A stretch of 64,000 nucleotides of DNA from an uncultured Pseudomonadales bacterium (lineage in GTDB: Bacteria > Patescibacteriota > Microgenomatia > UBA1400 > MFAQ01). This document shows positions 1-64,000 of this stretch, one piece after another. Below the pieces are notes generated by a model that was given only the letters and a program-made list of their open reading frames with translations, was not told the origin of the DNA and made no database searches. The position numbers and the translations under genes were made by a program. The stretch covers positions 1,031 to 65,030 of the forward strand of contig CAYHNG010000005.1 in the NCBI GenBank assembly GCA_964357975.1, in the 5' to 3' direction. The number at the start of each line of letters is the position of its first letter. Within the stretch, counting starts at the first letter, position 1.

Positions 1-624
1 TTTGATTTTTTTTAAATCCATTTCGGTGTGGATTGACTCGCCGCCCATTAGTGACTGTGTTTCTTTACCGCCAATAAGACAAGGAGCAAGAACTATAGAA
101 ACCTCATCGATAAAGCCATTTCTGAGTAACTCGGCATTTAGTTGTCCACCGGATTGTATGGTAACTCTTTCGGCAAGATAATTGTGTTTCAGCCGCCGAA
201 ATAGATCGGCAAAATCAATTTTGTTTTCGTAGTCAAGGATTTGGAGGTTTGATAGCGAATCCTTTAATCCGTATGCAGGATGGTTTTTGTTGGTGGTCAC
301 CAGGTAGAGAGTTTTTACCCATTGGGATAGATAATGAACACCGGACTCGGTCAAGTGCGGTCTGTTGTCAATAATGATAAAACTGCACCCCATTTTTATT
401 GGTTGAGTTGTACGTAGATTGACTCCAATCTTCGCCATAACCTTGCCGCTGTTTAAGGAAAAAGGATCAGTGGTTTTCTCGATATCATAATACTGTGACA
501 ATCCTTCTTTGACCCCATGAATTCGCTTGAAATCCAAGTCTACGTCCAGGAAGTCGGTGTCGCCGGTAGAGATTTTGCCGTCAAGTGATTGGATTAGAAA
601 CAAGGTGTTATAAGTTCGATCCAT
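1..624 (-). CDS. RibD C-terminal domain / dihydrofolate reductase-like protein (3' end runs off window start)
   Basis: Minus-strand ORF starting ATG at 624 (MDRTYNTLFLIQSLDGKISTGDTDFLDVD...). Resembles the RibD_C/DHFR-like reductase fold. Absent from the ORF track because it has no stop within the window. Confidence 0.55.
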   Translation of the reverse strand, partial: MDRTYNTLFLIQSLDGKISTGDTDFLDVDLDFKRIHGVKEGLSQYYDIEKTTDPFSLNSGKVMAKIGVNLRTTQPIKMGCSFIIIDNRPHLTESGVHYLSQWVKTLYLVTTNKNHPAYGLKDSLSNLQILDYENKIDFADLFRRLKHNYLAERVTIQSGGQLNAELLRNGFIDEVSIVLAPCLIGGKETQSLMGGESIHTEMDLKKIK

Positions 625-709
625 ATTTTAAGTATAAGGCCTGACCAAGTAGTTATGAGGCGGCTTGTTATTGGTTGAATGCTGTTTCGGTATATGTTAG
701 GGTTATTGT

Positions 710-1678
710 ATGGTATTAAAGAAAGTTAGAGAGATATTTGTCACTTCTCTTGCACCCTTCGATTTTGATTCAACATTCCATAAGCCGGATCACTTTACCA
801 GTGGTGATAATCTGTGGGAACCGGGGATCAGATGGCAAACGTGGAACCAGGAAGGAAGAAGTCTGGGGTTGAAGATCGTGAACATGGGAGAGGTGGATAA
901 TCCCCGACTGCAAATTATCATCTACGCCGATTTTGTACCAAGTGATGAATATCTGTCGACCTTGATAAAAGAGATCGAGTTTAGATATAACCTACAGCTC
1001 GATTTGTCGGAGTTCTATACCGCATTTGAAAAAGATACAACGCTCTCCCCTATCATGCAAAAATGGCGGGGAATGAGGCCCGGACACCCCAGCTCTTTAT
1101 ACGAATATCTAATTATTGGAATTGTTTTGCAGAATGCAACCGTGAGAAGGTCGATGCAAATGTTTAAAGCTTTAATTGAAAAATATGGGAGGCGAATATC
1201 TTTTGACGGTATGGAACTTTTTTGTTTCTGGAGTCCAGGAGATTTGAAAAGTGTCAGCGTTGAAGATCTGATGGGCCTAAAAGTCGGATATAGGGCAAAA
1301 TCTATCAAGATGATAGATGAGCAGTTTGCGGCAGGATTAATTGAAGAAAATGATCTAAGGAACAAGCCTTTAGAAACGCAAAGATTGGAACTGCTAAAAC
1401 TTTACGGCGTGGGTCCGGCAACAGTTTGGTATTTACTTTTTGATGTATTTCATCATTTAGATTTCTTCAATCATATTTCTCCGTGGGAACAGAAAATATA
1501 TTCAAAAATATTCTTTGACGCCGACCCAGAAAAGCCCATATCGGTTGAGCGACTTCTAGAATATTTTGAAAAATATGGGAAGTTTAAACAACTAGCCGTC
1601 CACTACATCTGGGAGGATTTGTGGTGGAAAAGGAAGAATGAAAATATACCATGGTTGGAGAAATTGATTAGGGTGTAG
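710..1678 (+). CDS. DNA-3-methyladenine glycosylase II-like (AlkA / HhH-GPD family)
   Basis: Helix-hairpin-helix motif LYGVGPATVWYLLF followed by a catalytic Asp region. N-terminal AlkA_N-like domain. 322 aa. Confidence 0.6.
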   Translation: MVLKKVREIFVTSLAPFDFDSTFHKPDHFTSGDNLWEPGIRWQTWNQEGRSLGLKIVNMGEVDNPRLQIIIYADFVPSDEYLSTLIKEIEFRYNLQLDLSEFYTAFEKDTTLSPIMQKWRGMRPGHPSSLYEYLIIGIVLQNATVRRSMQMFKALIEKYGRRISFDGMELFCFWSPGDLKSVSVEDLMGLKVGYRAKSIKMIDEQFAAGLIEENDLRNKPLETQRLELLKLYGVGPATVWYLLFDVFHHLDFFNHISPWEQKIYSKIFFDADPEKPISVERLLEYFEKYGKFKQLAVHYIWEDLWWKRKNENIPWLEKLIRV

Positions 1679-1682
1679 CTAG

Positions 1683-1988
1683 CTAATGTATGATTCCGGA
1701 AAAAAGTATCACCAGGATTAAAAGAGTGATGCCGCCAAAAACGGCTATGGTTTGCAGGAAAAGATTGACGGCTTGTTTCTTCTTGCCATCCAGAAACAGC
1801 TGTAATGGTTGCAGGCAGAACAGATAAGCCATAACAGCGGCGGAAAGAGTAAAAACAGAAATAACGGCAACTGGCGCAAGGAATGAGTCTGGCTGGTCCG
1901 CCATTTTACCAGCGAAAGTCATGACCCAAACGACGAGAAAAATGTATAGACTGGCAAGGATTCCGTTCAGAAAAGGATTTTTGCTCAT
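1683..1988 (-). CDS. small integral membrane protein (hypothetical)
   Basis: Three hydrophobic helices. Internal ATG at 1988 was chosen because the longer ORF to 2075 overlaps the 3' end of the EamA gene. Confidence 0.4.
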   Translation of the reverse strand: MSKNPFLNGILASLYIFLVVWVMTFAGKMADQPDSFLAPVAVISVFTLSAAVMAYLFCLQPLQLFLDGKKKQAVNLFLQTIAVFGGITLLILVILFSGIIH

Positions 1989-2046
1989 GAGAAAATTATA
2001 CTCTTGGTCCGAAAAACCTGTCTGATGGCGACAGGGGTTCTGGGGT

Positions 2047-2907
2047 TTAGGATGCGATTGAGAGTGAAAGCACACCTACAAGAGTGATGACAATACCCAA
2101 TATTTGTTGTTTGGTTAGTCTATCTTTAAAGACAAAATAAGCTAAGATTGCAAAAAGAGCCGGATAGGAGCTGGATATTGGAGAAACGACAGAGCTTTGA
2201 CCAATAGTCAGAGCGTAATTGACGGAAAAGAGGGCGATTGTAAGTAAGACGGCGTTGGTCAACATAAACAATTGATTTGTCCTCCCCTTTGGGAATACTA
2301 GTTTTATTGATCTTATTTTCATAAAAATCAACACTAAAGGGAATCCCCAATACGACAGGTAAGTTGGCCAGAACCATCCGATATTTTGGAGAGGTATTTT
2401 GACAAAGGTGTAATATATTCCCCACGCGAGTAGGGACGCTAGAGCGAAAGGAATTCCTTTATCCGATAAAATTTGCCTTGAGTTAAGACTTCTAAGGTTG
2501 AGTGAAGAAATAACAAGTCCTAGTATTATGGCCAAGATTGATATAACTTGGGCGACATTTAATTTTTCTCCAAGAAATATGACAGAAAGGATGGCCACTA
2601 ACCCTCCGAAGGCACTGGCTATAGTACCAACCAGTGAAGGGTTCCCGACTTTAAACCCTTCGTACAAAGAAATTAGCGGAGTGATGCCGATAGGAGTAAG
2701 AATCAACAACCAGATGATGGTGGTGGGAGTAATACTACTGAGTTCGTGCCAGGCAAACGGAATGTAAAATGAAGTCAGAATGATACTGATAATGTATGAC
2801 AATATGGCCGATGAGTAGCCTCCTATTTTACGGGCAACCAGACCGCCAAAAATGTCGGCAGTTGCCCATCCAATGGCGGTAATAATGGCGAAGATGATTG
2901 GTGTCAT
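2047..2907 (-). CDS. EamA/DMT family transporter
   Basis: About 10 predicted TM helices with two EamA-like halves. 286 aa. Confidence 0.7.
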   Translation of the reverse strand: MTPIIFAIITAIGWATADIFGGLVARKIGGYSSAILSYIISIILTSFYIPFAWHELSSITPTTIIWLLILTPIGITPLISLYEGFKVGNPSLVGTIASAFGGLVAILSVIFLGEKLNVAQVISILAIILGLVISSLNLRSLNSRQILSDKGIPFALASLLAWGIYYTFVKIPLQNIGWFWPTYLSYWGFPLVLIFMKIRSIKLVFPKGRTNQLFMLTNAVLLTIALFSVNYALTIGQSSVVSPISSSYPALFAILAYFVFKDRLTKQQILGIVITLVGVLSLSIAS

Positions 2908-2937
2908 TTGTTTATTGTAGCGATGTAAAATAGTTTA

Positions 2938-4116
2938 GTGAGGAGAAATATTAGCTTGGCATATTTTCTGTCGTTTGCCTTTCATGGGTGGTTTTGGCTG
3001 GGGAACTGGATATTTTATTATCTAAGCTTTGGCAATTATATGACGGTGGCATTGTTGGATTCGGGAGCCGTGATGACAGAATTAATTTTTGAAATCCCTA
3101 CCGGAGCCTTAACTGATTTGATAGGCAAAAAGAAAACCTTAATGCTCGCCTTTTTATTACAAGGGATTGGGTGTTTATTGATGGGGATCTCGAGTAGTTT
3201 CTGGATGCTGGCTCTTTCTCTCTGGGTTTTTGTTTGTATAGGCGGTGCTTTCTATTCCGGAACAATGGAAGCGTTGGTTTATGACAGTCTAAAAAGTGTC
3301 GGAGAGGAACATTTATACGAGAAAAAGATTGGCGTAGTTGGGGCAACTAGGCTGTGGTCTATGGCAATTTGTGGAATCATTGGCGGTCTTTTGTATTATA
3401 TTTCGCCGGGACTTCCATACATACTGAATGGGGTTTTTTGTCTAATTGGTTTCGCAGTTTGCGCGTGGATAGTTGAGCCGGTAGTAGACACAGAAAAATA
3501 TAAATTGAGTAGTTTTTTTGTACAAAATTCTTTGGGTATTAAAACTTTGTTTAAGAGTAATTATATGAAGAAAATATCATTATATTTGGTGGCAACGGGA
3601 AGTCTTTCCATTGTTGTCTACAACTTGTTGGATGATCTTCTGGCGGTTGAATACGGCTTCTCACCTTTTGGAATTAGCATTCTGTTTTCCGTTGCATGTC
3701 TGGTGGCCGGATTTGCATCGATGTATGTCCCTCGTCTAAAAATAAAATTCGATGAGAGAATGATGCTGATTGTTTCGATGGTGGTAATGGCTTTTGTTTT
3801 GATACTTTCCCCTTTAATTGGCATGGTATTATCAGGAGTTTTACTGATGGTTAGGGTAATACTGGAAGTACTCTATGACAATGCAAGTTCGACGATAATT
3901 AATAGGAATACAGATTCAAGTGTTAGTGCTACCACCCTGTCATCTCTAAGTTTGCTTAGAAGTCTTCCCTATGCTATTGGTGGCTCGTTTATCGGTGGCG
4001 CAGTTCAGTTTGTGGGAGGGGCAAAGAACTTTTCGATGTGGTTTGGGTTGGCGCTGATGATCATTACGGTAGTATTGGGGGCGAGAATAGAAAGAGATAA
4101 GAAAATCCCCTCTTAG
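2938..4116 (+). CDS. MFS transporter
   Basis: 12-TM profile. MFS-like loop motif ...PTGALTDLIGKKK... between TM2 and TM3. Confidence 0.7.
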   Translation: MRRNISLAYFLSFAFHGWFWLGNWIFYYLSFGNYMTVALLDSGAVMTELIFEIPTGALTDLIGKKKTLMLAFLLQGIGCLLMGISSSFWMLALSLWVFVCIGGAFYSGTMEALVYDSLKSVGEEHLYEKKIGVVGATRLWSMAICGIIGGLLYYISPGLPYILNGVFCLIGFAVCAWIVEPVVDTEKYKLSSFFVQNSLGIKTLFKSNYMKKISLYLVATGSLSIVVYNLLDDLLAVEYGFSPFGISILFSVACLVAGFASMYVPRLKIKFDERMMLIVSMVVMAFVLILSPLIGMVLSGVLLMVRVILEVLYDNASSTIINRNTDSSVSATTLSSLSLLRSLPYAIGGSFIGGAVQFVGGAKNFSMWFGLALMIITVVLGARIERDKKIPS

Positions 4117-5087
4117 TTTGGCTTGCTGGTGAACATGTCGGCGATGATTTCTTCCAGGGGAACATGGATAATGTCTATATCGTCTATGGGTAATTTTTCC
4201 ATAATATCGGCAATGGTTTTTGATTGTCCGGACTTGGAGATCTCTATGGTATATGTGAGTGGTTTCCGGTCGACGATTTTGCCGAATTTTTCAATTACTT
4301 TTGACTCAACGGTTTCGGTCAACACTAAGGTAAGATATTTTTTGTCTTGGTAATTCCGAAGAAGCTTGGGCATAGAATCGTCAAAAACTATCTGACCGTG
4401 ATTGATGACGATAACCCGATCACTGACTTTTTCTACGTCATCCATATCGTGGCTGGTAAGCAGCAGGGTGATTTTTGAATCACGCTGGATATCTCTGAGA
4501 AAAGATCTGATTCTTTGTTTGGAGATAATATCGAGGCCGATGGTGGGCTCGTCCAGATAAAGAATTTCCGGATTGTGCAAAAGAGAAGCGACCAGCTCTA
4601 ACTTCATCCGTTCTCCGAGTGAAAGTTTACGTACTTGTTTATCTAAGAATTTTTCGACGTCGAGCATTTTGGTCAGACGACCAACCCTTTCCGGAAAGTC
4701 TTTATCGGGAATGCGGTAGATTTTCTTGGCTAACTCAAAGTTTTGGTTAGGAGTAAGGTCCCACGCCAAACCGGAGCGGTTCCCCATGACCAAACCGATT
4801 CGCTTCAGGTATTCGTTTTTTCTATCGAAAGGAAAGAACCCAAGTACGTCTATCCTACCGGAGGTGGGATAAAGAAGACCGGAGAGCATTTTCATGGTGG
4901 TAGTTTTTCCGGCTCCGTTTGGTCCTAAAAGGGCGACCGACTCTCCCCTATCGATACTAAACGAGATGTCATTAACGGCGGAGATAACTTTGTACTTTGG
5001 GAAAAAAGCATTCTTCCAAAAACTTTGTCTAATTTTTACCGAGTAATTTTTTTGGAGTCTATTGATCTTGATTATTGGATGGTTCAT
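4113..5087 (-). CDS. ABC transporter ATP-binding protein (ABC-2 type, COG4586-like)
   Basis: Walker A GPNGAGKTT, signature LSLGERMKL, Walker B LYLDEPTIGLD, H-loop. Overlaps the downstream permease gene. Confidence 0.85.
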   Translation of the reverse strand: MNHPIIKINRLQKNYSVKIRQSFWKNAFFPKYKVISAVNDISFSIDRGESVALLGPNGAGKTTTMKMLSGLLYPTSGRIDVLGFFPFDRKNEYLKRIGLVMGNRSGLAWDLTPNQNFELAKKIYRIPDKDFPERVGRLTKMLDVEKFLDKQVRKLSLGERMKLELVASLLHNPEILYLDEPTIGLDIISKQRIRSFLRDIQRDSKITLLLTSHDMDDVEKVSDRVIVINHGQIVFDDSMPKLLRNYQDKKYLTLVLTETVESKVIEKFGKIVDRKPLTYTIEISKSGQSKTIADIMEKLPIDDIDIIHVPLEEIIADMFTSKPN

Positions 5088-5911
5088 GATGAGGCTGAAG
5101 TGTAGTTTTTAATGGCAATTTTCCAGGCGATTCTCCTGACACTTACAGCGATTAGAGCTATTATAAATGCACAGAGAAAGAGAAAGCGAGGATTTGTTTT
5201 TCCCAGTATGGCTGAGGTGGTAAAGGCGGTGGAGATAAGGACCGGAATAATGGTACCTAGTACAAATTGAAGTGGTCGGCTAAAACCCTCGAGAGGGATC
5301 ATGCTGCCGGAACCCGCTCCAATAAATCCCGCTAGGTCAATAATATTTTCACTTTCCCCTAACCAAAATACAGGTAGGGCCGCCAAAAATTCGAAGACGT
5401 GTAAGGAGATAGATCCAAAGATAAAAATGAAGACACCGTAGATAAGACTGGTGTAGTTTGTGGAGAGTGCCGACCAATTGATCGAGAAAACTATGGCAAG
5501 AGTGGGAGGAAAAGCGTCGACAAAGAAACGAAATCCGCCGATGTTTCTGGTGGTGAGGTAGAAAAGTGCCGGGACGGGCTTGGTGAGAATCATGTCAAGA
5601 TTACCTCTGTTGACGTCAATGGTGAGTTCGTGAATATTAATCATGGACAGGTACCAATTGGTGTAATAGGTGAGCTGGGCAACGAAGAAATAGAGAAGCA
5701 TATCATTGTGTGAATACCCCGCAATCTGTTTTGTGTTTCCGAAAATGATATTGACAAAAAGAAGCATGGAAAGAGTGTAGGCAGTAGTGGAGATCACTCC
5801 GGCCCAGTTGTTTCCTGCATAGGCCACCTCTTTGCGAAAAGCAAACTGGCAACTGGCTTTCAAAATTTCGAACCGCTGTTTGATGATGTTTCTATATTCC
5901 GATAGCTTCAT
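5084..5911 (-). CDS. ABC-2 family transporter permease
   Basis: 6-TM hydrophobic profile. Start/stop overlaps with the flanking ATPase and second permease suggest translational coupling. Three-gene ATPase + two permeases architecture. Confidence 0.6.
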   Translation of the reverse strand: MKLSEYRNIIKQRFEILKASCQFAFRKEVAYAGNNWAGVISTTAYTLSMLLFVNIIFGNTKQIAGYSHNDMLLYFFVAQLTYYTNWYLSMINIHELTIDVNRGNLDMILTKPVPALFYLTTRNIGGFRFFVDAFPPTLAIVFSINWSALSTNYTSLIYGVFIFIFGSISLHVFEFLAALPVFWLGESENIIDLAGFIGAGSGSMIPLEGFSRPLQFVLGTIIPVLISTAFTTSAILGKTNPRFLFLCAFIIALIAVSVRRIAWKIAIKNYTSASS

Positions 5912-6674
5912 ATTTTTTCATTGAATGATTCCACAGGGAAAAGGCCAATAAATTTAAAGTTATGCCCCAGAAAATGCCGATAGCAAAATCCAGGCCCACT
6001 CCATTTAGGGCCAGAGTGCTACTGAGTGAGTTGGCCGGTAGATAGACCATTCCGGGAAAGGGAGAGAAACGGAGAATTTCTTTGAGTGGTGAGGGGAACA
6101 TGTAAAGAGGGACCATGGTACCGGTAAAGATACGGATGAAGTTTTGAATTGAGTTTCTAATTCCGAAAGCGTCGGTAAAGTGTAAGAAAAGCGTTCCTTC
6201 AAGAATGTTGTAAGCAAAAGAGATGGCCCAAGAGTTGACTAGAAATAACAGAAAAATCAAGAGTGACACGGGAGTCTTTGGGGGCATGAGAGAGAGACCA
6301 ATAATAATGTTGATAAGAGCAAGAATCAATCTCATGCCGTTTCTGCCAAGAGAAATAGCATAGAGCGTAGGAATCAACTTTGTGGGTTTAATAATATAGT
6401 TGCTGATCTGGCCTGACTTGATTTGATTACCAATCAGACTGCTCAAGGCACCCCAGCGGGACATAGTAAGATCGGCTACACCCATAGCGATCAAAAAATA
6501 GGCGGTAATTTGAGAGAGAGAAACGGAGATTCCGGAACTCTTGATATAAATGGACCAGAAAAGAACGAGAAAAACTATTTCCACGATTCTTTTGAGGACA
6601 GTGGCGATTATTTCAAAAGGATAGGCAAAGAAGCGCAAAAAACTAAACCTGATGATATCAAAATAGACGGTCAC
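5892..6674 (-). CDS. ABC-2 family transporter permease (second subunit)
   Basis: Multi-TM protein. Overlaps the preceding permease by 20 nt. Same operon. Confidence 0.6.
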   Translation of the reverse strand: MTVYFDIIRFSFLRFFAYPFEIIATVLKRIVEIVFLVLFWSIYIKSSGISVSLSQITAYFLIAMGVADLTMSRWGALSSLIGNQIKSGQISNYIIKPTKLIPTLYAISLGRNGMRLILALINIIIGLSLMPPKTPVSLLIFLLFLVNSWAISFAYNILEGTLFLHFTDAFGIRNSIQNFIRIFTGTMVPLYMFPSPLKEILRFSPFPGMVYLPANSLSSTLALNGVGLDFAIGIFWGITLNLLAFSLWNHSMKKYEAIGI

Positions 6675-6697
6675 TAAAAGATGTTATCACAGCCGTC

Positions 6698-6985
6698 TCA
6701 GCACATGTCGACCATCATGGGGAGAATCTCGATGCAGGGAGTGCCCCAGCTGTGGTTTTTGAGGATGAATTCGTGAATCTTGGGAATAAATTGTTTAGTA
6801 GTTTTTAGACTTAGGAGAACAATGTCCGATCCTTGAACGCCGTCTTCAATATACATCAGATGTACGCCTTCTTGGATTTTGGCGGTGCCACAAAGTTCTT
6901 GTTTGAGCATTTCAGTGCAAAGTCTAATCCCCTCTTCTTTTGATGGGCAGGGAATGTTGATGATGATTGGATCTAGTTCGGTCAT
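6698..6985 (-). CDS. cutA: divalent-cation tolerance protein CutA-like
   Basis: 95 aa. Pattern matches the CutA1 family: PSKEEG..L...ML...L..C..I......Y...G, then LKTT and the C-terminal H..W(YE)xP motif. Confidence 0.5.
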   Translation of the reverse strand: MTELDPIIINIPCPSKEEGIRLCTEMLKQELCGTAKIQEGVHLMYIEDGVQGSDIVLLSLKTTKQFIPKIHEFILKNHSWGTPCIEILPMMVDMC

Positions 6986-7053
6986 AAAACTATTTTAACC
7001 AAAATGACAGTTTAATGGTAGTGGTAAATGAGCTGGTTTGATATACTTGCGGG

Positions 7054-7908
7054 ATGAGTATTTATCGAATGGAGAGGCTGTCTCCTCTTGACCTTCAAGA
7101 AACATATTACCGTGAGACCGGAGTTCAGCGGTATACCTTGTCGGATGGAACAAAGATCGTTGGGGTATCAGCGAACACCTGGAGAGATTTCCGGACAATG
7201 ATCGAGAAAGTGTCACCTGAAGCCCCCATTGTGGTAGGTCCGGAACTGATTGCCTGTGCAGGGGACGATTTCGGCGAGCTGGTACAAAATCGTAACCTGA
7301 TCAACGAACGGTTGGAGGATCTCGTAGAGTATTCAACCAAGAGAGCCAAAACAACATTTGTCATCGGCACTCCCCTCTTCGTAGATTCCTACAGGCCGAG
7401 AAATAGTGCCCTACTGATTAAAAATGGAGAAATTGTGGACGTAACAAACAAAAGATCCGGTTCGTCCAGAGAAGAGAACAGATGTTTTGAGTTGGTGGCT
7501 GAAGAAGCCCCCCTGTTTCTGCCCGGAACCAAGACGGCGATCTTGATTTGCGCGGATCTCCCGACGGCGACGCTGTTTACCTGTCAGAAGGATGGGTCAT
7601 TTAACCGAACTTTGGAGCTGTCAAATAGACAGCATTTGATAGGGAAAAAAGTCCAATTCATTCCCCTATCGGCGACCAGTCTTTTGGTAATTGCCTGTTG
7701 GGGAACGGGAGGTTCTTGGGTACAAGAAGGGAAAGCCGATGAGTATTACAGATTGCAGCTGAGGAATATTGTGTGGAGATTGATGGAAGCGACAAATATA
7801 AAAGAAGTGGTGGTAGTTGACCGGGTAGCTCAGAATCTTAGCGAAGAATTAAAAAAAATTACTCCCAAAAAGCCATACAACGGAATAATAAAATACCCTC
7901 TCGAGTGA
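7054..7908 (+). CDS. carbon-nitrogen hydrolase (nitrilase superfamily)-like protein
   Basis: Candidate Glu-Lys-Cys triad in the expected order: VVGPEL, then K in STKRAKTTFVIGT, then ILICADL. 284 aa. Assignment is tentative. Confidence 0.4.
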   Translation: MSIYRMERLSPLDLQETYYRETGVQRYTLSDGTKIVGVSANTWRDFRTMIEKVSPEAPIVVGPELIACAGDDFGELVQNRNLINERLEDLVEYSTKRAKTTFVIGTPLFVDSYRPRNSALLIKNGEIVDVTNKRSGSSREENRCFELVAEEAPLFLPGTKTAILICADLPTATLFTCQKDGSFNRTLELSNRQHLIGKKVQFIPLSATSLLVIACWGTGGSWVQEGKADEYYRLQLRNIVWRLMEATNIKEVVVVDRVAQNLSEELKKITPKKPYNGIIKYPLE

Positions 7909-7950
7909 GAGGGTTGGGTGGTGATCCCTTTTTCGTTGTTTCCGGCTTGG

Positions 7951-8436
7951 TCAAGGTTTTGACCGGGAGTCGACCCTAAGGATTGTCCGCCGGCTGAGAG
8001 AAATATTGGAATCTCTGAGTTCTTGATGGCGTAAGGCCAAAGCTTCTTTTTCGAGACCAGCCATGTTGTCGGCCGTACAAATTGCTTGAACGGTCTCGGC
8101 CGAGTTAGAGATGGCCGTTTCCAGCCATTTTTTGGAAATTTGATTCGGTAAAAACCTGTTTTTTGATCGGACCAGCCCACTACCGCTAACGGTGACTTTT
8201 TTGTTGACGGTGTGGTTGATGAAGCCGTGCACCGTAAAGGTGATGAATTTTGGAAAACGAGGTCCGTGTCCGGTATCCATAAGTACAACAACCATACCTT
8301 GTCCAACTTCGGTGTCGATTTTTATTTCCATGCCTTGATAGTCTTCGGCAAACCCATACTTCAAGCCGAGTTTTTTGGCGGCTTTACCAATAGCATTAGA
8401 ACACAATTTAATTCGTCGGTCATACTCTATGTTCAT
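7951..8436 (-). CDS. hypothetical protein
   Basis: 161-aa ORF, convergent with the 7054 gene. No family recognised. Confidence 0.4.
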   Translation of the reverse strand: MNIEYDRRIKLCSNAIGKAAKKLGLKYGFAEDYQGMEIKIDTEVGQGMVVVLMDTGHGPRFPKFITFTVHGFINHTVNKKVTVSGSGLVRSKNRFLPNQISKKWLETAISNSAETVQAICTADNMAGLEKEALALRHQELRDSNISLSRRTILRVDSRSKP

Positions 8437-8527
8437 AACACGACTCTCCTTCTGTAAAAGTTCTGGGCTATTATATCAGGAAGGTATTGGATCATTCATG
8501 TCGCACAATAATTTGGTATGATGAATT

Positions 8528-9475
8528 GTGGCTAAAAAGGAAGTAAACGATTTGGGGCTTAGAGTGTTGATAAGAAGATATTTAAGCTTTATTGAAGTAG
8601 AAAAAAATTATTCCAAATTTACGATTCGCAACTACTCTCACTATCTTGGGATGTTTCGCAAATGGTTTGAGAAACATTATGAACAGGAATATATTGAAAA
8701 GCTGACGAGCGAAATGGTCCGGAAGTACCGCTTGTTCTTAGCTAGATATGAGACAAAGGAAGGTAAACGGCTCTCTCCCACTACTCAAAGCTACTATGTG
8801 ATTGCGCTGAGAGCCTTTTTGAAATATTGTGCCAAAAGAGGCGTCAAGACTTTGTCGGCCGAGAAGGTAGATTTACCCAAACCGGGTGAGCATCAAATAA
8901 AGTTTTTGGATAGAGAGCAGGTGGAAAGACTGCTCATGGCTCCAGACACGTCGAACATTAGCGGGCTAAGAGATCGGACCATTTTAGAAGTACTGTTTAG
9001 TACCGGTTTGCGGGTTTCGGAACTAGCTAAATTGGATATCGACAAAATAGATTTAAAGGAAAGAGAGTTTGGGATCTTGGGTAAGGGAAGAAGAATGAGG
9101 TTGGTGTTTTTGTCGGAACGCGCGACGCAGTGGTTGGGTAGATATCTATCTGCCAGGACAGACCCATTCAGAGCTCTGTGGGTGCGCATTCCTAAAGGTG
9201 GTGACTGGGATCCGAGTATGGGTAACGAAAAAGCCAGACTGTCGATTCGAGGAATTCAGAGAATTGTGGAAAAATATCGAAGGTTGGCCGGACTGCCGAT
9301 AAAAGTTAGTCCGCACGTTTTGCGGCATAGTTTTGCTACTACCCTTCTTCAACAAGGCGCAGACCTGCGTAGTGTGCAAGAAATGTTGGGTCACAAAAAC
9401 GTGGCCACGACCCAGATATACACTCACGTCACTAACCCCCAACTCAAACAGATCCACGACAAATTTTTGAAATAA
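8528..9475 (+). CDS. tyrosine recombinase XerC/XerD-like (site-specific integrase)
   Basis: C-terminal catalytic region HVLRHSFATTLLQQGADLRSVQEMLGHKNVATTQIYTHV (R..H..R..Y motifs). N-terminal SAM-like core-binding domain. GTG start. Confidence 0.85.
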   Translation: MAKKEVNDLGLRVLIRRYLSFIEVEKNYSKFTIRNYSHYLGMFRKWFEKHYEQEYIEKLTSEMVRKYRLFLARYETKEGKRLSPTTQSYYVIALRAFLKYCAKRGVKTLSAEKVDLPKPGEHQIKFLDREQVERLLMAPDTSNISGLRDRTILEVLFSTGLRVSELAKLDIDKIDLKEREFGILGKGRRMRLVFLSERATQWLGRYLSARTDPFRALWVRIPKGGDWDPSMGNEKARLSIRGIQRIVEKYRRLAGLPIKVSPHVLRHSFATTLLQQGADLRSVQEMLGHKNVATTQIYTHVTNPQLKQIHDKFLK

Positions 9476-9503
9476 AAAATCCACCCGTGTGGGTGGATTT
9501 GTT
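9474..9503. terminator. bidirectional intrinsic terminator between xer gene and convergent membrane-protein gene
   Basis: A-run, then hairpin ATCCACCC-gtgt-GGGTGGAT, then T-run. Confidence 0.5.
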
Positions 9504-9509
9504 GAGTGA

Positions 9510-9920
9510 CTAACCGATGAAACCAGGTTTAGAATCGGGAGTTATACAATAGTGCCAGAATAGAGTAACCAAAGTGGCGATAATTATGGTGGTGTAAACC
9601 GGTATAGTTCTCATGCCAGCAGCAAGTATCGTTTCTGCCGCGATACCGATGAGACCATGTGTAAAGACGAGACCTGTGACGTAGATGCTCAGCAGAGTGG
9701 CCAGTCCGACAATAACCACCCAGCGCCGAAGCAAGAGCAAATCGATGGGTCCCCATTTTCTGGCATGGGTCAACATAACTGTTGCACATAGAATAGCAAA
9801 AAAGAAAGTGGCTGTGCCGTAAAAGAACTGCCCCGCGATGTTGATACCTAGCAGAAGACAAAATACAAAACAGAAGAAATCTATTAAATAATCATCCCAT
9901 TTTTTCAAGGAAGCCTCCAA
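9510..9920 (-). CDS. hypothetical membrane protein
   Basis: 136 aa with four hydrophobic segments. 3' overlap with pyrG. Confidence 0.45.
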   Translation of the reverse strand: MEASLKKWDDYLIDFFCFVFCLLLGINIAGQFFYGTATFFFAILCATVMLTHARKWGPIDLLLLRRWVVIVGLATLLSIYVTGLVFTHGLIGIAAETILAAGMRTIPVYTTIIIATLVTLFWHYCITPDSKPGFIG

Positions 9921-11638
9921 AATTTGATTTGAGGTATTTTACCCCTTTGAATATCTGTTGTCAAGTTATGGGCTATGCTGTGCCTGCAGGCGGTGATGAA
10001 GGCGAGAAAAATGGGGTGTGGTGTAATAGGTCGAGCAATGTATTCCGGGTGGAATTGGGTGCCAACAAAAAATGGGTGATTGGGTAGTTCGATAGATTCC
10101 ACCAATTGCCCATCTGGAGAAAGGCCGCTGATAATTAGCCCGGCATTTTCTAGCTGTTCTCGATACTCGTTATTAAACTCATAACGGTGGCGATGTCTTT
10201 CGTAGATGATGGATTTGTTTTGGAAATCGTTACCTTTGAACCAGGGAGAAGTTTTGTCGGTGGAGTATTTTTTGTAGGCGTTTTTGATCTTGGTGCCATC
10301 TTGTAAAATGGTCGGCCAAGAGCCCAGTCGAATGGTCCCGCCATACTGTTTTTTGGCTAGGTACTCCACTTGTGTCGGCATAACGTGGATGACCGGGTGC
10401 GCGGTCTGCGGGTCGGCTTCGGTGGAATTGGCTCCTTTGAGATGCACTACATTGCGGGCAAACTCAATGACCGCCATTTGCATGCCAAAACATAATCCCA
10501 AATAGGGAATTTTTTTCTCTCGGGCTTGTCTCACCGCTTGTAGCTTACCTTCTGTTCCCCTACTCCCCCACCCTTGTGGGACAATAATTCCGTCATAAAG
10601 ACTTAAATCAATATTTTTCTTTTCCATGTCTTCACTATCGATCCAGTCCAGAACCGGTCTGACCCCATGTGACCAGGAAGCCTGTTTAAGAGCTTCGATG
10701 ACCGAAATGTATGAATCGGTGAGTTTGTAATCTCCGGTAGCGAAGTATTTACCAACCATAGCAATCCTCACTTCTTGTTTTGTTTGATGGCTGAGTAAAG
10801 CAAACTTTTTCCATGCGGATAAAAGATGGTCTTTTTTGGTCTTTAAATGTAACTTGCGAGCAATTTTTTCTCCAAATTTTTGTTTAGACATGTATTCGGG
10901 TACGTCATAGACACTGTCCAGATCGGGGGCGCCAATAATGTCCTCATCTTGTAGATTGCAGAAAGTGGCCAGCTTCTCTTTGCGTTTTTGGTCGATTTCC
11001 TTTTCACTTCTGGCTACCAAAAAATCCGGTTGAATTCCCATAGCGTTTAAGAGGTGGGTGGATTGCTGGGCAGGTTTACTTTTTAATTCACCGATATTTT
11101 TTAAGAAAGGCAGGTAGGTGACATGAATTTGCAGAACGTCTTTCGGCTGACGGAGTTTAAGGATACGACTGGCTTCGAAGAAAATTCCGTTTTGATACTC
11201 CCCCACTGTACCTCCGAGTTCTACAATGACTACTTTGGCATGAGTTTTTTTGCCGGCGCTTTCCAGTCGGTGGATAATTTCGTCGGTGACGTGATGGACC
11301 GCTTCAACATCTTCTCCACCATAGCCAAAAGCTCTTTCTCGATCGATCACGGTTTTGTATATTTGGCCTGTGGTTAGATAGTTATCTCGTAATAAGGACT
11401 CTCCGGTAAATCGTTCGTAGTTGCCTAGATCTTGGTCGGTTTCCAGGCCATCTTCGGTAACAAAAGCCTCTCCGTGCTCTTGTGGACGAATGGTACCAGC
11501 ATCGACATTGAGATACATATCGATTTTTACATTGGTTATCGCGATACCCAGATTCTTTAACAAGAGACCAATACTGGCTGAAGCAATCCCCTTCCCCAGC
11601 CCACTAACCACTCCACCGGAAACGAAAATATATTTCAT
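9905..11638 (-). CDS. pyrG: CTP synthase
   Basis: N-terminus MKYIFVSGGVVSGLGKGIASASIG. Glutamine amidotransferase class I C-domain with GLCFGMQ active-site Cys. An in-frame upstream ATG at 11665 is the alternative start. Confidence 0.93.
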   Translation of the reverse strand: MKYIFVSGGVVSGLGKGIASASIGLLLKNLGIAITNVKIDMYLNVDAGTIRPQEHGEAFVTEDGLETDQDLGNYERFTGESLLRDNYLTTGQIYKTVIDRERAFGYGGEDVEAVHHVTDEIIHRLESAGKKTHAKVVIVELGGTVGEYQNGIFFEASRILKLRQPKDVLQIHVTYLPFLKNIGELKSKPAQQSTHLLNAMGIQPDFLVARSEKEIDQKRKEKLATFCNLQDEDIIGAPDLDSVYDVPEYMSKQKFGEKIARKLHLKTKKDHLLSAWKKFALLSHQTKQEVRIAMVGKYFATGDYKLTDSYISVIEALKQASWSHGVRPVLDWIDSEDMEKKNIDLSLYDGIIVPQGWGSRGTEGKLQAVRQAREKKIPYLGLCFGMQMAVIEFARNVVHLKGANSTEADPQTAHPVIHVMPTQVEYLAKKQYGGTIRLGSWPTILQDGTKIKNAYKKYSTDKTSPWFKGNDFQNKSIIYERHRHRYEFNNEYREQLENAGLIISGLSPDGQLVESIELPNHPFFVGTQFHPEYIARPITPHPIFLAFITACRHSIAHNLTTDIQRGKIPQIKFWRLP

Positions 11639-11698
11639 TAAGTAATAATGGGCGGCATTATCCACAAAAACAAGACCTATCTTTTTTTCTGTTACAAT

Positions 11699-12229
11699 TT
11701 ATTCTGGTCGTTGGCCCTCGAAATCCTGGATTTTTTCGACAATTTGGTCAATGATTTTTTCGTTTTCATCAAACATAAAGCTGGCTTTCACTTTAGATCC
11801 TCCTAAAATTATTGGAAACCAGATTTCGTCATCCCACCACATGTCTTGGTATGGAATATCATCATATTTGAACCATTGAGGTTTCATCTCTTCTGTTTCT
11901 TGAGGTTTGTGAATCCATTGTCGACAGATATAAACATGGACCTGTTGATGGAGACCCCTGCCTTCTAGATTGTAGGGATGATAGAAGTTGATGATACCGA
12001 CCTGCTCAAGGTTCAGTGGCGTAACTCCGATTTCTTCTTGTGTCTCTCTAATGGCAGCGTCAATTATCTTTTCACTTTCGTTTGCCTTTCCTCCTACGCC
12101 ATTCCATTTTCCCACTCCAAATCCTCTCTTTTTCATGGCCAAAAGAATTTGATTGTCTCTCAATAAAAGAGTCAGAGTGACTTGACGCAATGGTTCTGTG
12201 AGAGTGGGTTCGTATTCCTTGATGTTCAC
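11699..12229 (-). CDS. NUDIX hydrolase (MutT-like)
   Basis: Nudix box GGKANESEKIIDAAIRETQEEIGV (GX5EX7REUXEEXGU). Confidence 0.8.
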   Translation of the reverse strand: MNIKEYEPTLTEPLRQVTLTLLLRDNQILLAMKKRGFGVGKWNGVGGKANESEKIIDAAIRETQEEIGVTPLNLEQVGIINFYHPYNLEGRGLHQQVHVYICRQWIHKPQETEEMKPQWFKYDDIPYQDMWWDDEIWFPIILGGSKVKASFMFDENEKIIDQIVEKIQDFEGQRPE

Positions 12230-12230
12230 A

Positions 12231-14858
12231 CTATTCCTCTTCAGATTCGGAGATGACGGTGACGGCGACGATGCTATCTCCTTCTTTAGCGAAGCGCATT
12301 AGAATAACACCCTGTGTGGCGCGTCCGAGTCTTGGAATGTTGCGTACCGGAAGTTTAATGGCCTGGCCCTGTGAAGTAGTAATAAGAACTACCTCCGAGT
12401 CTTGGTCGACCAATAGAGCTCCGGCAATTTTGCCTGTCTTATCGGCCGTTTCACTAACCTTTAACCCCTGTCCGGAACGATTCTGAACTGGATATTCCGG
12501 TAGTGGTGTTCGTTTGCCCATACCTTTTTCGGTAACTACCAAGAGATCACGGAAGAGCTTTACCCTTTTGTCGGAAGAAATGGGTTCGGTTTCGGCAAAT
12601 GATTCCATAGAGATAATGTAATCATCCCCTTTGAGGAGTATACCGCGGACTCCCATAGTGTCTCTGTCTGTAGGACGAACATCGCCTTCTTGGAAGCGAA
12701 TGGACTTTCCGTCGCGGCTAACCAGGAGAATGTGATCACTGCCGGATGTTTTGTTTACCCAGACCAAACTGTCTTGATCGGTCAGCTTAATAGCGATTAA
12801 GCCATTACTTTTGATATTTTCGTATTTACTGAGGACGGTTCGTTTGACAATACCTTTCTTGGTAGTGAAGAATAGACAGTCATTCTTATTGATCTGTGAT
12901 GAGAGGGGAAGAATCGACTGTATCGTTTCGTCGGTATCGATGTTGATCAAATTAATGATGGCCTGACCTTTACTAATGCGACTGCCTTCAGGTAGTTCCC
13001 AGACCTTAAGTGAAAATACTTTTCCCTTACTGGAGAAGACCAAGAGACGGTCGTGGGTGTTGGCGTTAGTTAGGAGGTGAATTTCGTCGGTATCTTTGAT
13101 GGTCATACCGGACACTCCTTTCCCTCCTCTTTTTTGGGTTTTGAAAGTGGCCAAAGGCATTCGTTTGATGTAACCGGACTTGGTAAGAGCCACAATAGTT
13201 TCTTCGGCGGGAATGAGATCCTCTTCCGAGAAGGTGCCGGGTGCATTGGACACGATCTTGGTTTTTCTTTTTTCCGGATAGTCTATAGCCAGTTTGGTGA
13301 TTTCATCCTTGATGATTTGAAGAACTTCTTTGGGATCTTTGAGAATGGAAACGAGTCGTTCGATCTGTTTCTTGAGTTCTTGGTACTCGGCCTCGATCTT
13401 TTGTCTTTCCAATGCGGCCAGTTTTCTGAGCTGCATGTCTAAGATAGCGATCGATTGAATTTCCGAAAGACCAAACTTGGACATGAGGTTTGTTTTGGCG
13501 GTTTCGCTATCGGGACTCTTTTTGATGGTTTCAATGACTTCATCAATGTTGCTAAGGGCAATAAGTAGTCCTTCCAAAATGTGGGCGCGGTCTTGGGCTG
13601 TTTTAAGTTCAAACTGACTGCGTCTGACGATTACTCCTTGTCGGTGAACGGTGTACTCCATTAAAATTTGTTTGAGGTTCAAGAGATGAGGAGTTCCGTC
13701 TGAAGTTAGAGCTACGACGTTGGCCGGAAAACTCGTCTGTAACTCAGTAAATTTATAGAGATTGTTTAAAACGCTTTTGGGCTTGGCGTCTTTTTTAAGA
13801 TCGACGGCGACGGTCATACCCTTGCGGTCAGATTCGTCCCTGAGGTCTGCAATGCCGTCCAGTCTTTTCTTTTTTACCAGTTCGGCGATGTTCGTGATGA
13901 GCTTGGCTTTGTTTACTTGATATGGTAGTTCGGTAATGAGAATTTGGAAACGCCCATTCTTCTTCTCGACAATTTCGGCGACTCCCCGAACAATAATACT
14001 GGCTTTACCGGTGGCATAAAGTTTTTTGATCTCGTTCGTATCATAAATAATTCCGGCTGTCGGGAAGTCCGGTCCCTTGATGTGTTGGCATAGATCATCA
14101 ATTTCTACAGAGGACTCAAGAGATCCAATTAAATCACGATATGGAGCCGAAACGAGCTGGTCGTCGGCATATTGCTTGGTGACTGTCGCGTTACTTCTAT
14201 CGATTAAAGCTTTGATGGCATCGACTACTTCCAGCAGGTTGTGCGGTGGAATCTTGGTAGCCATACCGACAGCGATACCGTCCGAACCCATAAGTAAGAG
14301 ATTGGGTAGCTTGGCCGGTAAAACAGTGGGCTCTTGCTGGGAACCGTCAAAGTTGTCAACTAAATCGACCGTTCTTTTGTCAATATCTTCAAGTGCTTCA
14401 CCGGCGATCTTACTCAAACGAGCTTCGGTATAACGCATGGCGGCAGCGGAGTCACCGTCAACGGATCCAAAATTACCCTGACCATCAATGAGTGGATAGC
14501 GCATGGAAAAGGTCTGAGCCAGACGGACCATGGTTTGATAAACCGCTTGATCGCCGTGAGGATGATATTTCCCTAAAACTTCTCCGACAATACGAGCAGA
14601 CTTTTTGTAAGCACTTTTGTGGGTAAGACCCATCTCTTTCATGGCGAAAAGAATGCGACGATGAACCGGCTTGAGACCATCGCGAACGTCGGGAAGGGCG
14701 CGGGCGACGATCACCGACATGGCATAGTCCAAATAGGACCGTTCCATTTCTTCAATGATCGGTGTGGTTCTAATTAGACCCCATTGTGTTTGTTCGTCCG
14801 GTACGGGGACGGAGGTGGTGGTTTCTTGTTCCGGGTCTAGGTTTTGATTTTCGTCCAT
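12231..14858 (-). CDS. gyrA: DNA gyrase subunit A
   Basis: [28 protein letters not shown] catalytic-Tyr region. C-terminal beta-pinwheel repeats. 875 aa. Confidence 0.95.
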
Positions 14859-14867
14859 GTGTTTTAT

Positions 14868-15803
14868 TTATTGTGTTAAAGCTTTTTCGATGGCGGGAGC
14901 GATATCTTTTTTGCGGGACATTTTGGCACCAATGTCGAGAAGATTTTCTTGGACGGTACCACCGAAAGCCTTTTGGATTAAATCGATCTCCCCTGCGCCA
15001 CCGACTAATAATTTGGTGTTAACTTTTAGAATATTGGTTACAGCTAAGATAATGAAATCGACAGCCTCCCTCTCTTTAATTAATTGAAGTGCGGATAAAA
15101 GACCCTGTTTTCTGGTAGAAAGTAACAGGCCTTGTTCAACAGTTTCAAGTTGGCCAATTAGAACTTTTTTCCCGAAATCAAAAATTTTAAAATCATTAAG
15201 GACAGCCTGCTCGTCTGTTAAAGAAGATACGTTTGACTTTTCTTTAAATATTTCGAGTGTTAACGATTCGATATCAATAATCCCCGTAATCTCGGCGAGA
15301 TTTTTGACAGCTGTTCTGTCGGTCTCGGTTGTGGTCGAGGATTTTAGGCCAACAGTGTCCGAAAGAATGGCCGTGAGCATTAGTTTGGCTGTATCCTGAG
15401 GAATCGTAAAATTATTTTGCTTAAACAATTTCCAAGCAATGGTGTTTGATGACCCCAGTGGAAGAACTACAATTTCAATGGGGTGAGTCAGGTTTAGATA
15501 AACGGTATGATGATCGTAAATAGCAATTATTTGTTCCTGATTGATGCCTGAAATTCTTTGATCGGTTTCGTTGTGGTCTACGAGGATAATTTTATCCTCA
15601 GGTGTAATCGTCTCAGCGGTTAACTGCTGTGGAAGTGGAAAACCGAATTTATTAAAAACAAATTTTGTTTCCGGATTCGCATCGCCGTTCATCGCCGGAA
15701 CAACGTCAATATCCCCAAGGAGTTTCCGGAATTCCGCGAAGGAAATTGCCGCGACGACGGAGTCGAGGTCTGGTTTGATATGGCCAAAGACGTAAGTTTT
15801 CAT
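14868..15803 (-). CDS. ppaC: manganese-dependent inorganic pyrophosphatase (family II, DHH)
   Basis: N-terminus MKTYVFGHIKPDLDS (DHH motif I), DHH motif YDHH, DHHA2 C-domain. 311 aa. Confidence 0.85.
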   Translation of the reverse strand: MKTYVFGHIKPDLDSVVAAISFAEFRKLLGDIDVVPAMNGDANPETKFVFNKFGFPLPQQLTAETITPEDKIILVDHNETDQRISGINQEQIIAIYDHHTVYLNLTHPIEIVVLPLGSSNTIAWKLFKQNNFTIPQDTAKLMLTAILSDTVGLKSSTTTETDRTAVKNLAEITGIIDIESLTLEIFKEKSNVSSLTDEQAVLNDFKIFDFGKKVLIGQLETVEQGLLLSTRKQGLLSALQLIKEREAVDFIILAVTNILKVNTKLLVGGAGEIDLIQKAFGGTVQENLLDIGAKMSRKKDIAPAIEKALTQ

Positions 15804-15887
15804 GTAAATATTTTAGATTTTAAATTGTATATTTTTTATTAAGTTGGTGGAGGGAGATTCCTCCACTTTGGTCGGAATGACGATTAA

Positions 15888-17882
<1,995 letters not shown>

Positions 17883-17953
17883 TTATATTTAAGATTTTAC
17901 TTTGTACATTTAGTGAAACACGCGCGGGTTCATTTTAACTCATGCTTTAGAAT

Positions 17954-18595
17954 ATGTATATGTTACCAAAAATAACCGTAGGTTTTTTTGACGAGAAAAA
18001 GGAGTTACTCTCCAAATTATCTTTGGAGGATAATCTGGTAATGGGTTTTGAGGGGGCGGAGGCAAAGCTAGACGATCTGAGAGCATGGATATACTCGGGA
18101 ATAAATATTCTCACCACAACACCCAAGTACTCGATGATAATTTGGAACGCCGATAAAATGAGTCCCGAGTGCCAGGCTGTACTACTGAAACCAATGGAGG
18201 AGCTGGGTGATCGGATGAATCTAATTTTGGTTGTCGAAAATGAAAACCAACTCTTAGCGACGATCTTATCCAGAGGAATTGTTGAGTACCACAACAAAGC
18301 TTTTTCTCCGGCAGAAGGATGTTGGGATGAAATCAGAAAGTGTTGGAGTAGTGGTCCGGCGGCCTGCATCGCCTTTGTGGACCAGTTAGACAAAGAAGAG
18401 GCCGTGCCGGTAATGGAAGAAATTGTCAGAAAACTGCAGGCCAGCTTTCTCAGCGAAATAACCTCCAAACGGTTATCGATTTTGGATTTGGCCATCAACT
18501 GTTTGGCTGAACTAAAACAAACTAATATTAACCAAAAATTATCATTTGATAACTTTTTGATTGCTTCCTGGAGGATTATTAAATCCACGCAATAG
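17954..18595 (+). CDS. DNA polymerase III delta'-like clamp-loader subunit (degenerate, no P-loop)
   Basis: IIWNADKMSPECQAVLLKPMEE...LILVVENENQLLATILSRG aligns with the HolB region VVWVTDAALLTDAAANALLKTLEEPP...LATLRSRC. No GxxGxGK Walker A. Only 213 aa. Confidence 0.5.
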   Translation: MYMLPKITVGFFDEKKELLSKLSLEDNLVMGFEGAEAKLDDLRAWIYSGINILTTTPKYSMIIWNADKMSPECQAVLLKPMEELGDRMNLILVVENENQLLATILSRGIVEYHNKAFSPAEGCWDEIRKCWSSGPAACIAFVDQLDKEEAVPVMEEIVRKLQASFLSEITSKRLSILDLAINCLAELKQTNINQKLSFDNFLIASWRIIKSTQ

Positions 18596-18649
18596 CCAAT
18601 CTTGTTAACCTTCAAGGCCTGGCCTTGAAGGCGTGTATAATTGTGACAA

Positions 18650-19345
18650 ATGCCACAGAAAAATAGTCGTAAAGAATACGGAGCTGGTGGCTATTATCAT
18701 ATTTACAATCGTGGTGTTGAGAAACGAGATATTTTTCTAGACGAACAAGACTATAAAGTCTTTCTCGGATATATGAAGTTTTACCTAGAACCTCCCGACC
18801 TTCAAGGCCAGGCCTTGAAGGATCCAGAAGGCAAGGTTATTTCTCCTTCGAGAGAACCAAAGAACTATTCTTCTCAAATCGAGTTACTGTCTTATTGCTT
18901 GATGCCAAATCACTTTCATTTACTAATTAAACAATCTACCAATAGAGGCATAGCGGAATTTATGCAATCTTTGGTGCTTAAATACGTTTTGTACTTCAAC
19001 AAGAAATACAAAAGGGTTGGGGGTTTGTTTCAGGGAAGGTATAAAACTGTTTTGATTGAGACGGAGGAACAATTTGTTTACGTTTCAAAATATATTCATC
19101 GGAACCCGATCGATCTTTTAACTTCACCTTCAAGGCCTGGCCTTGAAGGTGTTGAAGGTATCTGTGAGTATAAATATTCGAGTTGTGGTAATTATGTAGG
19201 CTTGTTCAGTCAGAACTGGGTTAAGCCACAGGAAATAAGCTCTTACTTTAAGAAGATTAAGCGTAATTCTAGCTATAGATCTTTTGTTGAGGAAGCAAGT
19301 GGTTTAACAAAAGTGTACTTTGAGATGATAGATTTAGAACAATAA
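18650..19345 (+). CDS. IS200-like / REP-associated tyrosine (Y1 HUH) transposase
   Basis: Y1_Tnp hallmarks: YHIYNRG...IFLDEQDY, HUH motif MPNHFHLL, catalytic Tyr region RYK...YIHRNP. 231 aa. Confidence 0.8.
   Translation: MPQKNSRKEYGAGGYYHIYNRGVEKRDIFLDEQDYKVFLGYMKFYLEPPDLQGQALKDPEGKVISPSREPKNYSSQIELLSYCLMPNHFHLLIKQSTNRGIAEFMQSLVLKYVLYFNKKYKRVGGLFQGRYKTVLIETEEQFVYVSKYIHRNPIDLLTSPSRPGLEGVEGICEYKYSSCGNYVGLFSQNWVKPQEISSYFKKIKRNSSYRSFVEEASGLTKVYFEMIDLEQ
18799..18821. repeat. 23-bp perfect palindrome inside RAYT-1 CDS (encodes LQGQAL)
   Basis: CCTTCAAGGCCAGGCCTTGAAGG, in frame. Confidence 0.9.
19127..19149. repeat. 23-bp perfect palindrome inside RAYT-1 CDS (second internal copy)
   Basis: CCTTCAAGGCCTGGCCTTGAAGG, in frame (SRPGLEG). 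Confidence 0.9.
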
Positions 19346-19432
19346 TTTCTCTCTGCACGGTTTGCATTTCTTGAGATGGAGCCTGTCCTTCAAGGCCAGG
19401 CCTCGAAGGTGACTATATGAGAAGTGTCACCG

Positions 19433-20089
19433 TTATTGACGCATTAACGTGTTTAGGACGAAGAGGGCTTCAGTTTCATTTCGTGTGCAGTAGGATTTGC
19501 CACCGAGCGACTCAAAAAGTTCGCAGGTGGTTTGGCTGTCATCAATGATAGTGCTGTTTTCGATACTGGATCCTAAATTAGCAATTGTAGTGAGGAAGTA
19601 TTCCCCATTATTGTCTTTTTTTAAAGTTCCAATCTCGTACGAGCATTGAATCTCATCAAACGATTGGGTCAATACGGGATTGGCTGGGATGGTTAAACGC
19701 CGCAGTGAGTCCATGTTATCTGTTCTTAAAATGCAGTACCATTTTTTTCTAAGCGTTTGAACATTATTAAGAATTGGAAAGGAAATATCAATTTTTTGAC
19801 AATCTGTACAAAAGAGGTCAAATAGACTTTGATATGGGGCACCTGTTTTTGCGGCTATTAACTGGTGAATCTGCTCACTAGTATATTTGCCCCGCATCCA
19901 ATCATCCACCAACCCGGTAATCTTGGTTTCACCCACAAACAAAAAGTCTTCGATAGAATCGTAATAAGAATTGAGAGGATGAGTCTGGTTGCGAATACTG
20001 TCCCAAAAAGTATTATAAGAAATGACGCCGTTAAAATCGACGAAAAGGATCTTTTTGGGAAACGTTTGGTCTTTTTTTTCAACTTTCAT
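19433..20089 (-). CDS. HAD-like hydrolase fold protein (degenerate motif I)
   Basis: ILFVDFNGVIS (DxNxV in place of DxDxT), later IIDDS motif-IV-like. 218 aa. Tentative. Confidence 0.35.
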   Translation of the reverse strand: MKVEKKDQTFPKKILFVDFNGVISYNTFWDSIRNQTHPLNSYYDSIEDFLFVGETKITGLVDDWMRGKYTSEQIHQLIAAKTGAPYQSLFDLFCTDCQKIDISFPILNNVQTLRKKWYCILRTDNMDSLRRLTIPANPVLTQSFDEIQCSYEIGTLKKDNNGEYFLTTIANLGSSIENSTIIDDSQTTCELFESLGGKSYCTRNETEALFVLNTLMRQ

Positions 20090-20160
20090 GATGGTTGATT
20101 ATTGTTGTACTATTCAAACAGGTCCAGGTCAAGAAGGGAGAAATTTGCTATAGTTAAGAT

Positions 20161-21921
20161 ATGGATTATCAGGACAAGGCTTTGTTGGATTTTTTGATTT
20201 CATCCGGTAGATTGGATGCCGAGAAGGCGGAGGGTCTCAAGGTGGAAGCGTTGACCACAGGGAAAAAATTGTCCGAGTTACTGATGGAAAGAGGAATTAT
20301 CGGTGAGGAAGATTTGTCTCAAGCGAGAGCCAAGATTCTGAATATCCCCTATTTTTCGGAAAGCAAGATTTCAATTAGTCCGGAATTGTTGTCGCTTGTA
20401 TCGGTAGATTTGGCCAAGAGCTATGGAGTGATACCCTTTGAACTGGATAAGGAGGCCGGAGTGTTGAGTATGATTATGGTCAAGCCGGAGGAGCTGTCCA
20501 CGGTGGATTTCTTCCAAAAAAGAACCGGGTATAAGATCAAGTCTTTTTTAACCTCGAAGGCCAATTTTGATGTGTTGTTAACTAATGTCTACAGTCAAAG
20601 CTTGTCCGGAGAGATTTCCGGAGTTCTGAAACGGGGAAAAGAACAATCGGAAGAATCCGGAATTAGATTGGTGACGGCCGATACAATTTCGCAAATAATT
20701 AAGGAGCCAAAAATTGTTGAAATCGTCAGAAAAATATTAAAACACGCGATTCGGCTAAGAGCTTCCGATGTACATATCGAGCCGCAAGAAAATATCACCC
20801 GAGTGAGATACCGAATTGATGGTATTTTGGAAGAAAAGTTGACTTTGGATAAAGACTATCATGCCGCATTGGTTTCCCGTATCAAAATTCTGAGCGGCAT
20901 GAAAATTGATGAAAAAAGAATTCCTCAGGATGGACGTTTTAATTTTAGTTCGGAGTACGGTGAAGTGGACCTACGTATTTCCTCTCTTCCAACCGTAAAT
21001 GGAGAAAAAATCGTGATGCGACTTCTTAAGAAATCCGAGAAGGTTCCAACGTTATCGGAGCTGGGAATTAGGGCGAAAGCATTGGCCACGTTGGAAGAGG
21101 CCATTCACATTCCACACGGTATTATCTTGGCGACCGGTCCTACCGGATCCGGTAAAACCACTACTCTGTATTCTCTCCTGACAATGATCAATAGTCCGAA
21201 GGTAAACATTGTGACCTTGGAGGATCCGGTTGAGTACCAAATGAATGGTGTCAATCAGGTCCAGGTAAATCCACAAGCCGGTTTGACTTTTGCTTCCGGA
21301 CTGCGTTCATTTCTCCGTCAAGATCCCAATATCATCATGGTGGGTGAAATTCGTGATGAAGAAACGGCCCAACTGGCGATTCAGGCGTCACTCACGGGAC
21401 ATTTGGTGTTTTCCACGGTTCACACAAACTCTTCTTCCGGCGCACTGCCTCGTTTGTTAGATATGGGCGCCGAACCCTTTTTGCTGGCATCTTCGATGAC
21501 GGCGGCCATAGGGCAACGTGTTTTGAGAAAGATCTGTGATAACTGCAAACAGGCTTATGTACCGGAGCAGTCCGTGGTGGAGGACGTACAGCAAGTTTTG
21601 GGTAAAATGCTTGATGGTTGGCTCAAGTCCAGCTCCGACAAAACAACTCAGGTGAAGCAGAACAATGTACCCTTTATGCTTTATAAGGGGGCGGGTTGTG
21701 AAAAGTGCGGAGACTCGGGATATTTTGGGAGAATGGGAATTTATGAAGTGTTGAGAATTTCGGAAAAGATTGCCCGACTAATTTTGGAACGGGCTGATGC
21801 CGCAACAATTGAAAAGCAAGCTATGGAAGACGGTATGATAATTATGAAGCAAGACGGGTACCTGAAAGTTCTTGAAGGGATCACGACTCTTGAAGAAGTT
21901 ATTAGAGTGGCTCAAGTATAA
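20161..21921 (+). CDS. pilB: type IV pilus assembly ATPase PilB (GspE family)
   Basis: N-terminal T2SSE_N domain. Walker A ILATGPTGSGKTTTLYS. Asp box, His box. Tetracysteine CDNC...CEKCGDSG. Confidence 0.9.
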   Translation: MDYQDKALLDFLISSGRLDAEKAEGLKVEALTTGKKLSELLMERGIIGEEDLSQARAKILNIPYFSESKISISPELLSLVSVDLAKSYGVIPFELDKEAGVLSMIMVKPEELSTVDFFQKRTGYKIKSFLTSKANFDVLLTNVYSQSLSGEISGVLKRGKEQSEESGIRLVTADTISQIIKEPKIVEIVRKILKHAIRLRASDVHIEPQENITRVRYRIDGILEEKLTLDKDYHAALVSRIKILSGMKIDEKRIPQDGRFNFSSEYGEVDLRISSLPTVNGEKIVMRLLKKSEKVPTLSELGIRAKALATLEEAIHIPHGIILATGPTGSGKTTTLYSLLTMINSPKVNIVTLEDPVEYQMNGVNQVQVNPQAGLTFASGLRSFLRQDPNIIMVGEIRDEETAQLAIQASLTGHLVFSTVHTNSSSGALPRLLDMGAEPFLLASSMTAAIGQRVLRKICDNCKQAYVPEQSVVEDVQQVLGKMLDGWLKSSSDKTTQVKQNNVPFMLYKGAGCEKCGDSGYFGRMGIYEVLRISEKIARLILERADAATIEKQAMEDGMIIMKQDGYLKVLEGITTLEEVIRVAQV

Positions 21922-21936
21922 ATATATAACCACAAT

Positions 21937-23010
21937 ATGGATAAGGCGGCAGAATTAATGCAGAATATACTATTGGCAGGGTCGGAAATGGGATCGTCCG
22001 ATATACATTTAGTGGCGAACAGTAATCCAATATTTAGGACACTGGGTAGGCTAGAACCATATAAGCCTGCCGGAATAATTGACGCTGAACTTATAATGGC
22101 CATGATCGGCAGCGTTATGAACCAAAACCAAAAAGAGTTATTCCTAAAAGATTTTGATCTTGATTTTTCCATCCACGTTCCGGGAAAGGCTCGGTACAGA
22201 GCCAATGCTTATTTTCAAAAAGGAACGCCGGCGATTTCGTTGCGTTTTATTCCCGATAAAATTCCGACGATCAGCGAGCTTGGTTTACCTGAGATTTGCC
22301 ACTCTTTTGCCAAATTGAAACAAGGGTTTATTTTGGTTACCGGACCAACCGGTTCCGGGAAATCGACTACTTTGGCGGCGATTATCGATGAGATAAATAC
22401 CAATCGTGCCGATCACGTGGTGACAATAGAAGACCCAATTGAATTTGTTCACGAAAACAAAAAATCTTTCATCAGTCAGCGAGAGTTGGGTGGGGATACC
22501 AAAAGCTGGGGCAACGCCTTGAAGTCTGTTCTACGCGAAGACCCGAACGTGGTTTATATTGGGGAAATGCGAGATCCCGATACCATGCAGGCGGCAATGA
22601 CGGTAGCGGAGACGGGGCACTTGGTTTTTGCAACTTTGCATACCAATACTGCGGCACAATCAGTGGAAAGGATTGTAGATAGTTTTCCGGAGGAACAGCA
22701 GGCGCAGGTAGTGCTACAGCTTTCAATGGTTTTGGAGGCAGTCTTGTCCCAAAGGTTAATACCTACCATAGGTGGAAAGCGAGCAGTGGCGACCGAAATT
22801 ATGGTGGTGACACCCGCAATAAGAAATAATATTCGAGAAGGAAAAACTTTCCAGATCGATAACGTAATTCAAACCAGTGCAAATCTGGGCATGAAATTAA
22901 TGGAAAATAGTCTTGCCGATCTGGTAAATAAAAATGTGATTGACAAAACTTCGGCGCTGGAATTCGCGATTAGACCATCTTTATTAGATAAGATGTTGGG
23001 CGGAAGATAA
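21937..23010 (+). CDS. pilT: twitching-motility retraction ATPase PilT
   Basis: 357 aa. ILVTGPTGSGKSTTLAAIID. PilT-type C-terminus with no N-terminal extension. Confidence 0.88.
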   Translation: MDKAAELMQNILLAGSEMGSSDIHLVANSNPIFRTLGRLEPYKPAGIIDAELIMAMIGSVMNQNQKELFLKDFDLDFSIHVPGKARYRANAYFQKGTPAISLRFIPDKIPTISELGLPEICHSFAKLKQGFILVTGPTGSGKSTTLAAIIDEINTNRADHVVTIEDPIEFVHENKKSFISQRELGGDTKSWGNALKSVLREDPNVVYIGEMRDPDTMQAAMTVAETGHLVFATLHTNTAAQSVERIVDSFPEEQQAQVVLQLSMVLEAVLSQRLIPTIGGKRAVATEIMVVTPAIRNNIREGKTFQIDNVIQTSANLGMKLMENSLADLVNKNVIDKTSALEFAIRPSLLDKMLGGR

Positions 23011-23013
23011 TAA

Positions 23014-24216
23014 ATGAAAACTTTTCGTTATAAAGTGACGGACAGAGAGGGAAATGCGTCAAGCGGCGTACTGGAGGCAATTGAGGAAAAACAAGCGGCA
23101 AATATACTCCGGAGCAAAGGTCTCCTAATTACCTCTTTAAACGAGGCCGACCAATTTAATTTGGAACCCTTAATTGGACGGTTCTCCAAACCAAAGGCTG
23201 ATGAAATCACCAATTTTACTCGACAGATGGCAACGATGATTGGATCCGGTTTGCCACTAGTTGAAGCATTAAGAATATTAAAAAACCAATCCGGTTCCGG
23301 AATGAAACCGATAATTGAAAAGATCCTGTCGGAAGTTGAAGGAGGATCAACTTTATCCGATGCAGTGGAAAATTCCGGAGGAGGTTTTTCGGCGGTTTAC
23401 GTTTCGATGGTGCGGGCAGGAGAATCGGCGGGGGTTTTGGATCAGGTGATGGGAAAGTTGGCGGACGCACTGGACAAACAGCGAGAGTTCAGAAGCAAAA
23501 CCAAAGGGGCAATGGTGTATCCGGTAATTATTTTTATAGCAATGATCGTAATCGCTTCAATAATGATGGTGTTTGTGGTTCCTAAGCTGACGGCGATGTA
23601 TAAAGATTTTGGAGCAGAGTTACCCGGTCCAACCAAAGTGTTGATGGCGGTAAGTGACTTGGCAGTTAATTATTGGTTCGTAGTTCTGGGGGTGGTTATC
23701 GGATTCGTTTTGCTTTTTTCCAGTTGGTCAAAAACCGAAGTGGGGGGGCTGGTGGTGGAGCAGTTGACTTTCAAGATTCCTATTTGGGGTAAACTGAGAA
23801 AAGATATCATTTTAACCGAGTTTGCCCGCACCATTAGCGTGTTGTTGGGTGCCGGTATTCCCATTTTGGACGCATTAAATATTGTGGCCAACACGCTTGG
23901 AAGTCGAGTTTATTCGACAGGAATAAAACAGGCAGCCGTCTATGTGGAAAAGGGAGTGGGCTTGGCAGAGTCGGTGACGCGACTGGAGATGTTTCCTCCA
24001 ATATTATCGCAGATGATTTCCGTGGGCGAAGAAACGGGAAAGTTGGATACGGTGTTGGCCAAACTAGCCACCTTTTATGAATCGGAAAGTGAGATAAAGA
24101 TCAAAGCCTTAACCACAGCCATTGAGCCCTTAATAATGATTATCATGGGAATCGGAGTGGGGTTTTTGGTAATCGCGGTCATCATGCCTATCTACAACTT
24201 GACAAGTCAGTTTTAA
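23014..24216 (+). CDS. pilC: type IV pilus platform protein PilC (GspF family)
   Basis: Two T2SSF repeats, three TM helices. 400 aa. Immediately follows pilT. Confidence 0.9.
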   Translation: MKTFRYKVTDREGNASSGVLEAIEEKQAANILRSKGLLITSLNEADQFNLEPLIGRFSKPKADEITNFTRQMATMIGSGLPLVEALRILKNQSGSGMKPIIEKILSEVEGGSTLSDAVENSGGGFSAVYVSMVRAGESAGVLDQVMGKLADALDKQREFRSKTKGAMVYPVIIFIAMIVIASIMMVFVVPKLTAMYKDFGAELPGPTKVLMAVSDLAVNYWFVVLGVVIGFVLLFSSWSKTEVGGLVVEQLTFKIPIWGKLRKDIILTEFARTISVLLGAGIPILDALNIVANTLGSRVYSTGIKQAAVYVEKGVGLAESVTRLEMFPPILSQMISVGEETGKLDTVLAKLATFYESESEIKIKALTTAIEPLIMIIMGIGVGFLVIAVIMPIYNLTSQF

Positions 24217-24254
24217 TAATTCATAGTTAAGTAGTGGTTAACAGTTCAAGTAAT

Positions 24255-24818
24255 ATGAAAAATCAAGGTTTTACGCTAATGGAGTTGTTAATAGTCATTG
24301 GTGTGCTTGGTATTCTCGCCGCCGGACTACTAGCCGCGATCGATCCGTTTGAACAGCTCAAAAAAGCTCGAGACAGCAACTATCGTAGTGGAGCCATTGA
24401 ACTCTTGCAATCCTTACAGCGTTATTACGCCAATCATGGCTATTTCCCTTGGAGAGCAGCGGGTACTACTTGTGCGACCGACAATACCACGACACTCGCC
24501 CCAGCCGTTCCGGTTGCCTCTTTGGCGGCAGCGGTGGTTAAAGTTGGCACCAATCAAGATACCGAAATTAAATCTTGTGTCGATGACCTAATTGCAGATG
24601 GTGAACTAAAAGCTACTTTTAGTCAAGGATTAAACACAACGATTTATCTAAGTTCGTGGAGCAAGACAGATGTTCGTGTGTGTTTTGCACCGGAGAGTAA
24701 AAGTATTCGGAATGATGGTCAGACAAACTTACATTTGGAAGGGACCTCAGAACTGGTGACCGAAGGATGTACTTCCGACCAGAAGTTGGCTGGAGACTGC
24801 CTCCAGTGTTTCCAGTAA
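24255..24818 (+). CDS. type IV pilin (probable major pilin)
   Basis: Class III signal MKNQG|FTLMELLIVIGVLGILAA with conserved Glu at +5. Own terminator downstream. In-frame ATG at 24234 is the alternative start. Confidence 0.75.
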   Translation: MKNQGFTLMELLIVIGVLGILAAGLLAAIDPFEQLKKARDSNYRSGAIELLQSLQRYYANHGYFPWRAAGTTCATDNTTTLAPAVPVASLAAAVVKVGTNQDTEIKSCVDDLIADGELKATFSQGLNTTIYLSSWSKTDVRVCFAPESKSIRNDGQTNLHLEGTSELVTEGCTSDQKLAGDCLQCFQ

Positions 24819-24844
24819 AACGAAAAAATAGTTTTAGTAATAAA

Positions 24845-24866
24845 CTCCGCCCACCGGCGGGGTTTT
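24845..24866 (+). terminator. intrinsic terminator after the pilin gene
   Basis: Hairpin CTCCGCC-cacc-GGCGGGG followed by TTTT. Confidence 0.5.
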
Positions 24867-24882
24867 GGGTTAGAATCTACAT

Positions 24883-25698
24883 ATGATCTTGGTAATTCTT
24901 TTTTTGTTCGTCATGGGATTGGTTTGGGGGAGTTTTTTGAATGTAGTCATTTGGCGGATGTCTCATGGAAGCTCTCCCTTATCGGGAAGGTCAGTTTGTC
25001 CAAAATGTAAACACGTGATTTCTTGGTATATGAACATACCGGTTCTCTCCTTCATTTTTCTGGGAGGAAGATGTGCATTTTGTCATATGAAAATATCAAT
25101 CCGCTATCCGCTGATAGAGTTACTGACAGGAATCTTTTTTGTTTGGTGGTTTGTGGTTGGTTTTAATTTCTTTAAATTAGTAGGAAGTCCATGGAGTTTT
25201 ATTCAGCCGGTGTTTTGGCTGGTAACGGGTCTGGTTATGTTTACGATTTTGGTGACCGACCTGCTGTACATGGTGATTCCTTTTGCTTTGAATCTGACGC
25301 TATTTTCTTTGGCCCTGTCTTACCGTATTGGGCTGACCAGTTTTGGCATTATGGATAGTGCCGATTTGTTGCGATCAATTGGCGCAGGAGTGGGAATTTG
25401 TCTACTATTCATTTTGTTGCAGCTGGCTACTCGAAAAATTAAAAAGGTGGATGGTTTTGGATTAGGCGATATCTATCTGGTACCCTCGCTTGGTCTATTA
25501 CTTGGCTGGCCAAAAATATTACCCGGAATGTTCTCGGCCTTCGTTTTGGGGTCTGTGGTTGGGGTGGTACTGATGATGCTAAAGAAAAAGAAGATGAGCC
25601 AGTATCTCCCTTTTGGTCCGTTCCTAATTTTGGGAACGGCTATTGGTTTACTCTGGGGAGCCGTAATTTGGAGTTGGTATACTGGCCTTCTGTTCTAG
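24883..25698 (+). CDS. pilD: prepilin peptidase PilD (A24 family)
   Basis: N-terminal tetracysteine CPKC...CAFC zinc motif. Multi-TM region with catalytic Asp. 271 aa. Confidence 0.9.
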   Translation: MILVILFLFVMGLVWGSFLNVVIWRMSHGSSPLSGRSVCPKCKHVISWYMNIPVLSFIFLGGRCAFCHMKISIRYPLIELLTGIFFVWWFVVGFNFFKLVGSPWSFIQPVFWLVTGLVMFTILVTDLLYMVIPFALNLTLFSLALSYRIGLTSFGIMDSADLLRSIGAGVGICLLFILLQLATRKIKKVDGFGLGDIYLVPSLGLLLGWPKILPGMFSAFVLGSVVGVVLMMLKKKKMSQYLPFGPFLILGTAIGLLWGAVIWSWYTGLLF

Positions 25699-25706
25699 TC
25701 TACCTT

Positions 25707-27995
25707 TTACGGCACAAACGGTTTGTAGTATTTACTGTAGATCTTCAGAGGGTTAGGTGAGTTGTAAGACAAATCCGGTCGGTAGACAAAGATCTCCGAA
25801 GGGGCGGTGTTGTTGGTGACACCTAAGTCTCTGCTCAGCTCGACACCTTTCCAGCCGATAAAAGAACCATTACCGACAAACTGAACATCGGTTTGGTCAC
25901 AGCCCGGTGTACCGTCGGTATCCAGACAAGGAATGGAGAGAGTGTCGCTAATGTACCAGCCTTCCGACTGGGTCACCGACGGAGCAAAGGTGATGGTGCC
26001 GTGAGCAATGATGGCCAGAAAAGCACCACTAGGGACCGTAAGGTTGTTTTGGATGGTGACATTACCGTCGATCTCAAAGACGGCTTTTTGGTTGCCGGTG
26101 GGACTGAAAGTAAAATTGGCCACTGATGAATTGGTTCTGAAGATTTGATACCCCAGTTCTTGATCGTCGTAGACGATGGGGTCGGTACCATTCCAGGTTG
26201 TTTGGGTAAAAAGATTAAAGCGGCTGTGGTAGAAGTTCCAGTCGTAGATGAGTCCTTGATATGAGCTGAGTTTTTCCCAAAGCTTGGTGCTGACTTTGGC
26301 GCCATTATTGTTACCAAACATTTGGGGCAAAGCGAGACCGTAACTAAGGAAACCCCAACGGTTAACCGGGGTGGTGTTGGGTAAGATTAGCGACTGTTCG
26401 GTGGGGAGAGAAGCCGGGATGTGAGAAGTAATCCCCCCTTCAGCGTGGACAGCAGCTCCTTTGGCTTGCCACCAACCACTAAAGACTTTGTCAAAACCAA
26501 AACTCATGTTTTTGACGACGGAACAGGGTTGGGTATCACAAGCGGGGCTGCTACCCGGAACGGTGGCGATGGTAGAAGTACAGACGAGTTTAGGGCCTGA
26601 ACTGACAGAGTAGTAGCCGGCGAGGGAGGAAAAGTCGTAGACATAGTTAGAGGGTGCGTACACATTGATGGAGTAGTTGCCGTTAGCATTGGTGGCGGAC
26701 GCAGATAGAGGGGCCCAAGGATGTGGCGCGACACTTTTTTGATCGGTAAAACCAAAAGTCTGGTTCGCCGCTCCCCTCCCTCCCAGACCGGTGAGATATC
26801 CGGTGGTTGGATCAAAGGCCGGACAAGTATCCAGGCCGGAGGCGTCGAAAAGAGTGCCTCTGACTGTTCCCAAACAGTCCTCTGATAGGGATATCGCAGC
26901 GCAATCGTTTGTGCCGCAGGTTTCGGAGCAGGTACGAGTGCGTTTGTGCGTAGTAGCATTGCAGGCGCTCCAGGCGGAAATAGTTGGTCCTGTCTCGATG
27001 CAGTTTACGTTTACTGGTGACGTGGCGGAACAATCATTTCTTTCGCCATAGTCACTACTATTTAGTATGACCTTGGCGACAATGTTGGTGGGAGAATTTA
27101 TGGATGATCTTCCGGTAACCACAGTGCGAAAGAGTTCATTGATGGTCAAATTATTTAAATCCGATGCTGGGCTGACGGTAGCGACGGCGGTATTGTTGGA
27201 AGAAAAATCTACCCGCTTAAAAGATGTCCAGGCGTTTAAGGTGTCGACGATGGGCATGGTTAGAGTTCTGGTGGCGCTGGGGTTAAGTGTCAATGAAGAC
27301 GGTGTTAAACTGCAGGTAGATATCCACGGTCTCAGGGTCGATGCACTGCACGGACCGGCCGTCTCGATTATTTTGAAGTAATATACCGTGTTGGCGGCAA
27401 ACTTTGTTTTTAATATCTGATACGAACTTACACCGCTGCTGAGATACGTCAGAACCACACAATCAGCGGCAGTGTAACCAGCCGCTGCTGAGCAATTATA
27501 TTTGGCAGCGAGAGGGTTGTCCGATACAACAATCGCCTGCTGAACACCGCCAGAACCAGGAGACCATGTCACATTAATCTTGGTCCCGGGGAAATCGCGA
27601 TCGATCGATAGTCTGCTTGGCGCCGTTGTCTGACAATTGACACCGCCTCCACCAATGTCACTTTGACAGCAGGTGCCGGGTCCGATCGAGGATGGCACGG
27701 TGCTGTTACAGAAAGGAGGGACAGCATCAGGGGCACATTCCTTAAAACTATAGGGAAAGGCGTAGTTAATCACTCCATAGGTACACTCAGAGTCACAGCT
27801 AGCCGTCCCCCGTCCGTAATCTGTGTAACAATACGTAGCTGAAGCGCTTGTTTTACATCCTATCGGCGCATCCACCACCCGGGTACCCATGCAAGTGTCG
27901 CCCACTAGGCAGACAGTGGCGGCCACAGTTCCCGGTCGCAGTAGTTCAATCCCAGCGAACAGAAAACTCCAGACCACTACATCTCTAATCCGCAT
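25707..27995 (-). CDS. large secreted Cys-rich, Ser/Thr/Gly/Asn-rich surface protein (hypothetical adhesin-like)
   Basis: Signal peptide, many Cys pairs, a WSxC...RTRTCSETCG stretch reminiscent of thrombospondin type-1 repeats. 762 aa. Overlaps the next gene by 11 nt. Confidence 0.5.
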   Translation of the reverse strand: MRIRDVVVWSFLFAGIELLRPGTVAATVCLVGDTCMGTRVVDAPIGCKTSASATYCYTDYGRGTASCDSECTYGVINYAFPYSFKECAPDAVPPFCNSTVPSSIGPGTCCQSDIGGGGVNCQTTAPSRLSIDRDFPGTKINVTWSPGSGGVQQAIVVSDNPLAAKYNCSAAAGYTAADCVVLTYLSSGVSSYQILKTKFAANTVYYFKIIETAGPCSASTLRPWISTCSLTPSSLTLNPSATRTLTMPIVDTLNAWTSFKRVDFSSNNTAVATVSPASDLNNLTINELFRTVVTGRSSINSPTNIVAKVILNSSDYGERNDCSATSPVNVNCIETGPTISAWSACNATTHKRTRTCSETCGTNDCAAISLSEDCLGTVRGTLFDASGLDTCPAFDPTTGYLTGLGGRGAANQTFGFTDQKSVAPHPWAPLSASATNANGNYSINVYAPSNYVYDFSSLAGYYSVSSGPKLVCTSTIATVPGSSPACDTQPCSVVKNMSFGFDKVFSGWWQAKGAAVHAEGGITSHIPASLPTEQSLILPNTTPVNRWGFLSYGLALPQMFGNNNGAKVSTKLWEKLSSYQGLIYDWNFYHSRFNLFTQTTWNGTDPIVYDDQELGYQIFRTNSSVANFTFSPTGNQKAVFEIDGNVTIQNNLTVPSGAFLAIIAHGTITFAPSVTQSEGWYISDTLSIPCLDTDGTPGCDQTDVQFVGNGSFIGWKGVELSRDLGVTNNTAPSEIFVYRPDLSYNSPNPLKIYSKYYKPFVP

Positions 27996-28596
27996 ACAGT
28001 TTCATAGAAATAAAGCTTACCGGCACCACCACGTACGGTAACTTCCCGTTTTTCAGCTCTTCTTCAGTCGTAGATTGGTACTTCAGGTCCGCCAAGACAT
28101 CGGTGAGGAAACAGAAGCCTCTAAGATTTTCGGCTATGGGGAGACAATCGGTAACATCCAGTGACTCGGGAATAGAGTTAAGATACTCAGCCCGAATCTG
28201 GGTACCTTTTTTGAAGCTCTTTTTTAATAAAGCGAAGCTCAGTCTCTTGACCCCTCCATCCATTGGTTGAAAAACGATTTCTTCCACCTGGTACCCATTG
28301 GGCGTCTGGCCGGAAACAAACAATTTGGCCTCTCGTATTTGATTGTTCTGATCGGTGAAACGAACCACTACGAAGTTCTGACCATTTTGGGTCTGGAACC
28401 CTTTGACTACCGGCTGAAAGTTCTTTAGAGTCCAACCTATTTCTCCGGCTACCACCCCGTACTGCTGGGGAAAAGCCGTCAACAAAGATTGTAGTTTAAG
28501 ATTATTTGCTTGGAGCCACAAGTATCCCCCCGCAATCCAAACAAGGATTACAAAAACTGCCAATAATCCTACCCTCTTGTTTATTATCACTATCAA
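27985..28596 (-). CDS. membrane-anchored hypothetical protein
   Basis: N-terminal TM anchor then an about 170-aa extracytoplasmic domain. Same operon as the neighbours. Confidence 0.45.
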   Translation of the reverse strand: MIVIINKRVGLLAVFVILVWIAGGYLWLQANNLKLQSLLTAFPQQYGVVAGEIGWTLKNFQPVVKGFQTQNGQNFVVVRFTDQNNQIREAKLFVSGQTPNGYQVEEIVFQPMDGGVKRLSFALLKKSFKKGTQIRAEYLNSIPESLDVTDCLPIAENLRGFCFLTDVLADLKYQSTTEEELKNGKLPYVVVPVSFISMKLYAD

Positions 28597-28635
28597 TTAT
28601 CTTAAGCAGGAAAGACTGGAAATACAAGCCAGATA

Positions 28636-30105
28636 CTACTTGTAGTGAAACATATCTCCAACCTTATGATAATCAAATATAATATTAGCCGGTAAGATAT
28701 CATCATCCTCTACAACCATGTCCTTCAGGTTAAGCTGCTGAGCATCAATTAAATATGATAGGATTTCACATCTCAAATTCCCCTGGCAAACGGCAATCCC
28801 GTTTCCATAATATATATTCATATTTAATTCCAGCTGTAAACCACGTTTGGCTTTTAGTAACAAATCTTCGAAGGTTTTTAACTCGACATTTTCGTCAGAC
28901 GTACCTGAGCCGTACCATGTCTCCAGTATCACCTGACCATTTTTGTCGACATAAAGGAGAGGCACAAAGACATGTCTGATGATACTAGGATCTTCCATAT
29001 CTTTGATAATTACCGGTAGGAGAGTGACCGTCATTTCTTTGCCGTTCAATATCATTTTTTTCTCCACCGCTGGCTCTCCGGTAATGATTGGCCAACTAGA
29101 CACAGTAATAGCACCTCTCTCATAATGCCAATTAATTTCCGGCTGCCAGTTCGTTTGCCTGACGGCATCTTCAAAAAGTTTCCAGTCGGTTTTTTGCCAC
29201 TGTTTTTCGGCATTCAGCTCAAACCATACCTCATCGCCCACTTTTACCTGATTGTTCTCTATTTTGTAGTTCGCAGGAAGAGCGGAAAGATACTCGGGAG
29301 GGAGAGTGGGAAACTTGGGGGTGGGAGGGACTATTTCGGTTGGCCTTAGGGTGGGTTTGGGAGTAGCTGAGGGAACAATAGTAGGGGCTTTCTCTGTTAG
29401 TTCGGCCGAGGTGGACGTGGCAGCGATAACGAGAGTTTCGTGCCCGCCTGGTTTGTCGGCACTCACTGGCTGAGCGGCACAAGAAGCTAGTGCTAACGCC
29501 ATGATGCTAATAACAGCAGGAACTGCAGCTTTGCCGGCCGGAATTAATCTGGTCCATTCAATTCTGTTGTCTATATTGGTCGCCTTATTGCTATTTACAA
29601 GTAAATTGGTCAAGCCTTTATCAATTTCCTTCAAAGCTATATTAAAGCTAGTTTCCAGTCCGGGATAAGTATCCAGAGCCACTTCTCTTGCGGCTATGAT
29701 TTTGGCCTTTGTTAGCATGAGTAGGGAAACTCGCTCAGCTTGGTCGAGCAATCCAAAAGAAGTGTTCTCATCTTTACCCTCACCCATTGTGTGTCTGATT
29801 TTTTCTGCAGCTGTTTCTCCAATCCGGGAAGACACGTGCATTAACCCTCTCCGTGATGAGTAGGCAGAAGTTTTGCTTAGTACATATCCTTCAAGCTGCT
29901 TAATTCTTGGAAAGAGTTCGCTCCGTGTCCAAAATTCTACGCTGGTAGCTGGATCTTGGTTGGAATTCTCCGAATCGAATAGTCCTGATTTGGCTTCAAA
30001 CTGTGCAATTAGATCGTCAGCTGCAATCCGCAGGACGTTAGCCCAATCCTGGACCACGGCGTTAACTTCTCCTTTGGGTGGGTTATCCCAGAATTCTATG
30101 TTCAT
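28636..30105 (-). CDS. bitopic membrane protein with Pro-rich linker (hypothetical)
   Basis: About 190-aa cytoplasmic N-domain, single TM (AAVPAVISIMALALASCAA), PT-rich linker, about 230-aa outside domain. 489 aa. Confidence 0.5.
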   Translation of the reverse strand: MNIEFWDNPPKGEVNAVVQDWANVLRIAADDLIAQFEAKSGLFDSENSNQDPATSVEFWTRSELFPRIKQLEGYVLSKTSAYSSRRGLMHVSSRIGETAAEKIRHTMGEGKDENTSFGLLDQAERVSLLMLTKAKIIAAREVALDTYPGLETSFNIALKEIDKGLTNLLVNSNKATNIDNRIEWTRLIPAGKAAVPAVISIMALALASCAAQPVSADKPGGHETLVIAATSTSAELTEKAPTIVPSATPKPTLRPTEIVPPTPKFPTLPPEYLSALPANYKIENNQVKVGDEVWFELNAEKQWQKTDWKLFEDAVRQTNWQPEINWHYERGAITVSSWPIITGEPAVEKKMILNGKEMTVTLLPVIIKDMEDPSIIRHVFVPLLYVDKNGQVILETWYGSGTSDENVELKTFEDLLLKAKRGLQLELNMNIYYGNGIAVCQGNLRCEILSYLIDAQQLNLKDMVVEDDDILPANIIFDYHKVGDMFHYK

Positions 30106-30406
30106 TGGTCATAATTCTAATCCTTTTCTCCATCTTTGTCAAGGTTATAGGCTGATATGTGTAATGGGTGTGTATCTATTTATTCCCAATATACTCAGTA
30201 AATGTGTATATCAGATTCCATCTATGGGGTTTAGGCTGGGGGTATCTAGGCGCATTCTACTATAATGTTAGATACGTAGTTAATATGTAACGTATTTGGT
30301 ATAATCGATAGAAATGCGGACAGAAGATGGGTTCTTGAGTCAAAATCTATATGGGTTTGTGGAGGACGAGGCTGTGAAATTAGCCACGAAGCTATGTCGG
30401 AGAATA

Positions 30407-31009
30407 AAGATGGTCCCGAGAGAACACGGCTATGTATGGATGGTGGTGGGAAGCAGCTGTTCGGGTAAATCACTAACCATAATTCGGCTAAAAAAATTGC
30501 TCATGGAGTCCGAGAGGATGGTGGGGCCATATGTGTTTTGCCAGCCCAAAGTAGACAGAGCCGATCTAATAGACGGAGTGATTAGATCAAGGAATAAGGA
30601 ACGGATCGACGCGGTGAGTTTTAGTTCGAAGCCGGAAATTGAGAAAGTTTTTCATGATAATGATGTTGTGGTTGTAGATGAAATCCAGCTAGTTTCTCCC
30701 TTGCTCCAAAGTTTTTTTCTCAAAGAACTCGGCTTGTTCGTCGAAAGAGGAGGGATATTTGTTGGAGTTGGGCTGGACTTTAATAGTTTGGGTGGAGAGT
30801 TCATTTTTTCGGCCTTATTGAAATCCAGATCCGACAAAGTTCACCATCTTTATTCGTTGTGCTCAATGTGTGGTAAGCCAGCGGATCGATTTGATCAGAG
30901 GTTGATAAATGGGATTCCGGCCAGGGTAGATATGCCCGATTTTGTGGGACCAACAGATAGTGTGACTTATGAGCCTCGTTGTGCTGATTGTTTAATAATA
31001 AAGAAATAA
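30407..31009 (+). CDS. tdk: thymidine kinase
   Basis: P-loop VVGSSCSGKS (TK-type GxMFSGKS) and C-terminal zinc ribbon CSMCG...C..C. ORF-track start at 30314 is the alternative. Confidence 0.8.
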   Translation, partial: KMVPREHGYVWMVVGSSCSGKSLTIIRLKKLLMESERMVGPYVFCQPKVDRADLIDGVIRSRNKERIDAVSFSSKPEIEKVFHDNDVVVVDEIQLVSPLLQSFFLKELGLFVERGGIFVGVGLDFNSLGGEFIFSALLKSRSDKVHHLYSLCSMCGKPADRFDQRLINGIPARVDMPDFVGPTDSVTYEPRCADCLIIKK

Positions 31010-31013
31010 TTAT

Positions 31014-31583
31014 ATGAAAATATATTTTTCCGCACCAATTAGCAATGTTCGAGAAGAAGATAAGAAAAACTATCTGAGGATCGTAGAATTGCTGAAAAAA
31101 TTAGGCCATAACGTGTTGTTTGATCATCTACTGAATAAGGACAAAGATTTTCTGATTAGACAATCTCCGAAGGAAAGCTTGGAGAGTCAACGACTGATGA
31201 CTAAAAGAAAGAATCAGGCAGACCTAGTAATCATTGAAGCATCCGTTCCAAGCTTTGGAATTGGTCAAGAGATTTCGCATTGTCTACAAAATAGCAAACA
31301 AGTCATCATACTTTATCGTGAAGGCAGGCCCCACATCCTCAGAGATGAGGGTGAAGACCTGCTCTTTTTCTACCAATACAATACGGAAACGCTCAGCGAG
31401 ACTCTAAGAGACGCCATCGAAAAGGCCCGTGAAAAAGTGGATGTCAGATTCAACTTCTACATTTCCCCAGAGATTGGACGATACTTGGACTGGATCAGCC
31501 AGAAAAAGAAGCTCCCCAGATCGGTTTTCTTGAGAGGGTTGGTGGAGAGGCACATGAGGGCAGACAAGGAGTATAAGGATTGA
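31014..31583 (+). CDS. nucleoside 2-deoxyribosyltransferase-like protein with C-terminal ribbon-helix-helix-like extension
   Basis: MKIYFSAPIS (YxAGPxF-like) and SFGIGQEISHC (catalytic Glu context of the NDT/DNPH1 fold). C-terminal 45 aa RFNFYIS..PEIGRYLDWISQKK..LPRSVFLRGLVERHM fits a beta-alpha-alpha RHH pattern. Confidence 0.5.
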   Translation: MKIYFSAPISNVREEDKKNYLRIVELLKKLGHNVLFDHLLNKDKDFLIRQSPKESLESQRLMTKRKNQADLVIIEASVPSFGIGQEISHCLQNSKQVIILYREGRPHILRDEGEDLLFFYQYNTETLSETLRDAIEKAREKVDVRFNFYISPEIGRYLDWISQKKKLPRSVFLRGLVERHMRADKEYKD

Positions 31584-31633
31584 TTGTGGCCGGTTGGTTT
31601 GACTTTTGTGGGGGATTCCAGCAAAATGGAGTT

Positions 31634-32161
31634 GTGAATAAGACACGAGGTTTTACTCTGATAGAGCTGACGGTGGTGGTTGCGTTGATTATGATTCTGT
31701 CGGCGGTGGGATTGGGGGCGTATTCTCAATCGACGATAAAATCAAAAGACACCCAAAGGAAAAACGATATCAATCAAATGGTGAAAGCGGTTGAGGCTTT
31801 TAACAACGATGTGGGGCGCTATCCCCTTTCGGCAGACGGTGAAGACTTTATGCATTGTTACTCGAGGGTTGCCGGCGTGGTTACCAACACCGTTTGTTCG
31901 AATGGAAAGCTAAGTACGGTAATCGATGGGGCGGACTCTTCCTACATTAGAATTCCCACGGACCCTGATCCTGGACAGAGTTATGTCTATGTGTCAAGTG
32001 ACGGTGCCGGTTATGCTTTTTATGCGGCTCTGCAAAACACGAGCGACAGAGATTTGCTGAAAGATGCTCAAGGAAACATAGTCACCTATGCGGGTGTTAG
32101 TTGCGGCGACTCTCCGTGTAATTATAAAGTTATCGAAAGTGGATTGGTAAAAAGTATATGA
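31634..32161 (+). CDS. type IV pilin-like protein (minor pilin 1)
   Basis: GTG start giving MNKTRG|FTLIELTVVVALIMIL class III signal. The ORF-track N-extension lacks an ATG. Confidence 0.65.
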   Translation: MNKTRGFTLIELTVVVALIMILSAVGLGAYSQSTIKSKDTQRKNDINQMVKAVEAFNNDVGRYPLSADGEDFMHCYSRVAGVVTNTVCSNGKLSTVIDGADSSYIRIPTDPDPGQSYVYVSSDGAGYAFYAALQNTSDRDLLKDAQGNIVTYAGVSCGDSPCNYKVIESGLVKSI

Positions 32162-32625
32162 AAAAAAGTGGCGGATTCACATTAATTGAGTTATTGGTGG
32201 CGATGGGGATTATGGCTGTACTAACCGGGATGGCTGTTTTTAATTTCAATCAGTCCAGAGTGAGGGCCCGAGACGTTCAGCGGAAAAATGATTTGAGTCA
32301 GCTCCAGAAGGCTTTGGAGGCATACCGTAACGATAATAATGAATATCCCGGTGCCAACTATCAAGCCAGCCTCATATCCCCTACCGCATATATTAATGTG
32401 TCTTTTTCGGACGTGAGGGCCTCAGAATGGGTAGACTACGAGTATTTACCAGGTGCAAATAACAAAAGTTATTATCTGATGACCTGTCTGGAAAATGCGG
32501 CCGATGCGGCAAAAACAACGAATGAAACTCTCTGTGCTCTGTTTTCGGATCAAGCTAATCCCTGCAGATGCGGCCATACTGTCGATAATCGAACCGGTGT
32601 TATGTATATTATTTCCCAACCATAA
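32158..32625 (+). CDS. type IV pilin-like protein (minor pilin 2)
   Basis: MKKSGG|FTLIELLVAMGIMAVL. ATGA overlap with the upstream gene. Confidence 0.7.
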   Translation: MKKSGGFTLIELLVAMGIMAVLTGMAVFNFNQSRVRARDVQRKNDLSQLQKALEAYRNDNNEYPGANYQASLISPTAYINVSFSDVRASEWVDYEYLPGANNKSYYLMTCLENAADAAKTTNETLCALFSDQANPCRCGHTVDNRTGVMYIISQP

Positions 32626-32627
32626 AA

Positions 32628-33128
32628 ATGATAAAAATAAAACAAATGATGCTGATTGGAGTGAGATCTCTCGGCTTCGCCCCGCCTGCCGGACGGGCAG
32701 GTCGAGACGACGAAGAGAATAAGGGGTTTACACTCTTGGAGTTGTTAATTGTAATTGGAATAATCGGAGTTTTGACCGCTTTAGCTACTGTTGCCTACGC
32801 CACAACACAGGTAGGAGGACGTAATGCCCGGAGAAAACAAGACTTGGTGGCGATCCAAAATGCTTTAGAGCAGTACTATGCGGAAAACAACTTTAACTAT
32901 CCCGATAGTGTCTGTGCCGATGCGGTTACATATCTTAAAAGTTCGTGGCCGATTGACCCTTCGAGTACCGTCAGCACACCCAAAAATTATTCGGCGACAT
33001 GTGCCACAAATTCGTATTGTGTTTGTGGAGAGATGGAAGGCACCGCCACCACTCGGGGTAATTCCGGTTTGGCGTGTGACTGGAGCGCCGCCGATAAGGC
33101 ATATTATTGTGTAGGAAACTTGCAATGA
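32628..33128 (+). CDS. type IV pilin-like protein with long leader (minor pilin 3)
   Basis: Leader of 21-27 aa ending ...PPAGRAGRDDEENKG|FTLLELLIVIGIIGVL. No start codon exists closer to the cleavage site. Confidence 0.6.
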   Translation: MIKIKQMMLIGVRSLGFAPPAGRAGRDDEENKGFTLLELLIVIGIIGVLTALATVAYATTQVGGRNARRKQDLVAIQNALEQYYAENNFNYPDSVCADAVTYLKSSWPIDPSSTVSTPKNYSATCATNSYCVCGEMEGTATTRGNSGLACDWSAADKAYYCVGNLQ

Positions 33129-33547
33129 AAACGCGCAACGACCCGCCGACAGCCTTGCAGTCTAAGCGGGCAGGCGGTGGAGGATTTACCTTTATTGAAT
33201 TGTTGGTGGTGATTACTATTATTGGGGTAATTTTTGCTTCGGCTATTGTGACCTTTACGTCGATCACTACGAGATCGAGAGATACCAGAAGAAAAGCGGA
33301 TTTGGAAGCTGTCCGTCAATCGCTTGAGATGTGTCGATCCCTCACCGGATCTTATCCGGACACTATTTACGATGAAATTTCTTGCAGTGTGACCGGGCCA
33401 ATACTGTTAAAGACCACTCCGCACGACCCCAAGCCGTGTAGCGATTTGGTTGGGGCATATTCGTACGTCAAAGCTAGCAGTACAGAGTACACACTCAGTG
33501 CTCCGTGTATGGAGATTGATACGACTTACCAAGTAACAAACCCGTGA
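33124..33547 (+). CDS. type IV pilin-like protein with long leader (minor pilin 4)
   Basis: ATG in ATGA overlap with the upstream stop. Leader MKTRNDPPTALQSKRAGGGG|FTFIELLVVITIIGVI. Confidence 0.65.
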
Positions 33548-34029
33548 AGCGAACAGTTAAGTTTTTTGGCTTTACTCTAATTGAGTTGATGGTTGTAATG
33601 GCGATGATTTCACTCATGGCTGGTGGGTCAATAGCCGCTTATCTGCGATTTAATACAAACCAAGAATTAGACAATGACGCACGGCAGTTGATGACCGAAT
33701 TTAGTAAGGCCCGATCGTCCGCCGCTACTCTACAGTATCCATCTGGTTGTAGTGGTTTGACTGGAGTGAGAGTAAGAAGTATTGTGATAGGTGATATTCT
33801 GAATGGAATGGAGACCACTACCTTGTGTGATTCGGGAAACGTGGTGGGACAGTCTATTCAAATATTAAAGTCTTCAGTTTTTACCTTGCCATTTGACATC
33901 ACTTTTTTGCCCGGTTCGGGATATTTGTCGACCGGGACGGATCAGTCAGTAACGATAAAGGATATAAAAAATCCGACGGTAACGAAGATAATCACCGTCG
34001 GCACGTACAGCGATATATATGAAAATTAG
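33544..34029 (+). CDS. type IV pilin-like protein (minor pilin 5)
   Basis: MKRTVKFFG|FTLIELMVVMAMISLMAG. Confidence 0.65.
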   Translation: MKRTVKFFGFTLIELMVVMAMISLMAGGSIAAYLRFNTNQELDNDARQLMTEFSKARSSAATLQYPSGCSGLTGVRVRSIVIGDILNGMETTTLCDSGNVVGQSIQILKSSVFTLPFDITFLPGSGYLSTGTDQSVTIKDIKNPTVTKIITVGTYSDIYEN

Positions 34030-34417
34030 GAAATCTATGACATGGTCAGGACAGATGTTAATTGAAATAGTGGTAGCCGTGGGTATTATTTCTTTGGTTT
34101 TGGTGGGGGTGTCAGACTTGATGATTCGGTCTTCCAGGTTGACAACATTTCAGAGACAAAAGGCGGAAGCGTTTACAATCTCTCAAAGATTGTTAAATAA
34201 TTATCGGGTCCAAAGAGACAGTAATCCGCAGGCGTTTTATGATAATGCAGGAGGTAGTGTATTGGATCCATGTGTGTCCGGTAAAACCTATGTTTGTATT
34301 GTATCAATGGAGAAGTCGGCAGAGGCGGTTCTGGTTACCGTAAAAGTCGAGTGGGGTGACGGAGGTCAGACATTTGACGTAAGTTTATCTCAATCTTTAT
34401 CAAAAGAAATAAGATGA
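34019..34417 (+). CDS. pilin-like protein, degenerate N-terminus (minor pilin 6)
   Basis: ...SGQMLIEIVVAVGIISLVLVG keeps Glu+5 and the hydrophobic helix but lacks the canonical G-F. Confidence 0.45.
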   Translation: MKIRKSMTWSGQMLIEIVVAVGIISLVLVGVSDLMIRSSRLTTFQRQKAEAFTISQRLLNNYRVQRDSNPQAFYDNAGGSVLDPCVSGKTYVCIVSMEKSAEAVLVTVKVEWGDGGQTFDVSLSQSLSKEIR

Positions 34418-34944
34418 AAGGCTACACCTTAATTGAAGTGATTATCTCGCTTTTGCTCTTAGCCATTATCTTGCTTGGAGGAACGGCACTTTTTTATCAG
34501 AATCTTAAATCTTCCGGATTGGGTGACGTTGATTTGAATCTGAGCACTTCCTTGAGAACGATACTTTCTTCTTTGGAAAAAGATCTTCGTTTTGGTCAAG
34601 TTGTCAGTGTTGGTCTTGGGAATCGTGCAGACTGTGTGTCGGCCGGGACAGATGGTCGTTCGGGAGACACATTGACAGTTACCGACCTAAACGGCCTGGA
34701 AACTATTTATTCTCTCGAGGACTTTATGATTGCCTCGACTTCATCTCAAACCGGTAATAAAGTATTTATTAGCCCGCCGGATGTCAAAATTAATCGTCTC
34801 AACTTTACCTGGTATTGTCAGGGTAGCGTGAGTGATAAGATGAATGTTGAAATCGATGCTTCGAGCACTGTGCTTGGATCCGGTGTGGCGGTAACCCGGT
34901 CGGTTTCGACTGAAGTGAATTTGTTAAACAGTGGTATTAACTAA
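34414..34944 (+). CDS. type IV pilin-like protein (PilV/PilW-like minor pilin 7)
   Basis: MKG|YTLIEVIISLLLLAIILLGG. Confidence 0.6.
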   Translation: MKGYTLIEVIISLLLLAIILLGGTALFYQNLKSSGLGDVDLNLSTSLRTILSSLEKDLRFGQVVSVGLGNRADCVSAGTDGRSGDTLTVTDLNGLETIYSLEDFMIASTSSQTGNKVFISPPDVKINRLNFTWYCQGSVSDKMNVEIDASSTVLGSGVAVTRSVSTEVNLLNSGIN

Positions 34945-35708
34945 TGACAAAATCAAAATTTAACCATTCGGGGCAAGTCGCCTTAATTATGGTGTTGATA
35001 ATGACCGTGGTCAGTGCGATCGCGGTGTCGGTTGCCAGTAGATCGACTGTGGAGACTAGAGTCCAGCAAATGTACGAGGAAAATACTCAGGCAGTGATGA
35101 CGGCACAGGCTGGTTTGGAGGAGGCTTTGGCAAAGAACGCTCCTGTTTCCGGATCGCTGAGTCAGGGAAAAGATTACACAGTTTCGGTTGGTGAAACGGG
35201 TATTGCGGCGATATTTTCCGAAAAAGTCCAGCCAGGCGATACTTTTGAAGTTAATTTATTGGGAGCTAGTGGAGTAACCGGGGTAAAGGTGTATTGGAGC
35301 CCGTCTGTTTCAGGACAGAAACCTTCTTTATTTATTTCCGATATCAGAAGTGATCGGATTATTGACTATGCTTACGACACTGACGGAACCGGTGGATTTA
35401 CCGGTGTAAGCGCGGGAGGATCTCTATCCGGAACCAATTTTAATTACGTGACTCCTTCTCCCTTAACGATAGTGTCAGGTAACTCCTCTTCTTTAAGAAT
35501 TACGGTTTTGGGAGCGGCGGCACTGTTAGGCATTGAGCCGATTGGTGGTACTTTTCCGGCTCAGTCTACCAGTTACAGATCGGTGGCTGATTTAACCTTA
35601 GGAGGATCGACCGTAAAATATGGTCTGGAGTATACCGAATCTAAGACGAACCTATTACCTTCCGTTTTTAACTATGTATTATTTTCCGGGGGATCGATAG
35701 TGCAGTAA
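34944..35708 (+). CDS. PilX-N-like pilus-associated protein
   Basis: N-terminus ...GQVALIMVLIMTVVSAIAVSVASRST resembles the PilX_N domain. 254 aa. Confidence 0.5.
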   Translation: MTKSKFNHSGQVALIMVLIMTVVSAIAVSVASRSTVETRVQQMYEENTQAVMTAQAGLEEALAKNAPVSGSLSQGKDYTVSVGETGIAAIFSEKVQPGDTFEVNLLGASGVTGVKVYWSPSVSGQKPSLFISDIRSDRIIDYAYDTDGTGGFTGVSAGGSLSGTNFNYVTPSPLTIVSGNSSSLRITVLGAAALLGIEPIGGTFPAQSTSYRSVADLTLGGSTVKYGLEYTESKTNLLPSVFNYVLFSGGSIVQ

Positions 35709-35761
35709 ATGGTAGCTGTGTTTCGCTTCGCGCAAAGACAAGATAATGGTAATATGAATAT

Positions 35762-36766
35762 ATGCCTGCCTATTTTGGTTTGGATATTGGATCAACCAGT
35801 ATCAAGATGATTCAATCCGATGGAAATCGGGTCAAGGTTATTGCTATCGGAACCAATCCTTTCGGGAAAACAGTTTCGGTGATGACGAACGTCGAAAAGA
35901 TTTCGATTACTGATCTTTTAAAGAACATGCTTAAAGAATCCGGAATGAGAGCCGGAAAAGTGGTGGCGTCGATATCGGAGTCATCGGTTTTTTCCAGAGT
36001 ACTTAAGTTTCCCGTCATGTCTACTCCCGAGCTTTCTACTGCGATTAAGTGGGAATTGGATCAATCGGTCCCCTTTCCGCCAAACGAAATCGAAACTTCC
36101 TGGTCCGTATTAGAAAGGCCGGAAAAGTTTGAGGGTAATGAAAAAATTTCCGTTTATGTAGTCGCGGTTCCCACCAAAATTTCGGAAACGTACGTGCAGA
36201 TGTTGGAACTGGTTGGGCTGGAACCAATTCGCTTGGAAAATGAGATACCGGCTTTGAATAGGACCTTCGCACCAACACTCACCGACGAGAACCCTGCAGC
36301 TATTTTGGATTTGGGGGCAAGTGGATCCAATATCATTATCTGTGGAAAAAATAAGATATTCAGTAGTTTTTATGTGCCTGTAGGGGGTTCTGCTCTGACT
36401 AAATTGATAGCCGAAGCCTTTAACTTGCCGGTTGACCAGGCAGAGAGTTACAAGCGAACTTATGGTTTGGCAAAAGAGCAACTTGAAGGAAAAATGGTCA
36501 CCGCTCTGAAACCCGTGATCGATAACTTGATTGGAGAATTGAGAAAACTGTTAATTGCTTACAAGGATGAAAATCAGAACAGTGCGGTAAACAAGCTTAT
36601 TTTAACGGGTGGTGGATCGTACCTCATTGGTCTGATTCCTTATTTAACAGAGGCTTTAGGTGGAATAGAGGTGGTTATGGGAGACACCTTCGCGAACATG
36701 GCTGTAGATACAAAATACAAAACTCTTGGTCCGGTGTTTGCGATCGCAAACGGATTATCTCAATAG
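35762..36766 (+). CDS. pilM: type IV pilus assembly protein PilM (actin-like ATPase fold)
   Basis: FGLDIGSTSIKMIQ N-terminal phosphate-1 motif. 334 aa. Followed by pilN/pilO. Confidence 0.85.
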   Translation: MPAYFGLDIGSTSIKMIQSDGNRVKVIAIGTNPFGKTVSVMTNVEKISITDLLKNMLKESGMRAGKVVASISESSVFSRVLKFPVMSTPELSTAIKWELDQSVPFPPNEIETSWSVLERPEKFEGNEKISVYVVAVPTKISETYVQMLELVGLEPIRLENEIPALNRTFAPTLTDENPAAILDLGASGSNIIICGKNKIFSSFYVPVGGSALTKLIAEAFNLPVDQAESYKRTYGLAKEQLEGKMVTALKPVIDNLIGELRKLLIAYKDENQNSAVNKLILTGGGSYLIGLIPYLTEALGGIEVVMGDTFANMAVDTKYKTLGPVFAIANGLSQ

Positions 36767-36768
36767 AC

Positions 36769-37326
36769 ATGGTCAAGATAAATTTATTAGGTAAAAAGAG
36801 ACGAGAATCCAGCGCTAAGAATTGGATTTATCTTGGTATTTTGACTCCCTTTGTAGTTTTTGTTTTGTATTTCTTGTCTGTTTCGATCTTTGTGGTGGTG
36901 AAGCTGTCTTGGATAAAGGCCCAACAAGGTGTGGTTGACCGAGAAACAGAAACTGTTTCCCGAGAGATGGCGGCGAATAACGAGCTGTTAAAAAAATTTA
37001 TATTGGCGAAATTCATCTTGGGGAAAATCGAATCGTTAAATGCGGGGAAGTTTCCGTACAAAAGTTACCTGGATCAGTTATTAAGTTTTCTGCCGGAGGG
37101 TGTGGTGCTGAAAAACGTGGACTTTTCCAGTAAGGGCTGGATTTCTGTAGCCATTTCAATTGAAGGAATGAGACCCCTGCGAGCACTGGAACAAAATCTT
37201 TCCGGTACGGAAAAGCTCTCTTCCAGTGCCTTTCGCTCGGTATTTGTCGAAAGTGTTTCCAGGGATAAAATTGGTGTTTATAACGCAAAATTACAATTTG
37301 AAATAATGAGAAATGGCGGAAAGTAA
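36769..37326 (+). CDS. pilN: type IV pilus assembly protein PilN
   Basis: Begins MVKINLL(G)KK, then a single TM, then a periplasmic domain. 185 aa. Confidence 0.65.
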   Translation: MVKINLLGKKRRESSAKNWIYLGILTPFVVFVLYFLSVSIFVVVKLSWIKAQQGVVDRETETVSREMAANNELLKKFILAKFILGKIESLNAGKFPYKSYLDQLLSFLPEGVVLKNVDFSSKGWISVAISIEGMRPLRALEQNLSGTEKLSSSAFRSVFVESVSRDKIGVYNAKLQFEIMRNGGK

Positions 37327-38113
37327 GCTACTGGGATATAAAAAGGTTTTTGGTTTGGTACTGCCCGATTGGGTGAGTGAAAAGACGGTAAAAAACACAG
37401 TCTATGGCCTGTTGGTCATGGCAGCAATGCTACTGGTTTTGATATTTGTTGTTTGGCCGAAGTTGGCTCTTGTGGAGTCCAGGCAGGCTGGTTTGAATTC
37501 CAGTAAGACTGCTTTGGAAGCTCTGAAAAAGTCCAAAACGAGTATCGATAGATTAACGGCCGATTTATCCGAAACGGATCAGGCTAGGATATTGTCAGCC
37601 ATACCTCAAGAGTACTCTCCCGAAGGCGCTATTTATGATTTGCGGAAAATCAGTGCCGATACCGGTGTGTCCATTCTCTCTTACACTCTTCCATCGGGCG
37701 TTCTACTGGATACTGCCGGGTCTGTAGGCAAAACTAACGAAGGAGAGATGGTCGGCTTTGTAGCCTTTCCTGTTCGCATTACCGTGTCGGCTCAGGTGGA
37801 ATCTTTGTTGAGGTTTATCTCTATGGTAGAGTCATCGCTTCCTTTTGGAACCGTATCCGATTTAAATATCCAGGAAGTGACCAAGTTATCTCGAGCCACT
37901 TCCGACAAAACAGTGCAAATGGTTCTTGAGGTAAGGTTTTTTCAATCTGTTCTAAAGAAGGTGAATATCAGTAAGCTGCAGGCATTTACCGAGGATGACC
38001 TTAAGTTGGTTGCCGAACTCAGAAGCTATAATTTGTTGACGGTACCTGAGATTCAGCCTGGTCAGCAAATAGCAGCTCCGGTAGTGGGGTCGGGGAAGAT
38101 CTTTGGGTTTTGA
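37313..38113 (+). CDS. pilO: type IV pilus assembly protein PilO-like
   Basis: Single N-terminal TM, coiled coil, about 150-aa C-domain. Follows pilN with a 14-nt overlap. Confidence 0.55.
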   Translation: MAESKLLGYKKVFGLVLPDWVSEKTVKNTVYGLLVMAAMLLVLIFVVWPKLALVESRQAGLNSSKTALEALKKSKTSIDRLTADLSETDQARILSAIPQEYSPEGAIYDLRKISADTGVSILSYTLPSGVLLDTAGSVGKTNEGEMVGFVAFPVRITVSAQVESLLRFISMVESSLPFGTVSDLNIQEVTKLSRATSDKTVQMVLEVRFFQSVLKKVNISKLQAFTEDDLKLVAELRSYNLLTVPEIQPGQQIAAPVVGSGKIFGF

Positions 38114-38122
38114 TTTGACGAA

Positions 38123-38431
38123 TTATTCTTCTGTTTCGGTGGTAGCAGCCGGGATTTCTGAAAGGGATTCTTGGTTAACAGCAACTTTGGTTTCGTCTTC
38201 GAGAAGGTCCACGATGGCTCTGGTTCCCTTTTGGATGGCAGCAATTCTGACTAGTTGACGAATGGCTTTGATAACCTTGCCCTGTTTACCTATGACACGG
38301 CCGACATCCTCCGAATCGACTTTGATGAGGTACTTGGTGGTGTCTTTGTCCGTGGTGGCTTCCTCTGTGACGGAAACGTTTTCCGGGTGATTGACGATAT
38401 TGCTAACGATGTACTCAATGAGTTGTTTCAT
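38123..38431 (-). CDS. khpA: KH-domain RNA-binding protein KhpA (YlqC family)
   Basis: GRVIGKQGKVIKAIRQL KH motif (GXXG). 102 aa. Downstream of rpsP as in many genomes. Confidence 0.75.
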   Translation of the reverse strand: MKQLIEYIVSNIVNHPENVSVTEEATTDKDTTKYLIKVDSEDVGRVIGKQGKVIKAIRQLVRIAAIQKGTRAIVDLLEDETKVAVNQESLSEIPAATTETEE

Positions 38432-38664
38432 GTTAATTTAACCAATTTTCTAATGGTGTCTGTTGGTTGGGCACCCTTGTTGATCCAAGACTGATAGTCG
38501 GTCATGTTGACAGACATCTTGTCTTTATCTTCTTTTTCGTGTGGATTGTAAGTACCAATAGTATCCAGGACAGATCCGGATAATTTAGACTTGCCTTCGA
38601 CCACGACGATACGGTAGGAGCGTTGGTGTTTTTTGCCGGTAGGCTGTAGTTTGATTTTCAGCAT
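38428..38664 (-). CDS. rpsP: 30S ribosomal protein S16
   Basis: MLKIKLQPTGKKHQRSYRIVVVEG...TIGTYNP...GAQPTDT. Confidence 0.9.
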   Translation of the reverse strand: MLKIKLQPTGKKHQRSYRIVVVEGKSKLSGSVLDTIGTYNPHEKEDKDKMSVNMTDYQSWINKGAQPTDTIRKLVKLT

Positions 38665-38671
38665 AGGCGTA

Positions 38672-39370
38672 TTATATCAGCTCCAGGGCCTTTTGAGCAG
38701 CTTTTTGTTCAGCTTCCTGCTTGTTCCTCCCCGTGCCCGTAGCCAGCTCTTTGTTATTAACATAAACGGCAATTTCAAATGTTTTGTCATGGTCGAGGCC
38801 CGTCTCCCGGATGGTTTGGTAGAAAGGAGAGGCCTGACCAAGAGACTGGACTTTTTCTTGAAGAGTGGACTTGGGATCCTTAAGCCGGTCGAGAGCGATG
38901 ATGTCTTTGGCATTGGGGAGAATAAACTTTTCAAAAAAAATCTTGGTCGTGCCCAGTCCCCCATCGATATAGAGGGCGCCGATAAGACTTTCGATGACGT
39001 CTTCAAGAATTGACGAATTTTTCCGCCCACCGGTAGCTTCTTCGCCTTTACTCATGCGGATATAGTCATTAAAATGATTTTTGACGGAAACTTCCGAGAG
39101 AGATTCGGTTCTAACGGTTGCAGATCTGGCGGCCGTCAGATAGCCCTCCATTTTGTTCGGATATTTGTTATACAGATAGATTGAGATAAGCATTTCCAAA
39201 ATGGCGTCCCCTAAAAATTCGAGCCGTTCATAACTTTCGGTGATCCCGGGTTGGTTAAGACAGGAGCGATGGGTAAGGGCGGTTTCCAGGAGAGAAACAT
39301 TTTTGAATCGATACTCAAGGTAATCTTGGAGGTGGTCAAGGTTTTGGTTGGTCATCGGTAGTTTCGTCAC
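38672..39370 (-). CDS. rnc: ribonuclease III
   Basis: RNase III signature ERLEFLGDAILEMLIS. C-terminal dsRBD. 232 aa. Confidence 0.9.
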   Translation of the reverse strand: MTKLPMTNQNLDHLQDYLEYRFKNVSLLETALTHRSCLNQPGITESYERLEFLGDAILEMLISIYLYNKYPNKMEGYLTAARSATVRTESLSEVSVKNHFNDYIRMSKGEEATGGRKNSSILEDVIESLIGALYIDGGLGTTKIFFEKFILPNAKDIIALDRLKDPKSTLQEKVQSLGQASPFYQTIRETGLDHDKTFEIAVYVNNKELATGTGRNKQEAEQKAAQKALELI

Positions 39371-39725
39371 GTCCAGAATATCCTATGGCGGCCGCCAAAG
39401 CACCGTTGACGAAACTGGAACTAGTTTTACCTCCATAACGTTTGGCAATTTCAACAGCTTCGTCAATGATCACTTTGGTTGGAGTTTGATTCTTGAATAA
39501 GAGCTCATAGATGGCTTGGCGAAGCACAGCCAAATCCACGCGATTGATTTGGGAGATGGGCCACTCGGGGGCGCATTTTTGAATGATTTCGTCAATCTGG
39601 GCCAAGTGTGAATTGATTTTGTCTACTCTACTTGGGTGGTCCGGTTGTTCGGTGAAACTACCGGCAAAAAGGGATTTAAAAACAAGGATTCTCTTTAAAT
39701 GGCGTGGGTCTAGGGCAGATTTCAC
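39336..39725 (-). CDS. nusB: transcription antitermination factor NusB
   Basis: VDLAVLRQAIYEL...IDEAVEIAKRYGGKTSSSFVNGAL. Confidence 0.8.
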   Translation of the reverse strand: MKSALDPRHLKRILVFKSLFAGSFTEQPDHPSRVDKINSHLAQIDEIIQKCAPEWPISQINRVDLAVLRQAIYELLFKNQTPTKVIIDEAVEIAKRYGGKTSSSFVNGALAAAIGYSGRDETTDDQPKP

Positions 39726-39734
39726 GGTGTTGGT

Positions 39735-39887
39735 TTATTTTGATTTACAAACTGGACAGAGAAAGTGACCTCTCTTCAGGTTTCCACATTTTTTACAGAC
39801 TATAAGCTTTGGTTCAATAAGATGAATTTGAGATCTTCTCTTGCCTTGTCTGGCGGTGGAAATTTTTCTTTTTGGTGTAGCGGCCAT
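39735..39887 (-). CDS. rpmF: 50S ribosomal protein L32
   Basis: Manual translation gives MAATPKRKISTARQGKRRSQIHLIEPKLIVCKKCGNLKRGHFLCPVCKSK, with the CxxC...CxxC zinc ribbon typical of L32. Not in the ORF track (50 aa). Confidence 0.8.
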   Translation of the reverse strand: MAATPKRKISTARQGKRRSQIHLIEPKLIVCKKCGNLKRGHFLCPVCKSK

Positions 39888-39923
39888 TTTTGTTGGTTCG
39901 GATTTCTAATTTACTTATGTATT

Positions 39924-41903
39924 TTACCAAGTAACGAGTCTGCTGGCAATCTCCTCCGCTTTTTGCCTATTTTGGTGGATAATTTCCCTGGCATCGTGCT
40001 TGGCGAGTGTAAATAGTTTTTTTGACCAAAAATACTTGAGACGGGTTTGGAGTGAGCCATGTTGTTTTTCGCCATATATCTGCCCTGCTCCACGAAGCCG
40101 AAGATCTTTTTGAGCCAGGACTAACCCGGCGTGAAATTTTTGAAGTAACTGAAGCCGTTCAGTTTCCACCTCGTCGTCTCCGGAGGGCACCAGAAAACAG
40201 TATCCCTGTCCTTCTCCCCTACCCACTCGACCGCGAAGCTGGTGAAGTTGAGCCAGTCCAAATCTTTCTGCCGAATGAATGACCATGATGTTGGCGGCCG
40301 GAATATCGATTCCCACTTCAATCAGAGAAGTGGAGGTTAAGAGACTCCCCGGAGTGTTTTTGAACTGGAGGAGAATGCTCTGTTGGTCTTCGGGCGACAG
40401 CTTGCCATGAATGGTCCAGACAGGAAACCTTTCCGGGAGTAGACGCCGGTATTCCGCCGTTATCCGTTCAACAGAGGCCACATTTTGATGATGGTCCGAA
40501 ATATTAGGACAGACCACGAAGATTTGATTGCCTTTTTCCAGCTCCGAAATTAGCCATTTGGGACTGTCTTTGAATTTTGTAGGTGAAACAACGAAAGTCT
40601 TGACCGGTAAACGGTTGTTGGGTTTGTGGTGAAGATTGCTGATTTCGATATCCCCCAACAATCCTAAGGCAACTGTTCTCGGAATAGGAGTAGCGGAAAG
40701 ATTAAATAGATGAGGAAGAGGGCTTCTTTTCATAAGCATTTCTCTTTGGACAACACCGAACTTGTGTTGTTCGTCTATGGCTACAAAGGCAAGCGGTGGG
40801 TTTAAATCGGGTGGAAGCTGATTGAGCAACGCGTGAGTGCCAATAAAAAGCGTGGGTAAGGAAGAAATTTCTACCTTGTGAGTAGAAGTAACCAGTTTAA
40901 CTTGGTCCGGAAAGAGGGAGTATTTTTGGAAAGTGTGGAAGTGTTGAGTGGCTAGGATTTCAGTGGGTGCCATAAGAGCGCAACTGAAATTGGCCGATAA
41001 CGTCTGATTGGCGGCAAAGATTAGTGGTGCTGTCTTTCCGGAACCTGTTTCACCTTGAATGAGTCGATGAGTAAACTCGTGGTTCTTCAGATCTCTTTCG
41101 AGATGGTGAATAGTTTTTAGTTGATCGGAGGTTACGGTAAAAGGAAGAAGATCGGAGGTTTGTGTATCTACCTTGTGAGTGATTCTTATGGGAATCGAGG
41201 GACCGAGTTTGTCCAACTCCAGACGGTTGTTGATATTTATTCTGAGATGTTCATTGTAGGCCAGACGTTTATCGGCTGACCAGCGCTCACTACTTTCTGA
41301 GGGAAAATGAATTTGGATTAACGCTTTGGAGAGAGGAATAAGGCCACTTTTACTTAAGAGTTCCGTTTTCAAAGGATCCTGAAGATCAATATCTTGCAGA
41401 ATTTCGTAGATCTTTTTTCGAAGCCATCTGGAATTGAGACCTTCGGTTTGTGGGTAGAGAGGAACCAGCCCCTTAGTATTAAGGGTGAATGAGTCCCCTT
41501 CTTCAATAATCGGGGAGATAATGGTTAGTCCCTTACCAAAAAAACTAGGTCTGCCGGCGATACTATACGATGCGCCGTCTTTGATCAGTCTCTTTATATA
41601 TGGGTTGTTAAACCAAGTTAAGGTAATTCTTCCGGACGAATCTTGAGCGACTGATTGGGTAACCAGTTTACCCCCGGATGAGTAGAAAGTCTTGGGACTG
41701 TTGATTACCGCCAAAAAAGAACCGGGAATTTTTTCTTTGAGGTCTTTAATCTTATTTTGCTTGGAAAAATCAAGATAATTTCTGGGGAAATGTTTTAGTA
41801 AATCTCCTACTGTATATATCTCAAGGCGATTGAGCTTTTCTTCAATGGCGGGACCCACGCCCTTAACCGTGGAGATCGAGTCTCCGGTAGAGTATATACT
41901 CAT
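39924..41903 (-). CDS. recG: ATP-dependent DNA helicase RecG
   Basis: N-terminal wedge domain. Helicase motifs GETGSGKT and DEQHKFGV. 659 aa. Confidence 0.9.
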   Translation of the reverse strand: MSIYSTGDSISTVKGVGPAIEEKLNRLEIYTVGDLLKHFPRNYLDFSKQNKIKDLKEKIPGSFLAVINSPKTFYSSGGKLVTQSVAQDSSGRITLTWFNNPYIKRLIKDGASYSIAGRPSFFGKGLTIISPIIEEGDSFTLNTKGLVPLYPQTEGLNSRWLRKKIYEILQDIDLQDPLKTELLSKSGLIPLSKALIQIHFPSESSERWSADKRLAYNEHLRININNRLELDKLGPSIPIRITHKVDTQTSDLLPFTVTSDQLKTIHHLERDLKNHEFTHRLIQGETGSGKTAPLIFAANQTLSANFSCALMAPTEILATQHFHTFQKYSLFPDQVKLVTSTHKVEISSLPTLFIGTHALLNQLPPDLNPPLAFVAIDEQHKFGVVQREMLMKRSPLPHLFNLSATPIPRTVALGLLGDIEISNLHHKPNNRLPVKTFVVSPTKFKDSPKWLISELEKGNQIFVVCPNISDHHQNVASVERITAEYRRLLPERFPVWTIHGKLSPEDQQSILLQFKNTPGSLLTSTSLIEVGIDIPAANIMVIHSAERFGLAQLHQLRGRVGRGEGQGYCFLVPSGDDEVETERLQLLQKFHAGLVLAQKDLRLRGAGQIYGEKQHGSLQTRLKYFWSKKLFTLAKHDAREIIHQNRQKAEEIASRLVTW

Positions 41904-41995
41904 CGGATGAGAAGAGAGGCAAAGGTGGTGAGAACCAAAACCAGAGATCCGATGAAAATAATCGCGGTAAAAATTTTCCTTCTTCTTTTGGTCAT
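41900..41995 (-). CDS. putative 31-aa membrane peptide (stop overlaps recG start)
   Basis: MTKRRRKIFTAIIFIGSLVLVLTTFASLLIR. TGA overlaps the recG ATG (ATGA). A/T-rich promoter-like region upstream. Coding status unproven. Confidence 0.25.
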   Translation of the reverse strand: MTKRRRKIFTAIIFIGSLVLVLTTFASLLIR

Positions 41996-42031
41996 AGCTA
42001 TTTAATTATATATAATAATACAGAGAATAAT

Positions 42032-44593
42032 ATGTACAGAAGACAGCGTGCCAGACAAGTCGGAGTTATCTTACCGAGAATCATTTGGGGCAAGGTGATC
42101 TTTTTTGGGCTTCTGACCGTAACTGTTTTGGTTGCTTTGGTGTTTCTCTGGTTTGGACGTGACTTGCCTGACCCAACAAAAGTGCAGCGAAAAGCAGGCT
42201 TTTCTTCGGAAATATTAGATCGGACCGGTAAAGTGATCCTCTACGATGTTTATACCGATCAAGACCGCAAATTTACCCCCCTGGTTTTGGTTCCCGATTA
42301 CCTCAAAAAGGCAACAATTGCGATAGAAGATAAGGAATTCTATAAACATCAAGGATTCGATCCAATGTCGGTGTTACGGATCGCCAAAAATTTGATCATC
42401 AACAGACGTCTGATTGGTGGATCGACTCTGACTCAACAGTTGGTTAAAATGCTTCTGTTAACCAACGAACGGTCCGTATCGAGAAAAGTTAGAGAATTTA
42501 TGTTGGCCTTGAGAATCGAAAAGACTTTTAGCAAGGATGAAATACTGCAAATGTATCTGAATGAAGCTCCTTATGGTGGGAATGCCGTGGGGGTGGCAGC
42601 GGCTTCACAAATCTATTTTGGCAAAGAACCTAAAGACTTGAGTTTGGCCGAATGTGTGCTGTTGGCGGGACTACCCCAATCCCCTTCCCGTTATTCACCC
42701 TACAGCGGTAGTAACAAAAAGGCCTATCTTCCCCGAGCCAAAGAAGTTTCGAGAAGATTGAGAGAAGACGGGATTATTTCCAAAGAAATGGAGACCGAAG
42801 TAAATTCACAACTGGATATAATTCAGTTCAGAGGTTTGGGAAGTAATAAGATCAAAGCCCCACATTTCGTAATGTATGTGAAACAGCTCTTGGAAGATAA
42901 ATATGGATCAAGCATTTTGGATACCGGTGGGTTAAAGGTTACGACCAGTTTGAATTGGGATATTCAGCAAAAGGCGGAGGCTGCCGTCAAAGAAGAGGTA
43001 GATAAAGTTACCGGAAGTCTGAATATAAAGAATGGTGCTTCGGTGATATTGGATACTAATAACGGAGAAGTATTAAGTATGGTAGGTTCAAAAAACTTTT
43101 TTGACACTTCGATTGATGGTGAGGTAAACGTAACTACCAGATTGCGGCAACCGGGATCTTCGATTAAGCCACTTGTTTATGCCACTGCATTTATGAAAAA
43201 TTTTGGGCCGGCTTCAGTAATTGCCGATGTGGTAACGGAGTTTCCCGGAAAAGATGACAAAACTCCTTATGCACCAAAAAATTATGATGGTAAGGAACAT
43301 GGTTTGCTTCATTTAAGAGAGGCTTTAGCCAGTTCAATTAATGTACCGGCGGTAAAACTACTCGCTTTACTGGGCGTAGAAGATGTGCTTCGGCAGGGTT
43401 ACCGAATGGGTTTGCTTTCGCTTGAACCAACCAAAGAGACTATGGCCCGTGTGGGCCTTTCAATGGCTCTTGGAGGGGCTGAGGTGAGGTTGCTTGACTT
43501 GGTGGGTGCGTACAGTGCATTTTCCAACGGAGGTTTCAAGGTAGAACCGGTGGTTATCTTGAAAATCGAGGACGGCAACGGAGGGATTATTTTTGAGAAT
43601 AAGCCGGTAAAACCGGAAAAGGTCTTGGACGAGAAAGTGTCCTTTTTGATTAATTCCGTGTTATCCGACAACAATGCGCGATTACTGACCTTTGGACCCA
43701 ATTCATATCTTAATTTAGGAGCCAGAGCTGTGGCGGTGAAAACCGGAACCACCAATGACCTGAGAGATAACTGGACGGTTGGGTGGACGAAGGATTTTAT
43801 TGTCGGGGTTTGGGTGGGAAATAATGATAATGAAAAAATGAAAAACGTCGCTTCCGGTGTTTCGGGTGCGGCACCGATTTGGAGAAGAGAAACTCTGGAT
43901 ATGCTCTCTATCAAGCCAGACAGACCGTTTGAAGCACCCGAAGGAGTCTCTCAGATCGAAGTGGACAAGATTTCCGGATATCCGGCGCACGACGGGTACG
44001 GAAGTTATAAGGAATGGTTTATCAGTGGAAGCGTGCCGACTGGCCCCGATCCAATTCACACCAAAGTTAAACTGTGTAAGAATAACCCGACTAAATTAGC
44101 AGATCCGATCTCCATTTCTCAGGGTAATTTTGATGAGAAAGAATTTGTGATTATTAAAGAAAACGATCCGTTAACGGACAAGTCCAGTTGGCAGAAAGCG
44201 ATTGACGAGTGGATTGCAAAGCAAAATAATCCAATTTACTTGATTCCCACCGAAGTATGCGGCGCCAGTTCGTCGATGGATATTCAAATAGTAACACCGG
44301 CTAACAACGGAAGGGTCGATGGAGATGAAATCACTATTCGGTTTTCGGTAGTTTCCGATAAACCGATCGTGGAAGCCAGGATATTTATAGATGGAAATTT
44401 GGAACAGACCATTACGGATGGTGTATACCTCAAGAAAATGAAGATTGCTACAGGTCAGCATAGTCTAAGAATCGCGGCTCGAAACAATGAAGGTAAAGAG
44501 GAGTCTAAAACGAGTGATTTTGCGGTGAATGTAGACTATCTCTCCCCTACCCCTAGCCCAACTTTATCCCCCACTCCAACTTCAACTCCATAG
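42032..44593 (+). CDS. class A penicillin-binding protein (PBP1A; transglycosylase/transpeptidase)
   Basis: GT51 motifs (IAIEDKEFYKHQGFD, GGSTLTQQL). Transpeptidase SxxK (GSSIKP), SxN, KTG(T). C-terminal extension ending in a PT-rich tail. 853 aa. Confidence 0.9.
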   Translation: MYRRQRARQVGVILPRIIWGKVIFFGLLTVTVLVALVFLWFGRDLPDPTKVQRKAGFSSEILDRTGKVILYDVYTDQDRKFTPLVLVPDYLKKATIAIEDKEFYKHQGFDPMSVLRIAKNLIINRRLIGGSTLTQQLVKMLLLTNERSVSRKVREFMLALRIEKTFSKDEILQMYLNEAPYGGNAVGVAAASQIYFGKEPKDLSLAECVLLAGLPQSPSRYSPYSGSNKKAYLPRAKEVSRRLREDGIISKEMETEVNSQLDIIQFRGLGSNKIKAPHFVMYVKQLLEDKYGSSILDTGGLKVTTSLNWDIQQKAEAAVKEEVDKVTGSLNIKNGASVILDTNNGEVLSMVGSKNFFDTSIDGEVNVTTRLRQPGSSIKPLVYATAFMKNFGPASVIADVVTEFPGKDDKTPYAPKNYDGKEHGLLHLREALASSINVPAVKLLALLGVEDVLRQGYRMGLLSLEPTKETMARVGLSMALGGAEVRLLDLVGAYSAFSNGGFKVEPVVILKIEDGNGGIIFENKPVKPEKVLDEKVSFLINSVLSDNNARLLTFGPNSYLNLGARAVAVKTGTTNDLRDNWTVGWTKDFIVGVWVGNNDNEKMKNVASGVSGAAPIWRRETLDMLSIKPDRPFEAPEGVSQIEVDKISGYPAHDGYGSYKEWFISGSVPTGPDPIHTKVKLCKNNPTKLADPISISQGNFDEKEFVIIKENDPLTDKSSWQKAIDEWIAKQNNPIYLIPTEVCGASSSMDIQIVTPANNGRVDGDEITIRFSVVSDKPIVEARIFIDGNLEQTITDGVYLKKMKIATGQHSLRIAARNNEGKEESKTSDFAVNVDYLSPTPSPTLSPTPTSTP

Positions 44594-44658
44594 CTATACC
44601 TTGTTCTAGTCTGATATCCTGCAGGGCCTGGCCCTGCAGGTGATTATAATGGTAATAT

Positions 44659-45339
44659 ATGCCACAGAAGAATAGTCGTAAAGAATACGGTGCCGGTGGT
44701 CACTATCACGTTTATAACCGTGGGGTAAACAAGAGTTCGATATTTTTAGACGAACAGGATTTTAAGGTTTTTCTTGGGTACTTAAAACTGTATCTTGAAC
44801 CACCTAACCTGCAGGGCCAGGCCCTGCAGGATGAGAATGGAAGAACAATCCCTCCTTCAAAGGAACCTAAGAACTATATGGGTGAGATTGAGTTATTGGC
44901 ATATTGTCTAATGCCTAACCATTTTCATTTGCTCATTAAACAAAATACCGATAGAGGTATTGCTGAGTTTATGCAGTCTTTAATTCAGAGATATGTGATG
45001 TATTTTAATAAAAAATATATGAGAGTGGGAGGACTTTTCCAAAGTAGGTATAAATCGGTTTTAATTGAGGATGAAAACCAATTTGTGTATATCACTAAAT
45101 ATATCCATCGAAATCCGATCGATATTTTACCTGCAAAACTTGGCACTGCAGGATATGAAGTTTATCGATATTCTTCGTATGGGAATTATCTCGGTTTGTT
45201 TCAACAGCGATGGGTTCGGCCGGAGCAGATTCTTTCATATTTTTCCAATATGAAAGAAGGAAGTACTTATCAAAGCTTTGTAGAGAATACGGTGTCAGAC
45301 GATTTAACTAAAGTATATTACGAGATGATGGATAATTGA
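44659..45339 (+). CDS. IS200-like / REP-associated tyrosine (Y1 HUH) transposase, paralog 2
   Basis: MPQKNSRKEYGAGGHYHVYNRG..., HUH MPNHFHLL, RYK...YIHRNP. 226 aa. Roughly three-quarters identical to the 18650 paralog, by eye. Confidence 0.8.
   Translation: MPQKNSRKEYGAGGHYHVYNRGVNKSSIFLDEQDFKVFLGYLKLYLEPPNLQGQALQDENGRTIPPSKEPKNYMGEIELLAYCLMPNHFHLLIKQNTDRGIAEFMQSLIQRYVMYFNKKYMRVGGLFQSRYKSVLIEDENQFVYITKYIHRNPIDILPAKLGTAGYEVYRYSSYGNYLGLFQQRWVRPEQILSYFSNMKEGSTYQSFVENTVSDDLTKVYYEMMDN
44808..44830. repeat. 23-bp perfect palindrome inside RAYT-2 CDS (encodes LQGQAL)
   Basis: CCTGCAGGGCCAGGCCCTGCAGG, in frame. Confidence 0.9.
45130..45152. repeat. degenerate internal palindrome in RAYT-2 CDS
   Basis: CCTGCAaaacttggcacTGCAGG keeps the 6-bp outer arms at the position homologous to the second internal palindrome of paralog 1. 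Confidence 0.6.
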
Positions 45340-45412
45340 ATGCTTGTTCTAGTTTGATATCCTGCAGGGCCAGGCCCTGCAGGATACTTGATGATGGGAT
45401 ATTAGAACAACT

Positions 45413-46108
45413 GTGATAGAATTGGATGATATGAAATCTATTGCCCTTTTTGATATTGATGAAACCATTTTTAGCCAGCAGTCGCTATTCCCTGTGATAA
45501 AGAAGATGGTAGATCTTGGTCTTTTACAAAGTAGTATCTTAACTGATATAGATATTGAATATAAAAAATATAAGAACCAATTGCAATCCTACTCTGAGGC
45601 TGGCAATAATATTCTTAATTTATTCTGCCTTTCGTTAGCTGGCAAAGAATATAGCTTGACCTATAAAGTCGTAAAGGATTTTTTTGTGGAGAACCAAGCC
45701 AATTTTTATCACTTTTTTCCTGAGATACTACCAAAGCTAAAGACCACCCATGAAGTATATTTGGTTACTGCAAACTCTCAGATGTTTGGTGAGGCGGTAA
45801 ATGAAATGTTTGGGCTGGATGGGTATTTGTCCACTAGTTTTGAAGTCGTAGATAAAAAATTTACGGGTAAAATTCTTAACTCGTTAGCTGACGGTAAACA
45901 TATTGTTGAAGAACTACTGTCTAATTATGAAGGCGCGACAATGGCTTTTGGTGATTCCGAGAACGATATTGGAATGCTGAAGAGGGTTTCAATTCCAATT
46001 TGTGTTAATCCGACACCAAAACTACTGATTCACGCCAAAGAGAAAAACTGGACAGTAGTAAGTGACCAAAATGCTTACGAAAAGATTCTTGACTTACTTG
46101 AACCATAA
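45413..46108 (+). CDS. HAD-IB family hydrolase (phosphoserine-phosphatase-like)
   Basis: Motif I ALFDIDETIF (DxDxT). Motif IV GDSENDIGML. Cap domain between them. 231 aa. Confidence 0.7.
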   Translation: MIELDDMKSIALFDIDETIFSQQSLFPVIKKMVDLGLLQSSILTDIDIEYKKYKNQLQSYSEAGNNILNLFCLSLAGKEYSLTYKVVKDFFVENQANFYHFFPEILPKLKTTHEVYLVTANSQMFGEAVNEMFGLDGYLSTSFEVVDKKFTGKILNSLADGKHIVEELLSNYEGATMAFGDSENDIGMLKRVSIPICVNPTPKLLIHAKEKNWTVVSDQNAYEKILDLLEP

Positions 46109-46129
46109 ATATCTATTCTTGGGATACAA

Positions 46130-46165
46130 AAATTTTCCCGACAAGCGAGAGATTCTATTTTGGAC
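46130..46165. terminator. bidirectional terminator between HAD gene and pheT; same hairpin as at 53577
   Basis: AAAAATT, then hairpin TTCCCGACAAGCGAGAGA, then TTCTATTTT. Confidence 0.45.
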
Positions 46166-46182
46166 TCGCAACCCGTGAGAAC

Positions 46183-48198
46183 TTAGACCTTGAAGCGTTT
46201 ATAGATGATGTCTTTGAGAATGTTTATTGCCGATTGTTCCAGGTTTTTTTCGTCGCAACCGAAAGATATTCTAAAAGTATGTTTATTGTTAAAACTATTC
46301 AGAAAATCAACTTGTTTAACTAATGTTGAAGAGTCTTTAATAATATCCATGATGTCGCCAAGTAATTTATCCGATTCGACGGTGATGTCTTCCAGCATCA
46401 GAGGGTAATCTGATATTGGTTGATATGAGTACTGAGGATTAATTAAGGCAGAAAGTAAAACAAGATTTATTTCCAAGACAGTGGGATTAGTCTGCAAGCC
46501 GATAGATCTAAGTATGGATGGTTTGATTAATCCAAGATGCCCCAATAAATGCTTGCCGGAGTAAATGCCTGCGGTATTTACCGGGTTGAAAAAGGCCGGA
46601 GGGTTGAGAGATGGTTTAAAGGAGATGGAGGTGGTTTTTAATTTGCGGAAAAGAGCTTCAACCTGACCTTTGGTTTGACGGTAATCTTGACCGGAGATTA
46701 ACGCCAGCCGGGAAACCTCCAGGGGTAGTTCCTGACCCTTTATTTTTTGGTAGACGATGGCAATTTCCAAAGTGTTAATTGGCGTGTTAGCCTTGCCTTG
46801 ATTATGTTTGTGGTTCTCAAGACCCGAAGGTATTAGGCTGGTTCTTAAATATTCATAATCTTGAGAGAGAGTGTTGCGGAGTTTTAGATGATTTTCCGGT
46901 ACCAACTCGGTCTTCTTTAGTAAATCATGGGAGATGAGTGAGTTATTGTAAATTTCGTGATAGCCGATGGCGGAGAGGTACTTTTTTATTTCGGTTTCTG
47001 TTTTGAGTAAAGGGCTTGTTGGCTCTACCGGCAAATTAACGCAGGGTAATGATGGGGGGAGCCGGAAGTAGCCGTAAATACGAGCAACTTCTTCGGCCAG
47101 ATCTTCTTTGAGATTGACATCGTGGTAGCGCCAACTGGGGACTGAACAGACCAACCGGTTGGCTTGGATCTTTCCTCCAAATCCGAGACTCGCCAAAATA
47201 GAAATGACGGTTTCTTTGTTGATGGCCACTCCGACGAAAGTGTTTAACCAATTAAAGTCTAAAGAGATAAGTTTGGGCGGACGGATCGCGGGATAATAAT
47301 CAAAAAGTGTGGATGAGACAATGCCCCCGGCTCTTTGTTGAAGTAAACGAATAGCTTGAGCCATAACCGGTAGGCAGAGTTCCGGGTCGGGCTGTTTTTC
47401 ATATAGTTGAGCCGCCAGAGTTCTTTTCTGAAGCCGAAGAGAAGTTTGACGGATCTTTTTCGGATTGTAGACGGGTACAATAAGAAGGATGTTCTTGGTA
47501 TGCTCGTCGACTTCGGCCACTTGGCCTCCCATGACTCCACAGAGGTCTACTAATCTGCTTGCACCATCTTCGATAACAATGTCACCGTCCAGAAGTGGAT
47601 GAACTTGATTATCTAAGGTAACAATGCTCTCTCCTTGATGGCTTTCCCGAACGGTCAGACTCTGAGTGGCCAATTTATCGCGGTCAAAGATATGGCTGGG
47701 CATGCCGTAGAGCAAGGTCAGTTCGTTGGTAATATCGATACAATTATTTAAGGCACGAAGGCCACTGTTTTCCAGAAACACTTGGGTCTCATGGCCGGAA
47801 GGTTTGATGGAGATATTTTCTAGAGCTATGGCAGTGAAGCGAATAACCAAATCTTCCTTAATGTCTAAGTGGAACTGTTTTGATAAATTCTTGGGAAAAC
47901 TGTAGGGTTCCTGGTAGGGATCATTGATGAATTTAGAGGGTATGTTGAACTGAGAGAGTATGATGGCCGCTTCTCTGGCTACACCCATGGCGCTCGCCGT
48001 ATCGACCCTGTTGGTAATGGCTTCGATTTCGTAAATATAGTCTCCGCCGATTTTTTTTAGACGATCAAAAGTGGGACCGCACAAACTAATGTTTTGACTG
48101 AGTTCTTCTGCGGTAGCAGATGTCTCAAGGAATTTTCTGAGGGAAGAGTCTGTAATAACAATATCCATTTTAAAATTGTTTGAGAAATCTAATATCAT
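46183..48198 (-). CDS. pheT: phenylalanine--tRNA ligase beta subunit (short form)
   Basis: B3/B4 domain (IYEIEAITNRVDTASAMGVARE), B5, catalytic-like core. 671 aa, so the N-terminal tRNA-binding domain is likely absent. Overlaps pheS. Confidence 0.88.
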   Translation of the reverse strand: MILDFSNNFKMDIVITDSSLRKFLETSATAEELSQNISLCGPTFDRLKKIGGDYIYEIEAITNRVDTASAMGVAREAAIILSQFNIPSKFINDPYQEPYSFPKNLSKQFHLDIKEDLVIRFTAIALENISIKPSGHETQVFLENSGLRALNNCIDITNELTLLYGMPSHIFDRDKLATQSLTVRESHQGESIVTLDNQVHPLLDGDIVIEDGASRLVDLCGVMGGQVAEVDEHTKNILLIVPVYNPKKIRQTSLRLQKRTLAAQLYEKQPDPELCLPVMAQAIRLLQQRAGGIVSSTLFDYYPAIRPPKLISLDFNWLNTFVGVAINKETVISILASLGFGGKIQANRLVCSVPSWRYHDVNLKEDLAEEVARIYGYFRLPPSLPCVNLPVEPTSPLLKTETEIKKYLSAIGYHEIYNNSLISHDLLKKTELVPENHLKLRNTLSQDYEYLRTSLIPSGLENHKHNQGKANTPINTLEIAIVYQKIKGQELPLEVSRLALISGQDYRQTKGQVEALFRKLKTTSISFKPSLNPPAFFNPVNTAGIYSGKHLLGHLGLIKPSILRSIGLQTNPTVLEINLVLLSALINPQYSYQPISDYPLMLEDITVESDKLLGDIMDIIKDSSTLVKQVDFLNSFNNKHTFRISFGCDEKNLEQSAINILKDIIYKRFKV

Positions 48199-49210
48199 CG
48201 CTGTAAATCAACCTGAGGTCAGGTAACTTGGACTTCATCATTAAGACACGTTCTACCCCCCAGCCAAAGGCAAAACCGGAACACTCATCAGGGTTTAACC
48301 CGCCATTGCGCAGGACGTTTGGATGAACCATGCCTGCTCCTCCGAGTTCTAGCCAGCCGGATTTGCAGACTTTGCAGGGAGAAAGGTTGATCAACCCGGT
48401 TCCCTGACAAACTTCACAGGTAATGTCGATTTCGAACGATGGTTCAGTGAATTGGAAATGGTGGGGGCGCAGTCTGGTGCGACGGTCTTGACCGAAATAT
48501 GATTTGGCAAAATACTCGGTGACTCCCAAGAGATGAGTAATGTTGACATTTTTATCAACCACCAACCCTTCGAACTGATGGAACATGGGGGTGTGGGTAG
48601 CATCAATTTGGCGTCGATAAGTTTTACCGATATTTATCATCTTGATGGGAGGTGCTTTCATAAACTCCATTTCCCTCAGTTGGCCATTGCTGGTATGAGC
48701 AGTGAGAACCGTGTTGTCTCCCACATAGAAAGTCTCTTGATCGTCCCTTGCGGGGTGGTCTTTGGGAATATTGAGACCTTCGGCGTAATACCAGTCCGAT
48801 TCAACTTCCGGATAGCGACGGCGAACAAAACCCAGTCGAAGAAAAATGTTTTCGATTTCTTCAATAGCTTGGGTAATAAGGTGCAGACTACCTTCGGGGG
48901 TTTCATTACCGGGAATCGTGACGTCAAAAGACGATTTTTCGGCCCGGCTTAGGGTTTCAAGGAGTTTGGCCGCCAATTCTTTTTGGATATAATCCTTGAG
49001 CTCGTTGATGGATTTACCGATACCCGGATCTGTTTTAACGGGTAAGGTTTTGAAAAGTAAGTTTATTTGACCTTGTTTACCAAGATATTTGGTATTGAGA
49101 GTGTCCACATCACCGGATGACCCGGATTTGCTCAGATCCTTGACGAAATTATGTTTAAGTAGGTCTATCTCGTTTGATTTTGTCCCCATCGACTTTAATG
49201 ATAACATCAT
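48170..49210 (-). CDS. pheS: phenylalanine--tRNA ligase alpha subunit
   Basis: Class II aaRS motifs (FTEPSFEID, GWLELGGAGMVHP, GFAFGWGVERV). 346 aa. Confidence 0.92.
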   Translation of the reverse strand: MMLSLKSMGTKSNEIDLLKHNFVKDLSKSGSSGDVDTLNTKYLGKQGQINLLFKTLPVKTDPGIGKSINELKDYIQKELAAKLLETLSRAEKSSFDVTIPGNETPEGSLHLITQAIEEIENIFLRLGFVRRRYPEVESDWYYAEGLNIPKDHPARDDQETFYVGDNTVLTAHTSNGQLREMEFMKAPPIKMINIGKTYRRQIDATHTPMFHQFEGLVVDKNVNITHLLGVTEYFAKSYFGQDRRTRLRPHHFQFTEPSFEIDITCEVCQGTGLINLSPCKVCKSGWLELGGAGMVHPNVLRNGGLNPDECSGFAFGWGVERVLMMKSKLPDLRLIYSDDIRFLKQF

Positions 49211-49225
49211 TCGGTAGGCTCAGGA

Positions 49226-49256
49226 TGAAAAAACTCCCCTGAACGGGGAGTTTTTA
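49226..49256 (-). terminator. intrinsic terminator downstream of rplT (bidirectional form)
   Basis: AAAAA, then ACTCCCC-tgaac-GGGGAGT, then TTTTT. Confidence 0.55.
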
Positions 49257-49277
49257 AATAATGCTTTAAAAACCCCG

Positions 49278-49634
49278 CTACTTTTTGACACTAAAGGAAA
49301 CAACATCTTTGAAGGCGTCGGGCAAATTGGTAGCCAAAGCGGCCAAAACCTTTCGGTTCAAAGTAATTTTTTTGTCGGAGAGGGCTTTAATGAACCTGGA
49401 ATACTTCGGAGCGTCTGTCATGGAAGAGAGTGCTGAGTTAATGCGGGTAATCCAAGTAATACGCATCTGTTGCTTTCTTTCCTTGCGACCATTGTAGGCG
49501 TATTGTCCGGCGTGCAAGACTGCTTCGGAAGCGGTTTTATACAGACGATTACGGGTCATGCGGAAACCCTTGGCGAGCTGGAAGACTTTTTTGTGTCCTT
49601 TGCGGCGGACGGTACCGGTTTTAACTCTAGGCAT
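49278..49634 (-). CDS. rplT: 50S ribosomal protein L20
   Basis: MPRVKTGTVRRKGHKKVFQLAKGF... Confidence 0.95.
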   Translation of the reverse strand: MPRVKTGTVRRKGHKKVFQLAKGFRMTRNRLYKTASEAVLHAGQYAYNGRKERKQQMRITWITRINSALSSMTDAPKYSRFIKALSDKKITLNRKVLAALATNLPDAFKDVVSFSVKK

Positions 49635-49648
49635 GTGTGTTTATGTAT

Positions 49649-49849
49649 TTATAAATGAAGCATGGCCTTAATTTTGGTAGCGATCTTGCCGGTAACTTCT
49701 TGGTAGTGTCGATATCTGCGGATGAGCTTTTTGCTTTTTTTGCGACGAAGATGGCGCATGTATGGACTACGACGCAGGACTTTACCCGTACCGGTAATTT
49801 TGAATCTTTTCATGACGATTTTTCTCGTCTTTTGCTTTTGTTTGGTCAT
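49649..49849 (-). CDS. rpmI: 50S ribosomal protein L35
   Basis: MTKQKQKTRKIVMKRFKITGTGKVLRR... Confidence 0.9.
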   Translation of the reverse strand: MTKQKQKTRKIVMKRFKITGTGKVLRRSPYMRHLRRKKSKKLIRRYRHYQEVTGKIATKIKAMLHL

Positions 49850-49854
49850 AGCGG

Positions 49855-50361
49855 TTATTTTTTTGGTTTGACTTGGGCAATCAGAAGTTTACCCAAAAAT
49901 TTCGGGGCTTCGACAAGCGTGGAGACTTCGGACAGCAGGCTGATAACCTGGGCCATGACTTTCTCTCCAAATTCTTTCTTGGTGATTTCCCTGCCCTGGA
50001 ATTTTACCACCAACTTGACGCGATCGCCACCCTTGAGGAATTTTTCAGCCTGGCGAACCTTGACCATCATGTCATTTTCGGCCATAAATGGTTTGAGGCG
50101 GATCTCTTTGGTTTCCTGACCTCCCTTAGAACTGCCGGAATGATCTTTCTTTTCCTCCTGGTATTTAAACTTTTGAAAGTCAATAATTTTGACAATGGGC
50201 GGGGTGGCCTTTTCGGTTACTTCCACCAAGTCAAGCCCAAGTGTCGCGGCCCTTTCGAGAGCTTCTTTGGTGGCCATAATACCTAGTTGTTTGCCTTCTT
50301 CATCGATAACCCGGACTTCGGGATAGCGGATATTTTGATTTATGCGGTAGTATTTACCCAA
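49855..50361 (-). CDS. infC: translation initiation factor IF-3
   Basis: IRYPEVRVIDEEGKQLGIM...N- and C-domains. Reading frame opens at TTG (50361) with no ATG, as expected for an autoregulated infC. Exact start uncertain. Confidence 0.88.
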   Translation of the reverse strand: MGKYYRINQNIRYPEVRVIDEEGKQLGIMATKEALERAATLGLDLVEVTEKATPPIVKIIDFQKFKYQEEKKDHSGSSKGGQETKEIRLKPFMAENDMMVKVRQAEKFLKGGDRVKLVVKFQGREITKKEFGEKVMAQVISLLSEVSTLVEAPKFLGKLLIAQVKPKK

Positions 50362-50369
50362 GTTTTTGT

Positions 50370-50407
50370 TTTTTGATTGATGATTTGTATAGTTCCCCGC
50401 ATGCGCG
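50370..50407 (-). promoter_or_regulatory. conserved GC-rich promoter-associated motif upstream of infC (copy 1)
   Basis: Minus strand TTGTCATCCTCGCGCATGCGGGGAACTATACAAATC. Near-identical copy upstream of tRNA-Arg at 53712-53747. Confidence 0.4.
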
Positions 50408-50470
50408 AGGATGACAAGTACGTCAATTTTACTATATTTTCAGCCACAAAAGAGGCGGTGATTGTTGGTA

Positions 50471-50499
50471 AGAAAAAAAAGACGCCATGTAATGGCGTC
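50471..50499 (-). terminator. intrinsic terminator of the small Cys-protein gene
   Basis: Minus strand GACGCCAT-tac-ATGGCGTC followed by TTTTTTTT. Confidence 0.6.
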
Positions 50500-50506
50500 T
50501 GCGAGA

Positions 50507-50824
50507 TTAGTCTGTGACAATCAGATCGTCGGGAATTTGAAGTGTTCGATTGCGAAGTTGGCACAGCTCCGAGCCTGTGGCGTGGACGGCGCTATCTTGA
50601 TGTTCATAGAGATAGCCACCATCTAAACCGATCCAACCAACTCCCCGACAGGGATAGCTGTAGCTTGTTGTACCAGCGCGTGAAGCATGGAGTCTTGGGC
50701 ATCCGGTGCAGCCTTGAGTCTTGATTAACTTGGCTAGGGTTATCGATTCTTGATAACCAGAAGGTTTTGCGTTATGCAACCGAATCATACCCTGAACGTA
50801 GCCATAAAATCGTAAAGTAAGCAT
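50507..50824 (-). CDS. small Cys-containing hypothetical protein (105 aa)
   Basis: ATG at 50824 preceded by GGGAGGA SD. Extended -10 promoter upstream and terminator downstream. Product MLTLRFYGYVQGMIRLHNAKPSGY...QGCTGCP...YPCRG. No family recognised. Confidence 0.45.
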   Translation of the reverse strand: MLTLRFYGYVQGMIRLHNAKPSGYQESITLAKLIKTQGCTGCPRLHASRAGTTSYSYPCRGVGWIGLDGGYLYEHQDSAVHATGSELCQLRNRTLQIPDDLIVTD

Positions 50825-50872
50825 GGATCCTCCCGCTGGGAATGAGTTTGAGTGTTTAAAGAAACCTTTTCT

Positions 50873-50908
50873 GAAATATATCACACTAGGCGCGAAAAGT
50901 CAAGTTAT
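50873..50908 (-). promoter_or_regulatory. sigma70-type promoter (TTGACT-17 bp-TGaTATATT) for the small Cys-protein gene
   Basis: Minus strand TTGACTtttcgcgcctagTGTGATATATT. Textbook -35 and extended -10. Confidence 0.5.
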
Positions 50909-50924
50909 GGGATAGTCAGCTATA

Positions 50925-50947
50925 CAAAAAAATCACCCTGATGGTGA
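50925..50947 (-). terminator. intrinsic terminator after the tRNA-Val 3'-fragment
   Basis: Minus strand ATCACC-atcag-GGTGAT followed by TTTTTTT. Confidence 0.5.
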
Positions 50948-50957
50948 TGTTTTCTTG

Positions 50958-51002
50958 TGGGCCCGACTGGACTCCCTCGAGTAGCTTCGCTCTCTCGGAC
51001 CC
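50958..51002 (-). pseudogene. tRNA-like minihelix / tRNA-Val 3'-end remnant
   Basis: Minus strand GGGTCCG-agagagcgaagct-ACTCG-agggagt-CCAGT-CGGGCCC-A forms a 7-bp acceptor plus a T-arm-like stem. Last 20 nt identical to the tRNA-Val 3' end (50955-50974 = 51095-51114). Confidence 0.45.
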
Positions 51003-51068
51003 GTCTCGGCAGGTTCGTTACGAAACTGCCTCCGACATTCGATTCCATTAGCGTAGTAATATAAAAAC

Positions 51069-51093
51069 TCCTCCACAAGGGAGGACCTTTTAT
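51069..51093 (-). terminator. intrinsic terminator immediately after tRNA-Val
   Basis: Minus strand GGTCCTCC-cttgt-GGAGGAG followed by TTTTTAT. Confidence 0.55.
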
Positions 51094-51097
51094 ATTG

Positions 51098-51171
51098 TGG
51101 GCCCGACTGGACTCGAACCAGTGACCTCTGCAATGTCAATGCAGCGCTCTAGCCAGCTGAGCTACGAGCCC
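51098..51171 (-). tRNA. tRNA-Val (anticodon GAC)
   Basis: Hand fold gives acceptor GGGCTCG/CGGGCCC, D arm GCTC/GAGC, anticodon stem CTGCA/TGCAG with loop TTGACAT, T arm ACTGG-TTCGAGT-CCAGT, discriminator A. No CCA encoded. Confidence 0.85.
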
Positions 51172-51180
51172 GAAATTTTA

Positions 51181-51250
51181 TTATTTGATGAGCGCTTCTA
51201 GCCTCAGCCGTAGGCTGATCCGCCTTTGGAGGAAGCTGAGCTACGAGCCC
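51181..51250 (-). pseudogene. tRNA-Val 5'-fragment (acceptor + D arm) with about 28-nt insertion
   Basis: Minus strand GGGCTCGTAGCTCAGCT[tcctccaaaggcggatcagcctac]GGCTGAGGCTAGAAGCGCT. The first 16-17 nt are identical to tRNA-Val positions 1-17. No anticodon or T arm follows. Confidence 0.45.
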
Positions 51251-51306
51251 ATGCGCCTGCGGCGCTATTTTAGGCCTTCGGCATAAAATACATATGTATT
51301 TTATCA

Positions 51307-51858
51307 TCAGCCAACAGATGTGGCTACGGCGCGTTCATTGGCTTGAGTGTAGGAATTGCCTTTGGACTTGGCCATGCTCCAGTAAACACCTTTTTTGGCG
51401 GATCGACCATTGTACATTTCCAGCCAACTATTGGCGTCCTGAACCTTAAGACTAAAAATTTGGATCATTTTCTGGATGTGGGTTAGGAAACTTTCGTGAT
51501 AGACTCCCGCTTCGGAAACCGGAGACTCCACCGCTTTAAGAAGGTTGGCATCGAGGGTTTTTACCTGTTTGGCTAAATTCCTCAGCTGCTCTCTAATCTC
51601 GTCAATTCGCCTTTCAGTTTGTTTTTCTTTTGAAGAGTAGACCTTACTCCATTCTTGCTTTCTGGCTTGGGAAAAGGCTTCGGCACGTCGTTTCTCGCTC
51701 TCTTTCTTTTGCTGGAACTCGGCAAAGGGGTTGGTTTTTGATTCTTGATTACCGTTTTCGAACGTTCTGGCTTGAGAATTACGAAGAGCCTCCAAAAAAC
51801 TCTGAATCTTGGAGTTTCCCTGACTTTGGTTTGATGAGCTGCCCGTATTACTGTTCAT
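51307..51858 (-). CDS. hypothetical protein (low-complexity N-terminus, coiled-coil)
   Basis: 183-aa ORF with S/N/Q-rich N-terminus and a charged helical middle. No family recognised. Confidence 0.45.
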   Translation of the reverse strand: MNSNTGSSSNQSQGNSKIQSFLEALRNSQARTFENGNQESKTNPFAEFQQKKESEKRRAEAFSQARKQEWSKVYSSKEKQTERRIDEIREQLRNLAKQVKTLDANLLKAVESPVSEAGVYHESFLTHIQKMIQIFSLKVQDANSWLEMYNGRSAKKGVYWSMAKSKGNSYTQANERAVATSVG

Positions 51859-51875
51859 AACGTGGCCCTATAATA

Positions 51876-52652
51876 TCAGATGCCCATTAAATAATCAATG
51901 GTTTTGCGCCGATTCATGATGGACCGGAGCTGATCCATTTGTTTTGATGAAACATTGGACACCATGGCTAATTCTAACAGTTCCTTGTCTTCGGTGTCTA
52001 TTTTTTGGTCTTTGGCAATTTCCAGTAGCAGGAGATCAAGGCGGACGGATTTTTCGGCACTATCCGAGTACTCTTTCTTTACCTGCTCAAGGTTTTTTCC
52101 GAGAGCCTTGAGATAGTCTTCGAGCGGGAGGTTGAGGGATTTGGACTGGGAAGCTAACCGTTCCAAACTATGATTAACTTCTTCGTTGATGACCAACTCC
52201 GAAACATCCACTTTTTCATGGTCCAGGAGAGCTTGGTAAACATCTTCGACCTTCCGGTCTTTTTTGTCTTTGGTTTTGAGATATTTGGTATAGTCGCCAA
52301 GCTTAATTTCCGGATAGAGCGGCAGTTGGAGTTTGATTTTCCAACTACCGTCTTTTTCGGCTTTAAGTTCTTCCAAGACAGGCCGCCCCAAAAGCCGGTA
52401 GTGGTTTTCTTCGATGGTATGTTCGAGGAGGTGACTCATGACGTGGTTAAGAATGTGATCGCTCAACTTGTCCGGGTCAAGATTTTTTTCGGCGACAGCT
52501 TTGGGGGCCTTGCCCTGACGAAAGCCCTTGACGGTGACGGTTTTGATCATTTCGTCGACTACGTGGTTTTTTTCGATATCGACTTCTTCGTGAGAAACCG
52601 TGGCTTCCAGATAGGCAGTCCCCTTTTCAATTTTGATTTGTTTGGTGTTCAT
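51876..52652 (-). CDS. tig: trigger factor (N-terminal and C-terminal domains only, no PPIase domain)
   Basis: Ribosome-binding signature VKGFRQGKAPKAVAEK (GFRxGxxP). 258 aa, so the FKBP/PPIase middle domain is missing. Confidence 0.7.
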   Translation of the reverse strand: MNTKQIKIEKGTAYLEATVSHEEVDIEKNHVVDEMIKTVTVKGFRQGKAPKAVAEKNLDPDKLSDHILNHVMSHLLEHTIEENHYRLLGRPVLEELKAEKDGSWKIKLQLPLYPEIKLGDYTKYLKTKDKKDRKVEDVYQALLDHEKVDVSELVINEEVNHSLERLASQSKSLNLPLEDYLKALGKNLEQVKKEYSDSAEKSVRLDLLLLEIAKDQKIDTEDKELLELAMVSNVSSKQMDQLRSIMNRRKTIDYLMGI

Positions 52653-52704
52653 AGCGTCTTATTTTAACCCATCAAGAGCTGGCGGTGGTAAAATGATTAG
52701 ACTT

Positions 52705-52785
52705 GCCGAGGTGGCGAAATGGTAGACGCACTAGCTTTAGGAGCTAGCGGGGCAACCCATGGAGGTTCAAGTCCTCTCCTCGGCA
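52705..52785 (+). tRNA. tRNA-Leu (anticodon TAG)
   Basis: Acceptor GCCGAGG/CCTCGGC, 3-bp D stem, anticodon loop TTTAGGA, long variable arm, T arm GGAGG-TTCAAGT-CCTCT. Confidence 0.85.
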
Positions 52786-52790
52786 CCGAA

Positions 52791-53420
52791 TTACTCCAGA
52801 TGGTCGAAGAACTGTGAGACGCCGTTGGCCCAAGAACCATCTGAAGGAGGGGTATAGGTCTTCATGACTTCCAGTGGGTCTTTACTGTGTTTACCTTTGA
52901 GAAAGATTTTGGTGAATTGGGGTGCAATTCTTCGAAGAGCATCCTCGTAGTTATCGAAACGGGTGACCTTGAGAACTGCCGGGTTTGATGGTTCCGGATA
53001 TATCCCCCACCCCCAGCAGTTATACGAATTTTCTGGGATCCTTTTACAGAGATTTGATTCTTGCTGGGCAATAGCTACTAGCCAGCGGTAATCAAACTGA
53101 TACTGATCCGAAAGAGACACAATGAGATTTGAGTACTGCTCTAGAGGTGAGCCGAATTTGTGGAGATATTGACGAATGATCTCCGGTCGGGCGTCGGCGG
53201 TGATAATTGAAGTCTTTATTTGCTCGTCAAAGGCCGGTAACGCGGAGAAGATAAATGGTTCTTCCGGGTTGGGAATGGTTTCGGAGTTAAGATTGTCTGT
53301 TGTAACGCCTAAAATAAGTTTTGACTCATTTGTGTTTTGAATCAGAGTGGTGTTGATACCAAAGGCAATACGTGAAGTGATTACAAAAAGTGCCAGCAGA
53401 TACAAAAACTTTTTCGCCAT
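52791..53420 (-). CDS. secreted peptidoglycan hydrolase-like protein (glucosaminidase/FlgJ-like motif)
   Basis: Signal peptide. WLVAIAQQESNLC...NCWGWGIY resembles the AQAALESGWG...N(L)FG glucosaminidase motif. 209 aa. Tentative. Confidence 0.4.
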   Translation of the reverse strand: MAKKFLYLLALFVITSRIAFGINTTLIQNTNESKLILGVTTDNLNSETIPNPEEPFIFSALPAFDEQIKTSIITADARPEIIRQYLHKFGSPLEQYSNLIVSLSDQYQFDYRWLVAIAQQESNLCKRIPENSYNCWGWGIYPEPSNPAVLKVTRFDNYEDALRRIAPQFTKIFLKGKHSKDPLEVMKTYTPPSDGSWANGVSQFFDHLE

Positions 53421-53465
53421 AAGCTAATTTACTGTGGCAGAAATAAGCGACGATGTCAAGAAAAG

Positions 53466-53486
53466 GTGCACCAAGAGGGAGTCGAA
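53466..53486 (-). repeat. 21-nt duplicate of the tRNA-Arg 3' end
   Basis: GTGCACCAAGAGGGAGTCGAA at 53466-53486 is identical to 53609-53629 (T-loop through discriminator of tRNA-Arg). Confidence 0.8.
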
Positions 53487-53571
53487 GTCTTCGGTAACAT
53501 CTGCTGATGTTCCTCAGACCGCGCCTCAGCGCCGGTCGCGCTTCCGGCAGGTTCTCCTCCCGCGAGTTTAC

Positions 53572-53599
53572 AAACAAAAATCTCCCGACAAGCGAGAGA
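53572..53599 (-). terminator. intrinsic terminator after tRNA-Arg; same hairpin as at 46136
   Basis: Minus strand ATCTCTCGCTTGTCGGGAGA followed by TTTTTG. Confidence 0.5.
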
Positions 53600-53609
53600 T
53601 TTTGGTTTG

Positions 53610-53683
53610 TGCACCAAGAGGGAGTCGAACCCCCAACCGACAGCTTCGAAGGCTGGCGCTCTATCCAGTTGAGCTATTGGTGC
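53610..53683 (-). tRNA. tRNA-Arg (anticodon TCG)
   Basis: Acceptor GCACCAA/TTGGTGC, D arm GCTC/GAGC, anticodon loop CTTCGAA (U33, A37), T arm GGGGG-TTCGACT-CCCTC. Confidence 0.8.
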
Positions 53684-53711
53684 ATGGGTGTATTTTAGAC
53701 TAATTCGGAGC

Positions 53712-53747
53712 GATTGTTATAGATCCCCGCCTACGCGAGGATGACAA
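53712..53747 (-). promoter_or_regulatory. conserved GC-rich promoter-associated motif upstream of tRNA-Arg (copy 2)
   Basis: Minus strand TTGTCATCCTCGCGTAGGCGGGGATCTATAACAATC, about 85% identical to the infC-upstream copy. Confidence 0.4.
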
Positions 53748-53787
53748 TAGAGATAACGCGAGAAAATGGGGTAAAATATGTAGGTTC

Positions 53788-53861
53788 GGGTCAGTAGCTC
53801 AGTTGGTTAGAGCACCTGCCTCTTAAGTAGGGTGTCGCGGGTTCGAGTCCCGCCTGACCCA
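53788..53861 (+). tRNA. tRNA-Lys (anticodon CTT)
   Basis: Acceptor GGGTCAG/CTGACCC, D arm GCTC/GAGC, anticodon loop CTCTTAA, T arm GCGGG-TTCGAGT-CCCGC. CC encoded after the discriminator. Confidence 0.8.
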
Positions 53862-53887
53862 CCCCTTATCGTATATATTAGATAGTA

Positions 53888-55123
53888 GTGAAACTATTGA
53901 TCTTTACCTATGCCCCCGCAGGACTGGGTCATTTGCGAGTAACTGATGCTTTGGCGGATAGCCGGCCAAAAGACTCTCCTTATGTGCTTTTGGGATCGAT
54001 AGATAGATTCGTTACCTGGATTCATCGTTTTACCAGTATTAACCCGTTTGGAAAATACGTTTTTTTGAGATCTCAGTATGGAATGCTGGAGGATATTTTT
54101 ACAAAAACATACCGAACCTTATTGATCATGACTGCGGGTGGAATATTCAATCAGCTTAAAGAGATCGTTTTGCATAATGCGGAGTGTACCGATATTTGGA
54201 TTGTGGCCACTCATTTTGGAATGGCTCACCAGATCGGCGCAATAAAAGATAGGCTGGTGAAAGAAACCAAGAAAAATATTAAGCTCATTGTTCAAGTGAC
54301 GGACGACACTTCTCAGCATATTTGGTGCGTTCGAGGAGCAGATTTAACCTTTGTCCCCAGCCGATTTGTGAAGTCAAAATTCGAAAATTACGCCAACAAA
54401 CAAAAAATTGGGTTTGTTTCTGAAGTGATCCCCTATCCCCTATCGAACATGTTAACAAAACCATTGCCTAAAAATTTAGGCACAAGACAAAAAGTTTTTG
54501 CTGATAAGAGTGGGAGGATTAACGTGGCGATCCCCATTTCCGGTGCGGCGGTAGGCCTCATGTATTTTTTAAATTTAGTTAAAGAACTTAACAGGCTTTC
54601 GGATAGATTTGTGTTCTGGGTTTTGGTCAAAAAAACTCCGTTTACAGAGATGTTTATTTCGGTCATGACCAACATCCCCAACGTTAATGTTTTAGTAGGA
54701 AAAAATGACATCCAGATGATTGAGCTTTACGAATTATTGTACGAAAAAAATCTAATCCATATAGAAATTACCAAGCCCAGTGAACAAGCGTTTAAGTCGA
54801 TTATTTACCCAACAAATGTCGGTGGAAGTATTTTGCTTTTTACTTCTCCTGTTGGCCGCCAAGAAAAAGAAAACATTAAATTTTTGGAAAGACATAGGCT
54901 GATGCCTATCTCCGGATTGCCAATAACTCCCAGAGCGATTAGAGTCTCGCAAAATCCGAAAATTGCAGCCAAGTTCATAAAATGGGGAGTTAACTCCGGA
55001 CTGTTTAGAAAGATGACCTCTCCTAACCTTAAGTTTTCCAAGAAGTGTTTGTCTTCCGGTGAGGTTGGTCCGGATGGGGCCAGATTGTTTTGGAAAATGG
55101 CAGAAAAGAGGTTTGGGAAGTAG
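53888..55123 (+). CDS. glycosyltransferase (GT28 / MGDG-synthase / MurG-like fold), putative
   Basis: N-terminus FTYAPAGLGHLRVTDALA resembles the G-rich N-terminal motif of GT28-family enzymes. 411 aa. Tentative. Confidence 0.4.
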   Translation: MKLLIFTYAPAGLGHLRVTDALADSRPKDSPYVLLGSIDRFVTWIHRFTSINPFGKYVFLRSQYGMLEDIFTKTYRTLLIMTAGGIFNQLKEIVLHNAECTDIWIVATHFGMAHQIGAIKDRLVKETKKNIKLIVQVTDDTSQHIWCVRGADLTFVPSRFVKSKFENYANKQKIGFVSEVIPYPLSNMLTKPLPKNLGTRQKVFADKSGRINVAIPISGAAVGLMYFLNLVKELNRLSDRFVFWVLVKKTPFTEMFISVMTNIPNVNVLVGKNDIQMIELYELLYEKNLIHIEITKPSEQAFKSIIYPTNVGGSILLFTSPVGRQEKENIKFLERHRLMPISGLPITPRAIRVSQNPKIAAKFIKWGVNSGLFRKMTSPNLKFSKKCLSSGEVGPDGARLFWKMAEKRFGK

Positions 55124-55160
55124 TATATCTGGTATATACTGAAGAGAAATCTTACCTCTA

Positions 55161-56630
55161 ATGCGAGCATCAACTATATTGAGAGACAACAGACTTAATC
55201 TGGTCGTTTTTTTGGGCGGGGCTGCGGGCATGATTATTGAGCTGGTAGCCTCTAGGGTAGTTTCGCCATATTTGGGAAATTCACTTATTGTTTGGACCAG
55301 TCTCATCGGAGTCATACTTGGCTGTCTTTCACTCGGGTATTATTTTGGAGGAAAACTAGCAGATCGTTTTCCTAGTTTCGAACGACTGGGAGAAATTATC
55401 TTGTGGGGGGCATTTTTCTTGTCGATGACCGCTTTCTTTAAAGAACCGGTTCTTTGGTTCATTCAATTTACACTTGGATCCGAGTTGCGTGTAGCTTCGT
55501 TTGTTTCGGTAATAGTTCTTTTTGGTCCGGTGAGTATTATTTTGGGTATGATTGCTCCATTTGCCGCTAAATTGCAACTTTCTAGCATTTTGGTTACCGG
55601 AAAGACGGTAGGAAACCTGTATGCCTTGTCGACCTTTGGTAGTATCTCTGGGACTTTTTTGGCAGGTTTTCTATTGATTCCTCTTTTTGGAAATAGCGAT
55701 CTTCTTTATGCTCTTTCTTTGGGCTTGGTACTGATTTCTTGTCTGGCTCAGTCTCAATGGAAGTTCCTACATAAATTGGTTATTGGCTTGCTGGTGTTGA
55801 TGTATGTCTTAAATCGGATTGGTGGTTTCTTTAGACTAAATACTTTGGCTGACTTGGACTCTGTGTATAACCGAATAATAGTGCGGAAGGCAACGGACGA
55901 ACAGTCAATAAAACTGGTAGTAATGAGTACTGACAATTCCGGAATTCAGTCCGCTATTCAACCCGATTCACCAAACGATCTTTACTTTGGGTACACACAA
56001 GCCTACCGATTAGCGGATCTGATCAACAAAAATGTGAAGAGGGCTCTAACTATTGGAGGGGGTGGATTTTCTTACCCAAGAGATTATTTGCTGACCCATC
56101 CAAGTGGGGAAATGGATGTGGTGGAGATTGATCCGGAAATGACATTGTTGGCCCAAAAATATTTTTTCCTAGCGGACGATCCACGTCTTCGTATTTTTCA
56201 TCAAGATGCACGGTTGTTGCTACAGCAGTCAAAAAATCGGTACGATGCAATCTTCTTGGACGCCTTTAATTCATTGACTCCCCCTTTCCATTTAACCACT
56301 AAGGAGTTTATGTTAGACATAAACCGGCATCTTGTCGATAATGGTTTCCTAATGATCAACTTGGTTTCGGCGATCACCGGAAAAAAGTCTCAATTCATGC
56401 TGGCCGAACGGAGTACATTGCTTTCGGTGTTTCCTTTCGTTGAGGTTTATGCAATAGAAGATCGGTCCGAAGAAGACGTACAAAATTTATTGGTGGTGGC
56501 CTATAAATCAAAACCAGAGATAGTTTTACCGCTTGGTAGACAGATAACCGAGTTTACTGACCAAAAGCGAATTTTAACTGACGAATGGTCACCGGTTGAG
56601 TATCTCACCAGGAACTTATATGTGAAATAA
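55161..56630 (+). CDS. membrane-anchored spermidine synthase-like (polyamine aminopropyltransferase family) protein
   Basis: Seven N-terminal TM helices fused to a C-terminal Rossmann methyltransferase-like domain (IGGGGFSYPRD, AIFLDAFNS). 489 aa. Confidence 0.65.
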   Translation: MRASTILRDNRLNLVVFLGGAAGMIIELVASRVVSPYLGNSLIVWTSLIGVILGCLSLGYYFGGKLADRFPSFERLGEIILWGAFFLSMTAFFKEPVLWFIQFTLGSELRVASFVSVIVLFGPVSIILGMIAPFAAKLQLSSILVTGKTVGNLYALSTFGSISGTFLAGFLLIPLFGNSDLLYALSLGLVLISCLAQSQWKFLHKLVIGLLVLMYVLNRIGGFFRLNTLADLDSVYNRIIVRKATDEQSIKLVVMSTDNSGIQSAIQPDSPNDLYFGYTQAYRLADLINKNVKRALTIGGGGFSYPRDYLLTHPSGEMDVVEIDPEMTLLAQKYFFLADDPRLRIFHQDARLLLQQSKNRYDAIFLDAFNSLTPPFHLTTKEFMLDINRHLVDNGFLMINLVSAITGKKSQFMLAERSTLLSVFPFVEVYAIEDRSEEDVQNLLVVAYKSKPEIVLPLGRQITEFTDQKRILTDEWSPVEYLTRNLYVK

Positions 56631-56684
56631 CTTATTGATAGTGCTTGATATCGGCACGGTGTGCGGTTTGTGTAGTAAACTGAA

Positions 56685-58391
56685 GTGATGGCTGCCCAGA
56701 ACTTGAGGATCTATGATTTAATGCGAGATGCCCGAATAATCCCGGAGGTGGATTTAGATGAGGCCTCCAAGACTGGAATCCATCTTAACGTTCCTTTGCA
56801 AGATGTCTTAATAGGTAGAAGATTAATTTCTAAAGATCGATTGGGGAATCTTATAGCCAATAGTTTGGGGATCGGATATATCAATTTGAAAGATATCACG
56901 ATCACGAAGGAGGTTTTATCATTTGTTAAAGAAGAACTAGCCCAAGAGAAAAAAGTCGTACCAATTGGCCGTGACGGATTTATCCTTCATCTGGCCATGA
57001 TGGATCCAATAAATTTGGAAACGATTAACTTTATTAGAAAAATTACTGGGATGAACGTAATCCCTTTTTTTGCTTTTGAAAGTGATATCAAGTTTGGTTT
57101 GCATCAGTACAAGTCTAGCCTGACTGAAAACTTTCAACAATTGGTGGATCAGGTCGCTAAACAACATCCTGGCAGAGTCACACCCCAAGAATTGGCAGAG
57201 GATGTATCTATTATTCAAGCGGTGGGGAGGATGCTGGAGTTTGCGGTAATTGCGGAAGCTTCCGATATACACATCGAGGCACTTGCTGACAGTGTCTTGG
57301 TACGTTACCGCATCGATGGCGTTCTTCACGACATGATTACTTTGCCAAAAAGTCTTCACCCGGCTATTGTAGCCAGAATAAAGATACTGTCTTCTTTAAA
57401 GTTAGACGAGACTAGATTGCCTCAAGATGGAAGATTGAAGTTTGAGTCGGACGAAGGAGATGTTGTAAGCCTGCGGGTGTCAATATTGCCGACCGTCGAG
57501 GGTGAAAAGATTGTTTTGCGTATATTGGAAAGTGGCGAGCTGTCACTCTCTTTAGAAGATTTGGGTTACGATCAGCGGAGTGTGGTGATAATCAAGAAAG
57601 CCCTTTCCAGGCCACATGGAATGATTCTAATCACCGGCCCAACAGGATCGGGCAAGACGACAAACATGTACACCATGCTAAATCTGTTGAACACCGGTGA
57701 AGTAAATATCTCAACAGTAGAAGATCCGGTGGAAAATCGAATTAGAAGAATCAATCAAACACAGATCAACGCTCAAATTAATTTTAGCTTCGCCGAGGGA
57801 TTAAGAGCTTTACTGAGACAAGACCCAGACATTGTGATGGTGGGAGAAATTCGAGATACAGAAACGGTGGGAATGGCTGTTAACGCTGCGATGACCGGAC
57901 ATCTGGTACTCTCGACTTTGCACACAAATGATTCACCCGGTGCTATTCCCCGCCTAATTGATCTGGGAGCCGAACCTTTTTTATTGGCATCCACCTTGGA
58001 GCTTGTCATTGCGCAGAGATTGGTCCGAAAAATCTGTCCAAAATGTCAGACGACCCAGCCGGCGAATTCGAAGATCTCTGACTATATCGTGGCCAACATA
58101 CTTGACACCGTTGAGCAGGAGGAAATTACAAAACTAATCCCCTCTCAAATAAAGGTAGCGCCCGGCTGTGATTTTTGTAAGTATACGGGATATTCCGGGA
58201 GGACTGGTTTATTTGAGATGTTTACCATAAATGAAGAAATCCGTCAGTTGATTTTGGATAGGTCCTCCGCCAATAAGATTAAGACCGCGGCTATTAGAAG
58301 TGGCATGCAAACGATGTTGGTCGACGGAATAAATAAAATTGCACAAGGCATCACTACCTTTGAAGAAATATTAAGAGTTACTCGAGATTAA
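56685..58391 (+). CDS. GspE/PilB-family secretion/assembly ATPase, paralog 2
   Basis: Walker A ILITGPTGSGKTTNMYTML, Asp/His boxes, tetracysteine CPKC...CDFC. 568 aa. Confidence 0.85.
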   Translation: MMAAQNLRIYDLMRDARIIPEVDLDEASKTGIHLNVPLQDVLIGRRLISKDRLGNLIANSLGIGYINLKDITITKEVLSFVKEELAQEKKVVPIGRDGFILHLAMMDPINLETINFIRKITGMNVIPFFAFESDIKFGLHQYKSSLTENFQQLVDQVAKQHPGRVTPQELAEDVSIIQAVGRMLEFAVIAEASDIHIEALADSVLVRYRIDGVLHDMITLPKSLHPAIVARIKILSSLKLDETRLPQDGRLKFESDEGDVVSLRVSILPTVEGEKIVLRILESGELSLSLEDLGYDQRSVVIIKKALSRPHGMILITGPTGSGKTTNMYTMLNLLNTGEVNISTVEDPVENRIRRINQTQINAQINFSFAEGLRALLRQDPDIVMVGEIRDTETVGMAVNAAMTGHLVLSTLHTNDSPGAIPRLIDLGAEPFLLASTLELVIAQRLVRKICPKCQTTQPANSKISDYIVANILDTVEQEEITKLIPSQIKVAPGCDFCKYTGYSGRTGLFEMFTINEEIRQLILDRSSANKIKTAAIRSGMQTMLVDGINKIAQGITTFEEILRVTRD

Positions 58392-59624
58392 ATGCCTGAA
58401 TTTGTCTATACAGGAGTAAGCCGGGATCAGTACAAAAGCGGCAGTTTGTCCGCCGGTTCGGACGCTGAAGCAGAAATGATTTTGTTGGAACAGGGAATAA
58501 CCGTGGTAAGTCTTGGTATCAAAAGACAGGTGAGTTTCGGAATATTTAGTAGTTATTTTTCGAGAATTTCCAGAGAGGTCAGTGAAAAAATGAGCCCTCA
58601 GGAAAAAGTGCTTTTTACGAGTCAACTTTCTTCGATGGTTAAAGCGGGGTTGCCTTTAATAGATGCTTTGGGGACGTTTGTTGATGAAAAAAGTAAAGGT
58701 GGGTCTGCGCTTGTTATCAACAAAATAATGCTCGATGTACAGTCCGGAGGGAAGCTGTCGGACGCATTGGCGCGTTTTCCCAAGATCTTTAACGCAACTT
58801 ATTTGGCGATTGTGCGAACCGGTGAAAATAGCGGCACTCTGGACGGTAGCTTGGGATATTTAGCCGACCTTTTGCGCAGGGAAAATGCTTTACTTACGAG
58901 AGTGAGGTCGGCACTAATTTATCCAACTGTGGTAGTAGTGGCAATGATTTCGGTGATGATCTTTATCAGTGTTTCAATTATTCCCAAAATCATCACCTTT
59001 GCTGAAAGTTCAGGACAAACATTACCCAGTTACACTTTGTTTTTGGTCTCAGCCGTTTCACTTGGGACGAAGTATTGGTATTTGGTATTGTCAGCGACGG
59101 TGGGTGTGCTGTTGGGGCTACTATTTTTCTTACGGAGTAGACGTGGCGGCCGGTGGTTGGGCAAAATTAGTCTCAAGTTGCCCTTGGTCGGCTTAGTGAT
59201 ATCAAGGTACAATCAGGCACGTTTCGCCAGGGTATTGGCCGGTTTCTATAATTACGGGGTGAATGTCGTAACATCCTTTGATATATTAGCGGCCAGCCTG
59301 GGGAACCCTTTATATAGTGATGCCTGCATAAGAATCAAAGACCGCTTGACCTTAGGGACTAGTTTGGCTGATGCGATCGCCGTGGAAAATGACCTCTTTC
59401 CAAGCATAATGACTAAATTGATTAAGGGTGCTGAAAAAACCGGGGTCATAGGTAACACTTTGGACAAATTGGCTCTCTATTATGAAGACGAACTGGAAAA
59501 CATATTGGGGAATATTTTGACATTAATCGAGCCGATTATGGTGTTTGTTTTGGGGTTTGGAGTATTGGGTCTTGCATTGGCCGTTATATTACCGATATAT
59601 AAAATAACCTCGACCTTAAAATGA
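58392..59624 (+). CDS. GspF/PilC-family platform protein, paralog 2
   Basis: Two T2SSF repeats, three TM helices. 410 aa. Confidence 0.85.
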   Translation: MPEFVYTGVSRDQYKSGSLSAGSDAEAEMILLEQGITVVSLGIKRQVSFGIFSSYFSRISREVSEKMSPQEKVLFTSQLSSMVKAGLPLIDALGTFVDEKSKGGSALVINKIMLDVQSGGKLSDALARFPKIFNATYLAIVRTGENSGTLDGSLGYLADLLRRENALLTRVRSALIYPTVVVVAMISVMIFISVSIIPKIITFAESSGQTLPSYTLFLVSAVSLGTKYWYLVLSATVGVLLGLLFFLRSRRGGRWLGKISLKLPLVGLVISRYNQARFARVLAGFYNYGVNVVTSFDILAASLGNPLYSDACIRIKDRLTLGTSLADAIAVENDLFPSIMTKLIKGAEKTGVIGNTLDKLALYYEDELENILGNILTLIEPIMVFVLGFGVLGLALAVILPIYKITSTLK

Positions 59625-60049
59625 TGATCATGCGTTTGCACACGGGCTTTACTTTATTTGAAGTCATAGCGGTGATGACGGTAGTCATGATAATTTCTAC
59701 ACTGGGAATTATTAACTTATCACGGTTACAGAGTGTATTTGTTCTGAGGAGTTCGGCTGACGAAATCAGAGCGATGATTCAGTACGGACGTGAATTGGCG
59801 GTTGCCAACAAGGACATGGCAAGCTACAGCCTTTCCCTTTCCGGGTCTGTTATCAAACTTCAAAAAAACGGGATGGAGTTTTCGCGGTACGTTGTTCCTC
59901 AGAAAGTAACAACAAACCCTTCATCTTTCAATTGGATTTTTTCCTCTATTACCGGTATTGTTCAAACATGTGCACCCTGTCAGTTACTGCTGACTTCGAA
60001 CGGACTAAATGAAATAATAAATATTCAGTCAAATGGCATTGTGGACTAG
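59621..60049 (+). CDS. pseudopilin (GspH/FimT-like)
   Basis: MMIMRLHTG|FTLFEVIAVMTVVMIIS prepilin signal. Confidence 0.6.
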   Translation: MMIMRLHTGFTLFEVIAVMTVVMIISTLGIINLSRLQSVFVLRSSADEIRAMIQYGRELAVANKDMASYSLSLSGSVIKLQKNGMEFSRYVVPQKVTTNPSSFNWIFSSITGIVQTCAPCQLLLTSNGLNEIINIQSNGIVD

Positions 60050-60512
60050 ACAGGATAACGGGTTTACCTTAGTCGAAGCGATGGTTTCGGTGGCGGTCCT
60101 GCTGGTATTGGCGGTGGGTAGTGTGGCGGCCAATAGATTAACCACCTCCAGCGTGACAATAAATCAGCTTCGTTCACAAGCAAATACCTTATCTGTTGAA
60201 GCGATGGAGGTGCTACAGAGTATGAGGGCTGAGAATTTTTTAGATTTGAGTGTGGGAGTTTTTCACCCCGTTTTTGACGGAAGCAGATGGAGCTTAGCGG
60301 CCGGACAGGAGATGATTGGGAGCTTTACCAGATCTATTACCCTTAGTCCGGTGCAGCGAAGCTTGGTTTGCTTTGCCGCCGTATGTGACATTACCGTTCA
60401 GGGTGGAATTGACGATCCGGGAAGTTTAAACGCCGACGTAAAGGTAAACTGGATGCAAAGCGGTCAAGACAAAGAAATTCATTTGACCTCATTAATTACA
60501 TACTGGCGATGA
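60033..60512 (+). CDS. pseudopilin (GspI/PilV-like)
   Basis: ...RQDNG|FTLVEAMVSVAVLLVLAVG. Confidence 0.6.
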   Translation: MALWTRQDNGFTLVEAMVSVAVLLVLAVGSVAANRLTTSSVTINQLRSQANTLSVEAMEVLQSMRAENFLDLSVGVFHPVFDGSRWSLAAGQEMIGSFTRSITLSPVQRSLVCFAAVCDITVQGGIDDPGSLNADVKVNWMQSGQDKEIHLTSLITYWR

Positions 60513-61000
60513 AAGGTTTTACGCTGTTCGAAACACTTCTTGCGATGACCATAGTATCCCTTGTAAGTATTACCTCCGTTTATATTTTGTTTTTAAGTTT
60601 AAACTTACGTGACTTAACATTGACTACGACTAAAACGGATGAAAGTGTCAGAGTATTTGAAAGATCTTTTCGAGAAGCCGTACTAGGAGCCCAAAGTATC
60701 TCCGGAGATACCCACTCTATTTTTTTACGATCTCAGTCTGAATGCTGGAGCTTTGTCTACGATGACGGAAACAAAAATGTCAGGTATTCGGCTAAAATGC
60801 AAAGTGGCTGTACTCCTGATATCAACCCAAGCGATTTCTTTTTTCCTTCCTCAACAAAAATTGAAGATATTTCTTTTATAGTATCTCCTATCTCCACAGG
60901 TGGCCGACTGGTGAAAGTGAATGGTACGATCCAAACAATACTCCCCTTTGATGTTTTTCAAAAATCTTTTTCCTTGTCATATGTCAACCTTATTGATTAA
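60509..61000 (+). CDS. pseudopilin (GspJ/PilW-like)
   Basis: MKG|FTLFETLLAMTIVSLVSI. Confidence 0.6.
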   Translation: MKGFTLFETLLAMTIVSLVSITSVYILFLSLNLRDLTLTTTKTDESVRVFERSFREAVLGAQSISGDTHSIFLRSQSECWSFVYDDGNKNVRYSAKMQSGCTPDINPSDFFFPSSTKIEDISFIVSPISTGGRLVKVNGTIQTILPFDVFQKSFSLSYVNLID

Positions 61001-62392
61001 ATGAACATCTGTAATACTGTAAACGGACAACTTGGTCAGGTCCGTCTGCAACAACGGGGCTGTAAGCACTTCGGGCAGGCCAGTCTGGTTTTGGTCTTGA
61101 TCTTAGGATTGGTTTCGATTATGAGTGTTCTGGCCAGTAGCTCCTTGTCGATTAGTAATGTCCAAATCGAGGATACCATTACTCAAACAAATCAGGCCTG
61201 GTATGCGGCATGGTCCGGAGTGGATGAGATCATGTACCGGCTTCGGTCTCATCAAGACTTCGGCAATTCTTATTCGGTAGGACTCACACTGTCCAATGGG
61301 GCAACCGTATCGGCTTCGGTGATCGGAGATGGTAACCAAAAGATAGTGAGGTCTTCCGGGTACGATGGTGGTGTCATAAAAAACTTAGAAGTGACAATTG
61401 CGTCGTCTTCGAGTAAAGCCAGTTTTGTATTTGCCGCACAATCAGGAGAAGGTGGTTTTGAGTTGGAAGGAAACACGACGGTAACCGGAAGCAATGGTGC
61501 ACCCGGAAATGTTTATTCAAACGGCCCGGTCTTGGGAATTAGAGCAAATTCAGGTAATGCGGGTTCGAAAATATTAGGAAGTGTCTGGGCGGTTGGAGCC
61601 ATTGGAGGCTTGAACTCTCCGAATAGCGGAGGTGTGTATATTCAAAAAAACGCTTGGGCGAGTACCATGACGGCCTGTCTAATTGGAGGGAGTGTCAGAG
61701 CCAGCTCACCACCCACAAACTGTCCTTATAGCGGCAGTTTTGAAATTACTTCACCACCTCTGCCGGCCACCCTGTCCAGTGTTGATGCGGCTTATTGGAA
61801 AAATAAAGCCCTTGAGGGAGGAATTTGGGATGGTGATTGTAACATCGCAAGTTCGGATGGAACCGATTGCTCGAACGGGACGAAAATTATAGGTAACAAA
61901 GAAATATTAGGAAACTTGAATGTTCCCAGCGGTGTAAACTTAACGATTAATGGTCCATTGTGGATTAAAGGTGATGTAAATATTTCCCAGAATAATATTC
62001 TCAGTACCAGTGAAGACACTAACAAAAACTCGATTATGATAGTTGCGTCGGATCCGGACAACCCCACGCTTAAGGGAAGGGTGGTAACCAGTAGCAATGT
62101 GCAGTTTAACCGTAATTCACAGGGGGCAGGGATAATTTTTATTTCTGAGAATCAAAGCATGGACTGTGCAAATTTACCGGCTATTGATATGACGAGCAAC
62201 ACAGCCACGGTCGTGTTTGTGGCAATCAACGGTTGTATCAACGTTGGGTCAAATTCGCAGATAAACGGAATATTGGGTAAGAAAATTCACATAAAGAACA
62301 ATTCGACAATTCAATATGACCCCAGCTTAGCGAGAGCGATCGTAGTGCCTGATAGTGGCGGATGGAATGTTGTGAATATCCGCGAGTATTAG
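61001..62392 (+). CDS. large PilX/GspK-like pilus-associated protein with Gly/Ser/Asn-rich repetitive domain
   Basis: N-terminus ...GQASLVLVLILGLVSIMSVLA (PilX_N-like), then about 400 aa of beta-rich G/S/N repeats. Confidence 0.45.
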   Translation: MNICNTVNGQLGQVRLQQRGCKHFGQASLVLVLILGLVSIMSVLASSSLSISNVQIEDTITQTNQAWYAAWSGVDEIMYRLRSHQDFGNSYSVGLTLSNGATVSASVIGDGNQKIVRSSGYDGGVIKNLEVTIASSSSKASFVFAAQSGEGGFELEGNTTVTGSNGAPGNVYSNGPVLGIRANSGNAGSKILGSVWAVGAIGGLNSPNSGGVYIQKNAWASTMTACLIGGSVRASSPPTNCPYSGSFEITSPPLPATLSSVDAAYWKNKALEGGIWDGDCNIASSDGTDCSNGTKIIGNKEILGNLNVPSGVNLTINGPLWIKGDVNISQNNILSTSEDTNKNSIMIVASDPDNPTLKGRVVTSSNVQFNRNSQGAGIIFISENQSMDCANLPAIDMTSNTATVVFVAINGCINVGSNSQINGILGKKIHIKNNSTIQYDPSLARAIVVPDSGGWNVVNIREY

Positions 62393-62407
62393 TAAGATGA
62401 TATATAG

Positions 62408-63862
62408 ATGCCTGCCAAACCATCATTAGGACTCTATTTTAACGACAACTTCATTGAATTGTCTCAGGTGTCTTCCGATGGTGAAAGGCTGGAAAGATTT
62501 AATCAATTGGTTTTACCCCCGGGCTTGGTGGTGAATAGTGAAATAAAGAATCGCGGTGGTTTTATCCAAATCCTTCAATTACTATTTGGTACGGCTAAGC
62601 CTAAACCAATTAGTTTAAATAGCGATGTAGTAATTGGGGTAAACGATAATCGAGTATTTTTAAGTGAATTTTCGGTTCCCAACGTACCGGGTAAAAATCT
62701 TAGCGACGCTATAGATTATCAGATACGTTCATTATTACCGGTATTGCCAAGCGGAGTGGAAACAGATTCGGTTATCCTCGGTAAGACGGTTGAAGGTCTG
62801 ATCGAAGTGTTGCTGGCGGCTATTCCAAGAACGATTATCGAAAACTGTGTTTCAATCTGCACTCACTTGGGATTGCGAGTTTTGGCTGTTGAACCGGCAG
62901 TTTTTGCGAATATTAGAATTATTGAACCGAACCAGCTTCTGGGTAAAAATTTACTGCTGGTTTATCTAGGCGATACTTTTGGTGTGTTTTCTTTTGTAAC
63001 CGGTGGCAACCCACGATTTTCGGATTTTTTGCCTCAGTCGGAGATCGATAAAAATGGAGGAATTTCTAAGACGATTACCTCGTATGTCAACTTTGCTAAT
63101 TCAAAACATCCCAACCGGCCTGTAACGGAGCTGCTTGTTTCAGGATCCAGACAAGATATCAATGACGTGGCGCTAGATCTCAAAACCCAAAATATCATTG
63201 CGACTAAAGCGGTCAGTCGTTTGGAGGGTACCAAGGTAATAAACCATACACTGTTACACACCTCCCACGGCTTGGGCCTTAAAACATTTGACTCACAGCC
63301 TTCGTTAAATCTTCTACCGGTCGATTTTCGGCTGGCCATTGTTAAGAACCGCCTGATGCGTTATTGGAGGGTTGCGATGGATATAGTAATAGCATTTTCT
63401 CTGGTGGGTGTCTTGGCTTTGTATTACATTGACGCGCAGGCAGTTACAGACAAAAATGAACTATCTATGCTTTCCGATCGGTATCAACAGCGACTACAAC
63501 TCCCACAAAGTCAGACACTTATATCTCAAGCCGAACATTTAAATCAGGTCACGGGTCAGCTGATGACCCTAAGAGAGAGTACAGGTGGTGAGGAAAATAT
63601 CTTGAAGGAACTTTCTGCAGTAACTCCGGAAGGAATTGTTTTGACCAGTTTGGTGATTAGCAGAAACCCTGGAGTAAAGAAGTTGTACGAACAGGGAAAC
63701 TCTTGGGTGATCACAGGATCGGCCAATTCAAGGCCGTTGGTACTAAGTTTTTATAACGATTTGCTCTCGAATACCACCTTTTCCGATGGTAAGCTTTATT
63801 TTGGGAGTTTGGAAAAAGAGGTTGGGATTACCTTTCGCATAGCTAACATACCCACCAAATGA
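62408..63862 (+). CDS. PilM-like actin-fold domain fused to a TM and periplasmic domain (GspL-like / PilM-PilN fusion)
   Basis: N-terminal roughly 300 aa PilM-like region, then TM WRVAMDIVIAFSLVGVLALYYI, then a C-terminal roughly 150 aa domain. 484 aa. Confidence 0.5.
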   Translation: MPAKPSLGLYFNDNFIELSQVSSDGERLERFNQLVLPPGLVVNSEIKNRGGFIQILQLLFGTAKPKPISLNSDVVIGVNDNRVFLSEFSVPNVPGKNLSDAIDYQIRSLLPVLPSGVETDSVILGKTVEGLIEVLLAAIPRTIIENCVSICTHLGLRVLAVEPAVFANIRIIEPNQLLGKNLLLVYLGDTFGVFSFVTGGNPRFSDFLPQSEIDKNGGISKTITSYVNFANSKHPNRPVTELLVSGSRQDINDVALDLKTQNIIATKAVSRLEGTKVINHTLLHTSHGLGLKTFDSQPSLNLLPVDFRLAIVKNRLMRYWRVAMDIVIAFSLVGVLALYYIDAQAVTDKNELSMLSDRYQQRLQLPQSQTLISQAEHLNQVTGQLMTLRESTGGEENILKELSAVTPEGIVLTSLVISRNPGVKKLYEQGNSWVITGSANSRPLVLSFYNDLLSNTTFSDGKLYFGSLEKEVGITFRIANIPTK

Positions 63863-64000
63863 AAGTTCAGCCACCAATAATCCAATTACTTTTATTATTT
63901 ATGATTGCGTTGGCGTCTGGGTTTTATTTTGTCAAGACGGTCAGGGATATAGAGAGTGTCAATAAATTGAAAGTGGAAGTGGCTAGACAGGAAACCAATA
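63859..64000 (+). CDS. PilO/GspM-like protein (5' part; continues beyond window)
   Basis: ATGA overlap with the upstream gene. MKVQPPIIQLLLLFMIALASGFYFVKTVRD: single TM, then a coiled coil. Confidence 0.35.
   Translation, partial: MKVQPPIIQLLLLFMIALASGFYFVKTVRDIESVNKLKVEVARQETN

Follow-up and report, generated by a model that had tools for sequence, protein, structure and literature searches.

The tRNA-Val locus and its partial copies

The window analyzed here, a stretch of 64,000 nucleotides to which all coordinates refer, carries on its minus strand the gene for trigger factor, followed by a DUF5660 gene (51307-51858), a promoter, and the tRNA-Val region. The promoter is of the extended -10 type (TGATAAAAT, minus strand, 51298-51306) and overlaps the DUF5660 stop codon; in related loci (designated L002, L003, and so on) the motif also lies about 10 nt 5' of tRNA-Val and travels with the tRNA when the gene is inverted. 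TGATAAAAT is the ancestral tRNA-Val promoter. The intact tRNA-Val(GAC) itself (minus strand, 51098-51171) was called by ARAGORN (51097/8-51171), matches the Rfam tRNA model with 68.9 bits, and does not encode its CCA end. In all loci it is located between DUF5660 and infC, and its orientation flips even at about 87% DUF5660 identity to the window.

Immediately 3' of tRNA-Val lies a first terminator (minus strand, 51058-51096), consisting of a hairpin (51085-51069) and a T run. About 85 nt separate this terminator from a second copy of the tRNA 3' end (minus strand, 50955-50974, GAGTCCAGTCGGGCCCACAA), an exact 20-nt duplicate of tRNA positions 51114-51095, which lie inside the functional tRNA and span T-loop G57 to the discriminator plus CAA. 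The two copies form a pair of direct repeats, attL-like on the left and attR-like on the right, and a repeat search extended them to 25 nt at 92% identity. A second terminator follows (minus strand, 50925-50948; ATCACC...GGTGA at 50948-50932 and a T run), and 3' of it come a promoter with a 105-aa open reading frame (ORF) and then infC-rpmI-rplT. Most of this layout had been described in an earlier note made from the sequence alone, which listed the intact tRNA-Val with its terminator, the 20-nt duplicate, and the second terminator; ARAGORN, Rfam, the repeat search, and the hairpins with T runs all bear this out. The second terminator is of the type found directly 3' of tRNA-Val in L005, L009, and L010, from which the first terminator differs, and by this resemblance it is probably the original tRNA-Val terminator. 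The match suggests that, in the window, a cassette with a terminator of its own was placed before the original 3' end and the terminator belonging to it.

On the other side of tRNA-Val lies a 5' pseudo-fragment (minus strand, 51172-51250), made up of an exact 17-nt copy of tRNA-Val nt 1-17 (51250-51234), an unrelated, hairpin-forming insert of about 30 nt (51233-51204; put at 28 nt in the earlier note), the segment GGCTAGAAGCGCT (51203-51191), which equals tRNA-Val nt 18-29 with one extra A, and an A/T-rich spacer. As had been noticed before, it continues into neither an anticodon nor a T arm. Exact repeats of 17 and 20 nt inside 300 nt cannot have arisen by chance. The 5' fragment begins about 10 nt from the promoter, exactly at the place taken by the start of the tRNA in L006, and occurs only in the window contig and in L002-type loci (window and L002 are 96% identical); in the loci compared, it has no counterpart at other tRNAs. 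The 3' copy is present in several lineages. We read the 5' fragment as a feature separate from the 3' element, apparently a lineage-specific partial duplication, in tandem and now decaying, of the 5' part of the tRNA gene, through which the intact tRNA-Val is probably transcribed before its release by RNase P. A reading of the 30-nt insert as a partial element (AAAGGCGGA plus a hairpin) was rejected, as the covariance model described below, run with filters off, returned noise only.

A module shared by four tRNA genes

The segment that ends in the 3' copy recurs elsewhere. We compared 9 species-representative loci, 44 metagenome loci, and 6 loci from a protein look-up, a sample that corresponds to a single neighborhood of about 3 kb with four tRNA genes. 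The DUF5660 homologue search underlying it reached Collierbacteria-level relatives only, that is, Candidatus Collierbacteria, a candidate-phyla-radiation (CPR) lineage in Microgenomates. The DUF5660 protein itself is present on a contig from Hainich groundwater. With a covariance model built from 18 copies, and counting full-length copies at E<1e-9, 29 distinct full-length copies were found in these Candidatus Collierbacteria loci, located behind tRNA-Val, -Arg, -Leu, and -Lys; those behind tRNA-Leu(TAG) and tRNA-Lys(CTT) are in loci other than the window. The remaining model matches are second members of tandem arrays, lie at or near contig ends, or belong to L082, where the element follows a degenerate tRNA-Leu without an ARAGORN call. 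Altogether, an element was found in 28 of 100 distinct tRNA contexts (Val, 10/31; Leu, 12/32; Arg, 3/19; Lys, 3/18).

The copies share one order of modules. A terminator comes first; then follow a segment antisense to the T loop and 3' T stem, a two-hairpin core, and, in sense orientation, a repeat of the tRNA 3' end, which in recent copies runs on through the acceptor 3' strand. The spacing is constant: the distance from the tRNA end is 44 to 51 nt for the start of the antisense copy and 112 to 132 nt for that of the sense copy. In the tRNA-Val element of the window (model match 50962-51049, 45.4 bits, E=2e-12), the 12 nt antisense to the T loop and the 3' T stem lie on the minus strand at 51038-51049 (AATGGAATCGAA, compared with the ideal ACTGGACTCGAA). 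The conserved core, delimited by the covariance model and by covariation, occupies 50975-51037 on the same strand. It comprises helix P2 (GTC/GAC, 51036-51034 with 51005-51003), which is accompanied by a GGA/GA internal loop, hairpin hp1 (51030-51008), and helix P3 with a shortened hairpin hp2 (51002-50975). The right direct repeat then supplies the 3' strand of helix P1, whose 5' strand is the antisense copy, and runs on into the displaced acceptor 3' strand. The window also holds a second copy behind tRNA-Arg(TCG) (minus strand, 53609-53683), the last 21 nt of which (53609-53629) constitute the left direct repeat. In this element (minus strand, 53466-53599; 68 bits, E=4e-20), a terminator (53599-53575) is followed by the antisense T copy GCGGGAGGAGAA (53563-53552) and then by the core; the element closes with the right direct repeat TTCGACTCCCTCTTGGTGCAC (53486-53466), directly next to the promoter of a gene for a 209-aa protein.

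In every case (Val, Arg, Leu, and Lys), both ends of the element match the T stem of the local tRNA. The antisense ends read ACTGG-ACTCGAA for Val, AGAGG-ACTTGAA for Leu, a sequence like GAGGG-AGTCGAA for Arg, and GTGGG-ACTCGAA for Lys. Even the T stem variant CCAAT of tRNA-Val in L010 is repeated at both ends of its element. The orientation of the element is always that of the tRNA, and an invertible segment was rejected on this ground. Almost every primary copy has a terminator between tRNA and element, and no conserved promoter was found in the 5- to 25-nt spacer between terminator and element. The cores cluster mostly by tRNA type, and several Val copies share the right end CGGAAT. An exception across types is the Arg-type core of L048, which is 89% identical to the Leu core of L057. 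The cores of L007 and L041 are 91% identical, and their DUF5660 proteins are 77% and 61% identical to that of the window.

A covarying three-way junction

The element is predicted to fold into a three-way junction in which the antisense T copy on the 5' side and the displaced sense T copy on the 3' side close helix P1. In an alignment of the 29 copies, which was fitted to the model and in this way favors pairing, standard pairs occupy 89.7% of cells, compared with 67% in shuffles and 30 to 48% when the partners are slid; none of 500 shuffles of this alignment reached the observed pairing. Changes on both sides occur at 22 of 26 pairs, and the variety of Watson-Crick pair types found at single positions is not an artefact of model fitting. 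Pairing is complete in P2 (100%), nearly so in hp1 and hp2 (98% each), and lower in P3 (84%) and P1 (78%), the last of which combines covariation with recurrent single-T bulges (GGA-T-CTCGAA and GA-T-GTCC). The sequence is conserved in two loops, GACCG and CAGCAG, and in a 3x2 internal loop (GGA, ACA, or GCA opposite GA). In an earlier alignment of 34 rows, the three core helices contained 357 Watson-Crick, 5 G-T, and 2 A-C pairs. Such a nearly pure Watson-Crick core means that the structure forms equally well on both strands, without the wobble pairs usual in RNA.

This fold has consequences for the 45-nt segment that, according to the earlier note, might be a compensated minihelix, a tRNA-like RNA of acceptor stem and T-like hairpin that would be processed or aminoacylated like a tRNA. 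The pairing on which that proposal was built is real: GGGTCCG (51002-50996) forms seven pairs, one of them U-G, with CGGGCCC of the acceptor 3' strand, and a terminator follows. However, the predicted fold of the 45 nt is no better than that of shuffled sequences (z=-1.84, with 12 of 200 shuffles as good; z=-2.25 for 48 nt), and in the near-identical copy of L005 the strand reads AGGTCCG, so that the first pair is lost. A strand resembling the acceptor 5' side is absent altogether behind tRNA-Arg, -Leu, and -Lys. Across the family, GGGTCCG is claimed by P3, of which it forms the 5' strand, and it is the acceptor 3' strand that decays in older copies. Even at E<=10, the tRNA model matches the intact gene only. 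We give the minihelix RNA next to no credence.

A functional structured RNA of another kind deserves more attention, although we consider it unlikely. The element could be made as a 3' trailer by terminator read-through, or as a small RNA, and act in cis or in trans on the cognate tRNA or its gene; the antisense segment might, for example, toggle between the T arm of the tRNA and its own 3' strand, with the direct repeat merely reflecting the origin of the gene. Compensatory conservation is indeed strong across hosts whose DUF5660 proteins are about 55 to 60% identical to that of the window, and the conserved loops GACCG and CAGCAG, the constant co-orientation with the tRNA, and the terminator that follows the element in the window would all be in keeping with such a role. 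The CGGAAT end suggests long vertical retention, and co-transcription would be possible for the distal copy of L081, which follows an acceptor segment without a terminator. Nevertheless, a terminator stands before the element in almost every primary copy and a conserved promoter is lacking, and so few G-U pairs as in the core helices (5/364), a share that does not differ between the strands, are unusual for an RNA. No Rfam family matches the element, even at E<=10. Moreover, it is missing from about 70% of orthologous tRNA contexts, which marks it as dispensable, and its tandem arrays and truncated scars, described below, resemble mobile DNA.

Several other identities for the core were considered and dropped. 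A decayed antisense tRNA copy (AGCTACTCGAG resembling the antisense sequence AGCTACGAGCCC) does not hold, because the Arg, Leu, and Lys elements share the core, which is unlike their own antisense tRNAs. Inspection by eye showed that conserved nucleotides or topology do not fit a hammerhead, a k-turn or C/D-box, a T-box, or a bridge-RNA-like guide; in the last case, the two would-be guide segments pair with each other and not over adjacent target halves.

Filled and empty sites

A comparison of orthologous loci, as suggested in the earlier note, revealed empty sites at Arg, Lys, and Leu, in which the neighboring promoter or gene comes directly after the tRNA. Filled and empty sites at these three tRNAs differ by a precise insertion of about 150 nt with a direct repeat of 18 to 21 nt that extends from the T loop to the discriminator, and the same T-loop-to-3'-end repeat is found at Val. 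The repeat measures 20 nt for Val, 21 nt for Arg, 18 to 21 nt for Lys, and 18 to 19 nt for Leu, its left edge varying between T-loop positions 54 and 57. At the empty Arg sites (L003 and L025), the promoter TTTCTTGACATC of the 209-aa gene lies 0 to 3 nt after tRNA-Arg, whereas at the filled sites (the window and L006) a second copy of TTCGACTCCCTCTTGGTGCAC precedes this promoter, and the roughly 150 nt between the copies contain the terminator, the antisense copy, and the core. The Lys site is empty in L002 and filled in L009 and L058; the Leu site is empty in L003 and filled in L041, L049, and L009. As a side observation, the divergent tRNA-Lys/tRNA-Arg pair is inverted as a unit among loci.

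Where elements occur in tandem arrays (L007, L041, L057, L077, and L081), a complete copy adjoins the tRNA, and truncated copies or scars lie distal to it, the short scars consisting of the core end plus a T-loop copy. Older copies keep P1 and the core and lose the acceptor 3' strand by decay (e.g., GTCCAGTCGGAAT), and L006 and L008 retain stubs only (TTGGACG and TCGGAAT). Simple repeated integration predicts a terminator and an acceptor segment in the array members, but one or the other is missing from some of them (L033 and L081). Between the repeats we found no ORF, no integrase relic, and no gene. Variable small cargo genes occupy the slot distal to the repeat, outside the repeats; they include the 105-aa ORF in the window, small membrane ORFs in L002, L005, and L010, and a zeta-toxin gene in L077. 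In L045 and L009, an ORF with HNH motifs lies beside the tRNA genes.

These observations divide the claim that the 20-nt duplicate is the scar of an integration event. A repeat of the att type does bound inserted DNA, as the filled and empty sites demonstrate; the idea of a remnant, by contrast, disagrees with the uniform size and covariation of the inserts, which contain no relic of an integrase. If the 120 to 140 bp between the repeats were all that is left, after decay by deletion, of a larger integrase-carrying island or prophage, the extent of the repeat would be classic for a tRNA att site, and the variable small genes in the distal slot could pass for its cargo. Random deletion, however, would not leave equal sizes and a covarying architecture at 28 contexts and four tRNAs. 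In addition, an integrase fragment is absent between the repeats, the cargo lies outside them, and no related sequence was found in viral contigs. We regard an island remnant as quite improbable.

Still less probable, in our estimate, is that both fragments are inert debris of local rearrangement at a repeatedly inverted and duplicated tRNA gene, produced by replication slippage, by inverted duplication with loss of one copy, or by breaks due to a homing endonuclease. The neighborhood would lend itself to such events: the orientation of tRNA-Val flips between close relatives, the Lys/Arg pair is inverted as a unit, and the ORF with HNH motifs mentioned above is close to tRNA genes. The 5' fragment, confined to one lineage, looks like debris, and this is the best reading for it. 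For the 3' element the same reading is contradicted, as it cannot explain a core unrelated to the tRNA, compensatory changes, or a constant geometry at four tRNAs. Taken together, the filled and empty sites and the architecture fit an att-type insertion and, in our view, rule out random remnants, debris, and a minihelix RNA.

A proposed miniature integrative cassette and its possible mobilization

We propose, with a probability of roughly 60%, that a gene-less, miniature integrative cassette of about 140 bp is inserted in the segment from T loop to 3' end of tRNA-Val, that the 3' fragment is its outer direct repeat, and that it depends on a recombinase acting in trans. The insert consists of a replacement acceptor 3' strand, an intrinsic terminator, the 12-nt antisense T copy, and the two-hairpin core of about 65 nt, and is followed by the displaced original segment from T loop to 3' end.

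Such a cassette would be inserted by a site-specific recombinase supplied in trans, with a crossover in or just 3' of the T loop. The candidate enzyme would be a Xer-like tyrosine recombinase of the host, and an HUH/Y1 enzyme appears less likely. The window encodes candidates of both kinds, namely, a Xer-like tyrosine recombinase (8528-9475), 42 kb from the element, and two Y1 (IS200-like) transposase genes (18650-19345 and 44659-45339); none of the copies in the Collierbacteria loci compared is linked to a recombinase, and an autonomous parent element was not found either. The recombinase may recognize the folded stem as a duplex mimic of its target, as in the integron attC site or the attP hairpin of phage CTX. 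Our preferred inference is that the P1 stem, formed by a single strand folded on itself, would offer the core of the target in duplex form, which would account for the strand-neutral pairing, the single-T bulges, the absent promoter, and the position behind the terminator. Later recombination between direct repeats would remove or trim cassettes.

Some points weigh against the cassette. For double-strand recombination, about 140 bp would make a very small circle, and the proposal offers no route by which an element would gain a new tRNA 3' end together with the matching antisense copy. Presence and absence could arise solely from repeat-mediated loss of ancient copies. The clustering of cores by tRNA type and the shared CGGAAT ends fit vertical descent under selection, and with it a host-level function, be it as RNA or as DNA. 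Much of the core pattern could also result from gene conversion and from vertical descent combined with repeat-mediated loss.

A broader proposal, which we put forward tentatively and hold to be more doubtful than probable, is that Collierbacteria, and perhaps other CPR bacteria, harbor a whole cassette system of this kind, with modules of about 140 bp whose sole cargo is a spare tRNA 3' end and a terminator, and with a trans-acting recombinase that reads a folded, single-stranded three-way junction imitating the T arm of the target. If so, single-strand recombination of the integron or CTX type would have been redirected to tRNA genes, where it would give rise to arrays of cassettes and to the inversions and the cargo turnover observed around these tRNAs. 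No known class of site-specific integrative DNA would then be smaller than these modules, which would also be a rare case of a mobile element whose recognition stem is re-tailored for each target. They would also provide a testable handle on the rearrangement of the reduced CPR genomes, which are poor in classical mobile elements. At tRNA loci, these elements insert terminators and displace promoters, and the pseudo-tRNA fragments that they create can mislead annotation; the covariance model is a ready marker with which further genomes can be scanned.

Comparison with known systems

Searches for a described counterpart found none. With Rfam 15, tRNA was the sole accepted match in the window region (gathering threshold and E<=10) and in six loci holding more than 10 copies (gathering threshold); a match to permuted tmRNA was dismissed, since its 12.8 bits compare with a threshold of 47. 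Pattern scans of a viral collection with two core motifs, a junction motif, and two tRNA 3' ends gave chance matches only, in high-GC phages or phage tRNA clusters, none of which fits the covariance model. No description of such elements was found in open-access papers.

The closest parallel is to tRNA genes that reportedly serve as att sites of phages, integrative and conjugative elements (ICEs), and genomic islands (Reiter et al. 1989; Williams 2002). As in those systems, the tRNA remains functional because the insert makes good its 3' end, the original 3' end is pushed to a distal position and decays, and the site can be reused, which results in tandem arrays. The direct repeat reaches from the T loop to the tRNA 3' end with the intact tRNA on one side, and the orthologous empty sites at Arg, Lys, and Leu differ from filled ones by the insert plus one repeat. 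The element departs from this class in its size of about 140 bp without an integrase or any other gene inside or beside it (the nearest tyrosine recombinase, Xer-like, is 42 kb off), in its three-way junction with an antisense target copy, and in its use of at least four tRNA species.

Integron attC sites and CTX attP(+) are folded, single-stranded sites, and CTX and other IMEX elements use a host recombinase (XerCD in the case of CTX attP). The element shares with them imperfect inverted repeats that form a stem reproducing the target core as a duplex, bulged bases, conservation of structure over sequence (78% of P1 cells are paired), the lack of a recombinase of its own, and arrays at one site. 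In contrast to attC, it has no R''/R' consensus: RYYYAAC ... GTTRRRY is absent, and the stem is tRNA specific (GTTCGAG or GTTCAAG, with C at position 4). Its target would be the tRNA T arm and not attI or dif, its center is a conserved two-hairpin junction where attC has a variable loop, and single-strand recombination is, in the present case, a conjecture from the fold. IntI was not identified among the window proteins scanned.

CIMEs (cis-mobilizable elements) are kilobase-sized deletion derivatives, and MITEs are flanked by target duplications of 2 to 10 bp and end in terminal inverted repeats that are specific to the element. Both resemble the element in being short, non-autonomous, repeat-bounded DNA with many copies, presumably moved by an enzyme in trans. 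In the present family, however, the sequence of the inverted ends comes from the target and differs from one tRNA to the next; conservation is lacking at the left (terminator) end, and the direct repeat measures 18 to 21 nt. Nor does the element belong with IS200/IS605 or REP-RAYT sequences: the hairpins on either side of the window's Y1 genes, CCTGCAGGGCCWGGCCCTGCAGG or CCTTCAAGGCCWGGCCTYGAAGG, do not resemble hp1 and hp2, and no target duplication is expected for that class, whereas the element has a direct repeat. In E. coli, repeats downstream of tyrT (tyrT-rtT) contain copies of the tRNA-Tyr 3' end, so that the last ~19 nt of a tRNA are repeated within a longer unit, much as in the present family. 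That case is restricted to a single tRNA locus, without an antisense T copy or a conserved junction, and the Rfam rtT family has no match in the window region.

A further likeness concerns casposon and CRISPR-spacer integration. Both make long target duplications, and casposons are reported to insert at tRNA 3' ends (PMC5137440). A similarly long duplication at a tRNA 3' end is what the element shows, and with such a mechanism the repeat would automatically match the local tRNA. The element differs in lacking conserved left terminal inverted repeats and Cas1 and in the variable left edge of its repeat, and its antisense copy would not be accounted for. On the defining features of attC sites, MITEs, IS200/REP-type sequences, and all Rfam families, the element stands apart; what it has in common with tRNA att sites, though without their integrase, is the direct repeat at the tRNA 3' end and the empty sites in relatives.

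Inversions of tRNA genes and a degenerate tRNA-Leu

In about 40% of the related Candidatus Collierbacteria loci (L003, L004, L007, L009, L034, and others), tRNA-Val and its promoter are inverted relative to their neighbors when compared with the window, and this orientation is also found in loci whose DUF5660 proteins, encoded beside tRNA-Val, are approximately 87% identical to that of the window. The boundary of the inversion in L003 and L004 lies immediately after a remnant (TGGAATTCGAAT) of the antisense T copy, the segment of the tRNA-associated element that is antisense to the local T loop and 3' T stem. The divergent tRNA-Lys/tRNA-Arg pair (53609-53863 in the window) is inverted as one unit. 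Furthermore, comparison with L081 (1688-1769) showed that the tRNA-Leu position of L082 (3290-3355) holds a degenerate sequence (GTCGGAGAGCGGTTCAAAATAAGAATCGTCCTCCGCAC) for which ARAGORN made no call; the terminator and element that follow it nearly match their L081 counterparts.

Genes and repeats adjoining the tRNA loci

Directly behind tRNA-Lys in L045 (192-707, plus strand) lies a 171-amino-acid ORF with its own promoter and HNH-like motifs (CVDCG...CANCHRRRT), and a truncated homologue is found behind tRNA-Arg in L009 (808-1119, minus strand). The 171-amino-acid ORF, which had no Pfam match at 1e-3, may be a free-standing homing endonuclease aimed at tRNA loci. The slot between tRNA-Val and infC is occupied in the window by a unit of approximately 390 nt (50475-50903, minus strand). 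Its promoter (50903-50875) is followed by a 105-amino-acid ORF without a Pfam match (50824-50507), which has a good Shine-Dalgarno sequence, and then by a terminator (approximately 50500-50475). In L002, L005, L010, L026, and L081, the same slot harbors small, unrelated membrane ORFs; L077 has a zeta-toxin gene there, together with small ORFs.

A GC-rich hairpin unit of approximately 110 nt (GCGGATGAGC...CTCATCCGC), driven by a promoter (TTGACA-17-TGATAAAAT) and ending in a terminator, appears approximately 30 to 200 nt past tRNA-Val in L043, L045, L046, and L056, and likewise in L053. It may represent a small RNA, and no Rfam match was obtained at the gathering threshold. Palindromes of the GTCATTCC...GGAATGAC type, which are a further short repeat family, adjoin tRNA loci in the window (53722-45), L007 (approximately 1370-1530), and L009 (approximately 3860-3930). 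Between the promoter and the partial 5' copy of tRNA-Val, the minus strand of the window carries a perfect 22-nt A/T palindrome (ATAAAATACAT/ATGTATTTTAT; 51283-51304) and a GC hairpin (GCGCCGCAGGCGC; 51253-51265), neither of which is present in L002.

Recombinase and transposase genes in the window

The sole tyrosine recombinase identified within the window is a Xer-like protein of 315 amino acids (8528-9475, plus strand; PF00589, E = 2.9e-42) with a SAM-like domain at its N-terminal end. Two Y1_Tnp (IS200-like HUH) genes, sharing 70% identity, are located on the plus strand at 18650-19345 and 44659-45339. Near-perfect palindromes of 23 nt (CCTTCAAGGCCWGGCCTYGAAGG or CCTGCAGGGCCWGGCCCTGCAGG) lie on either side of each gene, at 18609-18631 and 19387-19409 for the first gene and at 44618-44640 and 45361-45383 for the second. 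Together with these palindromes, the two genes look like IS200/IS605- or REP/RAYT-like units.

Follow-up and report, generated by a model that had tools for sequence, protein, structure and literature searches.

Gene-less units that repeat the ends of tRNA and protein genes and share a covarying three-way junction in Patescibacteria

Two tRNA genes in the 64-kb window (the whole stretch of 64,000 nucleotides that was analysed) raise the same question: what places a second, intact copy of the 3' end of a gene a short distance downstream of that gene? The last 21 nt of tRNA-Arg, GTGCACCAAGAGGGAGTCGAA, occur exactly twice in the window, 143 bp apart from start to start, and the last 18 nt of tRNA-Val, GTGGGCCCGACTGGACTC, also occur exactly twice, with a start-to-start distance of 140 bp (Table 1). 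Exact repeats of 18-21 nt at such spacing cannot be chance. A preliminary description of this DNA had reported the exact downstream copy of the tRNA-Arg end and an intrinsic terminator between the copies, and both observations are confirmed, with a terminator hairpin present in the Val unit as well. The distance of 123 bp given there for the Arg pair is the Val gap, the Arg gap being 122 bp. The 122-bp spacers have room for no open reading frame. Four tRNA genes are called in the window by ARAGORN, including Leu(tag) at 52705-52787 (+) and Lys(ctt) at 53788-53863 (+), and a search for copies of the 3' ends of these two genes found none in the window.

Table 1. Coordinates of the Arg and Val units and of their flanking features in the window
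Feature	Position	Strand	Basis or remark
tRNA-Arg(tcg)	53609-53683	-	ARAGORN; Rfam tRNA 66 bits
tRNA-Arg upstream ('left') repeat copy	53609-53629	-	last 21 nt, from the T-loop to one base past the discriminator base
Arg-unit intrinsic-terminator-like hairpin and T-run, inside the insert	53577-53603	-	
Arg antisense arm A, GGGAGGAGAAC	53551-53561	-	5' strand of helix P1
Arg hairpin P2	53522-53549	-	single-sequence fold, model alignment
Arg hairpin P3	53487-53519	-	single-sequence fold, model alignment
Arg downstream ('right') copy, T-loop to 3' end	53466-53486	-	repeat search; comparison of empty and filled sites
tRNA-Val(gac)	51097-51171	-	ARAGORN; Rfam
tRNA-Val upstream repeat copy	51097-51114	-	last 18 nt
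Val-unit terminator-like hairpin	51069-51085	-	extended stem ~51058-51096
Val antisense arm A, AATGGAATCGAA (ideal ACTGGACTCGAA)	51038-51049	-	
Val unit core (P2 and P3)	50975-51036	-	model R1, 31.8 bits, E 6e-7
Val downstream copy of the tRNA 3' end, GAGTCCAGTCGGGCCCAC	50957-50974	-	
Second terminator, 3' of the Val copy	50932-50948	-	

The two loci have the same layout. In minus-strand order each consists of the tRNA, a terminator hairpin with a T-run, a short AT-rich spacer, an antisense arm (A), a core of two hairpins, P2 and P3 (C), and a sense copy of the gene end (S). The arm is 10-12 nt long and complementary, in reverse orientation, to the T-loop and 3' T-stem of the same tRNA. It pairs with S to form a helix, P1, which closes a three-way junction. 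Two features are characteristic of the family, namely an asymmetric internal loop in P2 with GGA opposite GA, and tandem G.A pairs together with a bulged A in P3. In the Arg unit of the window the arm is an imperfect reverse complement of the T-loop/T-stem segment GTTCGACTCCC, the ideal arm being GGGAGTCGAAC, and the first 12 nt of the downstream copy serve as the 3' strand of P1. P2 of this unit has an outer stem UGCC/GGCG, the conserved internal loop GGA/GA, an inner stem AGCGC/GCGCU and the loop GACCG; P3 has a lower stem GUCU/AGAC, the tandem G.A/A.G, two further base pairs, the bulged A, a 5-bp upper stem and the loop CAGCAG. In the Val unit, P2 (51003-51036) reads GUC-GGA-[GGCAG..CUGCC]-GA-GAC with CGUAACG within the loop region, and P3 is short (about 50975-51000) with the loop GAA.

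That the two spacers are homologous and belong to one family had been proposed from a shared 10-mer, CGGCAGGTTC. The homology is well supported, as the covariance model R1 scores 61.4 bits for the Arg unit and 31.8 bits for the Val unit, and with filters off it finds only these two known units in the window. The 10-mer itself does occur only at 51007 and 53545 (+) in the window, where ~0.1 occurrences are expected by simple arithmetic, but it is not a homologous segment, since its place in the structure differs between the two units. The Arg 10-mer covers the end of the antisense arm, the junction and the 5' strand of the outer P2 stem, the Val 10-mer the end of the hairpin loop and the 3' strand of the inner P2 stem. 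The longer pattern 'GGAGG...GAACCTGCCG' fares no better as a common segment, its positions in the Arg and Val copies being non-equivalent in the model alignment. Judged by that alignment, the shared 10-mer is a coincidence of register.

The fold of the units is under constraint. RNAalifold run on a MAFFT alignment gave P2 alone, and the structure was therefore set by hand and used to build R1; the same three-way junction is the minimum-energy fold of 24 of the 28 members folded singly. Among the genome loci, which were gathered without a pattern (31 distinct sequences), 91.6% of pair positions are paired compared with 27-45% in register-shift controls. Compensatory (double) changes occur at 27 of the 30 pairs, and none of 500 shuffles reaches the score. 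The metagenome loci (91 distinct sequences) agree: 92.4% of pair positions are paired (36-45% in register-shift controls), 29 of the 30 pairs show compensatory changes and the score is again reached by 0 of 500 shuffles, although this set was selected by pattern and both alignments were fitted to the model, so that conservation is inflated and pairing somewhat inflated. In the metagenome alignment the pairs of P2 are 97-99% paired with compensatory changes, and those of P3 94-97%. At one P3 pair G.U is the most frequent state (45 of 91 metagenome sequences). The folding strand is the tRNA-sense strand, as RNA or as single-stranded DNA, because this pair would be an A.C mismatch on the other strand. 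The conserved G.U pair suits RNA at least as well as single-stranded DNA.

The organism is a Candidatus Collierbacteria (Microgenomates) of the Hainich groundwater, and similar units are common in related genomes. The trigger-factor neighbourhood was compared across other genomes, and a script search of relatives finds Arg, Val, Lys, Leu, Gly and His genes followed at 116-138 nt by a second copy of their 3' end; in loci outside the Microgenomates group the single match was a low-complexity false positive. R1 identifies 30 copies in the Microgenomates genome loci; wherever tRNA calling was possible, a tRNA on the same strand lies 38-53 nt ahead of the copy (26 directly). In total, 26 of 104 tRNAs in relatives carry a unit, as opposed to 0 of 103 in loci outside their group, which bears out the earlier suggestion of a family of tRNA-targeting elements. 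A pattern scan of metagenome contigs returned at least 120 loci, holding about 100-110 further copies, and R1 made 111 and 99 matches in two overlapping sets of 100 such loci. With the covariance model at least ~130 further copies are recognised, all of them, as sampled, in Patescibacteria (Microgenomates and Parcubacteria). By exact protein look-ups, contigs with units belong also to Nomurabacteria/Parcubacteria, Paceibacterota and the 'Patescibacteria group'.

The tRNAs that precede units represent 29 anticodon types, and tRNA genes are not the sole target. The tmRNA gene carries a core downstream in three contigs (L248, L205 and L260), the rplL stop codon is followed by a core in seven contigs, and the 3' ends of other protein genes are used too. 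Rfam 15 scans of the window region and of eight element-bearing loci returned only tRNA and spurious tRNA-overlapping matches (E up to 5 and up to 1, respectively). Two pattern scans of viral contigs (72 loci) gave three weak model matches, none with a tRNA nearby, the best two of which are the same sequence within GC-rich coding-like DNA; phage and plasmid collections contained no meaningful match to the core. A full-text literature search found no description of these units, and the closest pattern in print is that of the partial-tRNA repeats which integrase elements such as tycheposons leave behind (bioRxiv 10.1101/2020.12.28.424599). The family is widespread in ultra-small (CPR) bacteria and apparently undescribed.

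Comparison of relatives indicates that the units are insertions. In two relatives (L004 and L007) tRNA-Arg directly abuts the TTGACA promoter of a gene for a 209-aa protein, while in the window and in L006 a terminator, A, C and the copy lie between tRNA-Arg and that promoter, which follows the downstream copy in both, directly so in the window. The Arg terminator is part of the inserted DNA, because it is absent from the two empty sites, and the downstream copy is read as the displaced end of the resident gene. A corresponding pair of sites exists for tRNA-Lys, empty in L005 and filled in L009. At the Val locus, the terminator 3' of the downstream copy is homologous to one directly 3' of tRNA-Val in L007 and is read as the resident tRNA-Val terminator, displaced along with the old gene end. 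The core of the Val unit has a near-identical copy in L007.

Tandem units are present in L008 (two) and L016 (three), and similar arrays occur in L238, L187, L219 and L231. The spacing of the repeats is bimodal, with values of 108-118 nt for units that lie in tRNA operons and lack a terminator, and 133-161 nt for those with a terminator. Some units have decayed: the orthologue of the window Val unit in L005 has an internal deletion and a degenerate copy, and a Leu unit in L013 is reduced to the terminator and the copy. Alleles of tRNA-Arg with and without the unit are distributed patchily relative to the trigger-factor tree, so exchange of whole loci, or else precise loss between the repeats, accounts for some of the presence and absence of units. 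L213 has two cores with 100% identity whose left-hand spacers differ, a pattern that suggests gene conversion or a mobile A-C unit rather than a recent S-A-C insertion. No excised or circular form was seen.

The state of the terminal CCA bears on the origin of the copy. CCA is present in the downstream copy in 28 of 30 cases where the gene encodes it and in 0 of 30 where the gene does not; since it appears only when gene-encoded, the copy derives from DNA and not from mature tRNA. The suggestion that the elements are tRNA-primed finds no support.

Protein-gene loci help to decide which of the two copies is new. At rplL the order is the gene end, the antisense arm, the core and a second copy of the last 4-6 codons plus stop. 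The arm is perfectly complementary to the upstream gene end, and with a T-run the two form a terminator. The two rplL copies differ by 30 nt in 29 codons, of which 27 are synonymous when changes from one stop codon to another are included. Both copies must have evolved as real gene ends in different lineages, because the differences are almost all synonymous. In the rplL array of L231, which has the order S0-A1-C1-S1-A2-C2-S2, A1 matches S0 and A2 matches S1, and S2 is near-identical to S0. Likewise, at tRNA loci whose copies differ, the better fit of the arm is to the left copy in 35 of 40 cases and to the right copy in 2 of 40. Against the cognate tRNA an arm matches at a mean of 10.0 of 12 positions, compared with 8.2 of 12 for non-cognate tRNAs. 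In a wobble test, the synonymous changes at rplL were not biased towards preserving G.U pairing of the arm with the downstream copy (5 compatible, 6 not). The simplest reading of these sequences is that the incoming unit would be S-A-C, bringing in a replacement gene end and displacing the resident one. Target-site duplication of a casposase- or Cas1-like kind was considered as the main model and rejected, as the rplL copies differ synonymously and in L231 S0 is about equal to S2 and unlike S1.

Some units are associated with cargo. In L249, exact 21-nt repeats 6.7 kb apart enclose a 6.6-kb type III restriction-modification/Abi block, which encodes a type III methylase (Mod), an Abi protein, an unknown protein and a type III restriction subunit (Res). 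The order at this locus is tRNA-Gln, a small unit with an unrelated core, the 21-nt copy, the 6.6-kb block, A-C, the exact copy and a further unit. A pilin-like gene lies between the copies in L250, and methylase, restriction and phage-like genes are found upstream of other A-C-S ends (L237 and L270). The proteins encoded by the L249 island include no recombinase or integrase, no integrase ORF was seen beside the arrays inspected when selected neighbouring ORFs were scanned, and no recombinase could be linked to any unit. The window does encode a Xer-type tyrosine recombinase (8528-9475), which had been named as a possible source of matching att sites; it lies 45 kb away and has no copy of a tRNA-end segment nearby. 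A RAYT-like Y1 transposase (Y1_Tnp) gene at 44659-45339 is not linked to the units either, and according to R1 there is no copy of the element near it.

Our preferred reading, with moderate confidence, is that each unit is a gene-less insert of ~140 bp that entered the 3' portion of a tRNA gene together with a replacement for the gene end, and that it resembles an integrative element or an integron cassette without a recombinase of its own. The insert would begin with S (a new version of the gene from T-loop to 3' end, which completes a working tRNA), followed by the terminator, A (the first 10-12 nt of S, inverted) and C (the 65-75-nt core of two hairpins). The resident gene end would be pushed downstream, and it is this displaced end that would have been noticed as a 'duplicate'. 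The unit S-A-C may move through recombination at S. What use its antisense arm would have in double-stranded DNA is not obvious; in single-stranded form, A and S would rebuild the target duplex with P3 stacked beside it. The meeting point of P3 and P1 coincides exactly, in the Arg units, with the boundary between core and downstream copy. The folded strand, probably single-stranded DNA, could thereby present A/S as a mimic of the double-stranded target to a recombinase encoded elsewhere. Precedents are the attC sites of integrons and the attP of CTX phage, in which a folded single strand presents a site to a recombinase supplied in trans. For genes co-oriented with replication, the sense strand is the lagging-strand template and is transiently single-stranded. 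Alternatively, integration might be driven by homology after DNA uptake and need no dedicated enzyme, in which case the conserved gene would provide one homology arm and the 15-21-nt downstream copy the other. Re-matching of the arm to a new gene could possibly occur by template-switch correction of imperfect palindromes.

A more specific form of this proposal is put forward tentatively. The units may be Patescibacteria cassettes served by a recombinase in trans, small S-A-C circles with or without cargo (restriction-modification, Abi) that fold as single strands and splice in by replacing the end of a conserved gene. Such a system would be integron-like, with any conserved gene terminus acting as the 'attI' and the target set by exchangeable arms.

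The insertion reading has to be weighed first against the possibility that the units encode a structured small RNA with a cellular job, such as tRNA maturation, tRNA quality control or protein binding, transcribed with or after the tRNA. P1 would then merely use local tRNA-derived sequence and the units would have spread passively by recombination. Units that lie in tRNA operons and lack a terminator must be transcribed, and an RNA role is therefore possible; the strong covariation, the conserved G.U on the sense strand, the fixed orientation and distance relative to the tRNA, and the two conserved G.A-type internal loops, which are like protein-binding motifs, would all suit an RNA, as would the presence of a unit on ~25% of tRNAs in related genomes. 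However, most units lie behind a terminator, and no convincing promoter was seen by eye in the inspected spacers and none is listed for the window units. Orthologous copies decay (the L005 Val orthologue has no repeat, and the Leu remnant of L013 has lost all else), and the same tRNA may be without a unit in close relatives. At rplL the perfect partner of the arm is the upstream gene end rather than the 3' strand of the RNA itself, and neither the cargo between repeats nor the tandem arrays are explained. We regard this account as rather unlikely.

Partial-tRNA direct repeats and successive integrations are also the hallmark of larger elements (bioRxiv 10.1101/2020.12.28.424599), and the units could be leftover right ends (attR-like) of integrase-encoding prophages or islands at tRNA genes whose interior has been lost. 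Such an origin would fit the methylase, restriction-modification and phage-like genes that precede some A-C-S ends (L237 and L270), and it comes close to the decayed integrative elements of the preliminary description. Simple decay does not account for unit sizes that fall into two tight classes (modes of 108-118 and 133-161 bp) instead of being ragged, for a covarying fold, or for the same ORF-less architecture at 29 tRNA types, tmRNA and protein genes. Arm-type binding sites in double-stranded DNA would not predict covariation of hairpins, no integrase fragment is present in any unit or in the L249 island, and viral contigs and the phage and plasmid collections are without a true match. This origin is improbable.

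A retroelement-type or tRNA-templated mechanism, in which cDNA made from the core RNA together with the 3' portion of a mature tRNA is inserted, draws on the start of the copy within the T-loop and on reverse transcriptases, which are common in these lineages. It is very improbable given that a non-encoded CCA occurs in 0 of 30 downstream copies, that the ends of rplL and other protein genes are copied in the same way, and that no reverse-transcriptase gene was found beside the examined units among selected neighbouring ORFs compared with Pfam. Least credible of all are an intervening sequence of the T-loop removed from RNA and plain tandem tRNA pseudogenes. The core inside the T-arm of tRNA-Gln in L229 and L230 and the acceptor-like stem that the Val downstream copy is able to form could speak for this account, but in-silico removal restores an ARAGORN tRNA in 0 of 45 matches without an upstream tRNA (22 of 25 in the positive control), the L229 copy has no 5' acceptor strand and both L229 and L230 are disrupted tRNA-Gln pseudogenes, the upstream tRNAs are intact unspliced, and the core is unrelated to tRNA.

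Several known layouts were considered and set aside. By eye, none of the hammerhead, k-turn, box C/D, group I/II intron, T-box, retron, DGR and bridge-RNA layouts fits the conserved positions. The IS91 target (GTTC) fails at the rplL sites. A guide RNA (CAST homing spacer or omega RNA) was rejected as well; no cas12k, tnpB or tns genes were seen adjoining the units, and the 'guide' would be sequestered by its own antisense arm.

Patescibacteria have tiny genomes with few recognised mobile elements, and their gene exchange is poorly understood. Units on about one-quarter of the sampled tRNA genes in relatives, together with the associated defence genes, would be a major and so far unannotated genome component, and folded arms that set the target, if true, would be a new way of choosing an integration site. 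In practical terms, the units create partial tRNA copies, additional terminators and repeats, all of which bear on the annotation of tRNAs, on assembly and on the prediction of islands in these lineages, and the covariance model provides a direct tool for mapping the units.

Among known systems, the integrative elements of tRNA and tmRNA genes (prophages, islands, tycheposons) are similar in that they insert in the 3' part of the gene and supply a replacement end, leaving the resident end downstream as a partial-tRNA direct repeat, as seen here from the window and the empty sites of relatives. Repeated integrations push older elements outward, and defence genes are among the cargo in both. In contrast to these elements, the units are only 110-160 bp in length, are ORF-less and have no integrase even when cargo is present. 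They also contain an inverted repeat copy and a covarying two-hairpin core, and they use the ends of protein genes as readily as those of tRNAs.

Integron cassettes share other properties with the units: they carry no recombinase, many are ORF-less, they are stacked in arrays, and their terminal attC site has two inverted arms that fold on a single strand. The arm on the left of the cargo and the inverted arm on the right of it are parts of one cassette, and here too the antisense arm matches the left copy. The units have no RYYYAAC/GTTRRRY, however, and their arms are specific to the tRNA or gene (e.g. GGGACTCGAA / TTCGAGTCCC), those at rplL being without GTT. Unlike attC, the units have target-gene-specific arms of 10-21 nt and a core that forms a three-way junction, and their arrays are anchored at tRNA, tmRNA and rplL ends rather than at an attI beside intI. 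No integron integrase was found in the loci examined, where selected neighbouring ORFs were scanned.

In CTX attP and other Xer-exploiting elements (IMEX) the recombinase is encoded by the host and acts in trans. The units are comparable in that a single strand carrying the target twice, in inverted orientation, would fold into a duplex resembling the site in the chromosome; their target is not dif, and any role for Xer or for a single-stranded DNA intermediate is hypothetical here. REP and REPIN elements, mobilised by Y1 RAYT transposases, are likewise short, ORF-less, hairpin-forming and multi-copy, and a RAYT-like gene is present in the window. Those elements do not carry copies of the end of the adjacent gene, however, and the REP-like repeat in the window differs in sequence from the units. 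Compared with PATE (derived from IS200/IS605) and REPIN elements, the units have hairpins but also the 15-21-nt repeat of a gene end.

Identical copies of the core, the hairpin-bearing part of the ~140-bp unit, occur 384 nt apart in the metagenome locus L213 (6050-6136 and 6434-6520). One lies behind tRNA-Leu(gag) and the other behind tRNA-Leu(cag), and each is followed by the 3' end of its own tRNA, CCA included. The cores are 100% identical and their left-hand spacers differ, a combination pointing to gene conversion or to copying in the very recent past. Whole tRNA loci also seem to be exchanged between lineages. The allele of tRNA-Arg(tcg) in the window (53609-53683) was compared with those of L004, L006 and L007, trigger-factor-neighbourhood loci from other genomes. 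L006, at 82% trigger-factor identity, has the same allele and carries the unit. The allele of L004 (89% trigger-factor identity), where the site is empty, differs from it in both the anticodon stem and the T-stem.

In the metagenome locus L249 (388-537) the usual layout of tRNA end, terminator, antisense arm, core and copy surrounds a core with no relation to the one described by the covariance model, and further core families probably exist. The modelled core itself also lies 3' of non-rplL protein genes, as two metagenome loci show: L161 (4316-4395) and L263 (830-915). In L161 the gene end is repeated over ~40 nt, the copies have diverged, and P1, the helix between antisense arm and gene-end copy, is a perfect helix of 18 bp.

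A related arrangement may exist on the 5' side of tRNA-Val. In the window and in L005 the first 17 nt of the tRNA are duplicated behind the original promoter; a 30-nt insert comes next, after which the D-arm continues with GGCTAGAAGCGCT. The intact tRNA-Val lies 79 nt downstream of this first copy. Neither L006 nor L007 has the arrangement. The segment has the appearance of an older copy of tRNA-Val, truncated and with an interruption in its D-loop, which would make it a 5' counterpart of the 3' units.

Repeat and recombinase features of the window
Feature	Position	Strand	Basis
tRNA-Val 5' partial copy and insert	51172-51250	-	repeat search, locus comparison; likewise in L005
Y1_Tnp protein, 226 aa, IS200-like/RAYT-like	44659-45339	+	Pfam scan
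XerC/D-type tyrosine recombinase	8528-9475	+	Phage_integrase and SAM-like domains
Palindromic repeat, ~36-44 nt	50382-50417 and 53712-53747		repeat search

The Y1_Tnp gene is flanked by genes for a penicillin-binding protein and a HAD hydrolase, and a covariance-model search of the window placed no copy of the structured element near it. No tRNA-end copies were found near the XerC/D-type recombinase in a search of the window. The palindromic repeat (TTGTCATCCTCGCG..GCGGGGA.CTATA.AA) occurs exactly twice in the window, where none is expected. One copy occupies the infC 5' leader and the other the interval between the tRNA-Arg and tRNA-Lys promoters; relatives lack the repeat at both sites. It is REP/MITE-like.

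Two further features adjoin tRNA genes in the fetched loci. In L014 (1-720) a 22-nt 5' copy of tRNA-Arg(tct) lies 189 nt upstream of the gene, and a partial copy with a D-loop interruption lies downstream. Both inserts start with ACAGCTT(A/G)CTC and represent another kind of tRNA-disrupting insert. Cys-rich (CxxC...CxxC) ORFs stand immediately 3' of tRNA genes in L009 (~1-1160), L026 (~2700-2816) and L029 (~8550-8800), with a resemblance to zinc-ribbon proteins of the homing-endonuclease or Endo VII type.
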